Shown here piece by piece: positions 1 through 31,209 of a stretch of 31,209 bases of DNA. A program made the translations under genes and the position numbers. Origin of the DNA: Nitrospirota bacterium (lineage in GTDB: Bacteria > Nitrospirota > Thermodesulfovibrionia > Thermodesulfovibrionales > JdFR-88). The DNA lies in NCBI GenBank assembly GCA_021790695.1, contig JAJYGJ010000034.1, positions 1-31,209 of the forward strand, written 5' to 3'. The notes beneath the pieces are model-generated. The model searched no databases, had not been told where the DNA came from, and was given only the letters and a program-made list of their open reading frames with translations. Numbering within the stretch: the first letter of the stretch is position 1; each line of letters starts with the position of its first letter.

Positions 1-4
1 GGCC

Positions 5-2383
5 ATGAAGGAGGCGGCGCAGCTGACCGACGAATTCATAAGCGTCGAACATCTCCTTTACGCCATAGCCGCCGAGGGCGGGCCGGGCGCCCAGGCCCTG
101 GCCAGGCAGAATGCCACCCCGGATGCCATACTCGACGCCATGCGCGGGATAAGGGGCGCGCAGAAGGTGACCGACCAGAACCCGGAGGAAAAATACCAGG
201 CCCTCGCCCGCTACAGCCGGGACCTGACGGAACTGGCCGCCAAAGGCAAGCTGGACCCCGTCATCGGCAGGGACGAAGAGATAAGACGTCTCATACAGGT
301 CCTTTCAAGGAGAACGAAAAACAACCCCGTCCTCATAGGCGACCCCGGCGTGGGCAAGACCGCCATAGTGGACGGCCTGGCGCAGCGCGTGGTGCAGGGC
401 GACGTGCCGGAGACCCTGAGGAACAAAAAGGTCGTGGCCCTGGACATGGGCGCGCTTATCGCGGGCGCCAAGTACCGGGGAGAATTCGAGGAGCGGTTAA
501 AGGCCGTGCTCAAGGAAATAGAGAAGGCGGAGGGCAGGGTGGTCCTCTTCATAGACGAGATGCACACCATTGTGGGGGCCGGCGCCGCGGAGGGCGCATT
601 GGACGCTTCCAACATGCTCAAGCCGGCCCTGGCCAGGGGAGACCTGCGATGCATCGGGGCCACCACCGTAAACGAATACCGCAAGCACATAGAGAAAGAC
701 CCCGCCCTGGAGAGGCGCTTCCAGCCGATACTCGTCAAGGAACCCGCAGTCGAAGACACGGTCTCCATCCTCCGCGGCCTGAAGGAGCGCTATGAAGTGC
801 ACCACGGCGTGAAGATAAAGGACTCCGCCCTCGTGGCGGCCGCCGCCCTTTCCGACCGCTACATCACGGACAGGTTCCTGCCGGACAAGGCGATAGACCT
901 GATTGATGAGGCCGCCTCGAAGCTGCGGATGGAGATTGACAGCATGCCCGTGGAGCTTGACGAGACGGAGAGGAAGATCAGACAGCTCGAAATCGAAAAA
1001 CAGGGTATGCTCAAGGACGGCTCGCGGGAGGCGAAGGTCCGGCTGGAGGGCATCGGCCGGGAGATCGCGGAGCTTGCCGAACAGAGAAGCAGGCTCCGCT
1101 CCCAGTGGATGAGCGAAAAGGAGATAATCGCGAGGCTAAGGCAGATAAAGGAGCAGATGGAGGACAAGCGGCTCGAGGCCGAACGCGCGGAGCGCGAGGG
1201 GGACCTGGGGAAGGCCGCGGAGCTTAAATACGGAGCGCTGCCTTCGCTCCAGAAACAACTGGATTCCGAGACAAGGAAACTCGCCAAGGCCCAGGTCAAG
1301 AGAAAGATGTTAAAGGAAGTGGTGGACGAGGAGGACGTGGCGCAGATCGTCTCCAAGTGGACCGGCATACCGGTCACGAGGATGCTTGAGACCGAGGTCC
1401 AGAAGCTCCTTAAAATGGAGGAGCGCCTGAGAATGAGGGTGGTCGGGCAGGAGGAGGCGATCGCCGCCGTCTCCAATTCCGTGAGAAGGGCGAGGGCCGG
1501 CGTGCAGGACCCCAACCGGCCGATCGGCTCCTTCATATTCCTGGGCCCGACGGGCGTGGGCAAGACCGAGCTTGCAAAGGCGCTTGCCGAATTCCTGTTC
1601 GACGACGAGGGCGCCATGGTGCGCATAGACATGTCCGAATACCAGGAGAGACACACCGTCTCCCGCCTGATAGGCGCGCCCCCCGGCTACGTGGGCTACG
1701 AGGAGGGCGGCCAGCTTACCGAGGCGGTGCGCCGGAAGCCCTATTCCGTCATTCTCTTTGACGAGATAGAAAAGGCCCACCCCGAGGTCTTCAACCTCCT
1801 CCTGCAGGTACTGGACGACGGCCGCCTGACGGACGGACACGGCCGCATGGTGGATTTCAGGAACGCGGTGATAATACTCACCTCGAACATCGGCAGCGCG
1901 CACATCCAGGAACTGCTCGAGGGGCGAAAGAGGAGGCCGCGAGTCTACTGGGGCCCGCCCGGCGAAAATGAAGAAGAACTGAAAAACAAGATAATGCAGG
2001 ACCTGAAAACGAACTTCAAGCCGGAGTTCTTAAACAGGATCGACGAGATAATCATCTTCAACCCCCTCACGTCCGGGCTCCTGGCGGAAATCGTGGAGAT
2101 ACAGACGAACAGGATGAAACGCTACCTGCTCGAAAAAGGCATCGACATCGCGCTTTCGGCGCGGGCGAAAGAGAGGCTGGCGGAACTGGGGTTCGATCCG
2201 GTCTACGGCGCGCGTCCCCTGAAGCGCGTCATACAGCGGGAGGTCTTAAACCCGCTCGCGATGAAGCTGCTGGAAGGGGCCTTCCAGGAAGGCGACGTCG
2301 TGGAAGTGGACGTGGACAAGACGGGCAAGATAGAGCTTCGCCGGGCGGCGGAAAAAGCCGCTGCCGCGCAGGCCGCAAGCTAG
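5..2383 (+). CDS. clpB: ATP-dependent chaperone ClpB (5'-truncated by window edge)
   Basis: Two AAA+ modules (GDPGVGKT / LFIDE; GPTGVGKT / LFDEIEKAH), coiled-coil middle domain ([12 protein letters not shown]), C-terminal [13 protein letters not shown]. The frame is open to the window start, so the listed Met is probably internal. Confidence 0.97.
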
Positions 2384-2396
2384 GCAGATACAGGAC

Positions 2397-2426
2397 AAAA
2401 GCCCCTCCGGAGGGAGGGGCTTTTTT
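2397..2426. terminator. Bidirectional intrinsic terminator
   Basis: aaaa-gcccctcc-ggag-ggaggggc-tttttt between convergent clpB and 2440..3342. Confidence 0.85.
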
Positions 2427-2439
2427 GGGAGACCGGCCT

Positions 2440-3342
2440 CTAGAAATTGACCCCCACCCCTATCCTGGCCCCATAGATATTGGTCGTGCTGTCAGGCTCG
2501 TAGTAGGGGCTGCCCGCCACCGTGACACCATTTTTGGTCACGTTCACCAGGTCGCTGGCCCCGATCGCCCAGTGCTGATAATAAGGGGTCAGAAAGACAA
2601 AGACCCTGTCCGCATTCACATACCTTTCATAGATATCATAAGTAATGGGCAGTTGCACAACGACCGCCGGGTTTGATCTCAGCTTGAAGTTGGTCTCGTC
2701 CCAGTTTCCCGCCTCGTTTGTTGTCATTCTCATGTTAAACGGTATATCGACCGCGACGTCAGCGCCCGCCGTCCATCTTTCGATCCTACAGACGTAATTA
2801 AGGCCTATGGCGGCGAAATACCAGGAATATTTTTCGATATAATCCGGTGAGACGTCCTCTCCCCTCCACCAGACCCTGCGGCCGATCCCCACGTAAGGCG
2901 CAAGGGTGCCGGCCTCGACGTTAAGGAGCTTGAATCCGAGGTCTCCTTCATAGAGATCGAACCGTTCAGGGGTGGAAAACTTGGCGGGCGTGCACAATCC
3001 GCCGTCGCCGCAGACTGCGCCGTCGTATGTCGCGCCATGCGACCAGGAATAATCCGCGGTGAGCCTGGTCCATAAAATCCCGCTTTCGAACCTGGCCTCA
3101 ATGTCGAGCCCGTTCAGGTAGCCGTAATCCCGGTCCAGGATATCGCCGGCCGTATCCTTTTCCTCGTAATAGAGATAACTGCCGTCATAGGCCCCCATTA
3201 TGGTAAAACCCCGGCCGCCCGCCCCCGGGTCCGCCACCGGATTCCCGGGGCCCGGTGAGAACGCATATGCCAAACCCCCGCCCCTTAAAAACAGGATAAA
3301 AAACAGGGCCGCCGCAACTGCCATTACCCGCATTACTCTCAT
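2440..3342 (-). CDS. Putative outer-membrane beta-barrel protein of unknown function
   Basis: N-terminal signal-peptide-like segment, aromatic-rich alternating strands, C-terminal Phe (GARIGVGVNF). ATG 3342 is preferred because GGAG precedes it; the ORF track extends to 3381. Confidence 0.7.
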   Translation of the reverse strand: MRVMRVMAVAAALFFILFLRGGGLAYAFSPGPGNPVADPGAGGRGFTIMGAYDGSYLYYEEKDTAGDILDRDYGYLNGLDIEARFESGILWTRLTADYSWSHGATYDGAVCGDGGLCTPAKFSTPERFDLYEGDLGFKLLNVEAGTLAPYVGIGRRVWWRGEDVSPDYIEKYSWYFAAIGLNYVCRIERWTAGADVAVDIPFNMRMTTNEAGNWDETNFKLRSNPAVVVQLPITYDIYERYVNADRVFVFLTPYYQHWAIGASDLVNVTKNGVTVAGSPYYEPDSTTNIYGARIGVGVNF

Positions 3343-3627
3343 CAGGATTTCTCCCCCTGTACGTTTTCCCGGCTCCAACAATTTCGCAAGGGTTTTTCAC
3401 TCCCTGTCGGTCTTCCGGGTATTCGAAAATATTCCCCGCCGTTTAAGGCCGCGGAGGTGCGCCCGCCGTCCATTTGAGCTTAAGCGACAGCCTCTAAAAT
3501 CTTAAGCAACGACTCTTGAATTGTCAAAGCATTTCGGTTAAGCTTCATGTGTGGTATAGCGTGTGTGCGGACATCAGGCCGGCGGGGAAACACTCGTATC
3601 AACCGCAGTCCTCAAAAGGAGGGTTTT

Positions 3628-3888
3628 ATGAAGATCGACGTAAATGAATACCGCCAAAAGTACCTGAAGCAAGTGGAGGAGCGAATCATGGCGAAAAAAG
3701 ACACAATCCCCAACTTCACCACGCAGGGCCTTCATGCGGCCATCATGACGGAATTGAACCAGGCCGACGATGAGACGTGGCTTGTCGAGGTCCCGGACGA
3801 CAAGGAAAAGGCCCTGAAACAAGCCGAAGACCGCATCCTGCACTCGATGGAAGAAAACATCGACCTGGGAGTGGGAAACACCTGGTAG
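3628..3888 (+). CDS. Hypothetical 86-aa acidic protein
   Basis: Strong RBS AAGGAGG before ATG 3628 and protein-like composition (MKIDVNEYRQKYL...). No family recognised. Confidence 0.65.
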   Translation: MKIDVNEYRQKYLKQVEERIMAKKDTIPNFTTQGLHAAIMTELNQADDETWLVEVPDDKEKALKQAEDRILHSMEENIDLGVGNTW

Positions 3889-3960
3889 GAAGACCGGTCT
3901 TTTAAACAAACATTTTTCATCATCCGGACTGATCGAAAGGGCATCAGACTGGAAAAAGGG

Positions 3961-4006
3961 CCGGGTGATGGCGGCCAGCCGCCAGCGGCCATCCGCCATC
4001 GCCCGG
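3961..4006. terminator. GC-rich stem-loop between convergent genes (probable terminator or stabiliser)
   Basis: ccgggtgatggcgg ... ccgccatcgcccgg, a 14-bp stem with one G-T pair and no strong U-tract. Confidence 0.45.
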
Positions 4007-4007
4007 T

Positions 4008-4044
4008 CGTGTCATCAAAAAACCACGTGTCATCAAAAAACCAC
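4008..4044. repeat. Perfect 18-bp tandem duplication just downstream of rplS
   Basis: cgtgtcatcaaaaaacca x2. Confidence 0.9.
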
Positions 4045-4045
4045 A

Positions 4046-4396
4046 TTATTTTCTCACCAGCTTATTTTCCTTCAGTTTGGCCGCTTTGCCTTTTTTCTCC
4101 CTGATGAAATAGAGCTTTGCCCGCCTGACATCCCCCTGCCTGACCACCTTGATCTCCTGGATGAAATTGGAATGCAGCGGGAATATCCTTTCCACTCCGA
4201 CCCCGAAGGATATCTTCCTTACCATGAAGGTCTCTCTGATGCTTCCGCCCTTCCTGGCTATGACGATGCCCTCGAAAGGCTGTATCCTCTCCTTGTCCCC
4301 CTCTATGACCTTCATGTAGACGCGGACGGTATCGCCGACGTTAAAAGGGGGGACTTCCCGCTTATACCCCTCTTCCACGCTATTTACCGGGTTCAT
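4046..4396 (-). CDS. rplS: 50S ribosomal protein L19
   Basis: [37 protein letters not shown] motifs; canonical position after trmD. Confidence 0.97.
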
Positions 4397-5138
4397 AATC
4401 TTCCTCCTTTATCTTGCCAATAAGTTCCTGGTCTTTCGGGGTAAGCCCCGCCATCCGGAGAAGTTCCGGTCTCTTCCTGAGGGTGCGCCTCAGGGCCTCC
4501 TTTCTGCGCCACAGGGCGATCTGCCCGTGATTGCCAGACAGCAGGACCTCCGGCACTCTCATCCCGTTCCATTCGGGCGGCCTCGTGTAATGGGGATAGT
4601 CAAGGATACCCCAGGAAAAAGACTCCTCCTTAAGCGAGTCTTCATCTCCAAGCGCCCCCGGCAGAAGCCTCACGACGGCGTCTATTATAACCAAAGCCGG
4701 CAGCTCTCCGCCAGTCAGGACATAATCCCCCGTCGATATCTCCTCGTCCACCAGGCTTGCCCTGACCCTCTCATCAATCCCTTCATACCTGCCGCAGATG
4801 AACAAAAGCCGCCTTTTTCCCTTTTCACCCGAAAGTTCATCGGCCATCCGCTGCGTAAAGGGTTTGCCCTGCGGGCTAAGAAGTATGGTCAGCGTGGGCA
4901 GCCCGTCTCTTTTTGCATATTTTACGGCCTCATACACGGGCTCGGGCTTTATCACCATCCCCGGTCCCCCGCCGTATGGATAATCGTCCACGATCCTGTG
5001 CCGGCCCGCGGCGAAATCCCTCAAATGAAGCACCTCGAAGCCGACCAGCGATTTCTCCGCCGCCCGCCTCATGATGCCCGCCCCCATATACGCCTGGAAT
5101 ATCTCGGGGAAGAGGCTTATGACGGCCAGCCGCATCAT
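4380..5138 (-). CDS. trmD: tRNA (guanine-N1)-methyltransferase
   Basis: [56 protein letters not shown]. Confidence 0.97.
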
Positions 5139-5379
5139 TTCAGGGCAACCAGTTGCAAGTCAGCCAACTGATTGCAAACGATCCGGTTTCAAGCAACCTG
5201 TTCAGGGGAAGATAATTGTCCGGAAAGATGATCATTGCCGCGGTCCTTTGCCTGCAGCCTGCCCGGTCTCCGAAGGCGGGATGACCGGCAGCCTGACGAA
5301 TAAAAAAGGGGGCCTCAAGCCTTTGCCCCCAAAACCGTTTTCTCTTTTTTGTCCCTTCAGGAATTCCTGAGAAAAAAGC

Positions 5380-5610
5380 CTACTCGAGGATTTCGAGAAC
5401 GCAACGCTTGCCCATCTTGGTCCCCGCGGCGCTCAGTATCGTCCTCATGGCCCGCGCCGTCTTGCCCTGTTTGCCTATTACCTTGCCCAGGTCGGCCACA
5501 TCCACTCTCAACTCGAAAACCGTGGTCTTTTCCCCCTGGACTTCGGTGACGGCAACACTGTCCGGCTTGTCCACCAAGGCCTTCGCCATCGTCTCAATCA
5601 GGCTTTTCAT
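5380..5610 (-). CDS. khpA: KH-domain RNA-binding protein (KhpA/YlqC family)
   Basis: [20 protein letters not shown] GxxG KH motif; lies directly after rpsP. Start 5610 chosen; the ORF extends to TTG 5625. Confidence 0.92.
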
Positions 5611-5634
5611 CTTTCCCACCCCCAAGGAAGATTA

Positions 5635-5880
5635 TCAGGCCGAAAGCACGCCCGCCTTGACTAACAATTTTCTGACGGTGTCTGTAGGTTGCGCCCCCTG
5701 TTTGATCCACTTCGCGGCTTTTTCCCCGTCGACCTTGAATTCGAAGGGGTTTTTTTTCGGATCGTAAGTGCCAAGTATCTCCACGAAAGGACCATCGCGG
5801 CGCGCCCTTGAATCGGCCACAACCACCCTGTAAAAGGGGCTCTTGTGGGCGCCAGTCCTCATAAGCCTTATCTTTACCAA
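5635..5880 (-). CDS. rpsP: 30S ribosomal protein S16
   Basis: [34 protein letters not shown]; TTG start with GGAGG RBS. Confidence 0.97.
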
Positions 5881-5932
5881 GCTGAAACCTCCGCATTAAG
5901 AATCTTCCGCACCAAGAATCTAAAGCATAGTA

Positions 5933-5961
5933 ATATTAAAACATTTTTCCGCCAATGTAAA
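5933..5961 (-). promoter_or_regulatory. Probable sigma70 promoter of the rpsP operon
   Basis: Minus strand TTTACA-17 nt-TAATAT. Confidence 0.55.
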
Positions 5962-5994
5962 GACGATTTTTTTATTAAATCCGGGCGATTGCAA

Positions 5995-6022
5995 TTGACA
6001 TAAAAAAACCCTGCGGTAGCAT
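5995..6022 (+). promoter_or_regulatory. Probable sigma70 promoter of the PfpI gene
   Basis: TTGACA-16 nt-TAGCAT, followed by AAGGAGG RBS at about 6056. Confidence 0.55.
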
Positions 6023-6067
6023 GTAATTGAGAGCATTTCCGGTCCATCGCGAATAAGGAGGCGCAAG

Positions 6068-6577
6068 ATGAAGATTTTGATATTGAGCGCGGACGGCTTC
6101 GAGGACCTCGAACTCTTCGTGCCGTACTACCGCTTCATGGAAGAAGGCTTCGACGTCAGCATCGCATCCGGGAAAAAAGAGAAGATAAAAGGCAGGCACG
6201 GTTACGAGATAGCGGCCACGATGACGTTCGACGAGGTAAACCCCGAGGAATATGACATGCTGTTTCTGCCCGGCGGCAAGGCCCCGTCCAAGGTGAGAAA
6301 GGAAGAGGCCGCCCTCCGGATAGCACGCCACTTCATGGACAAGGGGAAGCCCGTCGCCACCATATGCCACGGGCCGCAGATACTCATAAGCGCCGGGGTA
6401 GTCAAGGACAGGCGAATGACGTGCTGGCACGAGGTATCAAAGGAACTGAGGGAGGCGGGGGCGGTTTACGAAGACCGGCAGGTCGTCGTGGACGGAAACC
6501 TGGTCACCTCACGCATGCCGGACGACCTGCCTTACTTCCTTCGAGAGGTGATGAAAAAGACCAGGGTGCCCGCATAA
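6068..6577 (+). CDS. DJ-1/PfpI family protein (type 1 glutamine amidotransferase-like; deglycase/protease)
   Basis: ADGFEDLEL, LFLPGG, ATICHGPQILISA nucleophile elbow, VVDGNLVTSRMPDDL. Confidence 0.93.
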   Translation: MKILILSADGFEDLELFVPYYRFMEEGFDVSIASGKKEKIKGRHGYEIAATMTFDEVNPEEYDMLFLPGGKAPSKVRKEEAALRIARHFMDKGKPVATICHGPQILISAGVVKDRRMTCWHEVSKELREAGAVYEDRQVVVDGNLVTSRMPDDLPYFLREVMKKTRVPA

Positions 6578-6610
6578 AAAATCAAAAACCCATCCGTCCC
6601 GATTCATTCC

Positions 6611-6642
6611 AAAAAAAGGGGGGGGATTGCCGCCCCCCTTTT
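6611..6642. terminator. Bidirectional intrinsic terminator
   Basis: A7-gggggg...cccccc-tttt between convergent genes. Confidence 0.7.
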
Positions 6643-7594
6643 AAATCTTCCGGAGAAGGTTGATGTTCGGCAACGCGTCCCCTTGCCCTTTTGTCTGCGC
6701 CTTCGGGGCCACGGTGGCCTTCGGGGCCACGGTGGCCTTCGGGGCGGGAGCGGTTTTTTTAGCGGGCTCCTGCAAAAAAGCCTTCTTCAGGTCGGCATTC
6801 TTCAGGGTATAAACCACCGCGACCACGGCAACGATGGCGCCGGCCGCGGCCAGGACCGACCAGCCTTTCCTCTGCCGGTCGGAGGGCTGTCTTACCGCGC
6901 CTTTCATGGACGCCAGGTCCTCGTAGACATAATAGGTATATGCCATCAGGAACGGCATGAAAAGCAGCGACAGGAGCGGACCCGCACCCGGCACATAACC
7001 AAGCAGGTAGGCCGGCGCCCAGACGGCGAACAACCTTGAGAAAACCGGCCACCAAAGTCCCCTTACATATTCCCTGCTTGAAAGAAGCGCATTCATGCCG
7101 GTTTGCCCCTCTCTGGCCAGGATGAAAAAGGAAAAAGCGAACCAGACCATCAGGACAATCCCGGGGACTACGAAAAGCGCCAGTCCCGCAACCGTCAAGG
7201 CCATGAAAAGCAGATAGAGCCAGGTGAATTTCCATAACATATGCGCGGCCTTCTGAAAAAGCGGCTTGGCGGGCAGCCCGGGCTCGGAAATGGCATAAAT
7301 GAAGGCCGCCTGTCCCCAGAAAGAAACCAGGAGGGCCATAATCACTCCCGCCGTTATCCAGGCAATCACCAGCGGGTTCACGGGGTGCGGAAACGTCTTC
7401 CAGACCGAGTAGCAGAGGACCGATATCAGCATGACGGGGGTAATATAGAAGATATAGATCAGGCTGAAAACATGGAATCTCTTCCTGTACAGCCGCCAAC
7501 TCCTGCCGGCCAGCTCACCGATGCCGGAAATCCCCCGGGATTTCCGTATCGGACCGCTCTCCGGGGATGCCTTCCCCTCTGACTTTCCTTCCAT
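6641..7594 (-). CDS. Integral membrane protein of unknown function with Ala/Pro/Lys-rich C-terminal tail
   Basis: About 7 hydrophobic segments and an 'ALLSSREYVRGLWWPVFSR' segment typical of uncharacterised membrane families. Confidence 0.8.
   Translation of the reverse strand: MEGKSEGKASPESGPIRKSRGISGIGELAGRSWRLYRKRFHVFSLIYIFYITPVMLISVLCYSVWKTFPHPVNPLVIAWITAGVIMALLVSFWGQAAFIYAISEPGLPAKPLFQKAAHMLWKFTWLYLLFMALTVAGLALFVVPGIVLMVWFAFSFFILAREGQTGMNALLSSREYVRGLWWPVFSRLFAVWAPAYLLGYVPGAGPLLSLLFMPFLMAYTYYVYEDLASMKGAVRQPSDRQRKGWSVLAAAGAIVAVVAVVYTLKNADLKKAFLQEPAKKTAPAPKATVAPKATVAPKAQTKGQGDALPNINLLRKI
6699..6745. repeat. 18-bp tandem repeat (about 2.6 copies) encoding APKATV
   Basis: gccttcggggccacggtg x2 plus gccttcggggc. 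Confidence 0.9.
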
Positions 7595-7771
7595 TGCCTT
7601 TCAGATTTCTTGACCGATTTCCGCTTTATTGAAGATAACTAATAATTTGCAGCCATGTCAAACGGGGGGTTCATGGGGGCTCAGCGTCAGATTTGCGGGG
7701 CAATGCCGGGCATCTGCCTGCCCTCTCGTCCGGTCTCGCGCCGGACCAGTCCGGTCCGGGCGTGCCCGGGG

Positions 7772-9037
7772 TTACGATGCGGCGTCGCTGCCTTTTTTCG
7801 CGGGCAATCCTTTTTTATGATCAGGGTGGAGGTAATGCCCCGCTATGACCTGCACGCGTTTGCGGAGCAGTTTGCGCTTCAGCGGTACGCGTTTTTTTAC
7901 AGGATGGCGGCGATAACGCCTCGCCATAAGCCTCCTGCGCCTGTGCCGTATACGGCGTTTTATATGGCTCTTGACGTGCGGGTTCGCAGCAAGCCTCTTG
8001 CTGAGCAGTTGCCGCTTCATCGGCATGCGTTTTTTCAAGCGAAGGCGGCGATAATGTCTCGCCATAAGCCTCCTGCGCCTGTAGCGCCGCCTGCTGCGGC
8101 TCCATATACGCCGCCTGGCCGGCTCATACGCGGTGAGCACGACCGGGCTTTTATATATTTCCGGAGGGGTAGTGCCGTTTGCGACCAGATAGCTTTTCTC
8201 GAGCAGCCTTTTGCCCTCAAGCCAAAGGTTGCCTCTCTCCCGCTCGCCCAGCAGCGAGGCCACCAGGGTGCAGTCGCCCCTGGAAGCGGCAAAGGCCAGG
8301 CAATTCTCCGCCGCCCTTGTATAGCCGGTTTTGCCGCCGATCAGGTTACCGTCCGACCATAGCAGCTCATCCGTGTTCCGCAGGAAAACATGCCTGCCGT
8401 CGACATCCATCTCTTTCTGCTTGGTGTGTATTATCTGCCTGATGAGGGGGTACCGGAGAGCGCCGTCGAGGATCAACGCCAGATCGCTGGCCGTTATATA
8501 TTGCCCCGGGGCCGGCAGCCCGGTCGCATTGACATATCTGGTTTGTATTGCGCCAAGCGATGCGGCCTTTTGATTCATCAGCACCGTAAAGGCGGACTCC
8601 GAACCCGAAACGGCCTCGGCAAGCGCGACGGCCGCCCCGTTTATACTGCGCATGAGCGCGAAATAAAGCAGATCATGCACGCTTATCATCTCGCCCGGCC
8701 TCAGGTGGGGCGCAATCGACGGCGTGTAAGCCGCCCGGCGGCTGACCCTTACCATAGCGTCGGGATAGAGCTTGTCAAGCGCCACCATCGCCGTAACGAG
8801 CTTTGTCGTGCTGGCGGGCTCCAGCCTTAAATTAGGGTTTTTTGCATAAAGCAGCTTGTGGGTCTGACCGTCCATGACGACGGCCGCCCTCGCCAAAACT
8901 CTCATCTGCGCCCGCGCGACCCCCGCGGCTGAAAAAAACAGGACTGAAAAAGAAGTGAAAAGCAAAAGAAGGAATAAAATTTCCCTTGAAAAACCCGCAC
9001 GGCCGCCGGAAGAGCCCTTACCCGTCAGTTGCAACAA
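7772..9037 (-). CDS. D-alanyl-D-alanine carboxypeptidase (peptidase S11) with Arg/Lys-rich C-terminal extension
   Basis: SxxK (ASTTK), SxN (RSING) and KTG (GGKTGYT) motifs; N-terminal TM/signal segment. Confidence 0.92.
   Translation of the reverse strand: MLQLTGKGSSGGRAGFSREILFLLLLFTSFSVLFFSAAGVARAQMRVLARAAVVMDGQTHKLLYAKNPNLRLEPASTTKLVTAMVALDKLYPDAMVRVSRRAAYTPSIAPHLRPGEMISVHDLLYFALMRSINGAAVALAEAVSGSESAFTVLMNQKAASLGAIQTRYVNATGLPAPGQYITASDLALILDGALRYPLIRQIIHTKQKEMDVDGRHVFLRNTDELLWSDGNLIGGKTGYTRAAENCLAFAASRGDCTLVASLLGERERGNLWLEGKRLLEKSYLVANGTTPPEIYKSPVVLTAYEPARRRIWSRSRRRYRRRRLMARHYRRLRLKKRMPMKRQLLSKRLAANPHVKSHIKRRIRHRRRRLMARRYRRHPVKKRVPLKRKLLRKRVQVIAGHYLHPDHKKGLPAKKGSDAAS
7865..8100. repeat. 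Diverged direct duplication (offset 138 bp = 46 codons) in the carboxypeptidase tail
   Basis: gagcagtt...ggcggcgataa...ctcgccataagcctcctgcgcctgt starts at 7865 and at 8003. Confidence 0.85.
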
Positions 9038-9154
9038 AACCCCTTTTCTGAAATTGCCAGTCCCTACAAACGGCTAACCAAGACGGCTCTATGCAGAAAT
9101 TTTATAGAAACCCGAAAAAAAAATAAAGTGAAAAGTAAACATTTCTAAAATTCC

Positions 9155-9669
9155 GGTAGTGGCACAGTTTGCTTTGTCAGGCTACGACGGCAAACGCCCC
9201 TCCCCCCCTCCCATGAATGGGGTATATCAGCTTGTTCCCAGAGCCCATTTACCTGCCCGCCTTATTCATTCGGGGTGGCCGTTCCGGGCGTAACCCAAAA
9301 GATCCATTTAAACGTTTGGAAGAGCGATCACCCCGTTTTTTCCAGACGCGCCGTCTCTCGTCCATCGGCCTTTCCCCTTATTCATAGAACAGGCAGGTAT
9401 GGGCTACCCCTCGCAACATCAAAATCAGCCGGGCGGATTCTTCCAGGCGATGGTGGGGCGTGTATCTGCCCGTCCCTTGAAGAAGGGAGCAAGGACGGAT
9501 ACGCAGCGCCGCATCCCGCCCAAACCTTTTGCGCTTCGCCCTGAAGACGTCTCAACTGATCCTCTTGGGATACGACCGGAACCGCAGCGACCGGCATGAA
9601 AGGGGCGGGCGGATACAAACGCCCCCGGAATAATATCTGCCCGTGGATTAACCGGACTGAGACACTACC
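9155..9669. mobile_element. Putative MITE-like element (no transposase) with imperfect terminal inverted repeats; alternative right end at 9702
   Basis: Left end GGTAGTGGCACAGTTTG. Right ends (reverse complement) GGTAGTGTCTCAGTCCG at 9669 and GGTAGTGTCTAAGTTTG at 9702. Flanks aaaattcc (9147-9154) and aaaattac (9670-9677) resemble an 8-bp target duplication. Interior is hairpin-rich. Confidence 0.5.
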
Positions 9670-9690
9670 AAAATTACGTTAGAGTCAAAC

Positions 9691-10980
9691 TTAGACACTA
9701 CCGGCTTTTTTTGTGGCCGGGACGGACCGGAGGCGTTCCATCACCTCCCTGAGCGGAAGCCCGGTCTTTCGGGCCGCCTTCAGGCAGTCTTCGTATTCAG
9801 GGACCTGCCTGCCCCGGGCGCCGGAAAAGGAGGTCTTGAACCTCACCGGGCCGAATTCCGTCTCGATGACCTCTGTTTCCCGGGGCAGGGTCTGCCTGCC
9901 TGCCCGGTGGAATCTGACACCCAGGGTTGTGGTCTCGGAAAATATGATTTCCTTCAGGCGGGGGGCGCGGCCTGGGACGCAAAGACAGGTGATCTTTATC
10001 GCGGGCCTGTTTTTTTTCATGATGACCGGGGTGAGAAAGACGTCCAGGGCGCCGGCCTTGAAGAGCCGTTCCATGAGATGGCCGTATATCTGGGGATTCA
10101 TGTCGTCGATATTGGTCTCGATGACCAGCACTGCGCCGTCATCTCCGGAATCCCCCGCGCCTTTTTCGCAGGGGGCCGTCTTTTCTCCTACAAAGGCCCG
10201 GAGCACGTTCGGGGAGTCCTTGAAATCCATCCTGCCCGCGCCCGAGCCGTAGCCGGCAAGCCTCATGCAGGGCATGGGGGAAAACCCCTTTGCGAGGCCC
10301 TTTATCAGGGCGGCGCCGGTAGGGGTTGTAAGCTCAAAATGGGATCCACCAGGGGATTCATCAGATGGAGGGGGCTGCTGCCCGTAAACGGGGGCGCCCT
10401 GGAGCAGGAGGGCCGTGGCCGGGGCCGGAACGGGGAGCCTGCCGTGGCGGGTGTCCACCGTGCCGCCGCCCAGGTTTACGGGCGATGAATAGACTTCCTC
10501 CACCTTGAGGAGTTTCAGGCAGATGAGCGCTCCGAAGACATCGACAATCGTGTCCGCGCTGCCAAGTTCATGGAGGTGGACCTCCCCGGCCGATTTCATC
10601 CCATGGATTTTCGCCTCCGCATCGAAGAGGCTTTTTATGATGAGAAGCCCCGCTTCCCTGATGTCTTCGGGAAGGGCGCTTTCCTTCACCATCCCCCTTA
10701 TAGCGTCCCATGAAAAGGGCCGCGCGCTGGCGGGCTCTTTCACCTCGAATCTGGTTGCGGAAAGCCCCATGCGCCGGACTTCCCTTGCGCCGATGCGGAC
10801 ATTTTTGAGCGGCATTTTGCCCAAAAGCTCGCTTTCCAGGCGTTTAAAAGACACGCCGGCCGAAAGCCCCGCCCCGATGAACATGTCGCCGCTTATGCCG
10901 GAGGAGCAATCGAGCCACAGGATTTTCTTCCCGGAAGCGGGTTTTGATTTTTGCTCTTGTTTTTGTTTTTGTTTTTTCAA
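9691..10980 (-). CDS. larC: Nickel pincer cofactor biosynthesis protein LarC
   Basis: DCSSGISGDM, VHLHELGSADTIVD, LPVPAPAT, ELTTPTGAA, ETNIDDMNPQ, MKKNRPA, ETTTLGVR, PEYEDC. TTG start overlaps the birA stop. Confidence 0.93.
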   Translation of the reverse strand: MKKQKQKQEQKSKPASGKKILWLDCSSGISGDMFIGAGLSAGVSFKRLESELLGKMPLKNVRIGAREVRRMGLSATRFEVKEPASARPFSWDAIRGMVKESALPEDIREAGLLIIKSLFDAEAKIHGMKSAGEVHLHELGSADTIVDVFGALICLKLLKVEEVYSSPVNLGGGTVDTRHGRLPVPAPATALLLQGAPVYGQQPPPSDESPGGSHFELTTPTGAALIKGLAKGFSPMPCMRLAGYGSGAGRMDFKDSPNVLRAFVGEKTAPCEKGAGDSGDDGAVLVIETNIDDMNPQIYGHLMERLFKAGALDVFLTPVIMKKNRPAIKITCLCVPGRAPRLKEIIFSETTTLGVRFHRAGRQTLPRETEVIETEFGPVRFKTSFSGARGRQVPEYEDCLKAARKTGLPLREVMERLRSVPATKKAGSV

Positions 10981-12008
10981 GCGTCGCCGCTCCTTACGGA
11001 CTGCACCTCGCCCGTTGAAAACCGCAGCCGTCCGGCCCCGGTCGTGAGGACGAGCCTGCCGTCATCGTCTATGCCGGAGGCCGTCCCCGTAAAGGATTCC
11101 CCCTCGGTCTGCACCCTTATCCTTTTGCCTATTGTCACGCAGAGGCTGCGATAGCCCTTCAGGAGATGGGCCTCGGCCTTCGTCCCCTTCCTCAGCAGGC
11201 CGGTCCAGTAGTCGAGTTCCTTGCAGACGGCGGCCGCAAGGGCAGCCCTGTTTACCCGCCTGCCCGTCTCCGCGAGTATCGAGGTCGCCGCGGTCCCCAT
11301 ACCTTTGGGCAGGTCGGTTTTTTTCAGGTTGGCGTTTATGCCGATGCCGGCCACCGCCAGGAGCACCCTGTCCGGGTCGGAGCGGAATTCAAGGAGAATG
11401 CCGCCGATTTTTTTACACCTGCCGTCCGCCTTCGCGGGGGCAATCAGGTCGTTTGGCCATTTAAGGCGGACTTCGAGGCCGGTCTGCCCCTTTATGGCGA
11501 GGGCCGAGGCCAGTCCGGCTGCGAGGGCCAGAAGCGGCGTCCTCCTGGGAGGTATTTCCGGCCGGAGCACCGCGCTCATGTAGACGTTCACTCCCGGCGG
11601 GGAATGCCAGCGCCTCCCCAGTCTGCCCCTGCCCGCGGTCTGGCAATCGGCCAGCACCAGGGCCGACAGGCAGGGCAGAGGGGCCTCGGGAGCGGCCGGG
11701 GGCGGGACAGTCATTTCCCTGAAAGCCGTTTCAAGGGCCAGATCGTTTGTAGAGGACGCATTTTCCCTGAAGACGATTTTGACGCCGGGCAAGCGGCTTT
11801 GAAGCTCGAAGGCCGACAATTCCGGGCCGTCCATCAGCCGGTAGCCCGACTTAGATGCGAGGATCCGATAGCCGCCGGCCTGGAGGCGCCTGATTTTTTT
11901 CCAGACGGCGGACCTTGTTATGCCCAGGGCCGCGGAGAGCGCGGGGCCCGGGACCTCTTTTTGTCCCGGGCCGGAGTCCCTCAGGAGCTTTAAAACCCTT
12001 TCCGGCAA
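10977..12008 (-). CDS. birA: Bifunctional biotin ligase/repressor BirA
   Basis: N-terminal HTH (LSAALGITRSAVWKKIRRL), SSTND, QTAGRGRLGRRWHSP, LKWPNDL, KIGGILLE, GIDDDGRLVL. Confidence 0.93.
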   Translation of the reverse strand: MPERVLKLLRDSGPGQKEVPGPALSAALGITRSAVWKKIRRLQAGGYRILASKSGYRLMDGPELSAFELQSRLPGVKIVFRENASSTNDLALETAFREMTVPPPAAPEAPLPCLSALVLADCQTAGRGRLGRRWHSPPGVNVYMSAVLRPEIPPRRTPLLALAAGLASALAIKGQTGLEVRLKWPNDLIAPAKADGRCKKIGGILLEFRSDPDRVLLAVAGIGINANLKKTDLPKGMGTAATSILAETGRRVNRAALAAAVCKELDYWTGLLRKGTKAEAHLLKGYRSLCVTIGKRIRVQTEGESFTGTASGIDDDGRLVLTTGAGRLRFSTGEVQSVRSGDA

Positions 12009-12015
12009 AACAAGC

Positions 12016-12657
12016 TTATCCTTCCCGGTCCGGGATTACGACCTTTACTTTGCCTTCGAGAAGGGCCTTGAACCGCGCGGCGTCCTCCGCGGAGCCGACG
12101 ATCGATCCGTAGTGCATGGGTATGGCGATCTCCGGTTTAATGTCCAGGGCGGCCCTGGCCGCCTCTTCGGCCGTCATCACATAAGTGCCGGAGACGGGAA
12201 GGAGGGCGATGTCGGCCCTGAAATCTCTCATCTCCGGGATATGGTCCGTGTCTCCTGCGATGTAAATCCTTTTTCCCCCCAGGGTGAAGATATAGCCCAC
12301 CCACTGCCTTTCGCGAGGATGGAATTTCTTGTCGATATTATATGCGGGCACTGCCTGGACGTCGATCCCGGCGGCATTCACCCGGTCGCCCGGTTTCACC
12401 GGCACCGTCTTTATTTTTTTGTTTTTGTGAAATTTTTCAGCGCAGTCGGCCGGGCAGACGATGACGGTCAAGTCCTTGGCTATTTTCTCCGCGTCCTCCG
12501 GGCTGCAGTGGTCGAAGTGCTCATGGGTGACCAGTATGAGGTCGGCTGCGGGGCCGCCCGCCCCGATTTTGAAAGGGTCGGTGTAGACGACCTTGCCTCC
12601 GCCATGAATCCTGAAGGTGTCATGTCCAAGCCAGTGGATGTCCTTGATTATCTCCAT
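12016..12657 (-). CDS. MBL-fold metallo-hydrolase
   Basis: HWLGHD, THEHFDH (HxHxDH), YIAGDT, IPMHYG. Start is uncertain; the ORF extends to 12714, but TGaTATAAT at 12715-12723 suggests a downstream start. Confidence 0.88.
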   Translation of the reverse strand: MEIIKDIHWLGHDTFRIHGGGKVVYTDPFKIGAGGPAADLILVTHEHFDHCSPEDAEKIAKDLTVIVCPADCAEKFHKNKKIKTVPVKPGDRVNAAGIDVQAVPAYNIDKKFHPRERQWVGYIFTLGGKRIYIAGDTDHIPEMRDFRADIALLPVSGTYVMTAEEAARAALDIKPEIAIPMHYGSIVGSAEDAARFKALLEGKVKVVIPDREG

Positions 12658-12766
12658 ATCGGGTTGAGCCGGCAATCGGGCCGCGCAGCAACTCACCTCC
12701 CTTTTTTTCATCACATTATATCAAAAGCGGCGGATTTCAGATATGAACGGCGATGAGGCGGGGGTT

Positions 12767-12797
12767 AAGGGAAGGCCGGATATGCCGGCCTTCCCTT
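12767..12797. terminator. Strong stem-loop downstream of the octaheme gene
   Basis: aagggaaggccgg-atatg-ccggccttccctt, a 13-bp perfect stem. The U-tract is better on the plus strand. Confidence 0.55.
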
Positions 12798-12812
12798 TTC
12801 GGACGGTTTTTT

Positions 12813-14105
12813 TTAAATCCCCCCTGCGGATGCCTTCTGCCTTCTTAATTGCGCGGCCATGCTCTTGATGTCCGTGAGGTCGGTGGCCATCGCGCTCCAG
12901 CCGTACCAGAAGGCGTAGTCCGGGTTTGCATGGAAGGCCCCCTGGAAGGTGCGCATGCGGTGTTCGGAGAACATGACGAAGAGTTTTTGCTCAATGGGGG
13001 TCGGCGCGTTGTGGAAGGTGAGAAGGTCCGGATAGGCGTACGGATAATAGGAGGGTTTCTTCAGGACGCCGTCCTTGTAAAGCGCGGCAACGGTCCTTAT
13101 GGCCTCGGCCATGAGGTGGTCGGAGTCCTTTATGATTTTATCCCCCAGTGCAAGCTGCGATTTGGCGTAGGCGAGCGAGTGGCATCTGGTGCAGACCGTA
13201 AGCATCCTGTCTCTCTCGTGCTGCCAGGAGGGCGCAGTGAGCCTCACGAGATCAGCCGCCTTCACCGCAGCCAGCAGCGCGGTGGGCTTGCCCTGCGGAT
13301 CGAGCACGCCCAGGCCCTTGAGGATCGTCACCTGGTCGGCGGCCCATTGCTTGTCCCCGGGCGGGGGCAGCCGCAACCCCAGAAAGCCCCATGCGGTCCT
13401 TACCTCATGGTTTCCATTCGCCATGTGGCACTCCTGGCAGGTGGGCGCGGCGGCGTCTCTGGGCAGTATGCCCTCCCTCTTCAAGGCGTACCTAACGCCG
13501 TGCTTGGAGCCTTCATACATCTCCCACTGGGGGTGATCAAACCCCGTGTGGCATGTCCTGCAGGCCTGTGGAGACCTTGCCTCTTTCACTGAGAAGAGAT
13601 GCCGGGTGTGGCAGACGTCGCAGGAGGTGATCCCGAAGCCGGGCTGCGTCTTTTTGATTTCCATTATGTCTTGCTTGCTCTTCAAGCCGATCTGGTGGCA
13701 GCCGCCGCAGCCCTTCATCCCTTCGATCATCGCCATGGGCTGCCAGTGGATCGTCGGCATGGCCTTCATCGCCACCCAGGCGAGGGCGTGCTTGCCGCTC
13801 TTGAACTGGTCGAACTGCTTTGGATGGCAGGCCGCGCAGGTCTCGGGCGTGGGTATCTTTGCCTTCGCATAATCGGCGGCCGTTTTGTGCAGGCTTCCGT
13901 GGCAGGTCGGGCAGGCCACGCCGTTTTTGCTGTGTTTGCTCAGGCGCCAGTCGTGCACAATGCCTGGCGAGGTCTTCGAATGGCAGTCGATGCAGGCCTT
14001 TGACCCGGCCTGCGCCGCGGCGTTCTGTGCAACGAACAGACCAGACAGGAAGAGAAACGTTGAAAGGAAAGAAATACTTCGTCTCAAAAAAATACTTCGT
14101 CTCAT
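12813..14105 (-). CDS. Periplasmic octaheme c-type cytochrome, hydroxylamine oxidoreductase (HAO)-like family
   Basis: Signal peptide (..AQNAAA|Q); eight CxxCH (CIDCH, CPTCH, CAACH, CGGCH, CDVCH, CRTCH, CQECH, CTRCH); HAO-type spacing with SCDVCHTRHLFS...ACRTCHTGFDHPQWEMYEGSKHG and C-terminal HANPDYAFWYGW; AGGAGG RBS. Confidence 0.88.
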   Translation of the reverse strand: MRRSIFLRRSISFLSTFLFLSGLFVAQNAAAQAGSKACIDCHSKTSPGIVHDWRLSKHSKNGVACPTCHGSLHKTAADYAKAKIPTPETCAACHPKQFDQFKSGKHALAWVAMKAMPTIHWQPMAMIEGMKGCGGCHQIGLKSKQDIMEIKKTQPGFGITSCDVCHTRHLFSVKEARSPQACRTCHTGFDHPQWEMYEGSKHGVRYALKREGILPRDAAAPTCQECHMANGNHEVRTAWGFLGLRLPPPGDKQWAADQVTILKGLGVLDPQGKPTALLAAVKAADLVRLTAPSWQHERDRMLTVCTRCHSLAYAKSQLALGDKIIKDSDHLMAEAIRTVAALYKDGVLKKPSYYPYAYPDLLTFHNAPTPIEQKLFVMFSEHRMRTFQGAFHANPDYAFWYGWSAMATDLTDIKSMAAQLRRQKASAGGI

Positions 14106-14187
14106 GCGGCCCCTCCTTTTTTGCTTTTTGCTTTTTGACTGCGCGCGGGCGCCGCAAATCCGTGCGGGCCCCTCCTCTTATGGCCTG

Positions 14188-14230
14188 ATTTTATTGAAAC
14201 GGTCTTCGGGGCGGTATGATTTAAATCATA
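14188..14230 (-). promoter_or_regulatory. CRP/FNR-type class II promoter for the octaheme gene
   Basis: Perfect palindrome TATGAT-TTAA-ATCATA (14215-14230) centred 29.5 nt upstream of -10 TAAAAT (14188-14193, minus strand), i.e. about -41.5. Confidence 0.75.
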
Positions 14231-14314
14231 TCGCCCGGCATGCTCATAGCTATGATGTTAGCACTTCAATTTCAAATGTTAGGATTTTTAGCGGATTTTT
14301 AAACTTTTACTTTT

Positions 14315-15334
14315 TTATTTTTTAAAAACCCTCGTCAGCGAAATAAGTGCCCGGTAGCCGGCGGGCGGCGCGCCCGAGGCCCAATGGCCGGTGGCCATGG
14401 CCGCCGAAACGACCCCGAAAAAGACGGCGATTAGCAGGACGGCGTAGAGGAAGGCAGCCTTCCGCGAGAAAACGCGGTCTTTTCCCGCGTCGCCGGCCGG
14501 GAGTTTGCCGAACCCCACAGTCAGTGCGCCCGGCGCGGGACAACCGGCCACGCATGCGAGGCAGCCGTTGCACTCGGGTGTTCTTATGGCCTTCTTCTTA
14601 TCGATCGGGATTGAGGCCGGGCAGTTTTTCACGCATGCGCCGCAATGGATGCAGGCCCTCTCATCCCTCGTTATCCTTGCCGGGCTTAAAAGGCCCAAAA
14701 GCCCCAGAAGCGCCCCGTAGGGGCAGAAATACCTGCACCAGAAATTCCCGTAGAAGAGAGAGCCGATGACAAGCCCCGCCAGAACGACGGCCGCCGTGGC
14801 GCTCAGGTGCTCGAAAAACAGAAGCATCCTCGCGTCCGCGGTCGCCCAGTAAGGCCCGTTCAGAAATGCCGCCAGCGTCCAGGTGGACATCAGGAGGACC
14901 GTAAGGGCAAAAAAGGCGAGCAAGAGGTATTTTACGCTTCGCAGCCAATAATCCACGGACCTGTTCAGTTTGAAATGCCTGCCAAATATCTTCCCTCCCG
15001 TCTTCCAAAGCGCCTCCGACAGCGTCCCGACCGGACATATCCAGCCGCAAAAGCCCTTTTTGAAGAGGACCGAAACCAGCATCGCAGCGGACAGGATCAC
15101 TATCGCGGCCGGATGCACCCGGTCGAATATGCCCGTGGACAACCATAACTTTAACCCCATCAGCCCGCCGATGGGCAGAAAGCCGTCCACCGCCGCAGGC
15201 CCCGGGACCGCCGGGCCATTATTGAGGAAATGGCCCACAGACAAGTAGAGCCGCCAGCCCGCCCATAGACAAAGGAGCATTATGAACGTTTGAACGCCCC
15301 TCCTCAGTCTCGTCACCGCCGTGTTTGCCTGCAT
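14315..15334 (-). CDS. Membrane-bound 4Fe-4S polyferredoxin (NapH/MauN/YccM-like)
   Basis: Several TM helices, two CX3CP motifs (FCGWICPVG, WCRYFCPYG) and two CxxCxxCxxxCP motifs (CIHCGACVKNCP, CNGCLACVAGCP). Confidence 0.88.
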   Translation of the reverse strand: MQANTAVTRLRRGVQTFIMLLCLWAGWRLYLSVGHFLNNGPAVPGPAAVDGFLPIGGLMGLKLWLSTGIFDRVHPAAIVILSAAMLVSVLFKKGFCGWICPVGTLSEALWKTGGKIFGRHFKLNRSVDYWLRSVKYLLLAFFALTVLLMSTWTLAAFLNGPYWATADARMLLFFEHLSATAAVVLAGLVIGSLFYGNFWCRYFCPYGALLGLLGLLSPARITRDERACIHCGACVKNCPASIPIDKKKAIRTPECNGCLACVAGCPAPGALTVGFGKLPAGDAGKDRVFSRKAAFLYAVLLIAVFFGVVSAAMATGHWASGAPPAGYRALISLTRVFKK

Positions 15335-15339
15335 GCATT

Positions 15340-15382
15340 ATTTTAAACGTTCGCCCCGGGGGAAGTTATGATCCAAATCATC
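15340..15382 (-). promoter_or_regulatory. CRP/FNR-type class II promoter for the polyferredoxin gene
   Basis: TATGAT-CCAA-ATCATC (15367-15382) centred 29.5 nt from -10 TAAAAT (15340-15345, minus strand). Confidence 0.7.
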
Positions 15383-15421
15383 AATGGGCACGAAAAAGCG
15401 GCAATCCGTTTTCTCGATGTT

Positions 15422-15464
15422 TATGATATACATCATACCCATGCAGGCAATTCTCATGTAACAT
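15422..15464 (+). promoter_or_regulatory. CRP/FNR-type class II promoter for the reductase-like pair
   Basis: TATGAT-ATAC-ATCATA (15422-15437) centred 29.5 nt from -10 TAACAT (15459-15464); predicted +1 coincides with ATG 15471. Confidence 0.72.
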
Positions 15465-15470
15465 GACAAT

Positions 15471-16319
15471 ATGGATGCAAACGATGTCACTGCCGGGCGG
15501 GCAAGAGGGAGAGTCGCCCTGCGGGTCGGCTCAACGGGGCCCTATTCCTCCGAATTGACCGCGGGCCAGATAGGCGCAATCGCCGATATCGCGGAGCGGT
15601 ATGGTTCGGGCGCCGTGCACGTGACGCCGCGGCAGACAATGGAAATCCCGCATATCGATATCGCGGCGCTGCCGGATGTCACAACGCTCCTTGCGGGCCA
15701 TGGTCTTCATATCGGGTACGCCGGGCGGCGTCCGCGAAACGTGACCGCCTGTTCGCACTGGTGCCTGTATAACGTGGCGCCCATGAGGGACGCCGCCCTG
15801 CAATTGAATTGCCTTCTGAATGAAAATGAAAATGAAAAAATGCCGCTGCCCGGGAAAACCAATATCTCGCTTTCGGGCTGCGGCTTTTCCTGCGTCCGCT
15901 CCCGGACGTCGGATGTCGGCGTGATAGCGCGGTCCGAAATCGTGATCACGGACAAGAAATGCAAAAAGTGCTCCCTTTGCGTCAAGGAGCCGCTTGGATG
16001 CCAGGTGGACGCGATCACGCTGGCCGAAGGAGCAGTGGTGATAGACCGGCAAAAGTGCGTCCGGTGCGGCTTTTGTTCCGGTGTCTGCCGCCCCGGCTCG
16101 ATAATGATGAAATCGAAGAGCTTTGATGTATTTATAGGCGGAAACGGCGGGCTGAAACCGCGCGAGGCGTTTTTATATCGGACGGTTCCCTCCTTGCGTG
16201 AGGCGATGGAATTGATCGGCTCGCTCCTGGAGGGCTACCGGGCCCACGCGCGGGAAGGCGAGCGCATCGGCGATCTGATCGAAAGGGCCGGGATGGAGTG
16301 GCCGGGGCAAAAAACCTGA
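15471..16319 (+). CDS. Sulfite/nitrite reductase-like protein (NIR_SIR-ferr + NIR_SIR + inserted 2[4Fe-4S] ferredoxin; AsrC/Dsr-LP type), subunit 1
   Basis: LTAGQIGAIADIAERYGSGAVHVTPRQ, RNVTACSHWC, SLSGCGFSC, ferredoxin CKKCSLC...C and CVRCGFCSGVC, FIGGNGG, GERIGDLIER. Confidence 0.85.
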   Translation: MDANDVTAGRARGRVALRVGSTGPYSSELTAGQIGAIADIAERYGSGAVHVTPRQTMEIPHIDIAALPDVTTLLAGHGLHIGYAGRRPRNVTACSHWCLYNVAPMRDAALQLNCLLNENENEKMPLPGKTNISLSGCGFSCVRSRTSDVGVIARSEIVITDKKCKKCSLCVKEPLGCQVDAITLAEGAVVIDRQKCVRCGFCSGVCRPGSIMMKSKSFDVFIGGNGGLKPREAFLYRTVPSLREAMELIGSLLEGYRAHAREGERIGDLIERAGMEWPGQKT

Positions 16320-16320
16320 T

Positions 16321-17214
16321 ATGGAAGAGTCCCGCGAGAAATTCACCCTTGAGACGCCGCAGGTCGGGATCATCAGGGGCGTTGCCGCCAGGGACATCGA
16401 GGTCGTGGGGGGCAAGTCCGTCAACCTGAGGGCATCCGCGCGGCCGTACAGGAATGTTTATACCGCGGCCCAGCTTCGGGCCATAAAGTCCGTTGTCGAA
16501 AAATACGGCTCCGGCAAGGTCCACCTGACCCCAAGGCACAATCTTGAGATCCCCGAGGTCGGCCAAAAGAATATAGACAGGGCGCTCAAAGAGCTGTACG
16601 GCGCCGGGCTTTTCCCCGGCGGGGCCGGCTCGTCCGTCAGAAATATTTTTACCTGTCCGGACTGGTGCTCGAAGGCCGTCAGGCCGGTCCAGGAAATAGG
16701 CACCATGGTAAGCAGGAACTTTGGCGACATGGACATGCCCAATAAGGTGACGATATCCTTTGCCGGGTGCTCAAACGCGTGCTCGAGGCCGCAAAACTCG
16801 GATATCGGCATCATCGCCGTGGGAAAAGTGGCGGCCAGCGAGGAGGGATGTCCTGAAGACTGCGCTTCCTGCCTGAGCGTGTGCAGGTTCGGGGCCATTC
16901 GGAAGCTCGACGGGCGCATTATGCTGAATGAAAAATGCGTGGACTGCTGCAAATGCGCCCAGGCTTGCGCACATGGCGGGCTCGGCATTGCCGGGACCGG
17001 CTTCAGGGTCCTTATCGGCGGCAAAGAGGGGACTTCCGTCCGGTTCGGGGTCAAATACGCGGATTTCGTGGAGGATGATTTCGAGATTCTGGAAATAGTG
17101 GACAGGGTGCTGAACTGCTATAGGGAAAAGGCGCGCCTGCGGGACGGAAGCACCCGGAAAAAGGAACGCCTCGCGGAGGTAATGGGCAGGTTGGGCATCG
17201 CGGCCTTCATGTAA
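16321..17214 (+). CDS. Sulfite/nitrite reductase-like protein (same architecture), subunit 2
   Basis: YTAAQLRAIKSVVEKYGSGKVHLTPRHN, RNIFTCPDWC, SFAGCSNAC, ferredoxin CPEDCASCLSVC and CVDCCKCAQAC, LIGGKEG, KERLAEVMGRLG. Starts 1 nt after the previous stop. Confidence 0.85.
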   Translation: MEESREKFTLETPQVGIIRGVAARDIEVVGGKSVNLRASARPYRNVYTAAQLRAIKSVVEKYGSGKVHLTPRHNLEIPEVGQKNIDRALKELYGAGLFPGGAGSSVRNIFTCPDWCSKAVRPVQEIGTMVSRNFGDMDMPNKVTISFAGCSNACSRPQNSDIGIIAVGKVAASEEGCPEDCASCLSVCRFGAIRKLDGRIMLNEKCVDCCKCAQACAHGGLGIAGTGFRVLIGGKEGTSVRFGVKYADFVEDDFEILEIVDRVLNCYREKARLRDGSTRKKERLAEVMGRLGIAAFM

Positions 17215-17245
17215 TGGGCTTTTTTTAAAACCCGCAAATTGGAAA

Positions 17246-17277
17246 TTTTTTGCCCGCGGCTCAAGCCGCGGGCTTTT
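17246..17277. terminator. Stem-loop terminator between convergent genes
   Basis: gcccgcggc-tcaa-gccgcgggc-tttt (stem 17252-17273). Confidence 0.75.
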
Positions 17278-18713
17278 CATTCCCAGTTCAGCAATCTCTG
17301 TTCCCCGGCGAGGCCCCGTATCGCGGTGACGTCCTGGCTTACTTCAAGGGCGCCCCTGTACTTTCCTTCACGGTCACGGACGGCAAAGTACCTGATGTAA
17401 AGGAACCGTCCATTCATCTGTATCCAGAAATCCGCGCTATCCCTCCGGCCGCTTCTGAATGCATCCAGTATATTCTGGACAGTCCCAACGCTCTTTACGG
17501 GATGGCAGTTCTGGACCTTCCTTCCGATGACGCCGGGGCTGCGGGGAAATATCCTGTCTTTAGTCGCCGAATAATAAACGACCTCATCGTCCTCGTTCAC
17601 GAAGGAGACGTCCACGGGAAGGTGGGTGAGTATCAGGTTGACCTGTTCCGCCGTGATCGACCCCGTATCCAGACTGAGTTTATCCGGATTAAGCGTCCCC
17701 GGTTCTCCGGCCGGTACGGTCTGCCGGGCTGACCCGGATGGCTTCCAGTCCTCCACCGCCTCCAGCCACGCGTATCCTATCTCCTCCTCGCCTTTTTTCA
17801 CTCTGAGCCAGTCTTCATCGGTCAGTGTCTCAAGGGCCATGGGGAAGAGGATATTTTCCTCCTTGTAGATCATGTCATTTATCATCGTAAAGAGCGTCTT
17901 TAGCTCCAGATCGCTCAGCCTGTCCATCTTCGATTTCCCCGAAAGGTGTTTCAGCATGGCCCGGATATCGTCATGAAGGGCCCACATCACCTTCGACGGG
18001 CCGGATATCCCCTTTGCCTCCAGGACGGGAAAGAGCTGGTTTTCCTTTCTTGCATAATGCCTCTCGATGGGGGCAAGCCTGTCAAGGAGTTTTGGCAGGC
18101 CCGAGGGGTCCTTGAGATTGTCCATCTCCCGCATGATCTTCTCCGCGGCCCTGTTTTCAAGCATGAAGGTGTGCACGGGGTGTCCGGCCGGCAGGCCCGG
18201 CGGCGGCGTCTTTTTATCGAGCGATTCCCTGAACACCTCGACATGCACATTGCAAAGCCCTTTTACCTCTTGCTCCGGCATCCCCTCGGATATGAGAGAC
18301 TGCTCCATTTGGGCTATCTCGTAAGGCGAGACCTCTTTCAGAAGATCAAGCAGGCGTTTTTTGAGCAGGTCCGGCGGGACGCCTTTATGCAGGTCCTTTA
18401 TGATGCCTTTCAATATCTCCTGGCGGCCCTCCTGAGGTGGCTGGCCGCCCTCCCGGTTCTCCCGGCCGCATTCAGCGCAGACACCCTGGCAGGTCTGTTT
18501 TTTAATTTCAGCGGCGATCCGGTCTATCAGGTCCGCCGGGTCCATGCCGCCAATGGCGGCGGCCTGCTCAAGTGTTGCGACCCGTCCAATAGTGTTTTTG
18601 AGCACGGGGTTGTCCAGGGCCTTGAAACCGGGGTTTAATTCCATTAGGAATCCCTTCAGAAACGGATAAGCGTCAAGAAGTTCGGATATCTTCGTCTTTG
18701 AGTTCAGGTCCAT
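17277..18713 (-). CDS. DUF1858/DUF438 domain protein with hemerythrin-like and PAS domains
   Basis: N-terminal YPFLKGFLMELNPGFKAL..ATLEQAA (DUF1858-like), EIAQMEQSLISEG..LCNVH (DUF438), GHPVHTFMLEN / HYARKENQLFP / VMWALHDDIR / MIYKEENILFP (hemerythrin-like), LPVDVSFVNEDDEVVYYS..RSPGVIGRKVQNCHP (PAS). Confidence 0.88.
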   Translation of the reverse strand: MDLNSKTKISELLDAYPFLKGFLMELNPGFKALDNPVLKNTIGRVATLEQAAAIGGMDPADLIDRIAAEIKKQTCQGVCAECGRENREGGQPPQEGRQEILKGIIKDLHKGVPPDLLKKRLLDLLKEVSPYEIAQMEQSLISEGMPEQEVKGLCNVHVEVFRESLDKKTPPPGLPAGHPVHTFMLENRAAEKIMREMDNLKDPSGLPKLLDRLAPIERHYARKENQLFPVLEAKGISGPSKVMWALHDDIRAMLKHLSGKSKMDRLSDLELKTLFTMINDMIYKEENILFPMALETLTDEDWLRVKKGEEEIGYAWLEAVEDWKPSGSARQTVPAGEPGTLNPDKLSLDTGSITAEQVNLILTHLPVDVSFVNEDDEVVYYSATKDRIFPRSPGVIGRKVQNCHPVKSVGTVQNILDAFRSGRRDSADFWIQMNGRFLYIRYFAVRDREGKYRGALEVSQDVTAIRGLAGEQRLLNWE

Positions 18714-18766
18714 ATTGCCTCCCGGGGAATCGTTTTTTTTATTTTTATTTTCAATCTACAATTCTG

Positions 18767-18810
18767 ATTATACGGGGTGAGGAGGGCGGGGTTGTATGAT
18801 TTAGATCAGG
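18767..18810 (-). promoter_or_regulatory. CRP/FNR-type class II promoter for the DUF438 gene
   Basis: TATGAT-TTAG-ATCAGG (18795-18810, overlapping the nagA stop) centred 30.5 nt from -10 TATAAT (18767-18772, minus strand). Confidence 0.6.
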
Positions 18811-19664
18811 CCCATATACCGGAGCGCGTTGTCCTTGCCGAAGAGTTTCAAGAGCCTTTCGTCCATCTCCGGGAAGAGCCGTTTTAATGTCCGGGCGCAT
18901 TCGGAGAGCGTCTTTCCGCCGCCGGCCAGGATACCGTTTTCGTAGACGGGTTTGCCCCTGCCGCCTTTTACGGAATCCGAGACGAGGATTATCTTTTTAT
19001 GGTCCTTGATTTTAAGGACAAGCTCAAACGTTTCCAGCCCCAGGTGGACGCCGTCGGCGATGATCTCCACGCAGAGGTCCTCATCGAGGAGGGCAAAGCC
19101 CGCAAGCCCCGGCTCCCTGTGATGGAAGGGCCTCATTGCATTAAAGAGATGGGTCACGCCCGTGGCGCCGGCCCGCTTGCCCTCCCGCGCCTGCCTGGCG
19201 GTGGCGTCGGAGTGGCCCATGTTCACCCTGATGCCGAGCCCCGCGCACCTCTCTATGACTTTAAGCGCGCCCGGCAGCTCGGGCGCGACGGTGATTATCT
19301 TTACGGCGTCCTCGAACCCGGCTATCAACTCTTTAAGGTTTGAAAGCGTCGGCCTCCGGAAATTCCCCGCCCCGAGCGCCCCGCATCTGCCGGGGTTCAG
19401 AAACGGCCCTTCCAGGTTTATGCCGCCAATGAGTCCGCTTTTCGCCATCGCCTCCCGCACCGCGGACATCCCGGCGCGCATGCCGGCCGCCTCCGAGGGA
19501 TAGATGGTGGGATATATGAGGGCCGTGCCTTTTTTCCGGTGGGAGCGGGCCAGCTCCAGTATCGTCCGTGGGTCCGCGTCTCTCGTGTCATAGGGGCCCA
19601 GGCCGTGGGTGTGCAGATCGACAAAATCAAAATCAAAATCAAAAAGGCCTTCAGGGACCGTCAT
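18801..19664 (-). CDS. nagA: N-acetylglucosamine-6-phosphate deacetylase-like amidohydrolase (compact, 287 aa)
   Basis: DLHTHG, INLEGPF, ITVAPE, MGHSDA, THLFNAM, IIADGVH, LVSDS. Confidence 0.8.
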   Translation of the reverse strand: MTVPEGLFDFDFDFVDLHTHGLGPYDTRDADPRTILELARSHRKKGTALIYPTIYPSEAAGMRAGMSAVREAMAKSGLIGGINLEGPFLNPGRCGALGAGNFRRPTLSNLKELIAGFEDAVKIITVAPELPGALKVIERCAGLGIRVNMGHSDATARQAREGKRAGATGVTHLFNAMRPFHHREPGLAGFALLDEDLCVEIIADGVHLGLETFELVLKIKDHKKIILVSDSVKGGRGKPVYENGILAGGGKTLSECARTLKRLFPEMDERLLKLFGKDNALRYMGLI

Positions 19665-20158
19665 GAGGACTTGCGCGAGGCGGCCCCGCCGGAAAAGGGG
19701 GGATTTTTTTCTATCTTCTTCAATCGCTCCGGGGTCAGGGCGGAAACGATCCTGAAACCCGGACTGGCGTAGCGGTCCGCCCTTTTCATCAGGAGCCAGT
19801 CGTTTGGCGATTTGCCCTTTTTGATTTTGAACCTGGCCAGAACGAACCCGCCCTTGAGCTTCCGGCCCGCGAGCGTGAATTCGATGATCCCCTCGCCGGG
19901 GCCGCCTTTTTCAAGATCGAACCGGCCGCTGTCCCAGATTACGACCGTTCCCGCTCCATACCGGCCCGCGGGGATGATGCCCTCCCAGGAGCCGTATTCG
20001 AGATCGTGGTCTTCCACCATGACGGCAAGCCTTTTGTCGGCCGGGTCCATCGAGGGCCCCTTGGGGACGGCCCAGCTCTTGAGGACCCCCTCTATCTCGA
20101 GCCTGAAGTCATAATGAAGACGGGTTGCGTGATGTTCGTGCACTACGAACAGGGCCAT
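19661..20158 (-). CDS. Stand-alone LigD 3'-phosphoesterase (DNA polymerase/ligase N-terminal domain) protein
   Basis: FVVHEHHATRLHYDFRLE, LKSWAVPKGPS, DKRLAVMVEDH, YGAGTVVIWDSG. Confidence 0.92.
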   Translation of the reverse strand: MALFVVHEHHATRLHYDFRLEIEGVLKSWAVPKGPSMDPADKRLAVMVEDHDLEYGSWEGIIPAGRYGAGTVVIWDSGRFDLEKGGPGEGIIEFTLAGRKLKGGFVLARFKIKKGKSPNDWLLMKRADRYASPGFRIVSALTPERLKKIEKNPPFSGGAASRKSS

Positions 20159-20236
20159 GGTACTTAAAGTTTACCTTATTTGCGGCCGGTTTTGGTTCAA
20201 GATTACCCGGTCCTGTCCCCGTCTTGATAAACGGCG

Positions 20237-21535
20237 TCAGTGCATGTCGTTTGCCGTCCGGAAGCCGGAGACGGCTTCACGCAGGTCGTGGGCCACGCCG
20301 GTCAGGCTGTTCACCTGGGATATCAGGTTTACGGAGGAGTCATCCATATGTCTGGCTATTGAAGATGAGGTCTCCATGCTGCCGGTGATCTGGGAGGCAA
20401 CGCCCGACTGCTCATCCACGGCCGTAGCGATCTCCGCAATCCGGTCGCGCACCTGGTGGGCCCCCTGGACTATGGCCTCCAGGGAGCCCCCGACTTTTCT
20501 TATGTTCTCGGTCGCGCCCCTGAACTCATCGGCCGACATCCTCATGGCATGCGTGGTCTCGGCGGTCTCCGCCTGAAAGGATTTTATCTTTCCGGCTATC
20601 ACGGAGGTCTCCCTCAAGGTCTTTTCGGCGAGTTTTCTCACCTCTTCGGCCACGACCGCGAACCCCCTGCCGTACTGGCTCGCGCGCGCCGCTTCGATCG
20701 ATGCGTTCAGGGCGAGAAGGTTTGTCTGGTCCGCTATGTCGGTGATTACCGAGACCACCCCGCCTATTTCCATGGTGTTTTTGTTCAGGCTTTCGATCTT
20801 TTCCTGCAGTGTGCGGGTGGCCTCGTACACCCTGCCCGAGGTCTCGATGGCCGCGCGCGCTCCGGACTGGCCCTCCTCGGCCGTCTTCAGGGCAGACCGG
20901 GCGGCCTCCGAAACTTCGGCGGCCCTCCTGGCTATTTCGTTTATGGTCTGGCTCATCTCCTCGCTCGCGGTGGCCGTCTGGGAGGCCTGAAGCGCCTGGT
21001 TCTGGGCCCGTTCGGCGGTCTTTGCGGCCTCAATTTTCAGGGCATCGACCGTGGAGATGACCTTTTTTGCCGAGTTCGTCACACGGTGTATCATATCGTT
21101 GAAGGAAGAGGCCATGCGGCCCATGTTGCCATAAAGAAGGCCGATCTCGTCCGATCCGGCTTTTTGACCGGAGGAGTCCAGTTGCACGGTCATGTCCCCT
21201 TCGGAGAGTCTTTGGACCGCCTTCATCATCTCGGAGACCGAGTTCCTGATGGATCCGCTTACAGCCTTCATGGCGACAATTATGAGCACCCCCATAAGGC
21301 CCAGGAGGGCGGCCGCGAAGGTCATGACGTGGACGGCGCTTCCGAGTTCGGCGCTGATAAGCCCCGCCTGCGCGGCCCATGCGCTCATGCCGGCCGATGC
21401 GGCCTCGGTCAGGGACTGGCTGAGCGCCTCCGTTTTAAACACAAGGAGAAGGACGAAAACAGCCATCGTTATCACGGCAAGGACGACCATTAAGATTGCG
21501 AAATTGAGTTTTTTGCTTATGCTCCAGCCTGACAT
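20237..21535 (-). CDS. Methyl-accepting chemotaxis protein (TM-short loop-TM-HAMP-MA)
   Basis: DEIGLL HAMP; IADQTNLLALNASIEAARASQYGRGFAVVAEEVRKLAEKT signalling domain. Confidence 0.93.
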   Translation of the reverse strand: MSGWSISKKLNFAILMVVLAVITMAVFVLLLVFKTEALSQSLTEAASAGMSAWAAQAGLISAELGSAVHVMTFAAALLGLMGVLIIVAMKAVSGSIRNSVSEMMKAVQRLSEGDMTVQLDSSGQKAGSDEIGLLYGNMGRMASSFNDMIHRVTNSAKKVISTVDALKIEAAKTAERAQNQALQASQTATASEEMSQTINEIARRAAEVSEAARSALKTAEEGQSGARAAIETSGRVYEATRTLQEKIESLNKNTMEIGGVVSVITDIADQTNLLALNASIEAARASQYGRGFAVVAEEVRKLAEKTLRETSVIAGKIKSFQAETAETTHAMRMSADEFRGATENIRKVGGSLEAIVQGAHQVRDRIAEIATAVDEQSGVASQITGSMETSSSIARHMDDSSVNLISQVNSLTGVAHDLREAVSGFRTANDMH

Positions 21536-21577
21536 TGGACTAAACCTCCCTCTTAATCCACGATGTATGAAATCCCC

Positions 21578-21692
21578 GGCAGTGTCCCAGTTTGAAGTCG
21601 TGAAACTCCCGATGGATTATCACCGCCCGCAGACCCCGCAGCCGCAGTTGCCCATCGGTTATCGAAACGTTTATCTAAACCGGGACATTGCC
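21578..21692. mobile_element. Putative 115-bp MITE-like element with ends related to the 9155 element
   Basis: Left GGCAGTGTCCCAGTTTGA; right (reverse complement) GGCAATGTCCCGGTTTAG, a 14/18 match. Flanks tgaaatcccc / tcacatcccc (8/10). Confidence 0.5.
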
Positions 21693-21931
21693 TCACATCC
21701 CCCGTTTGCGGGCTTTTTAATTACTTATCGGCCGGTCCTTGAAATAACTATAATGGCTTCCGGTTTGATCTTAAGACGGCCATAAAATGGATAAAATTGT
21801 TTTCCATTTTTGTCATACGGGCGGAAATTTATTTTTAAACACAATAGAATTCCGGCCGGAATGACGAATAAAGGCCGACAGTGTAAAAAGCGATCTTGAG
21901 ACGGTTCTGGTAAGGCGGTACAGTTCCCGTT

Positions 21932-23353
21932 TCAAGGCCCTTTAAAAGGCCCCCCCTGTTTTTCGGGAAATGTCTTTTCAGGGAATATCTTTCCGGGGTT
22001 CAGGAGCCCGTCGGGGTCAAAGACGCCCTTTATCCGGCGCATGAGGTCCAGTTCCGCGGGTCCTATCTCCATCTCGATAAAAGGCTTTTTTGTGAGTCCC
22101 ACCCCGTGTTCGCCGGAGAGCGTGCCGCCAAGGTCCAGCACCTTCCGGAAAAGCTCCCGAAGGACGGGGGTCAGGTCCTTTTTTTCCTCCGGGAGGAAGT
22201 TCACATGCAGGTTTCCGTCGCCGGCATGGCCGAACGTGGCTATCGGCACGGAAGTCCTGAGGGCGAGGGCCTTAAGCTCGGTGAGCATCCGGGCAATATT
22301 TCCTCTCGGCACCACGATGTCTTCGCTCACCTTGTGCGGGCATAACTGGTAGAGCGCGGGCGAGACCCCCCGCCGGGCCCTCCAGAGGGCCTCTCGCGCG
22401 TCCTCGTCTTCGGCCATCGTTACCTTCGCTCCGAGCCTGCCGCATATATCTATCACGCGGCCGGCCTGGGCCTTGATGGCCTCGGGATGGCCGTCAAGCT
22501 CGATAAGCAGTAGTGCCTCGGCCCCGGAAGGCAGCCCCACGGGGCCTCTCTTTTCAACCGCGAGTATGCAGTGCCCGTCCACGATCTCCAGGGTGCGGGG
22601 GATTATCCTTGAGGCGATGATGCGGCTGACCGCCTCGCCGGCGGCGCCCACGTCGCCGAAGACGGCCATGAGGGTGATTATCTCCTCCGGCAGGGGCAGG
22701 ACCTTGAGCCGTATCTTCGTGATCGCGGCAAGCGTTCCCTCGGAGCCGACAAGGAGCCTTGTCAGATCGTACCCCACCACCCCTTTCGGCGTTTGCACGC
22801 CGGTCGTTATAAGCTCGCCGCCAGCCAGCACGGCCTCGAGCCAGAGGACATAGTCCCTCGTGACGCCGTACTTCAGCGCGCGGGGACCGCCCGCGTTTTC
22901 GGCCACATTGCCCCCGATAGTGCAGAACTCCAGGCTCGCGGGGTCCGGCGGATAGAAAAGCCCGTAGCCCGCAAGCTCCCGCTGGAGGCTTCCGTTCACT
23001 ACTCCCGGTTCCACGAGCACGGTCAGGTTGACGTCGTCCACTTCGAGGATCCTGTTCATGCGCTCGAAACTGAGCACGATCAGTCCCCCGGGGGGCGCCG
23101 CCAGGGCCCCCCGGGCGGGCTCGGCCCCCGCGAAGGGGACAGATCCCCCGGTCATGCCGGTGCCGGCGCCGCGCGGGATGACGGCCGCCCTTATCCGCCC
23201 GGCGCCGCGCATTACCGCCGCCACTTCCTCCGCCGTCTCCGGCCAGGCCACGGCGGCGGGAGTCCCGGACAGGCCGGAGGCGTCAAACCCGTAGGCCAGC
23301 AGGTCCGCCGGTTCCGTGGAATAGCGCTCTATGTCCAGTTTCAATTCGCTCAT
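21932..23353 (-). CDS. FAD-linked oxidase, GlcD/D-lactate dehydrogenase family
   Basis: IPRGAGTGMTGG, VEPGVVN, FYPPDPAS, TIGGNVAENAGGPRALKYGVTRDYV, GSEGTL, GHAGDGNLH, SGEHGVG, LNPGK. Start set at ATG 23353; the ORF-track extension to 23518 overlaps purQ. Confidence 0.9.
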   Translation of the reverse strand: MSELKLDIERYSTEPADLLAYGFDASGLSGTPAAVAWPETAEEVAAVMRGAGRIRAAVIPRGAGTGMTGGSVPFAGAEPARGALAAPPGGLIVLSFERMNRILEVDDVNLTVLVEPGVVNGSLQRELAGYGLFYPPDPASLEFCTIGGNVAENAGGPRALKYGVTRDYVLWLEAVLAGGELITTGVQTPKGVVGYDLTRLLVGSEGTLAAITKIRLKVLPLPEEIITLMAVFGDVGAAGEAVSRIIASRIIPRTLEIVDGHCILAVEKRGPVGLPSGAEALLLIELDGHPEAIKAQAGRVIDICGRLGAKVTMAEDEDAREALWRARRGVSPALYQLCPHKVSEDIVVPRGNIARMLTELKALALRTSVPIATFGHAGDGNLHVNFLPEEKKDLTPVLRELFRKVLDLGGTLSGEHGVGLTKKPFIEMEIGPAELDLMRRIKGVFDPDGLLNPGKIFPEKTFPEKQGGPFKGP

Positions 23354-23486
23354 GCCATCATTGGTCAAATAGGGATATTCAATTTTAAGTGATTTAGCGG
23401 TCTGCGGGCAATATGCGTGAAAAAATCCCTCTCCATGCAGTAAAATAAAACGTTCAAGCTGAAAAAACTGGAGTTTCCATAAATTA

Positions 23487-24194
23487 ATGATTGGCGTAAT
23501 CGTATTCCCCGGCAGCAACTGCGATCATGACTGCTATCACGTCCTCAAGCACGTGATGGGCGCGTCCGTCCGTTTCGTCTGGCACAAGGAGCGGGAGCTT
23601 CCCGCCGGCACCGAGGCGGCAGTGCTTCCGGGCGGGTTCGCCTACGGGGATTATCTGCGCACCGGGGCCATAGCGCGCCTTTCATCCGTCATGGCGGCGG
23701 TTGAGAGGTTCGCGGACAAGGGCGGCCCGGTAATAGGCATCTGTAACGGGTTTCAGGTGCTGGTGGAGGCGGGGCTTCTGCCGGGGGCGCTTCTGAGAAA
23801 CAGCGGCATGAAATTCATCTGCAGGGACGTGTTCCTGCGGGTGGAAAACGCGGGGACCCCGTTTACGAACAGCTTCCGGCAGGGGGCTGTCCTGCGGATG
23901 CCCATCGCGCACGGCGAAGGCAATTATTTCCTGGAGGGGCCGGCGCTGAAAACCCTGAATGAAAATAACCAGGTGGCCTTCAGATACTCGACCGCCGGGG
24001 GCGGGATAACGCCGGAGGCAAACCCGAACGGCTCTCTGGAAAATATCGCGGGCATCACAAACCGGCAGGGCAACGTCCTTGGGATGATGCCCCATCCCGA
24101 ACGCTCGGCCGAAGCGGTCCTCGGCAACACGGACGGAAGGCTCATCTTCGAATCCCTCTTTGCCTGGCTCCGGACGAAGACCTCCCGGGGTTAG
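23487..24194 (+). CDS. purQ: Phosphoribosylformylglycinamidine synthase subunit PurQ
   Basis: [47 protein letters not shown]. Confidence 0.96.
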
Positions 24195-24204
24195 GGCTTC
24201 CGGC

Positions 24205-26133
24205 ATGATCCTGCGCATAAGGGGCGGCCAGAAACCGGAGATACCCGTAAAGGAGGGGCAAAGCATCCTTGCCGCCCTGAAAGAGGCGGAGATTTATCTG
24301 ACGGCCTCCTGCGGGGGAAAAGGTGTCTGCGGCAAATGCAAGGTAAAACTCCTTGAAGGGCCCGCCGAGATAACCGGGTTTACAAAGCTCTCACGCGAGG
24401 AGCGCGACTCCGGCATCGTCCTTGCCTGCCGCAGTTTCCCGAAAGGGGATGTCGGCATCGAGATACCGGAGACTTCGAGGATCGCCGTGGGGGAAAAGAT
24501 CGCCGTCTCCCGCGGGGGAAACCTCCAGGGACTCGTCTCCGCCATGGGCGGGGAAATGGACCCGGCGGTAAGGACGGCCGGTTTGAAACTGGTCCCCCCC
24601 GCAATCGGCGACAACTCAAGCGACCTGGAGCGCCTGAGGGCGGCGCTCGAGGCGGCCGGCGTACCCCCGCTCGACTTCCCGCATGATTTCATTTTTTTAA
24701 ACGGGATGGGCAGGGTCCTGAGGCAGGCGGACTGGGATGTGGACCTGCATTACGCCGCGGGTTCCGCCATATCGCTTGATCCCCGGTCCGGGTCAACGGG
24801 GGGCCGCTACGGAATCGCGGTCGATATCGGCACCACCACCGTGGTCGTTTATCTTGTCGACCTCTCAAACGGAAAACTCGTGGAGGCGGGCTCCACTTAC
24901 AATTCGCAGATCCGCTTCGGAGACGACGTCATCACCAGGATCGTGCACGCAACGGAGAGGGGCGGGCTTTCCGACCTCCGGCAGGCCGTGCTCGAAGACA
25001 TTAACGGGCTTGTAGGCGCGATCTCGCAGAGGCACGCGCTTGCGCCGGGCTCGATATTGACGGCCGTGATAAGCGGAAACACGACGATGAGCCATCTCTT
25101 CTGGGGGCTGGACACGGCCTCGATAAGGGAGGAGCCCTATGTGCCGGGGGTGAGCTATTTCCCCGTCTGGAGGGGCGGCGAGGCGGGCCTTTTATTGAAT
25201 CCCTGCGGGCGGGTCTACACGATGCCCTGCATGGCCAGTTACGTGGGCGGCGACATCGTCTCCGGCATCCTGGCCTCCGGCATGACCAGAAATGGGGAGA
25301 TCGCCCTTTTCATGGACATCGGGACAAACGGAGAGGTGGCCGTGGGCAACGATGAATGGCTCATAACCGCGGCCTGCTCGGCCGGCCCCTGCTTCGAGGG
25401 AAGCGGCATACGGCACGGAATGAGGGCCACCGAAGGGGCGATAGAATCCGTAAGGATAAAAGACGGGCGGGTCGAAACCGGCGTTGTCGGCGGCGCCCCC
25501 GGTCCCGGGGCCGTTCCCAGGGGCATATGCGGCTCCGGCATGATAGACGCGGTCTCGGAAATGCTGTTAAGTGGCATCATCGACAGGAAAGGGAATTTTA
25601 ACCACGCGGACGGCGGCGGCAGGCTGCCGGAGTCAATCGCAAAGAGGCTCCGCGCCGGCCAGGAGGGCGACGAATTCGTGCTCGCCTCCGGGCCCGCGGG
25701 GCAGATAGCGCTCACGCAGGTGGACATAGAAAACATACTGCGGGCCAAGGCGGCCGTCTATGCCGGCGTTTCAACACTTGTCAAAGAGGTGGGGCTAACG
25801 CTCTCCGACATAGAGAAAGTGTACATCGCGGGCGGATTCGGCAATTACCTGAACGTGGAGAAGGCGGTCATACTGGGGATGCTGCCGGATATTCCCATGG
25901 AAAAATACGTCTTCCTTGGAAACACCTCAATAACGGGGGCCTATCTTGCCCTCGTGTCGGAGGGGTTCAGGCGGGAGGCTGAGCAGATCGCCTCCCGGAT
26001 GACTTACATGGAGCTTTCGGTCTCGCCCGGATTCATGAGCGAGTACATGTCCGCGCTGTTTCTGCCCCATACCGACTCAAGCCAGTTCCCCACGGTGGAA
26101 AAACTGCTCGCGCAAAAAGGCGCGAGCGGATAA
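24205..26133 (+). CDS. ASKHA-domain reductive activator of corrinoid proteins (RACo/AcsV-like, DUF4445) with N-terminal 2Fe-2S domain
   Basis: CGGKGVCGKC...LAC 2Fe-2S; AVDIGTTT, GDDVITRI, SGNTTMSHL, YVGGDIVSG, DIGTNGE, SAGPCFEG, GICGSG, IAGGFG. Start ATG 24205. Confidence 0.9.
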   Translation: MILRIRGGQKPEIPVKEGQSILAALKEAEIYLTASCGGKGVCGKCKVKLLEGPAEITGFTKLSREERDSGIVLACRSFPKGDVGIEIPETSRIAVGEKIAVSRGGNLQGLVSAMGGEMDPAVRTAGLKLVPPAIGDNSSDLERLRAALEAAGVPPLDFPHDFIFLNGMGRVLRQADWDVDLHYAAGSAISLDPRSGSTGGRYGIAVDIGTTTVVVYLVDLSNGKLVEAGSTYNSQIRFGDDVITRIVHATERGGLSDLRQAVLEDINGLVGAISQRHALAPGSILTAVISGNTTMSHLFWGLDTASIREEPYVPGVSYFPVWRGGEAGLLLNPCGRVYTMPCMASYVGGDIVSGILASGMTRNGEIALFMDIGTNGEVAVGNDEWLITAACSAGPCFEGSGIRHGMRATEGAIESVRIKDGRVETGVVGGAPGPGAVPRGICGSGMIDAVSEMLLSGIIDRKGNFNHADGGGRLPESIAKRLRAGQEGDEFVLASGPAGQIALTQVDIENILRAKAAVYAGVSTLVKEVGLTLSDIEKVYIAGGFGNYLNVEKAVILGMLPDIPMEKYVFLGNTSITGAYLALVSEGFRREAEQIASRMTYMELSVSPGFMSEYMSALFLPHTDSSQFPTVEKLLAQKGASG

Positions 26134-26150
26134 GGAGGCCGCCTGGCGGT

Positions 26151-26438
26151 CTATTTTTTCGCCAGGATCGCGTCCTTCGCGGCCTTGGCGACCCTGAACT
26201 TCACGGCCTTCTTGGCCGGTATCTTGATCGCCTCGCCGGTCCTGGGGTTCCTGCCGGTGCGGGCCTTGCGCTTCACCAGCACTATCTTGCCGATGCCGGG
26301 CAGCGTGAAGGAATTCTTGGCCTCCTTGTACGAAAGGGCCGCGATCTCGTCCAGGATTTTTACGGCCTGCACTTTCTTGATCTCCACTTTCTGCGCCAGG
26401 TGCTCCGCGATCTGAGACTTGGTCATTGCCTTTGCCAT
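26151..26438 (-). CDS. hup: HU family DNA-binding protein
   Basis: MTKSQIAEHLA, FTLPGIGK, RKARTGRNPRTGEAIKIPAKK; AAAGGAGG RBS before ATG 26438. Confidence 0.93.
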   Translation of the reverse strand: MAKAMTKSQIAEHLAQKVEIKKVQAVKILDEIAALSYKEAKNSFTLPGIGKIVLVKRKARTGRNPRTGEAIKIPAKKAVKFRVAKAAKDAILAKK

Positions 26439-26558
26439 GAAAACCACTGCCTCCTTTGAAATTTTGGTAAAAAAGCTCCAGATAGTATATAGGATTGCCG
26501 GAAAAATGAATAGATTGTGAATTTTCAATAAAGTAAAGCGATACGCCGCCCCGGTAAA

Positions 26559-26587
26559 TTGATTACTTCGTCGATATCGTTTATGAT
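26559..26587 (+). promoter_or_regulatory. Probable sigma70 promoter of the purC-ABC-dedA unit
   Basis: TTGATT-17 nt-TATGAT. Confidence 0.5.
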
Positions 26588-26601
26588 GAAGTCTCAAGGT
26601 C

Positions 26602-27477
26602 ATGATCACGGTCAGGGAAACCAATATACCGGGTGTCGCCGCGCCGAGGCGCGGCAAGGTAAGAGACGTATACGATCTTGGCGACAAGCTCCTCATTGTG
26701 GCCACGGACAGGGTAAGCGCCTTTGACGTGGTCCTGCCCGATGCGATCCCCGGAAAGGGCGAGATGCTTACCCGGATTTCTCTTTTCTGGTTCAGTCAGA
26801 TGAGGGACATAATCGAAAACCACGTCATATCGGCGGAGGTCTCCGATTTTCCGCCGCCGTTCAACGGTTACGCGGAGCTTTTAGGGGGCAGGAGCATCCT
26901 GGCCCGGAAGGCCGGGGTGATCCCGGTGGAGTGCATAGTCCGCGGCTATCTGTCCGGCAGCGGCTGGAAATCATACCGGCAGTCCGGCTCGGTCTGCGGC
27001 ATAGGGCTTCCCCCCGGGCTCAAGGAATCCTCCCGGCTCCCCGCGCCCATTTTTACCCCGAGCACCAAGGCCGCGGAGGGACATGACGAGAACATCTCCT
27101 TCGACCAATGCGTTCAGGCCGTGGGCCCGGACACGGCCGGGGCGCTCCGCGATTATTCCATCAGGATATATGACCGGGCCCGCGATACGGCCTTGAACAA
27201 AGGCATCATCATAGCCGACACCAAGATGGAATTCGGAGTTTCCGGCGGGGGGATAATTCTGATAGACGAACTGCTGACCCCCGATTCTTCCAGGTTCTGG
27301 TCCGCGGCGGATTACCGCGAAGGACAGGGCCAGGACAGTTTTGACAAGCAGATAATAAGAGACGCGCTTACCGGCATGGGCTGGGACATGAGGCCGCCCG
27401 CCCCGAGGCTTCCGCGGGAGATACTGTCCAAGGCGGCTTCCAGGTACGGAGAAATTCTCCAGATCCTCGCCGGCTGA
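26602..27477 (+). CDS. purC: SAICAR synthase
   Basis: RGKVRDVY, ATDRVSAFD, PVECIVRGYLSGSGW, FTPSTKA, IADTKMEFG, DELLTPDSSRFW, SFDKQ. Confidence 0.96.
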   Translation: MITVRETNIPGVAAPRRGKVRDVYDLGDKLLIVATDRVSAFDVVLPDAIPGKGEMLTRISLFWFSQMRDIIENHVISAEVSDFPPPFNGYAELLGGRSILARKAGVIPVECIVRGYLSGSGWKSYRQSGSVCGIGLPPGLKESSRLPAPIFTPSTKAAEGHDENISFDQCVQAVGPDTAGALRDYSIRIYDRARDTALNKGIIIADTKMEFGVSGGGIILIDELLTPDSSRFWSAADYREGQGQDSFDKQIIRDALTGMGWDMRPPAPRLPREILSKAASRYGEILQILAG

Positions 27478-28461
27478 ATGCCCGCGATAATCAGTGTCGA
27501 GGGGCTGACGAAAAGATACGGCCGTGGGATTACGGCCGTGGACGGGGTCTCCTTCCAGGTCGAGGAAAAGACCATATTCGGTTTCCTGGGCCCCAACGGC
27601 GCCGGCAAAACGACCACGATAAACATACTCTGCACGCTCCTCAGCCCGACATCGGGCAGGGCGCTGGTAAACGGTTACGACTGCAAGACCGAGCCGCGCA
27701 TGGTGAGAAGCTCCATCGGGATCGTCTTTCAGGACACCACTCTGGACAAGGACCTTACGGCCTATGAAAACCTAGTCTTCCACGCCTACATCTACGGCGT
27801 CAGGAGGGCCCAGATCAAACCGAGGGTGGAAGAGGCCCTCCGGTTCATGGGGTTGTTCGACAGGAAGGACGATCTCGTAAAGAGGTTTTCCGGCGGGATG
27901 AAAAGACGGCTGGAGGTCGCCCGCGGGCTCATCCACAGGCCGCGGGTGCTTTTCCTCGACGAACCCACCCTGGGCCTCGATCCTCAAAGCAGGTCCCACC
28001 TCTGGGAGGCGATAGTCCTGCTGCCCAGGGAGCACGGCATGACCGTCTTCATGACCACCCACTACATGGAGGAGGCCGAGGTCTGCGACAGGATCGCGAT
28101 AATAGACGGCGGCAGGATCATCGCCTCCGGCAGCCCGGAGGAGCTTAAGAGGTCCATGGGCGGGGACGTCATTTTCCTGAAGACGACGGACAACGCACTG
28201 GCAGGGCGGAAACTGGCCGCGGCCCTGGGCGTGCAGCCGGCGGAAAAGGAAGGCGAGCTTTTCTTTGAGGCGCCGCGGGCCGATGAGCAGGTCCCGGCGG
28301 TCATCCGGGTCCTCTCCGACATGGTGCTTTCGTTGAGGCTCCAAAAGCCCACCTTGAACGATGTCTTCCTGAAGCTCACCGGCAGGCGGATAAGGCTGGA
28401 GGATGTCCAGGGCGGAGACACCATAAAGGAAGAAGTGAGGGCCTACCGGAGGAGACATTGA
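27478..28461 (+). CDS. ABC-2 type exporter ATP-binding subunit (DrrA-like)
   Basis: Walker A GPNGAGKT, signature FSGGM, LFLDEPT, TTHYMEE. Confidence 0.93.
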   Translation: MPAIISVEGLTKRYGRGITAVDGVSFQVEEKTIFGFLGPNGAGKTTTINILCTLLSPTSGRALVNGYDCKTEPRMVRSSIGIVFQDTTLDKDLTAYENLVFHAYIYGVRRAQIKPRVEEALRFMGLFDRKDDLVKRFSGGMKRRLEVARGLIHRPRVLFLDEPTLGLDPQSRSHLWEAIVLLPREHGMTVFMTTHYMEEAEVCDRIAIIDGGRIIASGSPEELKRSMGGDVIFLKTTDNALAGRKLAAALGVQPAEKEGELFFEAPRADEQVPAVIRVLSDMVLSLRLQKPTLNDVFLKLTGRRIRLEDVQGGDTIKEEVRAYRRRH

Positions 28462-29225
28462 CGGACGTAAACGCCATATACGTGATCGTCATGCGGGAGC
28501 TTAAGAAATTCATCCGCGAAAGGAGCCGCCTCATCTCCAGCATCGCAAGGCCGCTTATCTGGCTTTTCCTCGTCGGGGCGGGCTTAAGCAGGCTTGTAAG
28601 CCCGCGAGCCGGGATGCCGTACACGCAGTTTATCTTTCCCGGCATCCTGGGCATGACCATACTTTTCAGCTCCATATTCTCCTCCATCTCGATCATCTGG
28701 GACAAGGAATTCGGGTTCCTGAAGGAGATCCTGGTGGCGCCGGTGCGGCGCTCTTCCATAGTCATAGGGAAGGCCCTCTCCGGGACGATCGTCTCCACCA
28801 TCCAGGCGGCCATAGTGCTCATGGTCTTTCCCCTGATAGGGGTAAGCCTCTCGGCCGTCCAGGCGCTGCTTGCGATCATGATAAGCCTGCTCGTTGCCTT
28901 TTCCATCTCCTGTTTCGGCATAGTGATCGCCACATTTTACGAAAGTTATGAGAGTTTCAGCGTGATAATGAACTTCATAGTAATGCCCATGTTCTTTCTC
29001 TCCGGGGCGATGTACCCGGTAAGGCTCCTGCCGGCGGCCCTGAGGGGCGCTTCAAAGCTCAATCCGCTCACCTACGGCGTGGACGCGCTTAAAAACGCCG
29101 TCTTCGCGGTCCGGACGGGCCTGATGAGCCCGGACTTCAGCTTCGCGGCGGACATGGCCTTTCTGGTGGCGAGCTCCATGGCCTTCGTCGTCCTTGCCTC
29201 GGTCATGTTCGAGAGAAAACAGTAG
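28458..29225 (+). CDS. ABC-2 type exporter permease
   Basis: Six TM helices, DKEFGFLKEILVAPV, PMFFLSGAMYP, NPLTYGVD; overlaps the ATPase stop by 4 nt. Confidence 0.92.
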   Translation: MTDVNAIYVIVMRELKKFIRERSRLISSIARPLIWLFLVGAGLSRLVSPRAGMPYTQFIFPGILGMTILFSSIFSSISIIWDKEFGFLKEILVAPVRRSSIVIGKALSGTIVSTIQAAIVLMVFPLIGVSLSAVQALLAIMISLLVAFSISCFGIVIATFYESYESFSVIMNFIVMPMFFLSGAMYPVRLLPAALRGASKLNPLTYGVDALKNAVFAVRTGLMSPDFSFAADMAFLVASSMAFVVLASVMFERKQ

Positions 29226-29233
29226 GTTCCGGT

Positions 29234-29878
29234 ATGATCGGGCAGGTAATCGATTTTTTCATCCATCTGGATGTGCACCTGGGCTCGCTTATCCGGACGG
29301 CCGGCGCCTGGACCTATTTGTTTCTCTCCGTCACGATATTCTGCGAGACCGGGCTCGTGGTGACGCCGTTTCTGCCGGGCGATTCGCTGCTTTTTGCCGC
29401 CGGCGCGTTCGCGGCGGCCGGGACGCTCGATTTAAGGATATTGCTTTTTTCCCTGAGCGCCGCGGCCGTGGCGGGCAACATGGCCAACTACCAGATCGGG
29501 TGCCTGGCCGGCCCGAAGGTCTTCCATTCGGACAGGGTGAGGCTTTTAAACAGGAGGCACCTCGAAGAGACGCACAGGTTCTTTGAAAAATGGGGCCCCA
29601 TCACCATAGTGCTGGCGAGGTTCCTTCCCATAATACGCACCTTCGCCCCGTTCCTGGCCGGAGTGGGCAGGATGAATTACTGGCGGTTTTCACTCTATAA
29701 CGCTGTGGGCAGCCTCGCGTGGGTCCTGCTTTTTACCCTCGGGGGGTACTTCTTCGGAAATATTCCCGCGGTAAGGGGCAATTTCAGCCTGGTGATACTG
29801 GTTATCGTCGCCATCTCCGTGCTGCCCTCGGCCGTCGCTTTTTTCCGCGGCAGGGCAAAAAAGGCAAAAAACGCGTAA
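29234..29878 (+). CDS. DedA family membrane protein
   Basis: FCETGLVVTPFLPGDSLLFAAG, LARFLPIIRTFAPFLAG. Confidence 0.93.
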   Translation: MIGQVIDFFIHLDVHLGSLIRTAGAWTYLFLSVTIFCETGLVVTPFLPGDSLLFAAGAFAAAGTLDLRILLFSLSAAAVAGNMANYQIGCLAGPKVFHSDRVRLLNRRHLEETHRFFEKWGPITIVLARFLPIIRTFAPFLAGVGRMNYWRFSLYNAVGSLAWVLLFTLGGYFFGNIPAVRGNFSLVILVIVAISVLPSAVAFFRGRAKKAKNA

Positions 29879-29987
29879 CGAGAGGGCCGCTTCCGGCGGC
29901 CAGGCGCAAATCCGGAACGGATGGGGGCGGATGGCGGGGAAACCCGGATGCCGGCCAAGGAAACCGCAACCTGTTTGAGATAGGTCC

Positions 29988-31209
29988 TTAAAGCGCGTCC
30001 CTGCGTGGGTCGGGGCCGGACGAGCGGCGTATGAGGTCGAACTCGCGTGTGATCTCCCTGAAGGCGTCTTTCACCCTGGGATCAAAATGTTCGGGCATCG
30101 TCCGCCCGTCGCCTTCGAGGATTATCCTCATCGCCTCATCGTGGCTCAGGGGGGGTTTGTAGGGACGTCTGCTGACAAGTGCATCATATTGATCGCAGAT
30201 CATGACGATCCTGCCTTCGATGGGGATCTCCTGCCCCTTGAGGCCCCGCGGATACCCGGTGCCGTCCCACCTCTCGTGATGATTGAGGGCGATTGAAGCC
30301 GCCATCTGCAGATGGGGGTGCCGGGAGCCCTGGAGGATCTTTTCGCCTATTGTGGTATGGGTCTTTATTATTTCGAACTCCGGCGGAAGAAGCGGCCCCT
30401 GCTTAAGCAGTATGTAATCAGGGATGCCTATCTTGCCTATGTCATGCATGGGGCTGGCGAAGGAGATGGTTTCGATGAAGTCCTGGGACATGCCCATGGC
30501 CCGGGCGAGCCTGCTTGAATAAAGCCCGATGCGGATGTTGTGCGTGCCCGTTTCGATGTCCTTGTACTCGGCCACCGTCGTCAGGCGATGCACAATCTCG
30601 TTATTGAGGCTCCTCACCATGGAAAGGGCGCCGGCAAGCTCCTGCGTCCTGTCCCTCACCGTCTCCTCGAGCATCTTTTTATAGTCCTTTTCCATGCGGG
30701 AGAGCCTTCCGTATTTCACCGCCCTCTCGATGCAGTGAAGGATATGCACGGATTTGTAGGGTTTGACTATGAAATCGAAGGCCCCCTTTTGAACGGCGTT
30801 GATGGCGGTGTTCAGATCGGCGTGAGCGGTCATCAGTATGACGGGGATCTCCGGATGCTCCAGGCGTATCTTTTCAAGCAGGTCTATTCCCGTCATCTCC
30901 GGCATCCTGATGTCGGCGAGCACCGCGTCCACCGTGAGCGTGGCAAGCGTTCTGGAGGCCAGGGCGGCGTCGCCGCAGGGGATGACAGGGTAGCCGTTTT
31001 CCTTCAGGAGGCCGGAAAGGGCTTCAAGGACGAAGGGTTCATCGTCCACGATGAGGACGGCGCCGCGGCCCTCCTCGGAGAGCAGCATCTGGGCGCCGCG
31101 CACGACGACGCGGTCGCCGGCCACGACGCCTCCGGTCACGAACAGCCCGCCGGCCACCGGCGCGCCGGTCGCCACGACGCGCCGGACGAAGCGCCCGGGC
31201 CGCTCCTCG
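29988..31209 (-). CDS. Response regulator with HD-GYP output (c-di-GMP phosphodiesterase family); frame open to the window edge with an efflux-adaptor-like segment upstream of REC
   Basis: VLIVDDEP...LADIRMPEM...KP receiver; [42 protein letters not shown] motifs. No stop between 29988 and 31209. Confidence 0.88.

Follow-up and report, generated by a model that had tools for sequence, protein, structure and literature searches.

The 31,209-nucleotide stretch of Nitrospirota DNA analyzed here (the window) carries, toward its middle, four neighboring transcription units for redox proteins, and raises the question of whether the palindrome that precedes each of them is a shared operator and, if so, which protein reads it and in response to what. 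The initial annotation had proposed that TATGAT-N4-ATCATA is a CRP/FNR-type class II operator that unites these genes in one regulon with a nitrite/NO theme, a reading that the enrichment, conservation, spacing, and target genes described below support. All four boxes that it listed are present. Box 1, TATGATTTAAATCATA (14215-14230), is a perfect palindrome (0 mismatches) and scores 30.2 bits against a position weight matrix (PWM) built from 15 sites, in which the core TGAT..ATCA is invariant; box 2, TATGATCCAAATCATC (15367-15382), has 1 mismatch (24.9 bits); box 3, TATGATATACATCATA (15422-15437), is again perfect, with 0 mismatches (28.9 bits); and box 4, TATGATTTAGATCAGG (18795-18810), has 2 mismatches, its downstream half reading ATCAGG (19.0 bits). 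None of these palindromes is assigned a strand, and all four share the 5-N4-5 inverted repeat (TGA-N6-TCA) that is the geometry of FNR and CRP sites. Boxes 2 and 3 form a back-to-back pair between divergent genes, with their centers 55 bp apart. Box 4, which overlaps the stop codon of a nagA-like ORF, marks the weakest of the four members.

The identities first given to the genes are upheld by motif and domain content. Box 1 is assigned to the gene for a periplasmic octahaem HAO-like (HAO/HDH-like) cytochrome c of 430 amino acids (12813-14105, minus strand), which has a signal peptide and eight CxxCH motifs and whose best solved relative is the HAO-like protein 6H5L (E = 1.7e-29); its ATG lies 117.5 nt from the box center. 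Box 2 is assigned to a NapH/MauN-type membrane polyferredoxin (14315-15334, minus strand) with two Fer4_5 domains and a dicluster ferredoxin domain, the ATG being 40.5 nt from the center. The A of the ATG served by box 3 is exactly 41.5 nt from the box center and begins a tandem of NIR_SIR genes for small sulfite/nitrite-reductase-like proteins. Protein A (282 amino acids; 15471-16319, plus strand) combines NIR_SIR_ferr and NIR_SIR domains with an inserted ferredoxin, and its best solved relative is an F420-dependent sulfite reductase (7NP8, C-terminal half, E = 1e-17); protein B (297 amino acids; 16321-17214, plus strand), also a NIR_SIR protein, follows after a 2-nt gap and is ≈30% identical to A. 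A terminator-like GC hairpin with a T run (17252-17273, plus strand) marks the end of this operon. Box 4 is assigned to a 478-residue protein with the domain content DUF1858-DUF438-hemerythrin-PAS_10 (17277-18713, minus strand), with a solved relative in 3CAX (PF0695; E = 3.6e-49) and an ATG 89.5 nt from the box center.

Each box is followed by a −10-like hexamer that faces its gene, as had been described: TAAAAT for box 1 (14188-14193, minus strand), TAAAAT for box 2 (15340-15345, minus strand), TAACAT for box 3 (15459-15464, plus strand), and the consensus TATAAT for box 4 (18767-18772, minus strand). The gaps are 21, 21, 21, and 22 nt, equivalent to 29.5, 29.5, 29.5, and 30.5 nt from the box centers. 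None of the four promoters has a usable −35 element, again in keeping with the earlier description, and a promoter scan returned no sigma-70 pair at any of them; the −35 position is occupied by the last TA of the box followed by ccgc, actt, ccca, or caac, which at the two promoters read gives ≈2-3 of 6 matches to TTGACA. The same spacing recurs across the order, with a TAnnnT hexamer at 21-22 nt in 28 of 37 box-gene pairs (20 at 21 nt and 8 at 22 nt, other offsets accounting for 1-6 each), and additional cases beyond these pairs show it as well. With a 5-N4-5 repeat, a fixed distance to the −10 hexamer, and a weak or absent −35, these promoters have, as judged from sequence, the predicted layout of class II promoters. 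The hexamer-to-ATG distance is 5-8 nt at the reductase and NapH-like promoters, and several box promoters appear to be of the leaderless type; the transcripts from boxes 2 and 3 are apparently among them, because the ATG lies only 5 and 6 nt, respectively, past the −10 hexamer. The sole RNA run of the same study (X3) contains a fraction of 0.00 of the words sampled from this sequence.

The layout also bears on whether the box could serve a repressor, either an Rrf2/NsrR-like protein or a CRP/FNR protein acting negatively, that hides the −35 region of promoters otherwise constitutive. The predicted site spans −49 to −34 and thus overlaps the position of sigma region 4, but there is no recognizable −35 to occlude, and the rigid 21-22 nt to the −10 hexamer is what activation from −41.5 needs and repression does not. 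The target classes overlap with those of NsrR, an Rrf2 protein linked to hmp, ytfE, hcp, and ygbA, in that hcp, ygbA, and hemerythrin/ScdA-type genes recur here (see below). The half-site ATGAT superficially resembles that of the NsrR operator, ATGyAT-N5-ATrCAT (PMC1274295), but the geometry is 6-N4-6 rather than 7-N5-7, and NsrR is a repressor from another protein family. Rrf2 genes do occur in the host genome; their presence in relatives, however, does not track the box, since Rrf2 proteins are also found in two genomes that lack it (G001 and G039), and the box is instead physically linked to a CRP/FNR gene. We therefore reject the NsrR operator as the identity of the box and regard repression in general as highly improbable; activation is what we infer.

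We weighed the possibility that the boxes regulate nothing and are either palindromes that arose by chance in A+T-rich intergenic sequence or the termini of a repeat element. Intergenic DNA is indeed more A+T-rich than coding DNA, and box 4 carries its two mismatches, but the counts are far above expectation. With up to 2 mismatches allowed, the window has 5 matches where 0.29 would be expected, and 0 of 100 shuffles yielded as many; the fifth, at position 2625, has 2 mismatches, a PWM score below 9, and a location inside coding sequence. The host, a sulfate-reducer-like Nitrospirota (genome G000; 2.19 Mb in 236 contigs), contains 3 perfect boxes against ≈0.07 per genome in locally shuffled, composition-matched sequence, the third lying ahead of a second HAO-like cytochrome (C54:5984), and 8 PWM matches of at least 17 bits against 1.4 expected; a weak box also stands ahead of an asparagine synthase gene. 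In 41 Thermodesulfovibrionales genomes we count 72 perfect boxes versus 3 for a reversed control. The genome-wide frequency exceeds background, and the boxes keep a preferred distance to the −10 hexamer. A mobile repeat is ruled out because the sequences flanking the copies are unrelated. Shuffles, order-wide count, −10 spacing, and conservation ahead of orthologs together effectively refute a chance or repeat origin, and the boxes are very probably a genuine conserved operator that defines a regulon.

Conservation differs among the four units. A box stands upstream of the NIR_SIR reductase pair in every one of 5 other genomes (L016-L019 and G029 L088), in each case with the layout of box 3 (box, 21/22 nt, TAnnnT, 6 nt, ATG). 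Among 11 other genomes with an ortholog of the octahaem cytochrome, 6 have a box upstream (G016, G018, G013, G025, G036, and G031); the closest orthologs (G006 and G038; 65-67% identity) have none, although the candidate regulator introduced below is present, and G022 and G034 keep the cytochrome and lack the box. Boxes upstream of NapH-like genes in two relatives (G017 and L019) lie as far from the gene as box 2 does. Boxed orthologs span 51-78% protein identity and genomes of 37-63% G+C. The initial annotation's expectation that the motif would be conserved in related genomes is thus borne out for the reductase pair, the cytochrome, and the NapH-like genes and fails for the DUF438 gene: the box is absent upstream of all 6 DUF438 orthologs found, and this member therefore appears to be specific to the present genome. 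The cytochrome, NapH-like, reductase-pair, and DUF438 genes are neighbors in no other genome examined. Of the proposed single system spanning periplasm, membrane, and cytoplasm, co-regulated modules are what survives; because the modules are not syntenic, one machine is not demonstrable.

Which protein reads the box? The host genome encodes three CRP/FNR paralogs, and the candidate lies on another contig (C193:76-738, minus strand), consistent with the earlier placement of the regulator outside the window. Its recognition helix, TTVETSIRT, is nearly invariant among 30 orthologs (47-77% identity) and retains the Glu and Arg of the CRP/FNR family, with Ser-Ile replacing the Ile-Ser of FNR. Orthologs of the C193 protein occur in 35 of 40 relatives, and at least one perfect box is found in 31 of those 35 genomes, the other 4 having none. 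The four high-quality genomes without an ortholog (G001, G022, G034, and G039) have 0 perfect boxes, and this co-occurrence gives a hypergeometric p of ≈0.0009 for genomes that are not phylogenetically independent. Two genomes, G008 and G040, have 1-2 perfect boxes and no detectable ortholog; both assemblies consist of 380 contigs, at 94% and 90% completeness. The regulator locus itself (3.6 kb) has a box of at least 15 bits in 13 of 30 genomes versus ≈0.24 expected, and, where ORFs were mapped, this box lies upstream of a convergent gene for a 136-residue COX1-like protein. The other paralogs fit less well: paralog B is found in the box-less G001, G022, and G034, and paralog C, present in 16 of 40 relatives, is missing from many box-rich genomes. 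The C193 protein is thus probably the factor that reads the box.

The protein is not FNR proper: it has one Cys and hence no N-terminal cluster, its box has ATGAT and not TTGAT, and its helix is E-T-S-I-R and not E--SR. With this single cysteine, FNR-type [4Fe-4S] oxygen sensing is excluded; the 30 orthologs share 0 conserved Cys. Haem-based NO-sensing members of the CRP family (DNR, HcpR, and CooA-like proteins) bind haem in the sensor domain, for which the orthologs show only a conserved Met93 and a mostly conserved His132. The sensor domain is recognized only as a generic cNMP-binding fold, with scores too low for any NCBIfam equivalog model. Its best solved relatives include CooA (2FMY, E = 7e-19), with NtcA (2XGX, E = 4e-15) and DNR (3DKW, E = 7e-13) also found, and of the 60 best solved relatives listed, with E-values of up to 4e-8, none is a chain with the name HcpR.

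The boxed genes of relatives suggest what the factor responds to. The hcp and nrf genes, which had been suggested as targets worth seeking, are both found boxed in relatives: an hcp equivalog (823 bits) in G029 has a perfect box 87 nt upstream, and NrfH and NrfA (nrfHA) are boxed together. Further boxed genes encode YgbA (YgbA_NO), a divergent haem-copper oxidase, a NapH-like protein with cytochrome c and COX1, a CLC channel, and the products of a CBS and HPP operon (HPP being nitrite-transporter-like); the sole target resembling nor encodes a divergent COX1 protein that scores 27.7 bits to ccoN and reaches no NorB model. The most recurrent and top-scoring targets (hcp, nrfHA, ygbA, HPP, HAO-like cytochromes, and DUF1858/ScdA_N-like proteins) are classical nitrosative-stress or nitrite genes. 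Other boxed genes have no obvious link to nitrogen oxides, namely a HAD hydrolase with a chemoreceptor, a GATase with an HD protein, DUF362, and, in G031, a dsrAB-like pair. In the host genome, hcp is cut by the end of contig C180, and its promoter part is absent from the assembly.

From these targets in relatives, NO or nitrite is the somewhat favored signal. The same operator and activator could instead answer to redox state or oxygen, nitrogen status (2-oxoglutarate, as for NtcA), a cyclic nucleotide, or sulfite, which we consider unlikely. The generic sensor domain, the GATase, HAD, chemoreceptor, DUF362, and dsrAB-like targets, and the weak asparagine synthase box would suit such a signal, and in E. 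coli FNR likewise takes part in the control of nrf. At NtcA promoters, a TAN3T −10 hexamer accompanies a class II site at −41.5; similar to these cyanobacterial promoters, those described here also lack a −35 and serve nitrite-related genes, and NtcA is a homolog of the C193 protein. The NtcA box, however, is GTA-N8-TAC and not TATGAT-N4-ATCATA, the recognition helix differs, and the box here precedes genes for stress or respiration, not for assimilation. The FNR box differs as well, the lone cysteine leaves no place for an FNR-type cluster, and the best-scoring and most recurrent targets remain those of nitrite and nitrosative stress. We accordingly retain a nitrite/NO regulon under a CRP/FNR class II activator, the C193 protein, as the best explanation of the whole, with a probability of roughly 0.75.

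Two known systems come closest to this regulon. HcpR regulons of anaerobes have been described by Rodionov et al. in 2005 (PMC1274295) and for HcpR1 and HcpR2 of Desulfovibrio (PMC5701242). Similar to HcpR, the candidate is a CRP/FNR factor without the FNR Cys cluster from anaerobic, sulfate-reducing-type bacteria, a palindromic box stands upstream of hcp (here in G029) and other nitrite/NO genes, and changes in the box go together with changes in the recognition helix. HcpR regulons can also take in sulfur-oxyanion genes, that of Desulfovibrio reportedly being predicted to include sat and aps, a parallel to the boxed dsrAB-like pair. Unlike HcpR, the box matches none of the three published forms (TGTGA-N6-TCACA, TTGAC-N4-GTCAA, and GTAAC-N4-GTTAC; PMC1274295), the helix being V-E-T-S-I-R, and the regulon here consists mostly of HAO-like cytochromes, the small siroheme-type pair, and a mini haem-copper-oxidase-like protein.

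For DNR/NnrR and FNR, the relevant background is that FNR binds TTGAT-N4-ATCAA and that DNR/NnrR boxes, found ahead of nir/nor/nos genes, read TTGAT-N4-ATCAA or, for NnrR, TTGCG-N4-CGCAA, the CRP half-site being TGTGA. The 5-N4-5 repeat, TGA-N6-TCA core, −41.5 placement, and missing −35 are shared with DNR/NnrR and FNR class II promoters; the NO-related targets, including a haem-copper oxidase of NOR/cbb3 type, are shared with DNR/NnrR, and the C193 protein is detectably homologous to DNR. In contrast to all three, the half-site starts with A rather than T (ATGAT versus TTGAT) and many box promoters appear leaderless, and unlike in DNR/NnrR regulons, the denitrification genes nirS/K and nosZ are not among the targets inspected. 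With a different specificity base and a divergent COX1 as the sole nor-like target, the DNR/NnrR box was rejected as an identity. The system may best be described, on present sequence comparisons, as a new variant of an HcpR/DNR-type regulon, with membership of HcpR or DNR itself only a candidate assignment.

A CRP/FNR-family dimer, most likely of the C193 protein, would bind at about −41.5, replace the −35 element, and recruit RNA polymerase to the TAnnnT −10 hexamer, and from boxes 2 and 3 it would drive two divergent, apparently leaderless transcripts. It may sense nitric oxide formed from nitrite, or nitrosative stress, perhaps via a bound cofactor such as haem, an effector we infer because the regulon in relatives comprises nrfHA, hcp, ygbA, HPP/CBS, haem-copper oxidase, HAO-like, and siroheme-type genes. 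In the present genome, the factor would switch on the periplasmic octahaem cytochrome, probably nitrite- or hydroxylamine-reducing, the NapH-like protein for electron input at the membrane, and the siroheme-type reductase of two subunits in the cytoplasm; the hemerythrin-PAS (DUF438) protein would be a less certain addition. More speculatively, and with considerable doubt on our part, the box could mark an as yet undescribed regulon for nitrogen-oxide stress and respiration throughout the order Thermodesulfovibrionales, with a new CRP/FNR specificity class and a core of uncharacterized proteins. In that scheme the regulator would have a co-inherited 136-residue 'mini haem-copper oxidase' membrane partner, possibly an NO-binding sensor or NO sink; a two-subunit Fsr-like siroheme reductase would act on nitrite or hydroxylamine in the cytoplasm; and cross-link-free HAO-like octahaem reductases would act in the periplasm. 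If true, this would be a new nitrite/NO processing route in sulfate-reducing Nitrospirota of acid-mine and subsurface settings.

Anaerobes of the order Thermodesulfovibrionales are widespread in hot springs, aquifers, reactors, and mine drainage, and to our knowledge no transcription network has been described for them. A single recognizable box, proposed to be read by one conserved CRP/FNR factor, would offer a marker of their nitrogen-oxide response that can be read from genomes. It would also give a nitrite/NO context to families that had none: the tandem sulfite-reductase-like pair, short HAO-like octahaem cytochromes, stand-alone NapH-like proteins, the DUF438-hemerythrin-PAS protein found here, and the 136-residue COX1-like membrane protein. 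The precisely conserved, apparently leaderless class II promoters provide a tidy system for activation without a 5′ leader, and the CRP/FNR recognition code gains one more example in the pairing of TATGAT with E-T-S-I-R. This helix fits a box that differs from those of CRP (TGTGA) and FNR (TTGAT) at the discriminating base only.

All four 16-mers of the putative operator lie where the initial annotation placed them. Box 1 (TATGATTTAAATCATA, 14215-14230) and box 3 (TATGATATACATCATA, 15422-15437) match TATGAT-N4-ATCATA without mismatch, box 2 (TATGATCCAAATCATC, 15367-15382) carries one mismatch, and box 4 (TATGATTTAGATCAGG, 18795-18810) carries two. With up to two mismatches allowed, five matches are found in the window where 0.29 would be expected, and a count of five was reached in 0 of 100 shuffles; the fifth, at 2625, is weak and falls within coding sequence. 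The genes facing these boxes had also been named correctly. They encode, from box 1 to box 4, a secreted 430-aa HAO/HDH-family cytochrome with eight CxxCH motifs, a NapH-type membrane polyferredoxin, two adjacent NIR_SIR proteins of 282 and 297 aa, and a protein with DUF1858-DUF438-hemerythrin-PAS_10 domains. On the strand of the adjacent gene, the -10-like hexamers TAAAAT, TAAAAT, TAACAT, and TATAAT follow boxes 1 to 4 at gaps of 21, 21, 21, and 22 nt, equivalent to the centre-to-hexamer spacings of 29.5, 29.5, 29.5, and 30.5 nt reported previously. Placing the hexamer at -12 to -7 puts the centres of the boxes at -41.5 or -42.5. At the -35 position the sequence is unlike TTGACA, in keeping with the earlier remark that no good -35 was present. 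Both divergent promoters, for the NapH-like gene and the reductase pair, are held within 136 bp (15335-15470).

The host assembly, G000, in which the window is contig C58, comes from a mine-drainage metagenome and comprises 2.19 Mb in 236 contigs (82.5% complete); none of the sequence is present in the study's one metatranscriptome. The genome-wide scan that the initial annotation had proposed brought out strong sites above background. Three perfect boxes are found in the whole assembly versus 0.07 in locally shuffled sequence, and five sites scoring 19-30 bits with a 15-site PWM stand clear of a near-background tail. Two of the perfect boxes belong to the island, and the third (C54:5984) precedes another PF13447 multihaem cytochrome and has TAGAAT 21 nt away. 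As far as it is assembled, the G000 regulon is essentially the island plus this one further cytochrome. PWM hits of 9-19 bits were not counted as members because they lie mostly inside ORFs or lack context and exceed shuffles only about twofold. A one-mismatch site at C54:1377 was likewise taken as chance; it overlaps the first codons of a coding ORF (ATG ATC GAG ATC ATC), presumably secF. G000 also encodes an hcp gene (C180:2401-3729; L106:1471-2829; hydroxylamine reductase equivalog, 663 bits), from which a contig end removes approximately 100 N-terminal residues and the promoter, hiding its box status.

The operator recurs among the relatives of G000, which are MAGs of the Thermodesulfovibrionales (Nitrospirota). 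Across 41 genomes, 72 perfect boxes stand against 3 matches to a reversed control pattern, and the excess at one mismatch holds in almost every genome. The flanks of the copies are unrelated to one another; a chance or repeat origin for the box is exceedingly improbable. Four other MAGs (58-78% identity) and G029 also carry the reductase pair, with a box upstream in every case and a constant promoter layout of box, 21-22 nt, TAnnnT, 6 nt, and ATG. This ATG is conserved and is the sole plausible start; the box centre lies exactly 41.5 nt from its A, so the reductase-pair transcript should be leaderless. The same box-to-ATG layout is found at the NapH-like genes of the window, of the closed genome G017 (two genes), and of locus L019. 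The octahaem cytochrome has an upstream box in G016, G018, G013, G025, G036, and G031; none was found upstream of its orthologues in G006, G038, G024, G022, and G034. Among 37 box-gene pairs, -10-like hexamers lie at offset 21 in 20 cases and at offset 22 in 8, the remaining offsets within 17-26 having 1-6 cases each. Together, conservation and spacing amount to a phylogenetic footprint of a genuine operator kept at a constant, predicted class II position. The distance from -10 to ATG is 5-8 nt at the reductase-pair and NapH-like promoters in every genome examined (window 15335-15470; L016-L019; L088; L041; L019:4452), implying leaderless mRNAs activated from -41.5.

The box-preceded genes of the relatives point to a physiological theme. 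In G017, the box precedes nrfH-nrfA; a small cytochrome with a YgbA_NO-family gene; two NapH-like genes, one heading a cluster of a FixO/NorB-c-like cytochrome c and a very divergent COX1 protein; a CLC channel; DUF362 with a polyferredoxin; a GATase with an HD protein; and a HAD protein with a chemoreceptor. G029 carries one perfect box 87 nt upstream of an hcp equivalog (823 bits) and another upstream of the reductase pair; the hcp and the nrf targets that the initial annotation suggested seeking are both present among the relatives. Perfect boxes in G031 head a CBS plus HPP-family operon and a dsrAB-like pair, and small DUF1858/ScdA_N-like proteins are likewise box-preceded. Cyanobacterial HPP proteins are nitrite transporters. 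The recurrent targets (hcp, nrfHA, ygbA, HPP, a NOR/cbb3-like oxidase, hemerythrin/ScdA-type domains, and HAO-like cytochromes) are those of classical nitrite and NO handling. A CRP/FNR-operator regulon with a nitrite/NO theme, as originally put forward, is thus upheld by box conservation, fixed spacing, and the hcp, nrfHA, ygbA, and HPP targets, and we regard the regulon finding overall as solid.

Two of these target loci have features of their own. The box-preceded cluster kept in L041:6799-8841(-) of G017 and in L019:1373-4417(-) comprises a NapH-like protein, a dihaem-type cytochrome c of 221 aa bearing FixO/NorB-c-like domains, and a COX1 protein of 453-466 aa so divergent that its ccoN score is just 27.7 bits; it is a candidate for an NO reductase or oxidase of unclassified type. 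In G031, the dsrA/dsrB-like pair (L086:4342-6578(-), perfect box at L086:6675) scores 388.9 bits with the dsrB model, above cut-off, and 337.8 bits with the dsrA model, below cut-off, which suggests that the regulon may extend to dissimilatory-type sulfite reductase genes in some lineages.

The regulator had been described as encoded outside the window, and its best candidate indeed resides on a separate contig, C193. This 220-aa protein (counted from Met at 738) is one of three CRP/FNR paralogues encoded in G000 and has orthologues in 35 of 40 relatives (42-77% identity). Its recognition-helix segment, TTVETSIRT, is almost invariant among 30 orthologues, as expected if the box is invariant order-wide. 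A box of at least 15 bits lies within the 3.6-kb orthologue locus in 13 of 30 genomes versus approximately 0.24 expected at the G000 shuffle rate; where ORFs were mapped, it is upstream of a convergent 136-aa four-helix protein matching part of COX1, here called the mini-oxidase. Four high-quality genomes (G001, G022, G034, and G039; 98-100% complete) are without the orthologue and possess neither a perfect box nor a mini-oxidase gene, and 31 of the 35 regulator-bearing genomes have at least one box. The hypergeometric probability of this co-occurrence (≈0.0009) is overstated, as the four genomes represent about three independent losses. The cytochrome orthologue is retained in G022 and G034, both lacking the regulator, and is box-less there. 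Two fragmentary assemblies, G008 and G040, have 1-2 boxes and no detected regulator, a deficit that we attribute to assembly gaps. From its distribution, almost invariant helix, box linkage, co-absence, and joint loss with the box, the C193 protein fits best among the three G000 paralogues as the putative box-reading factor. Paralogue B (C153, with a CRP-like R-E-T-V-T-R helix) was rejected because its orthologues occur in the box-less G001, G022, and G034, and paralogue C (C24) because it is present in only 16 of 40 relatives and absent from many box-rich genomes.

When half-sites are aligned on their common T-G-A core (CRP, T-G-T-G-A; FNR, T-T-G-A-T), the box differs only at the discriminating base, which is G in CRP, T in FNR, and A in the Thermodesulfovibrionales box. 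The C193 helix retains the Glu and Arg that read the core in CRP/FNR but has Val at the place of CRP Arg180 and Ser-Ile at the place of FNR Ile-Ser. We infer that this helix reads the A-type box, a helix-box correlation following the logic applied to HcpR by Rodionov et al. (PMC1274295). Judging by where the box lies, its rigid spacing, and the lack of a -35, the predicted activator would bind at -41.5 and drive its promoters by class II activation. A repressor operator, Rrf2-type or other, is a very unlikely identity for the box; the NsrR operator has a 7-N5-7 geometry, unlike the box, and Rrf2 proteins occur in box-less genomes, so that Rrf2/NsrR was ruled out as the factor by geometry and distribution.

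For this CRP/FNR-type activator, we infer the effector from the target genes; that the same activator answers to a different signal is a less probable reading, although one of some weight. The C193 protein has a single cysteine, no cysteine is conserved across its family, and the conserved residues include Met93 and, mostly, His132. It reached none of the curated equivalog models and is about equally distant from the CRP, CooA, NtcA, FNR, and DNR structures. Functionally, the regulon resembles those of HcpR, DNR, and NnrR, but its box matches no published HcpR, DNR, or NnrR box. FNR is not matched by either the Cys cluster or the box, and the regulon is neither that of NsrR nor that of NtcA. 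The searchable literature yielded no account of this box, nor of any CRP/FNR regulon in the Thermodesulfovibrionales.

The mini-oxidase is a conserved 135-138-aa four-helix membrane protein (e.g., L071:2163-2573(-) in G021) that also lies beside the regulator orthologue in L054, L059, L063, L065, L066, L069, L076, L057, L067, and L050. With a sequence of the form MDRFVKNF...HSHL.LLGWVSMM..GVGYHILPRF, it aligns to no more than a portion of haem-copper oxidase subunit I (PF00115, E 2e-10), and small COX1-like proteins of similar kind occur in Planctomycetota and methanogens. Convergent to the regulator, preceded by a box, and lost with the regulator in G001, G022, G034, and G039, it could act as a partner or sensor that binds NO. 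The G000 assembly lacks it because the C193 contig stops approximately 75 bp beyond the regulator stop codon. Within the genus of G000, G001 (98% complete) is without the regulator orthologue, the mini-oxidase, a perfect box, and the island-cytochrome orthologue, whereas G002 still has the regulator (77% identity) along with the mini-oxidase gene and a single perfect box, a pattern that suggests recent wholesale regulon loss within one genus. In G031, a different CRP/FNR paralogue (L083:3001-3693(-), helix R-E-V-V-S-R) terminates within a perfect box at the head of an operon of CBS, HPP, and a small multihaem cytochrome, and it may be a second, linked regulator.

Conservation of the motif in relatives held for the reductase pair, the NapH-like gene, and, in six genomes, the cytochrome, but not for the DUF438 gene, whose orthologues in six genomes (59-69% identity) have nothing of at least 12 bits upstream. 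By this comparison, box 4 is specific to G000. It probably functions nonetheless, as three strong boxes within 6 kb and a consensus TATAAT at 22 nt make a chance origin unlikely. When 16 orthologous loci were searched by tblastn with all five proteins of the island, each gave the seeding gene alone. Since the five genes are not neighbours at any other locus examined, the proposed single system spanning three compartments is better described as independently promoted modules at one locus sharing a regulator.

Among solved structures, the nearest to the island cytochrome is 6H5L, an entry titled "similar to hydroxylamine oxidoreductase" that we take to be Kuenenia Kustc0458. Members of the HAO family in which the tyrosine cross-link is absent reduce nitrite (PMC8042395). 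Both reductase subunits (window 15471-17214) are most similar to the C-terminal half of F420-dependent sulfite reductase. Their first cysteine pair is C-x3-C (CSHWC, 94-98; CPDWC, 112-116), and the second is C-x3-C, the usual form; in siroheme sulfite and nitrite reductases, the first pair is C-x5-C. Upstream of box 4 (window 18801-20158), a stand-alone LigD 3'-phosphoesterase-domain gene (165 aa) precedes a short nagA-like amidohydrolase of 287 aa that aligns with the nagA model (380 positions) over positions 58-280 alone and whose stop codon falls inside box 4.

Follow-up and report, generated by a model that had tools for sequence, protein, structure and literature searches.

Described siroheme reductases and their signatures

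Siroheme-containing reductases hold a central place in the cycling of sulfur and nitrogen, and the cysteine pattern CX5C...CX3C serves as a diagnostic for them in genome annotation. In the published definitions the motif reads CX5CXnCX3C in DsrA and CXnCCX3C in DsrB. Among the basic residues that bind the substrate anion, the fourth is reported in one paper to be kept by sulfite reductases without exception (PMC3448663), and the subgroups a to d of the group III Dsr-LP have lost the first, the second, the third or none of these residues, never the fourth (Susanti and Mukhopadhyay, 2012). FsrII, in which the pocket is altered, reduces nitrite and hydroxylamine (PMC9295563). As many siroheme enzymes, Fsr included, reduce sulfite as well as nitrite, the substrate is not fixed by the pocket residues.

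The gene pair analysed here, termed alpha and beta, lies in a window of 31,209 nucleotides, the whole stretch of Nitrospirota DNA that was analysed (contig JAJYGJ010000034.1, assembly GCA_021790695.1). The sequencing runs listed as containing this stretch are DNA runs of a single mine-drainage study, with no RNA run among them. It belongs to a clade which breaks the diagnostic motif in both subunits and is, despite the broken motif, strongly conserved from bacteria to archaea. A description of the pair was not found in the literature, in which papers on Hydrothermarchaeota place genes of this kind together under AsrC/Fsr-C, with CX5C. Databases label the homologues AsrC or DsrAB, names which can wrongly give sulfite-reducing capacity to uncultured Nitrospirota and Hydrothermarchaeota.

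A coupled gene pair and its distribution

The alpha gene (15471..16319, forward strand, 282 aa) encodes NIR_SIR_ferr and NIR_SIR domains with a two-cluster ferredoxin insert; its TGA stop codon is followed by one base and then by the ATG of the beta gene (16321..17214, forward strand, 297 aa), the product of which is a paralogue of alpha at 32% protein identity. The open reading frame coordinates and the one-base gap agree with the tandem, coupled paralogues of the original prediction, and the NIR_SIR-type domains with inserted ferredoxin which it had read are borne out by Pfam matches of both proteins above the cut-offs (NIR_SIR_ferr 66-73 bits versus 27, NIR_SIR 47 bits versus 24) and by an eight-cysteine insert in each. 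Judged by these domain cut-offs, alpha and beta would be members of the siroheme-[4Fe-4S] reductase superfamily (NIR_SIR). The absence of adjacent asrAB, dsrC or siroheme-synthesis genes was likewise recovered, with no such domains in the neighbouring open reading frames scanned (all those within 13-20 kb, and those of at least 150 aa elsewhere), and the genome's own true DsrAB is encoded on a different contig.

The 98 alpha homologues share 51-79% identity with alpha. Homologues mostly occurring singly had been named as grounds for rejecting the pair; wherever a related locus extends far enough to show both genes, beta follows alpha, and in 19 of 21 loci the gap between them ranges from -14 to +2 nt. 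The pair occurs in loci of Nitrospirota, of two Deltaproteobacteria-type MAGs and of three archaeal MAGs. The NIR_SIR proteins of six pair-bearing genomes are DsrA, DsrB, alpha and beta only, and a convincing NrfA match was absent from the five of these six that were searched for it. Longer fused relatives were not recovered at E values up to 1e-30 in a fusion search, which is weak evidence. Most loci have no nitrogen-cycle neighbour; a cluster of 900-aa proteins that appeared to be a conserved neighbour was rejected, its members being unrelated PAS kinases.

Relationship to Fsr, DsrAB and AsrC

In the tree, alpha (support 100/100) and beta (100/99) are sister clades, with the alpha plus beta split at 99/97, which adjoin Fsr-C-like proteins and lie outside AsrC, DsrA and DsrB. 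The proposed distinctness from DsrAB thus holds in the form of an own alpha plus beta clade, which is not nested in Fsr either. Among solved structures the best relatives are Fsr first and DsrB next, both by sequence (E 1e-17) and by fold (E 2e-16). Against the NCBIfam equivalog cut-offs of 392.85 bits for TIGR02064 (dsrA), 341.5 for TIGR02066 (dsrB) and 324.1 for TIGR02912 (AsrC), the two proteins reach 48.8 and 58.3 bits with the dsrA profile, 77 and 78.1 bits with the dsrB profile and 90.9 and 63.4 bits with the AsrC profile, far below the level of an assignment to any of the three.

The C-terminal half of Fsr (PDB 7np8/7npa) and the group III Dsr-LP share with alpha and beta the single NIR_SIR repeat and the inserted two-cluster ferredoxin domain, and Fsr-C is at the same time the best match in sequence and fold and the nearest clade in the tree. 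On the other hand, the F420H2-oxidase (FrhB-like) half of Fsr is absent from the 282- and 297-aa proteins, and two distinct paralogous subunits stand here in place of the Fsr-C homodimer. With DsrAB the pair has in common the tandem paralogous alpha/beta genes, a heterodimer with cofactors at the interface, which is here predicted, the ferredoxin insert and, for DsrB, a first motif that departs from CX5C; it differs in that its subunits are 100-140 residues shorter, that the insert is of the two-cluster type, that both subunits carry CX3C(Trp)...CX3C and that a dsrC or dsrMK context was not found at this locus. AsrC is comparable in size and domain plan, but falls in a different clade, and AsrA/AsrB-type domains were not encountered among the neighbours scanned. 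In NirA and NirB, a single chain contains two NIR_SIR repeats and CX5C, and alpha and beta score far below the cut-offs of both.

Cysteine motifs and the anion-binding pocket

Motif positions were checked by translation of the exact coordinates. At the site where a siroheme-coupled [4Fe-4S] cluster is presumed, the first cysteine motif is shortened and reads CSHWC in alpha (15750..15764, forward strand; C94, W97 and C98 invariant in the family) and CPDWC in beta (16654..16668, forward strand; C112 and C116 invariant). Further downstream on the same strand follow PGKTN...CGFSC in alpha (15849..15893, with PGKTN at 15849-15863 and CGFSC at 15879-15893) and PNKVT...CSNAC in beta (16738..16782, with PNKVT at 16738-16752 and CSNAC at 16768-16782), in which the second cysteine motif is C137-X3-C141, with K129 retained, and C150-X3-C154, with K142 and T144 invariant, respectively. 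The eight conserved cysteines of the ferredoxin insert are arranged as CX2CX2CX6C and CX2CX2CX3C in alpha (15960..16088, forward strand) and were located in beta by homologue alignment and translation (16849..16968, forward strand). In terms of the group III Dsr-LP clusters, the eight-cysteine insert is present and conserved and the siroheme motif is present in its shortened form only.

The CX3C-with-tryptophan first motif and the CX3C second motif claimed for both proteins were thus confirmed by translation, and no motif cysteine varies among the 32 alpha and 20 beta homologues compared. The motif tryptophan is invariant in alpha; bacterial beta proteins have it too, and archaeal ones carry Tyr in its place. 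These shared features are conserved and not due to chance. A search for the CxxWC...CX3C pattern had been suggested as a check; among the 150 best matches from a search of 1.84 billion representatives, CxxWC is restricted to alpha and beta.

This very privacy of the spacing, unprecedented among the 150 nearest relatives, would fit a pair that lacks a siroheme-coupled cluster and functions as an iron-sulfur electron-transfer or sensing module, or binds another tetrapyrrole, rather than acting as a six-electron reductase; CobG-type NIR_SIR proteins do function without siroheme, and the CobG profile gives weak matches. We consider this improbable, as the strong conservation of the four cysteines together with the anion-binding Arg and Lys residues would make little sense if there were no substrate site, and the first motif of DsrB varies as well (CXnCCX3C) in an active enzyme.

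When the active site was mapped onto Fsr, R18, R54, R89 and K129 of alpha and R37, R72, R107 and K142 of beta proved conserved, so that, of the four anion-binding residues of Fsr-C, both subunits share three, in addition to the aSir-type Arg. The equivalent of Fsr Lys462, in contrast, is an invariant Thr in beta and variable in alpha (Asn in this copy), and the altered basic stretch noted in the original prediction (PGKTN, PNKVT) accordingly corresponds to the absence of the second substrate lysine from both subunits. The pair departs from Fsr in this loss and in carrying CxxWC instead of CX5C, and from the group III Dsr-LP in not keeping the fourth Arg/Lys substrate residue. Replacement of the second substrate lysine is a feature shared with NirA, NirB and plant nitrite reductase, the latter having Asn226 at this position (PDB entry title, N226K mutant). 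FsrII/FNiR is alike as a Dsr-LP-type domain with altered pocket which acts on nitrite and hydroxylamine, although in FsrII Arg residues and not the lost-Lys position are altered.

Predicted heterodimer

The complex model of alpha and beta scored 0.84, against 0.00 for the best control. A mark of 0.84 is attained in 58 of 80 solved complexes and in 2 of 110 mismatched pairs, although part of it may here be memorised or due to likeness, since DsrAB and Fsr complexes have already been solved. At least 80% of the contacts were common to three complex-model runs, with partner pLDDT of at least 79, and the modelled interface, which includes residues 92-97 and 138-146 of alpha and 110-119 and 151-159 of beta, places the cysteine motifs between the subunits. 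The alpha monomer model is of moderate quality (pLDDT 74.6), and its ferredoxin insert stays below 50. Complex modelling supports the alpha/beta heterodimer that had been proposed.

Within such a complex one subunit may be catalytic and the other a structural or electron-transfer partner, a mechanism compatible with any substrate and for which DsrAB of D. vulgaris, with one inactive tetrapyrrole site, provides the precedent. While the higher mean column identity of beta (69% versus 60% in alpha) and its invariant Thr at the lost-Lys position, variable in alpha, point in this direction, the four motif cysteines, both substrate Arg, the aSir-type Arg and the first Lys are invariant or nearly so in both subunits, and we regard such a division of labour as possible but not favoured over two working sites.

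The upstream palindrome and the genes that share it

The palindrome TATGATATACATCATA (15422..15437), a putative site for an activator of the CRP/FNR family, is centred 41.5 nt upstream of the alpha ATG, and a second one, TATGATCCAAATCATC (15367..15382), is centred 40.5 nt upstream of the start codon of a divergent gene for a NapH/NosR-like membrane polyferredoxin (Fer4_5; 14315..15334, reverse strand), a candidate electron donor. Next to the latter, an octahaem HAO-family cytochrome c (12813..14105, reverse strand) has its own exact palindrome at 14215-14230, and a DUF1858-DUF438-hemerythrin-PAS protein convergent with beta (17277..18713, reverse strand) is accompanied by a degenerate box with two mismatches at 18795-18810. 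Six exact boxes were observed in the genome against 0.7 expected, four of them intergenic: two between alpha and the NapH-like gene, and those of two HAO-family cytochromes. The two exact 14-mers lying in the secDF and cheRW junctions were set aside, and boxes with two mismatches, which in this genome mostly lie upstream of unrelated genes (pseudouridine synthase, RsmB, DUF3373), were treated as noise.

In the majority of Nitrospirota loci, the TATGAT-N4-ATCATA palindrome recurs at 41.5 nt upstream of the alpha ATG. The related loci, 331 kb in all, contain the box in intergenic positions only, where it precedes alpha, NapH-like genes (L025 and L029) or a unit of dihaem cytochrome c and haem-copper oxidase; elsewhere it stands upstream of a napA-like/napG/napH/HAO-like operon (genome G166) and of an unlinked NapH-like gene (genome G208). 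The deltaproteobacterial loci have in place of the palindrome the TTGAC-N4-GTCAA box, in L027 and, in L028, as the upstream one of two sites, which is the HcpR box predicted by Rodionov et al. (PMC1274295), and a box was not found in the archaeal loci. The element is of HcpR/FNR type, a TGA-N6-TCA-type palindrome at class II distance which the pair shares with nitrogen-oxide genes. Three CRP-family genes are present in the genome, of which the copy on contig C193 lacks an N-terminal Cys cluster but reads ETSIR in its FNR-like recognition helix; nothing was found that ties it to the box. As regulon marker hcp was discarded, one Prismane gene being cut by the contig end and the other lying in a CODH-like context without box. 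Co-occurrence with NapA across 401 genomes of the phylum scored in one of seven alpha-bearing genomes at the threshold used, which missed the nap-like gene of G166 because this gene matches in pieces.

CRP/FNR-type boxes serve oxygen or redox regulons too, and the haem-copper oxidase among the box-bearing units could point to oxygen instead of nitrogen oxides. Sulfur-metabolism genes with a box or in the neighbourhood were not found in the own genome, the related loci, G166 or G208, and the putative promoter ties the pair to nitrate and nitrite genes rather than to sulfur genes. The suggestion that nitrite or NO rather than sulfite is the substrate thereby gains independent support, as the box is common to the pair, HAO-like cytochromes, NapH-like genes and a nap-like operon.

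It is against this background that a reductase of sulfite, or of another sulfur or selenium oxyanion, has to be weighed, which, in the manner of Fsr, AsrC or the small alSiR enzymes, would have a role in detoxification or assimilation and owe its link with nitrogen to a general anaerobic or redox regulator. Its nearest solved and named relatives are sulfite reductases, its hosts are DsrAB-bearing organisms of the sulfur cycle, and most of the pocket is retained, but the fourth basic residue, reported as kept by all sulfite reductases (PMC3448663), is gone from both subunits, no sulfur gene shares box or neighbourhood, and DsrAB of the hosts already makes sulfide. We judge this alternative unlikely, though less so than a pair without siroheme.

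Proposed function

Alpha and beta most likely constitute a cytoplasmic reductase of two subunits that belongs to the sulfite/nitrite reductase superfamily. They would be the subunits of a heteromeric siroheme-[4Fe-4S] enzyme built like the Fsr-C dimer or DsrAB, each presumably with one coupled cofactor site, its cluster ligated via CxxWC...CX3C, and a two-cluster ferredoxin insert to bring electrons in. Besides the aSir-type Arg, the site retains two further Arg and a single Lys, the second Lys being lost. A CRP/FNR-family (HcpR-like) regulator bound at -41.5 may switch the operon on, in co-regulation with enzymes of the periplasm that act on nitrate and nitrite (nap-like, HAO-like) and the NapH-like membrane polyferredoxin, and the most likely task would be the conversion to ammonium of nitrite and/or hydroxylamine that reaches the cytoplasm, a role like that of NirBD. 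To this explanation in full, a heteromeric siroheme-type enzyme switched by CRP/FNR and reducing nitrite and/or hydroxylamine to ammonium, we give an even chance.

More tentative is the extension that the pair represents an unrecognised class of heterodimeric siroheme enzymes with CxxWC-ligated cluster, which receives electrons of the quinone pool via the NapH-like polyferredoxin and is the missing cytoplasmic nitrite/hydroxylamine reductase of nap-/HAO-type nitrate ammonifiers among sulfur-cycling Thermodesulfovibrionia and Hydrothermarchaeota. Should nitrite or hydroxylamine be the substrate, this would explain cytoplasmic nitrogen-oxide handling in hosts with nap-like and HAO-like enzymes, in which NrfA, NirB and NirA were not found, and the history behind DsrAB would gain another alpha/beta duplication, independent of the first.

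The alpha promoter

A -10-like hexamer, TAACAT (15459..15464, forward strand), occupies -12 to -7 relative to the alpha ATG, and TAnnAT is found at the equivalent position in four related loci (L001, L004, L013 and L014). This placement suggests a leaderless alpha mRNA, and the conserved -41.5 box before the start codon makes the locus well suited to the study of promoters that are leaderless and depend on an activator.

The alpha and beta gene pair

The paralogues alpha (15471-16319, forward strand, 282 aa) and beta (16321-17214, forward strand, 297 aa) share 32% identity, are separated by one base between the TGA stop of alpha and the ATG of beta, and both exceed the curated cut-offs of the Pfam domains NIR_SIR_ferr and NIR_SIR. 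The open reading frame positions of the original prediction were exact, and translation of these coordinates recovered every motif it had named, CSHWC, PGKTN and CGFSC in alpha and CPDWC, PNKVT and CSNAC in beta, while each protein also carries an insert whose eight cysteines fall into two ferredoxin-like groups. As neither sequence has a hydrophobic N-terminus, both proteins should be cytoplasmic.

A word-indexed search retrieved 98 homologues of alpha with 51-79% identity, nearly all of them from metagenomes and either unlabelled or labelled AsrC or DsrAB. A scan with one genome per species yielded 23 loci, mostly from Nitrospirota/Thermodesulfovibrionales MAGs, with two Deltaproteobacteria-type MAGs and three MAGs from archaea (Hydrothermarchaeota, plus a bin labelled Methanobacteriota). 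The tandem pairing holds, with a beta orthologue after alpha in every sufficiently long locus and a spacing of -14 to +2 nt (overlap or gap) in 19 of 21 loci. Alpha is present in 7 of 401 sampled genomes of the phylum, across several families, so the pair has a rare and patchy distribution.

The suggestion that the two proteins form a heterodimer is supported by complex prediction. The model scored 0.84 (best of three controls, 0.00), a mark that 58 of 80 solved complexes attained, against 2 of 110 mismatched pairs, with at least 80% of contacts common to three runs and a partner pLDDT of at least 79. The confident interface includes the cysteine-motif segments (alpha 92-97 and 138-146; beta 110-119 and 151-159), an arrangement shared with DsrAB and the dimer of the F420-dependent sulfite reductase Fsr. 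Because structures of such complexes already exist, part of the score may stem from the predictor having learned them, and the model supports binding as a likeness rather than as proof; strict gene pairing and translational coupling provide independent support.

Position among siroheme reductases

All NCBIfam equivalog scores of the two proteins lie far under the cut-offs, with 91 and 63 bits for AsrC (cut-off 324), 77 and 78 bits for DsrB (341), 49 and 58 bits for DsrA (393) and lower scores still for NirB, NirA and CysI. The best solved relatives, by sequence (E 1e-17) as well as when the alpha model was used to search folds (E 2e-16), are two Fsr structures, followed on both counts by DsrB. 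Against 1.84 billion representatives, the alpha profile gave 482 bits for a single full-length alpha representative, from which the score drops to 192 bits for the next match. Among the 150 best matches aligned to this profile, CxxWC combined with a missing second lysine occurs only in alpha entries and the beta representative; the remainder show longer spacings and K-x-K, save a small group whose first motif, also short, is of another kind and lacks Trp. The ten nearest proteins outside alpha and beta that were examined are unassigned proteins of the Dsr-like (Dsr-LP) type.

In agreement with the proposed distinct clade, alpha (support 100/100) and beta (100/99) form sister clades in a maximum-likelihood tree of 53 rows, with 99/97 for the alpha plus beta split. 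Their nearest neighbours are Fsr-like C-terminal halves and two unnamed proteins (wider group 94/78), and DsrA and DsrB of the same genome are placed far away; a quick tree of 108 rows is concordant. As archaeal copies are the first branch in both subtrees, the duplication predates the dispersal of the pair, which has moved as a unit.

Invariant residues among 32 alpha sequences include R54, R89, C94, S95, W97, C98, K129, C137, C141 and the eight insert cysteines, with R18 nearly invariant. In 20 beta sequences conservation is complete at R37, R72, R107, C112, C116, K142, T144, C150, C154 and the eight cysteines of the insert, and the motif tryptophan is replaced by tyrosine in archaeal copies. 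By HMMER alignment and the residue roles from the Fsr structure paper, Fsr Arg355, Arg423 and Lys460 correspond to R18, R89 and K129 of alpha and to R37, R107 and K142 of beta, and the aSir-type Arg388 to alpha R54 and beta R72. The position of Fsr Lys462, the fourth substrate residue, which is reported to be invariant among all sulfite reductases (Susanti and Mukhopadhyay, PMC3448663), is variable in alpha (Asn in the window copy) and an invariant Thr in beta. Plant nitrite reductase has Asn at the equivalent place, as stated in the title of the PDB entry of its N226K mutant.

The pair is undescribed in the literature searched; studies on Hydrothermarchaeota have grouped such genes with AsrC/Fsr-C and stated the canonical motif. 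Its own duplication, private cluster motif and private pocket are new relative to known siroheme reductases.

A shared palindrome upstream of alpha and its neighbours

In nearly all Nitrospirota loci a 16-bp palindrome, TATGAT-N4-ATCATA (box), a putative CRP/FNR-family site, precedes alpha, its centre lying 41.5-42.5 nt ahead of the start codon in the window and most loci. Together with a TAnnAT hexamer at -12 to -7 relative to the alpha start, the spacing is that of a class II CRP/FNR-dependent promoter, from which the transcript would begin at the alpha ATG. A Shine-Dalgarno sequence is absent before alpha, and beta is preceded by GGAGG in most loci. With one box centred 41.5 nt ahead of the alpha ATG and the other 40.5 nt ahead of the start codon of the divergent NapH-like gene, the window suggests leaderless, activator-dependent transcripts for both.

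The exact 14-mer of the box occurs six times in the window's own genome versus 0.7 expected. Three copies lie in the window, two between alpha and the NapH-like gene (15422-15437 and 15367-15382) and one before an octahaem HAO-family cytochrome (14215-14230); another precedes a second HAO-family multihaem cytochrome on contig C54 (5984-5999). The remaining two sit at gene junctions and look accidental. A copy with two mismatches (18795-18810) is found ahead of a hemerythrin-PAS gene beside beta. The box marks a small regulon that takes in the alpha-beta pair, both HAO-family cytochromes, the NapH-like gene and possibly the hemerythrin-PAS gene. The product of the latter (17277-18713, reverse strand, convergent with beta; 478 aa with DUF1858, DUF438, hemerythrin and PAS_10) may act within this island as a sensor of gas or redox state.

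Throughout 331 kb of related loci the box is always intergenic, ahead of alpha, NapH-like genes and a unit of dihaem cytochrome c and haem-copper oxidase. Five near-complete pair-bearing genomes hold only 2-5 exact 16-mers each, one always at alpha. In one genome (G208) the box precedes an unlinked NapH-like gene at a spacing equal to that at alpha; in another (G166) it lies (near 6664) ahead of a reverse-strand operon (locus L063, contig C1, genes 376-6456) of a TAT-signal NapA-like molybdoenzyme and NapG-like, NapH-like and HAO-like proteins. This molybdoenzyme has 806 aa and scores 654 bits (cut-off 904), and the HAO-like cytochrome has 455 aa. Several Nitrospirota genomes encode a shorter NapA-like class (open frames of about 560-860 aa, 447-559 bits), which is separate from true NapA with its scores of about 1400 bits.

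Of the two Deltaproteobacteria-type loci, L027 has TTGAC-N4-GTCAA ahead of alpha, and L028 combines this box with another site that is half FNR-like. TTGAC-N4-GTCAA is the HcpR box predicted for nitrosative-stress regulons (Rodionov et al., PMC1274295). Candidate signals for the putative box regulator are NO, nitrite, oxygen or redox. A CRP/FNR-family protein of the window's genome (contig C193, 76-885; L045), whose recognition helix ETSIR is FNR-like and which lacks an N-terminal cysteine cluster, is a candidate reader of the box.

Putative function

The shared box and its context are the main new evidence on function. Chances seem about even that alpha and beta constitute a cytoplasmic siroheme enzyme, co-induced with periplasmic nitrate and nitrite enzymes, whose substrate would be nitrite and/or hydroxylamine. 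Such an alpha-beta, possibly alpha2-beta2, complex would hold up to two siroheme-[4Fe-4S] sites, with electrons entering via the ferredoxin inserts. The partner most consistently co-regulated with the pair is the NapH-like polyferredoxin, and NapH proteins expose their iron-sulfur clusters on the cytoplasmic face; a role as quinol-linked donor to the pair would be plausible, if speculative. Sulfite is a less probable substrate, kept in play by the frequent promiscuity of siroheme enzymes and by the place of the hosts in the sulfur cycle. For nitrite and hydroxylamine FsrII provides a precedent, in which a domain of Dsr-LP type whose anion pocket is altered acts on both (PMC9295563). In six pair-bearing genomes DsrA, DsrB, alpha and beta are the only NIR_SIR proteins, and the five of these searched for NrfA gave no convincing match.

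A cytochrome P460 gene lies directly 3' of beta in three loci (L004 9961-10482; L020 2085-2606; L022 6678-7199). The haem-copper oxidase subunit I (466 aa), remotely CcoN/CtaD-like (31-34 bits, cut-offs near 600), is found with the dihaem cytochrome c under the same box, adjoining a NapH-like gene (L029 10762-12840, reverse strand; L004 4550-6636; L022; L015 13351-14097), and may be an undescribed type of NO reductase or oxidase. Directly 5' of alpha, three loci (L019 103-561; L029 6161-6625; L012 135-437) have a small open reading frame of 100-154 aa with a PCCGG-type cysteine motif and no Pfam match; in L019 and L029 the box is placed ahead of this frame. Its product could have an accessory redox role in the operon. 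In four loci (L015 10884-11852; L025 2040-2945; L026 11732-12649; L029 8359-9288) a gene for a CopD-cytochrome b5 fusion lies convergent with beta.
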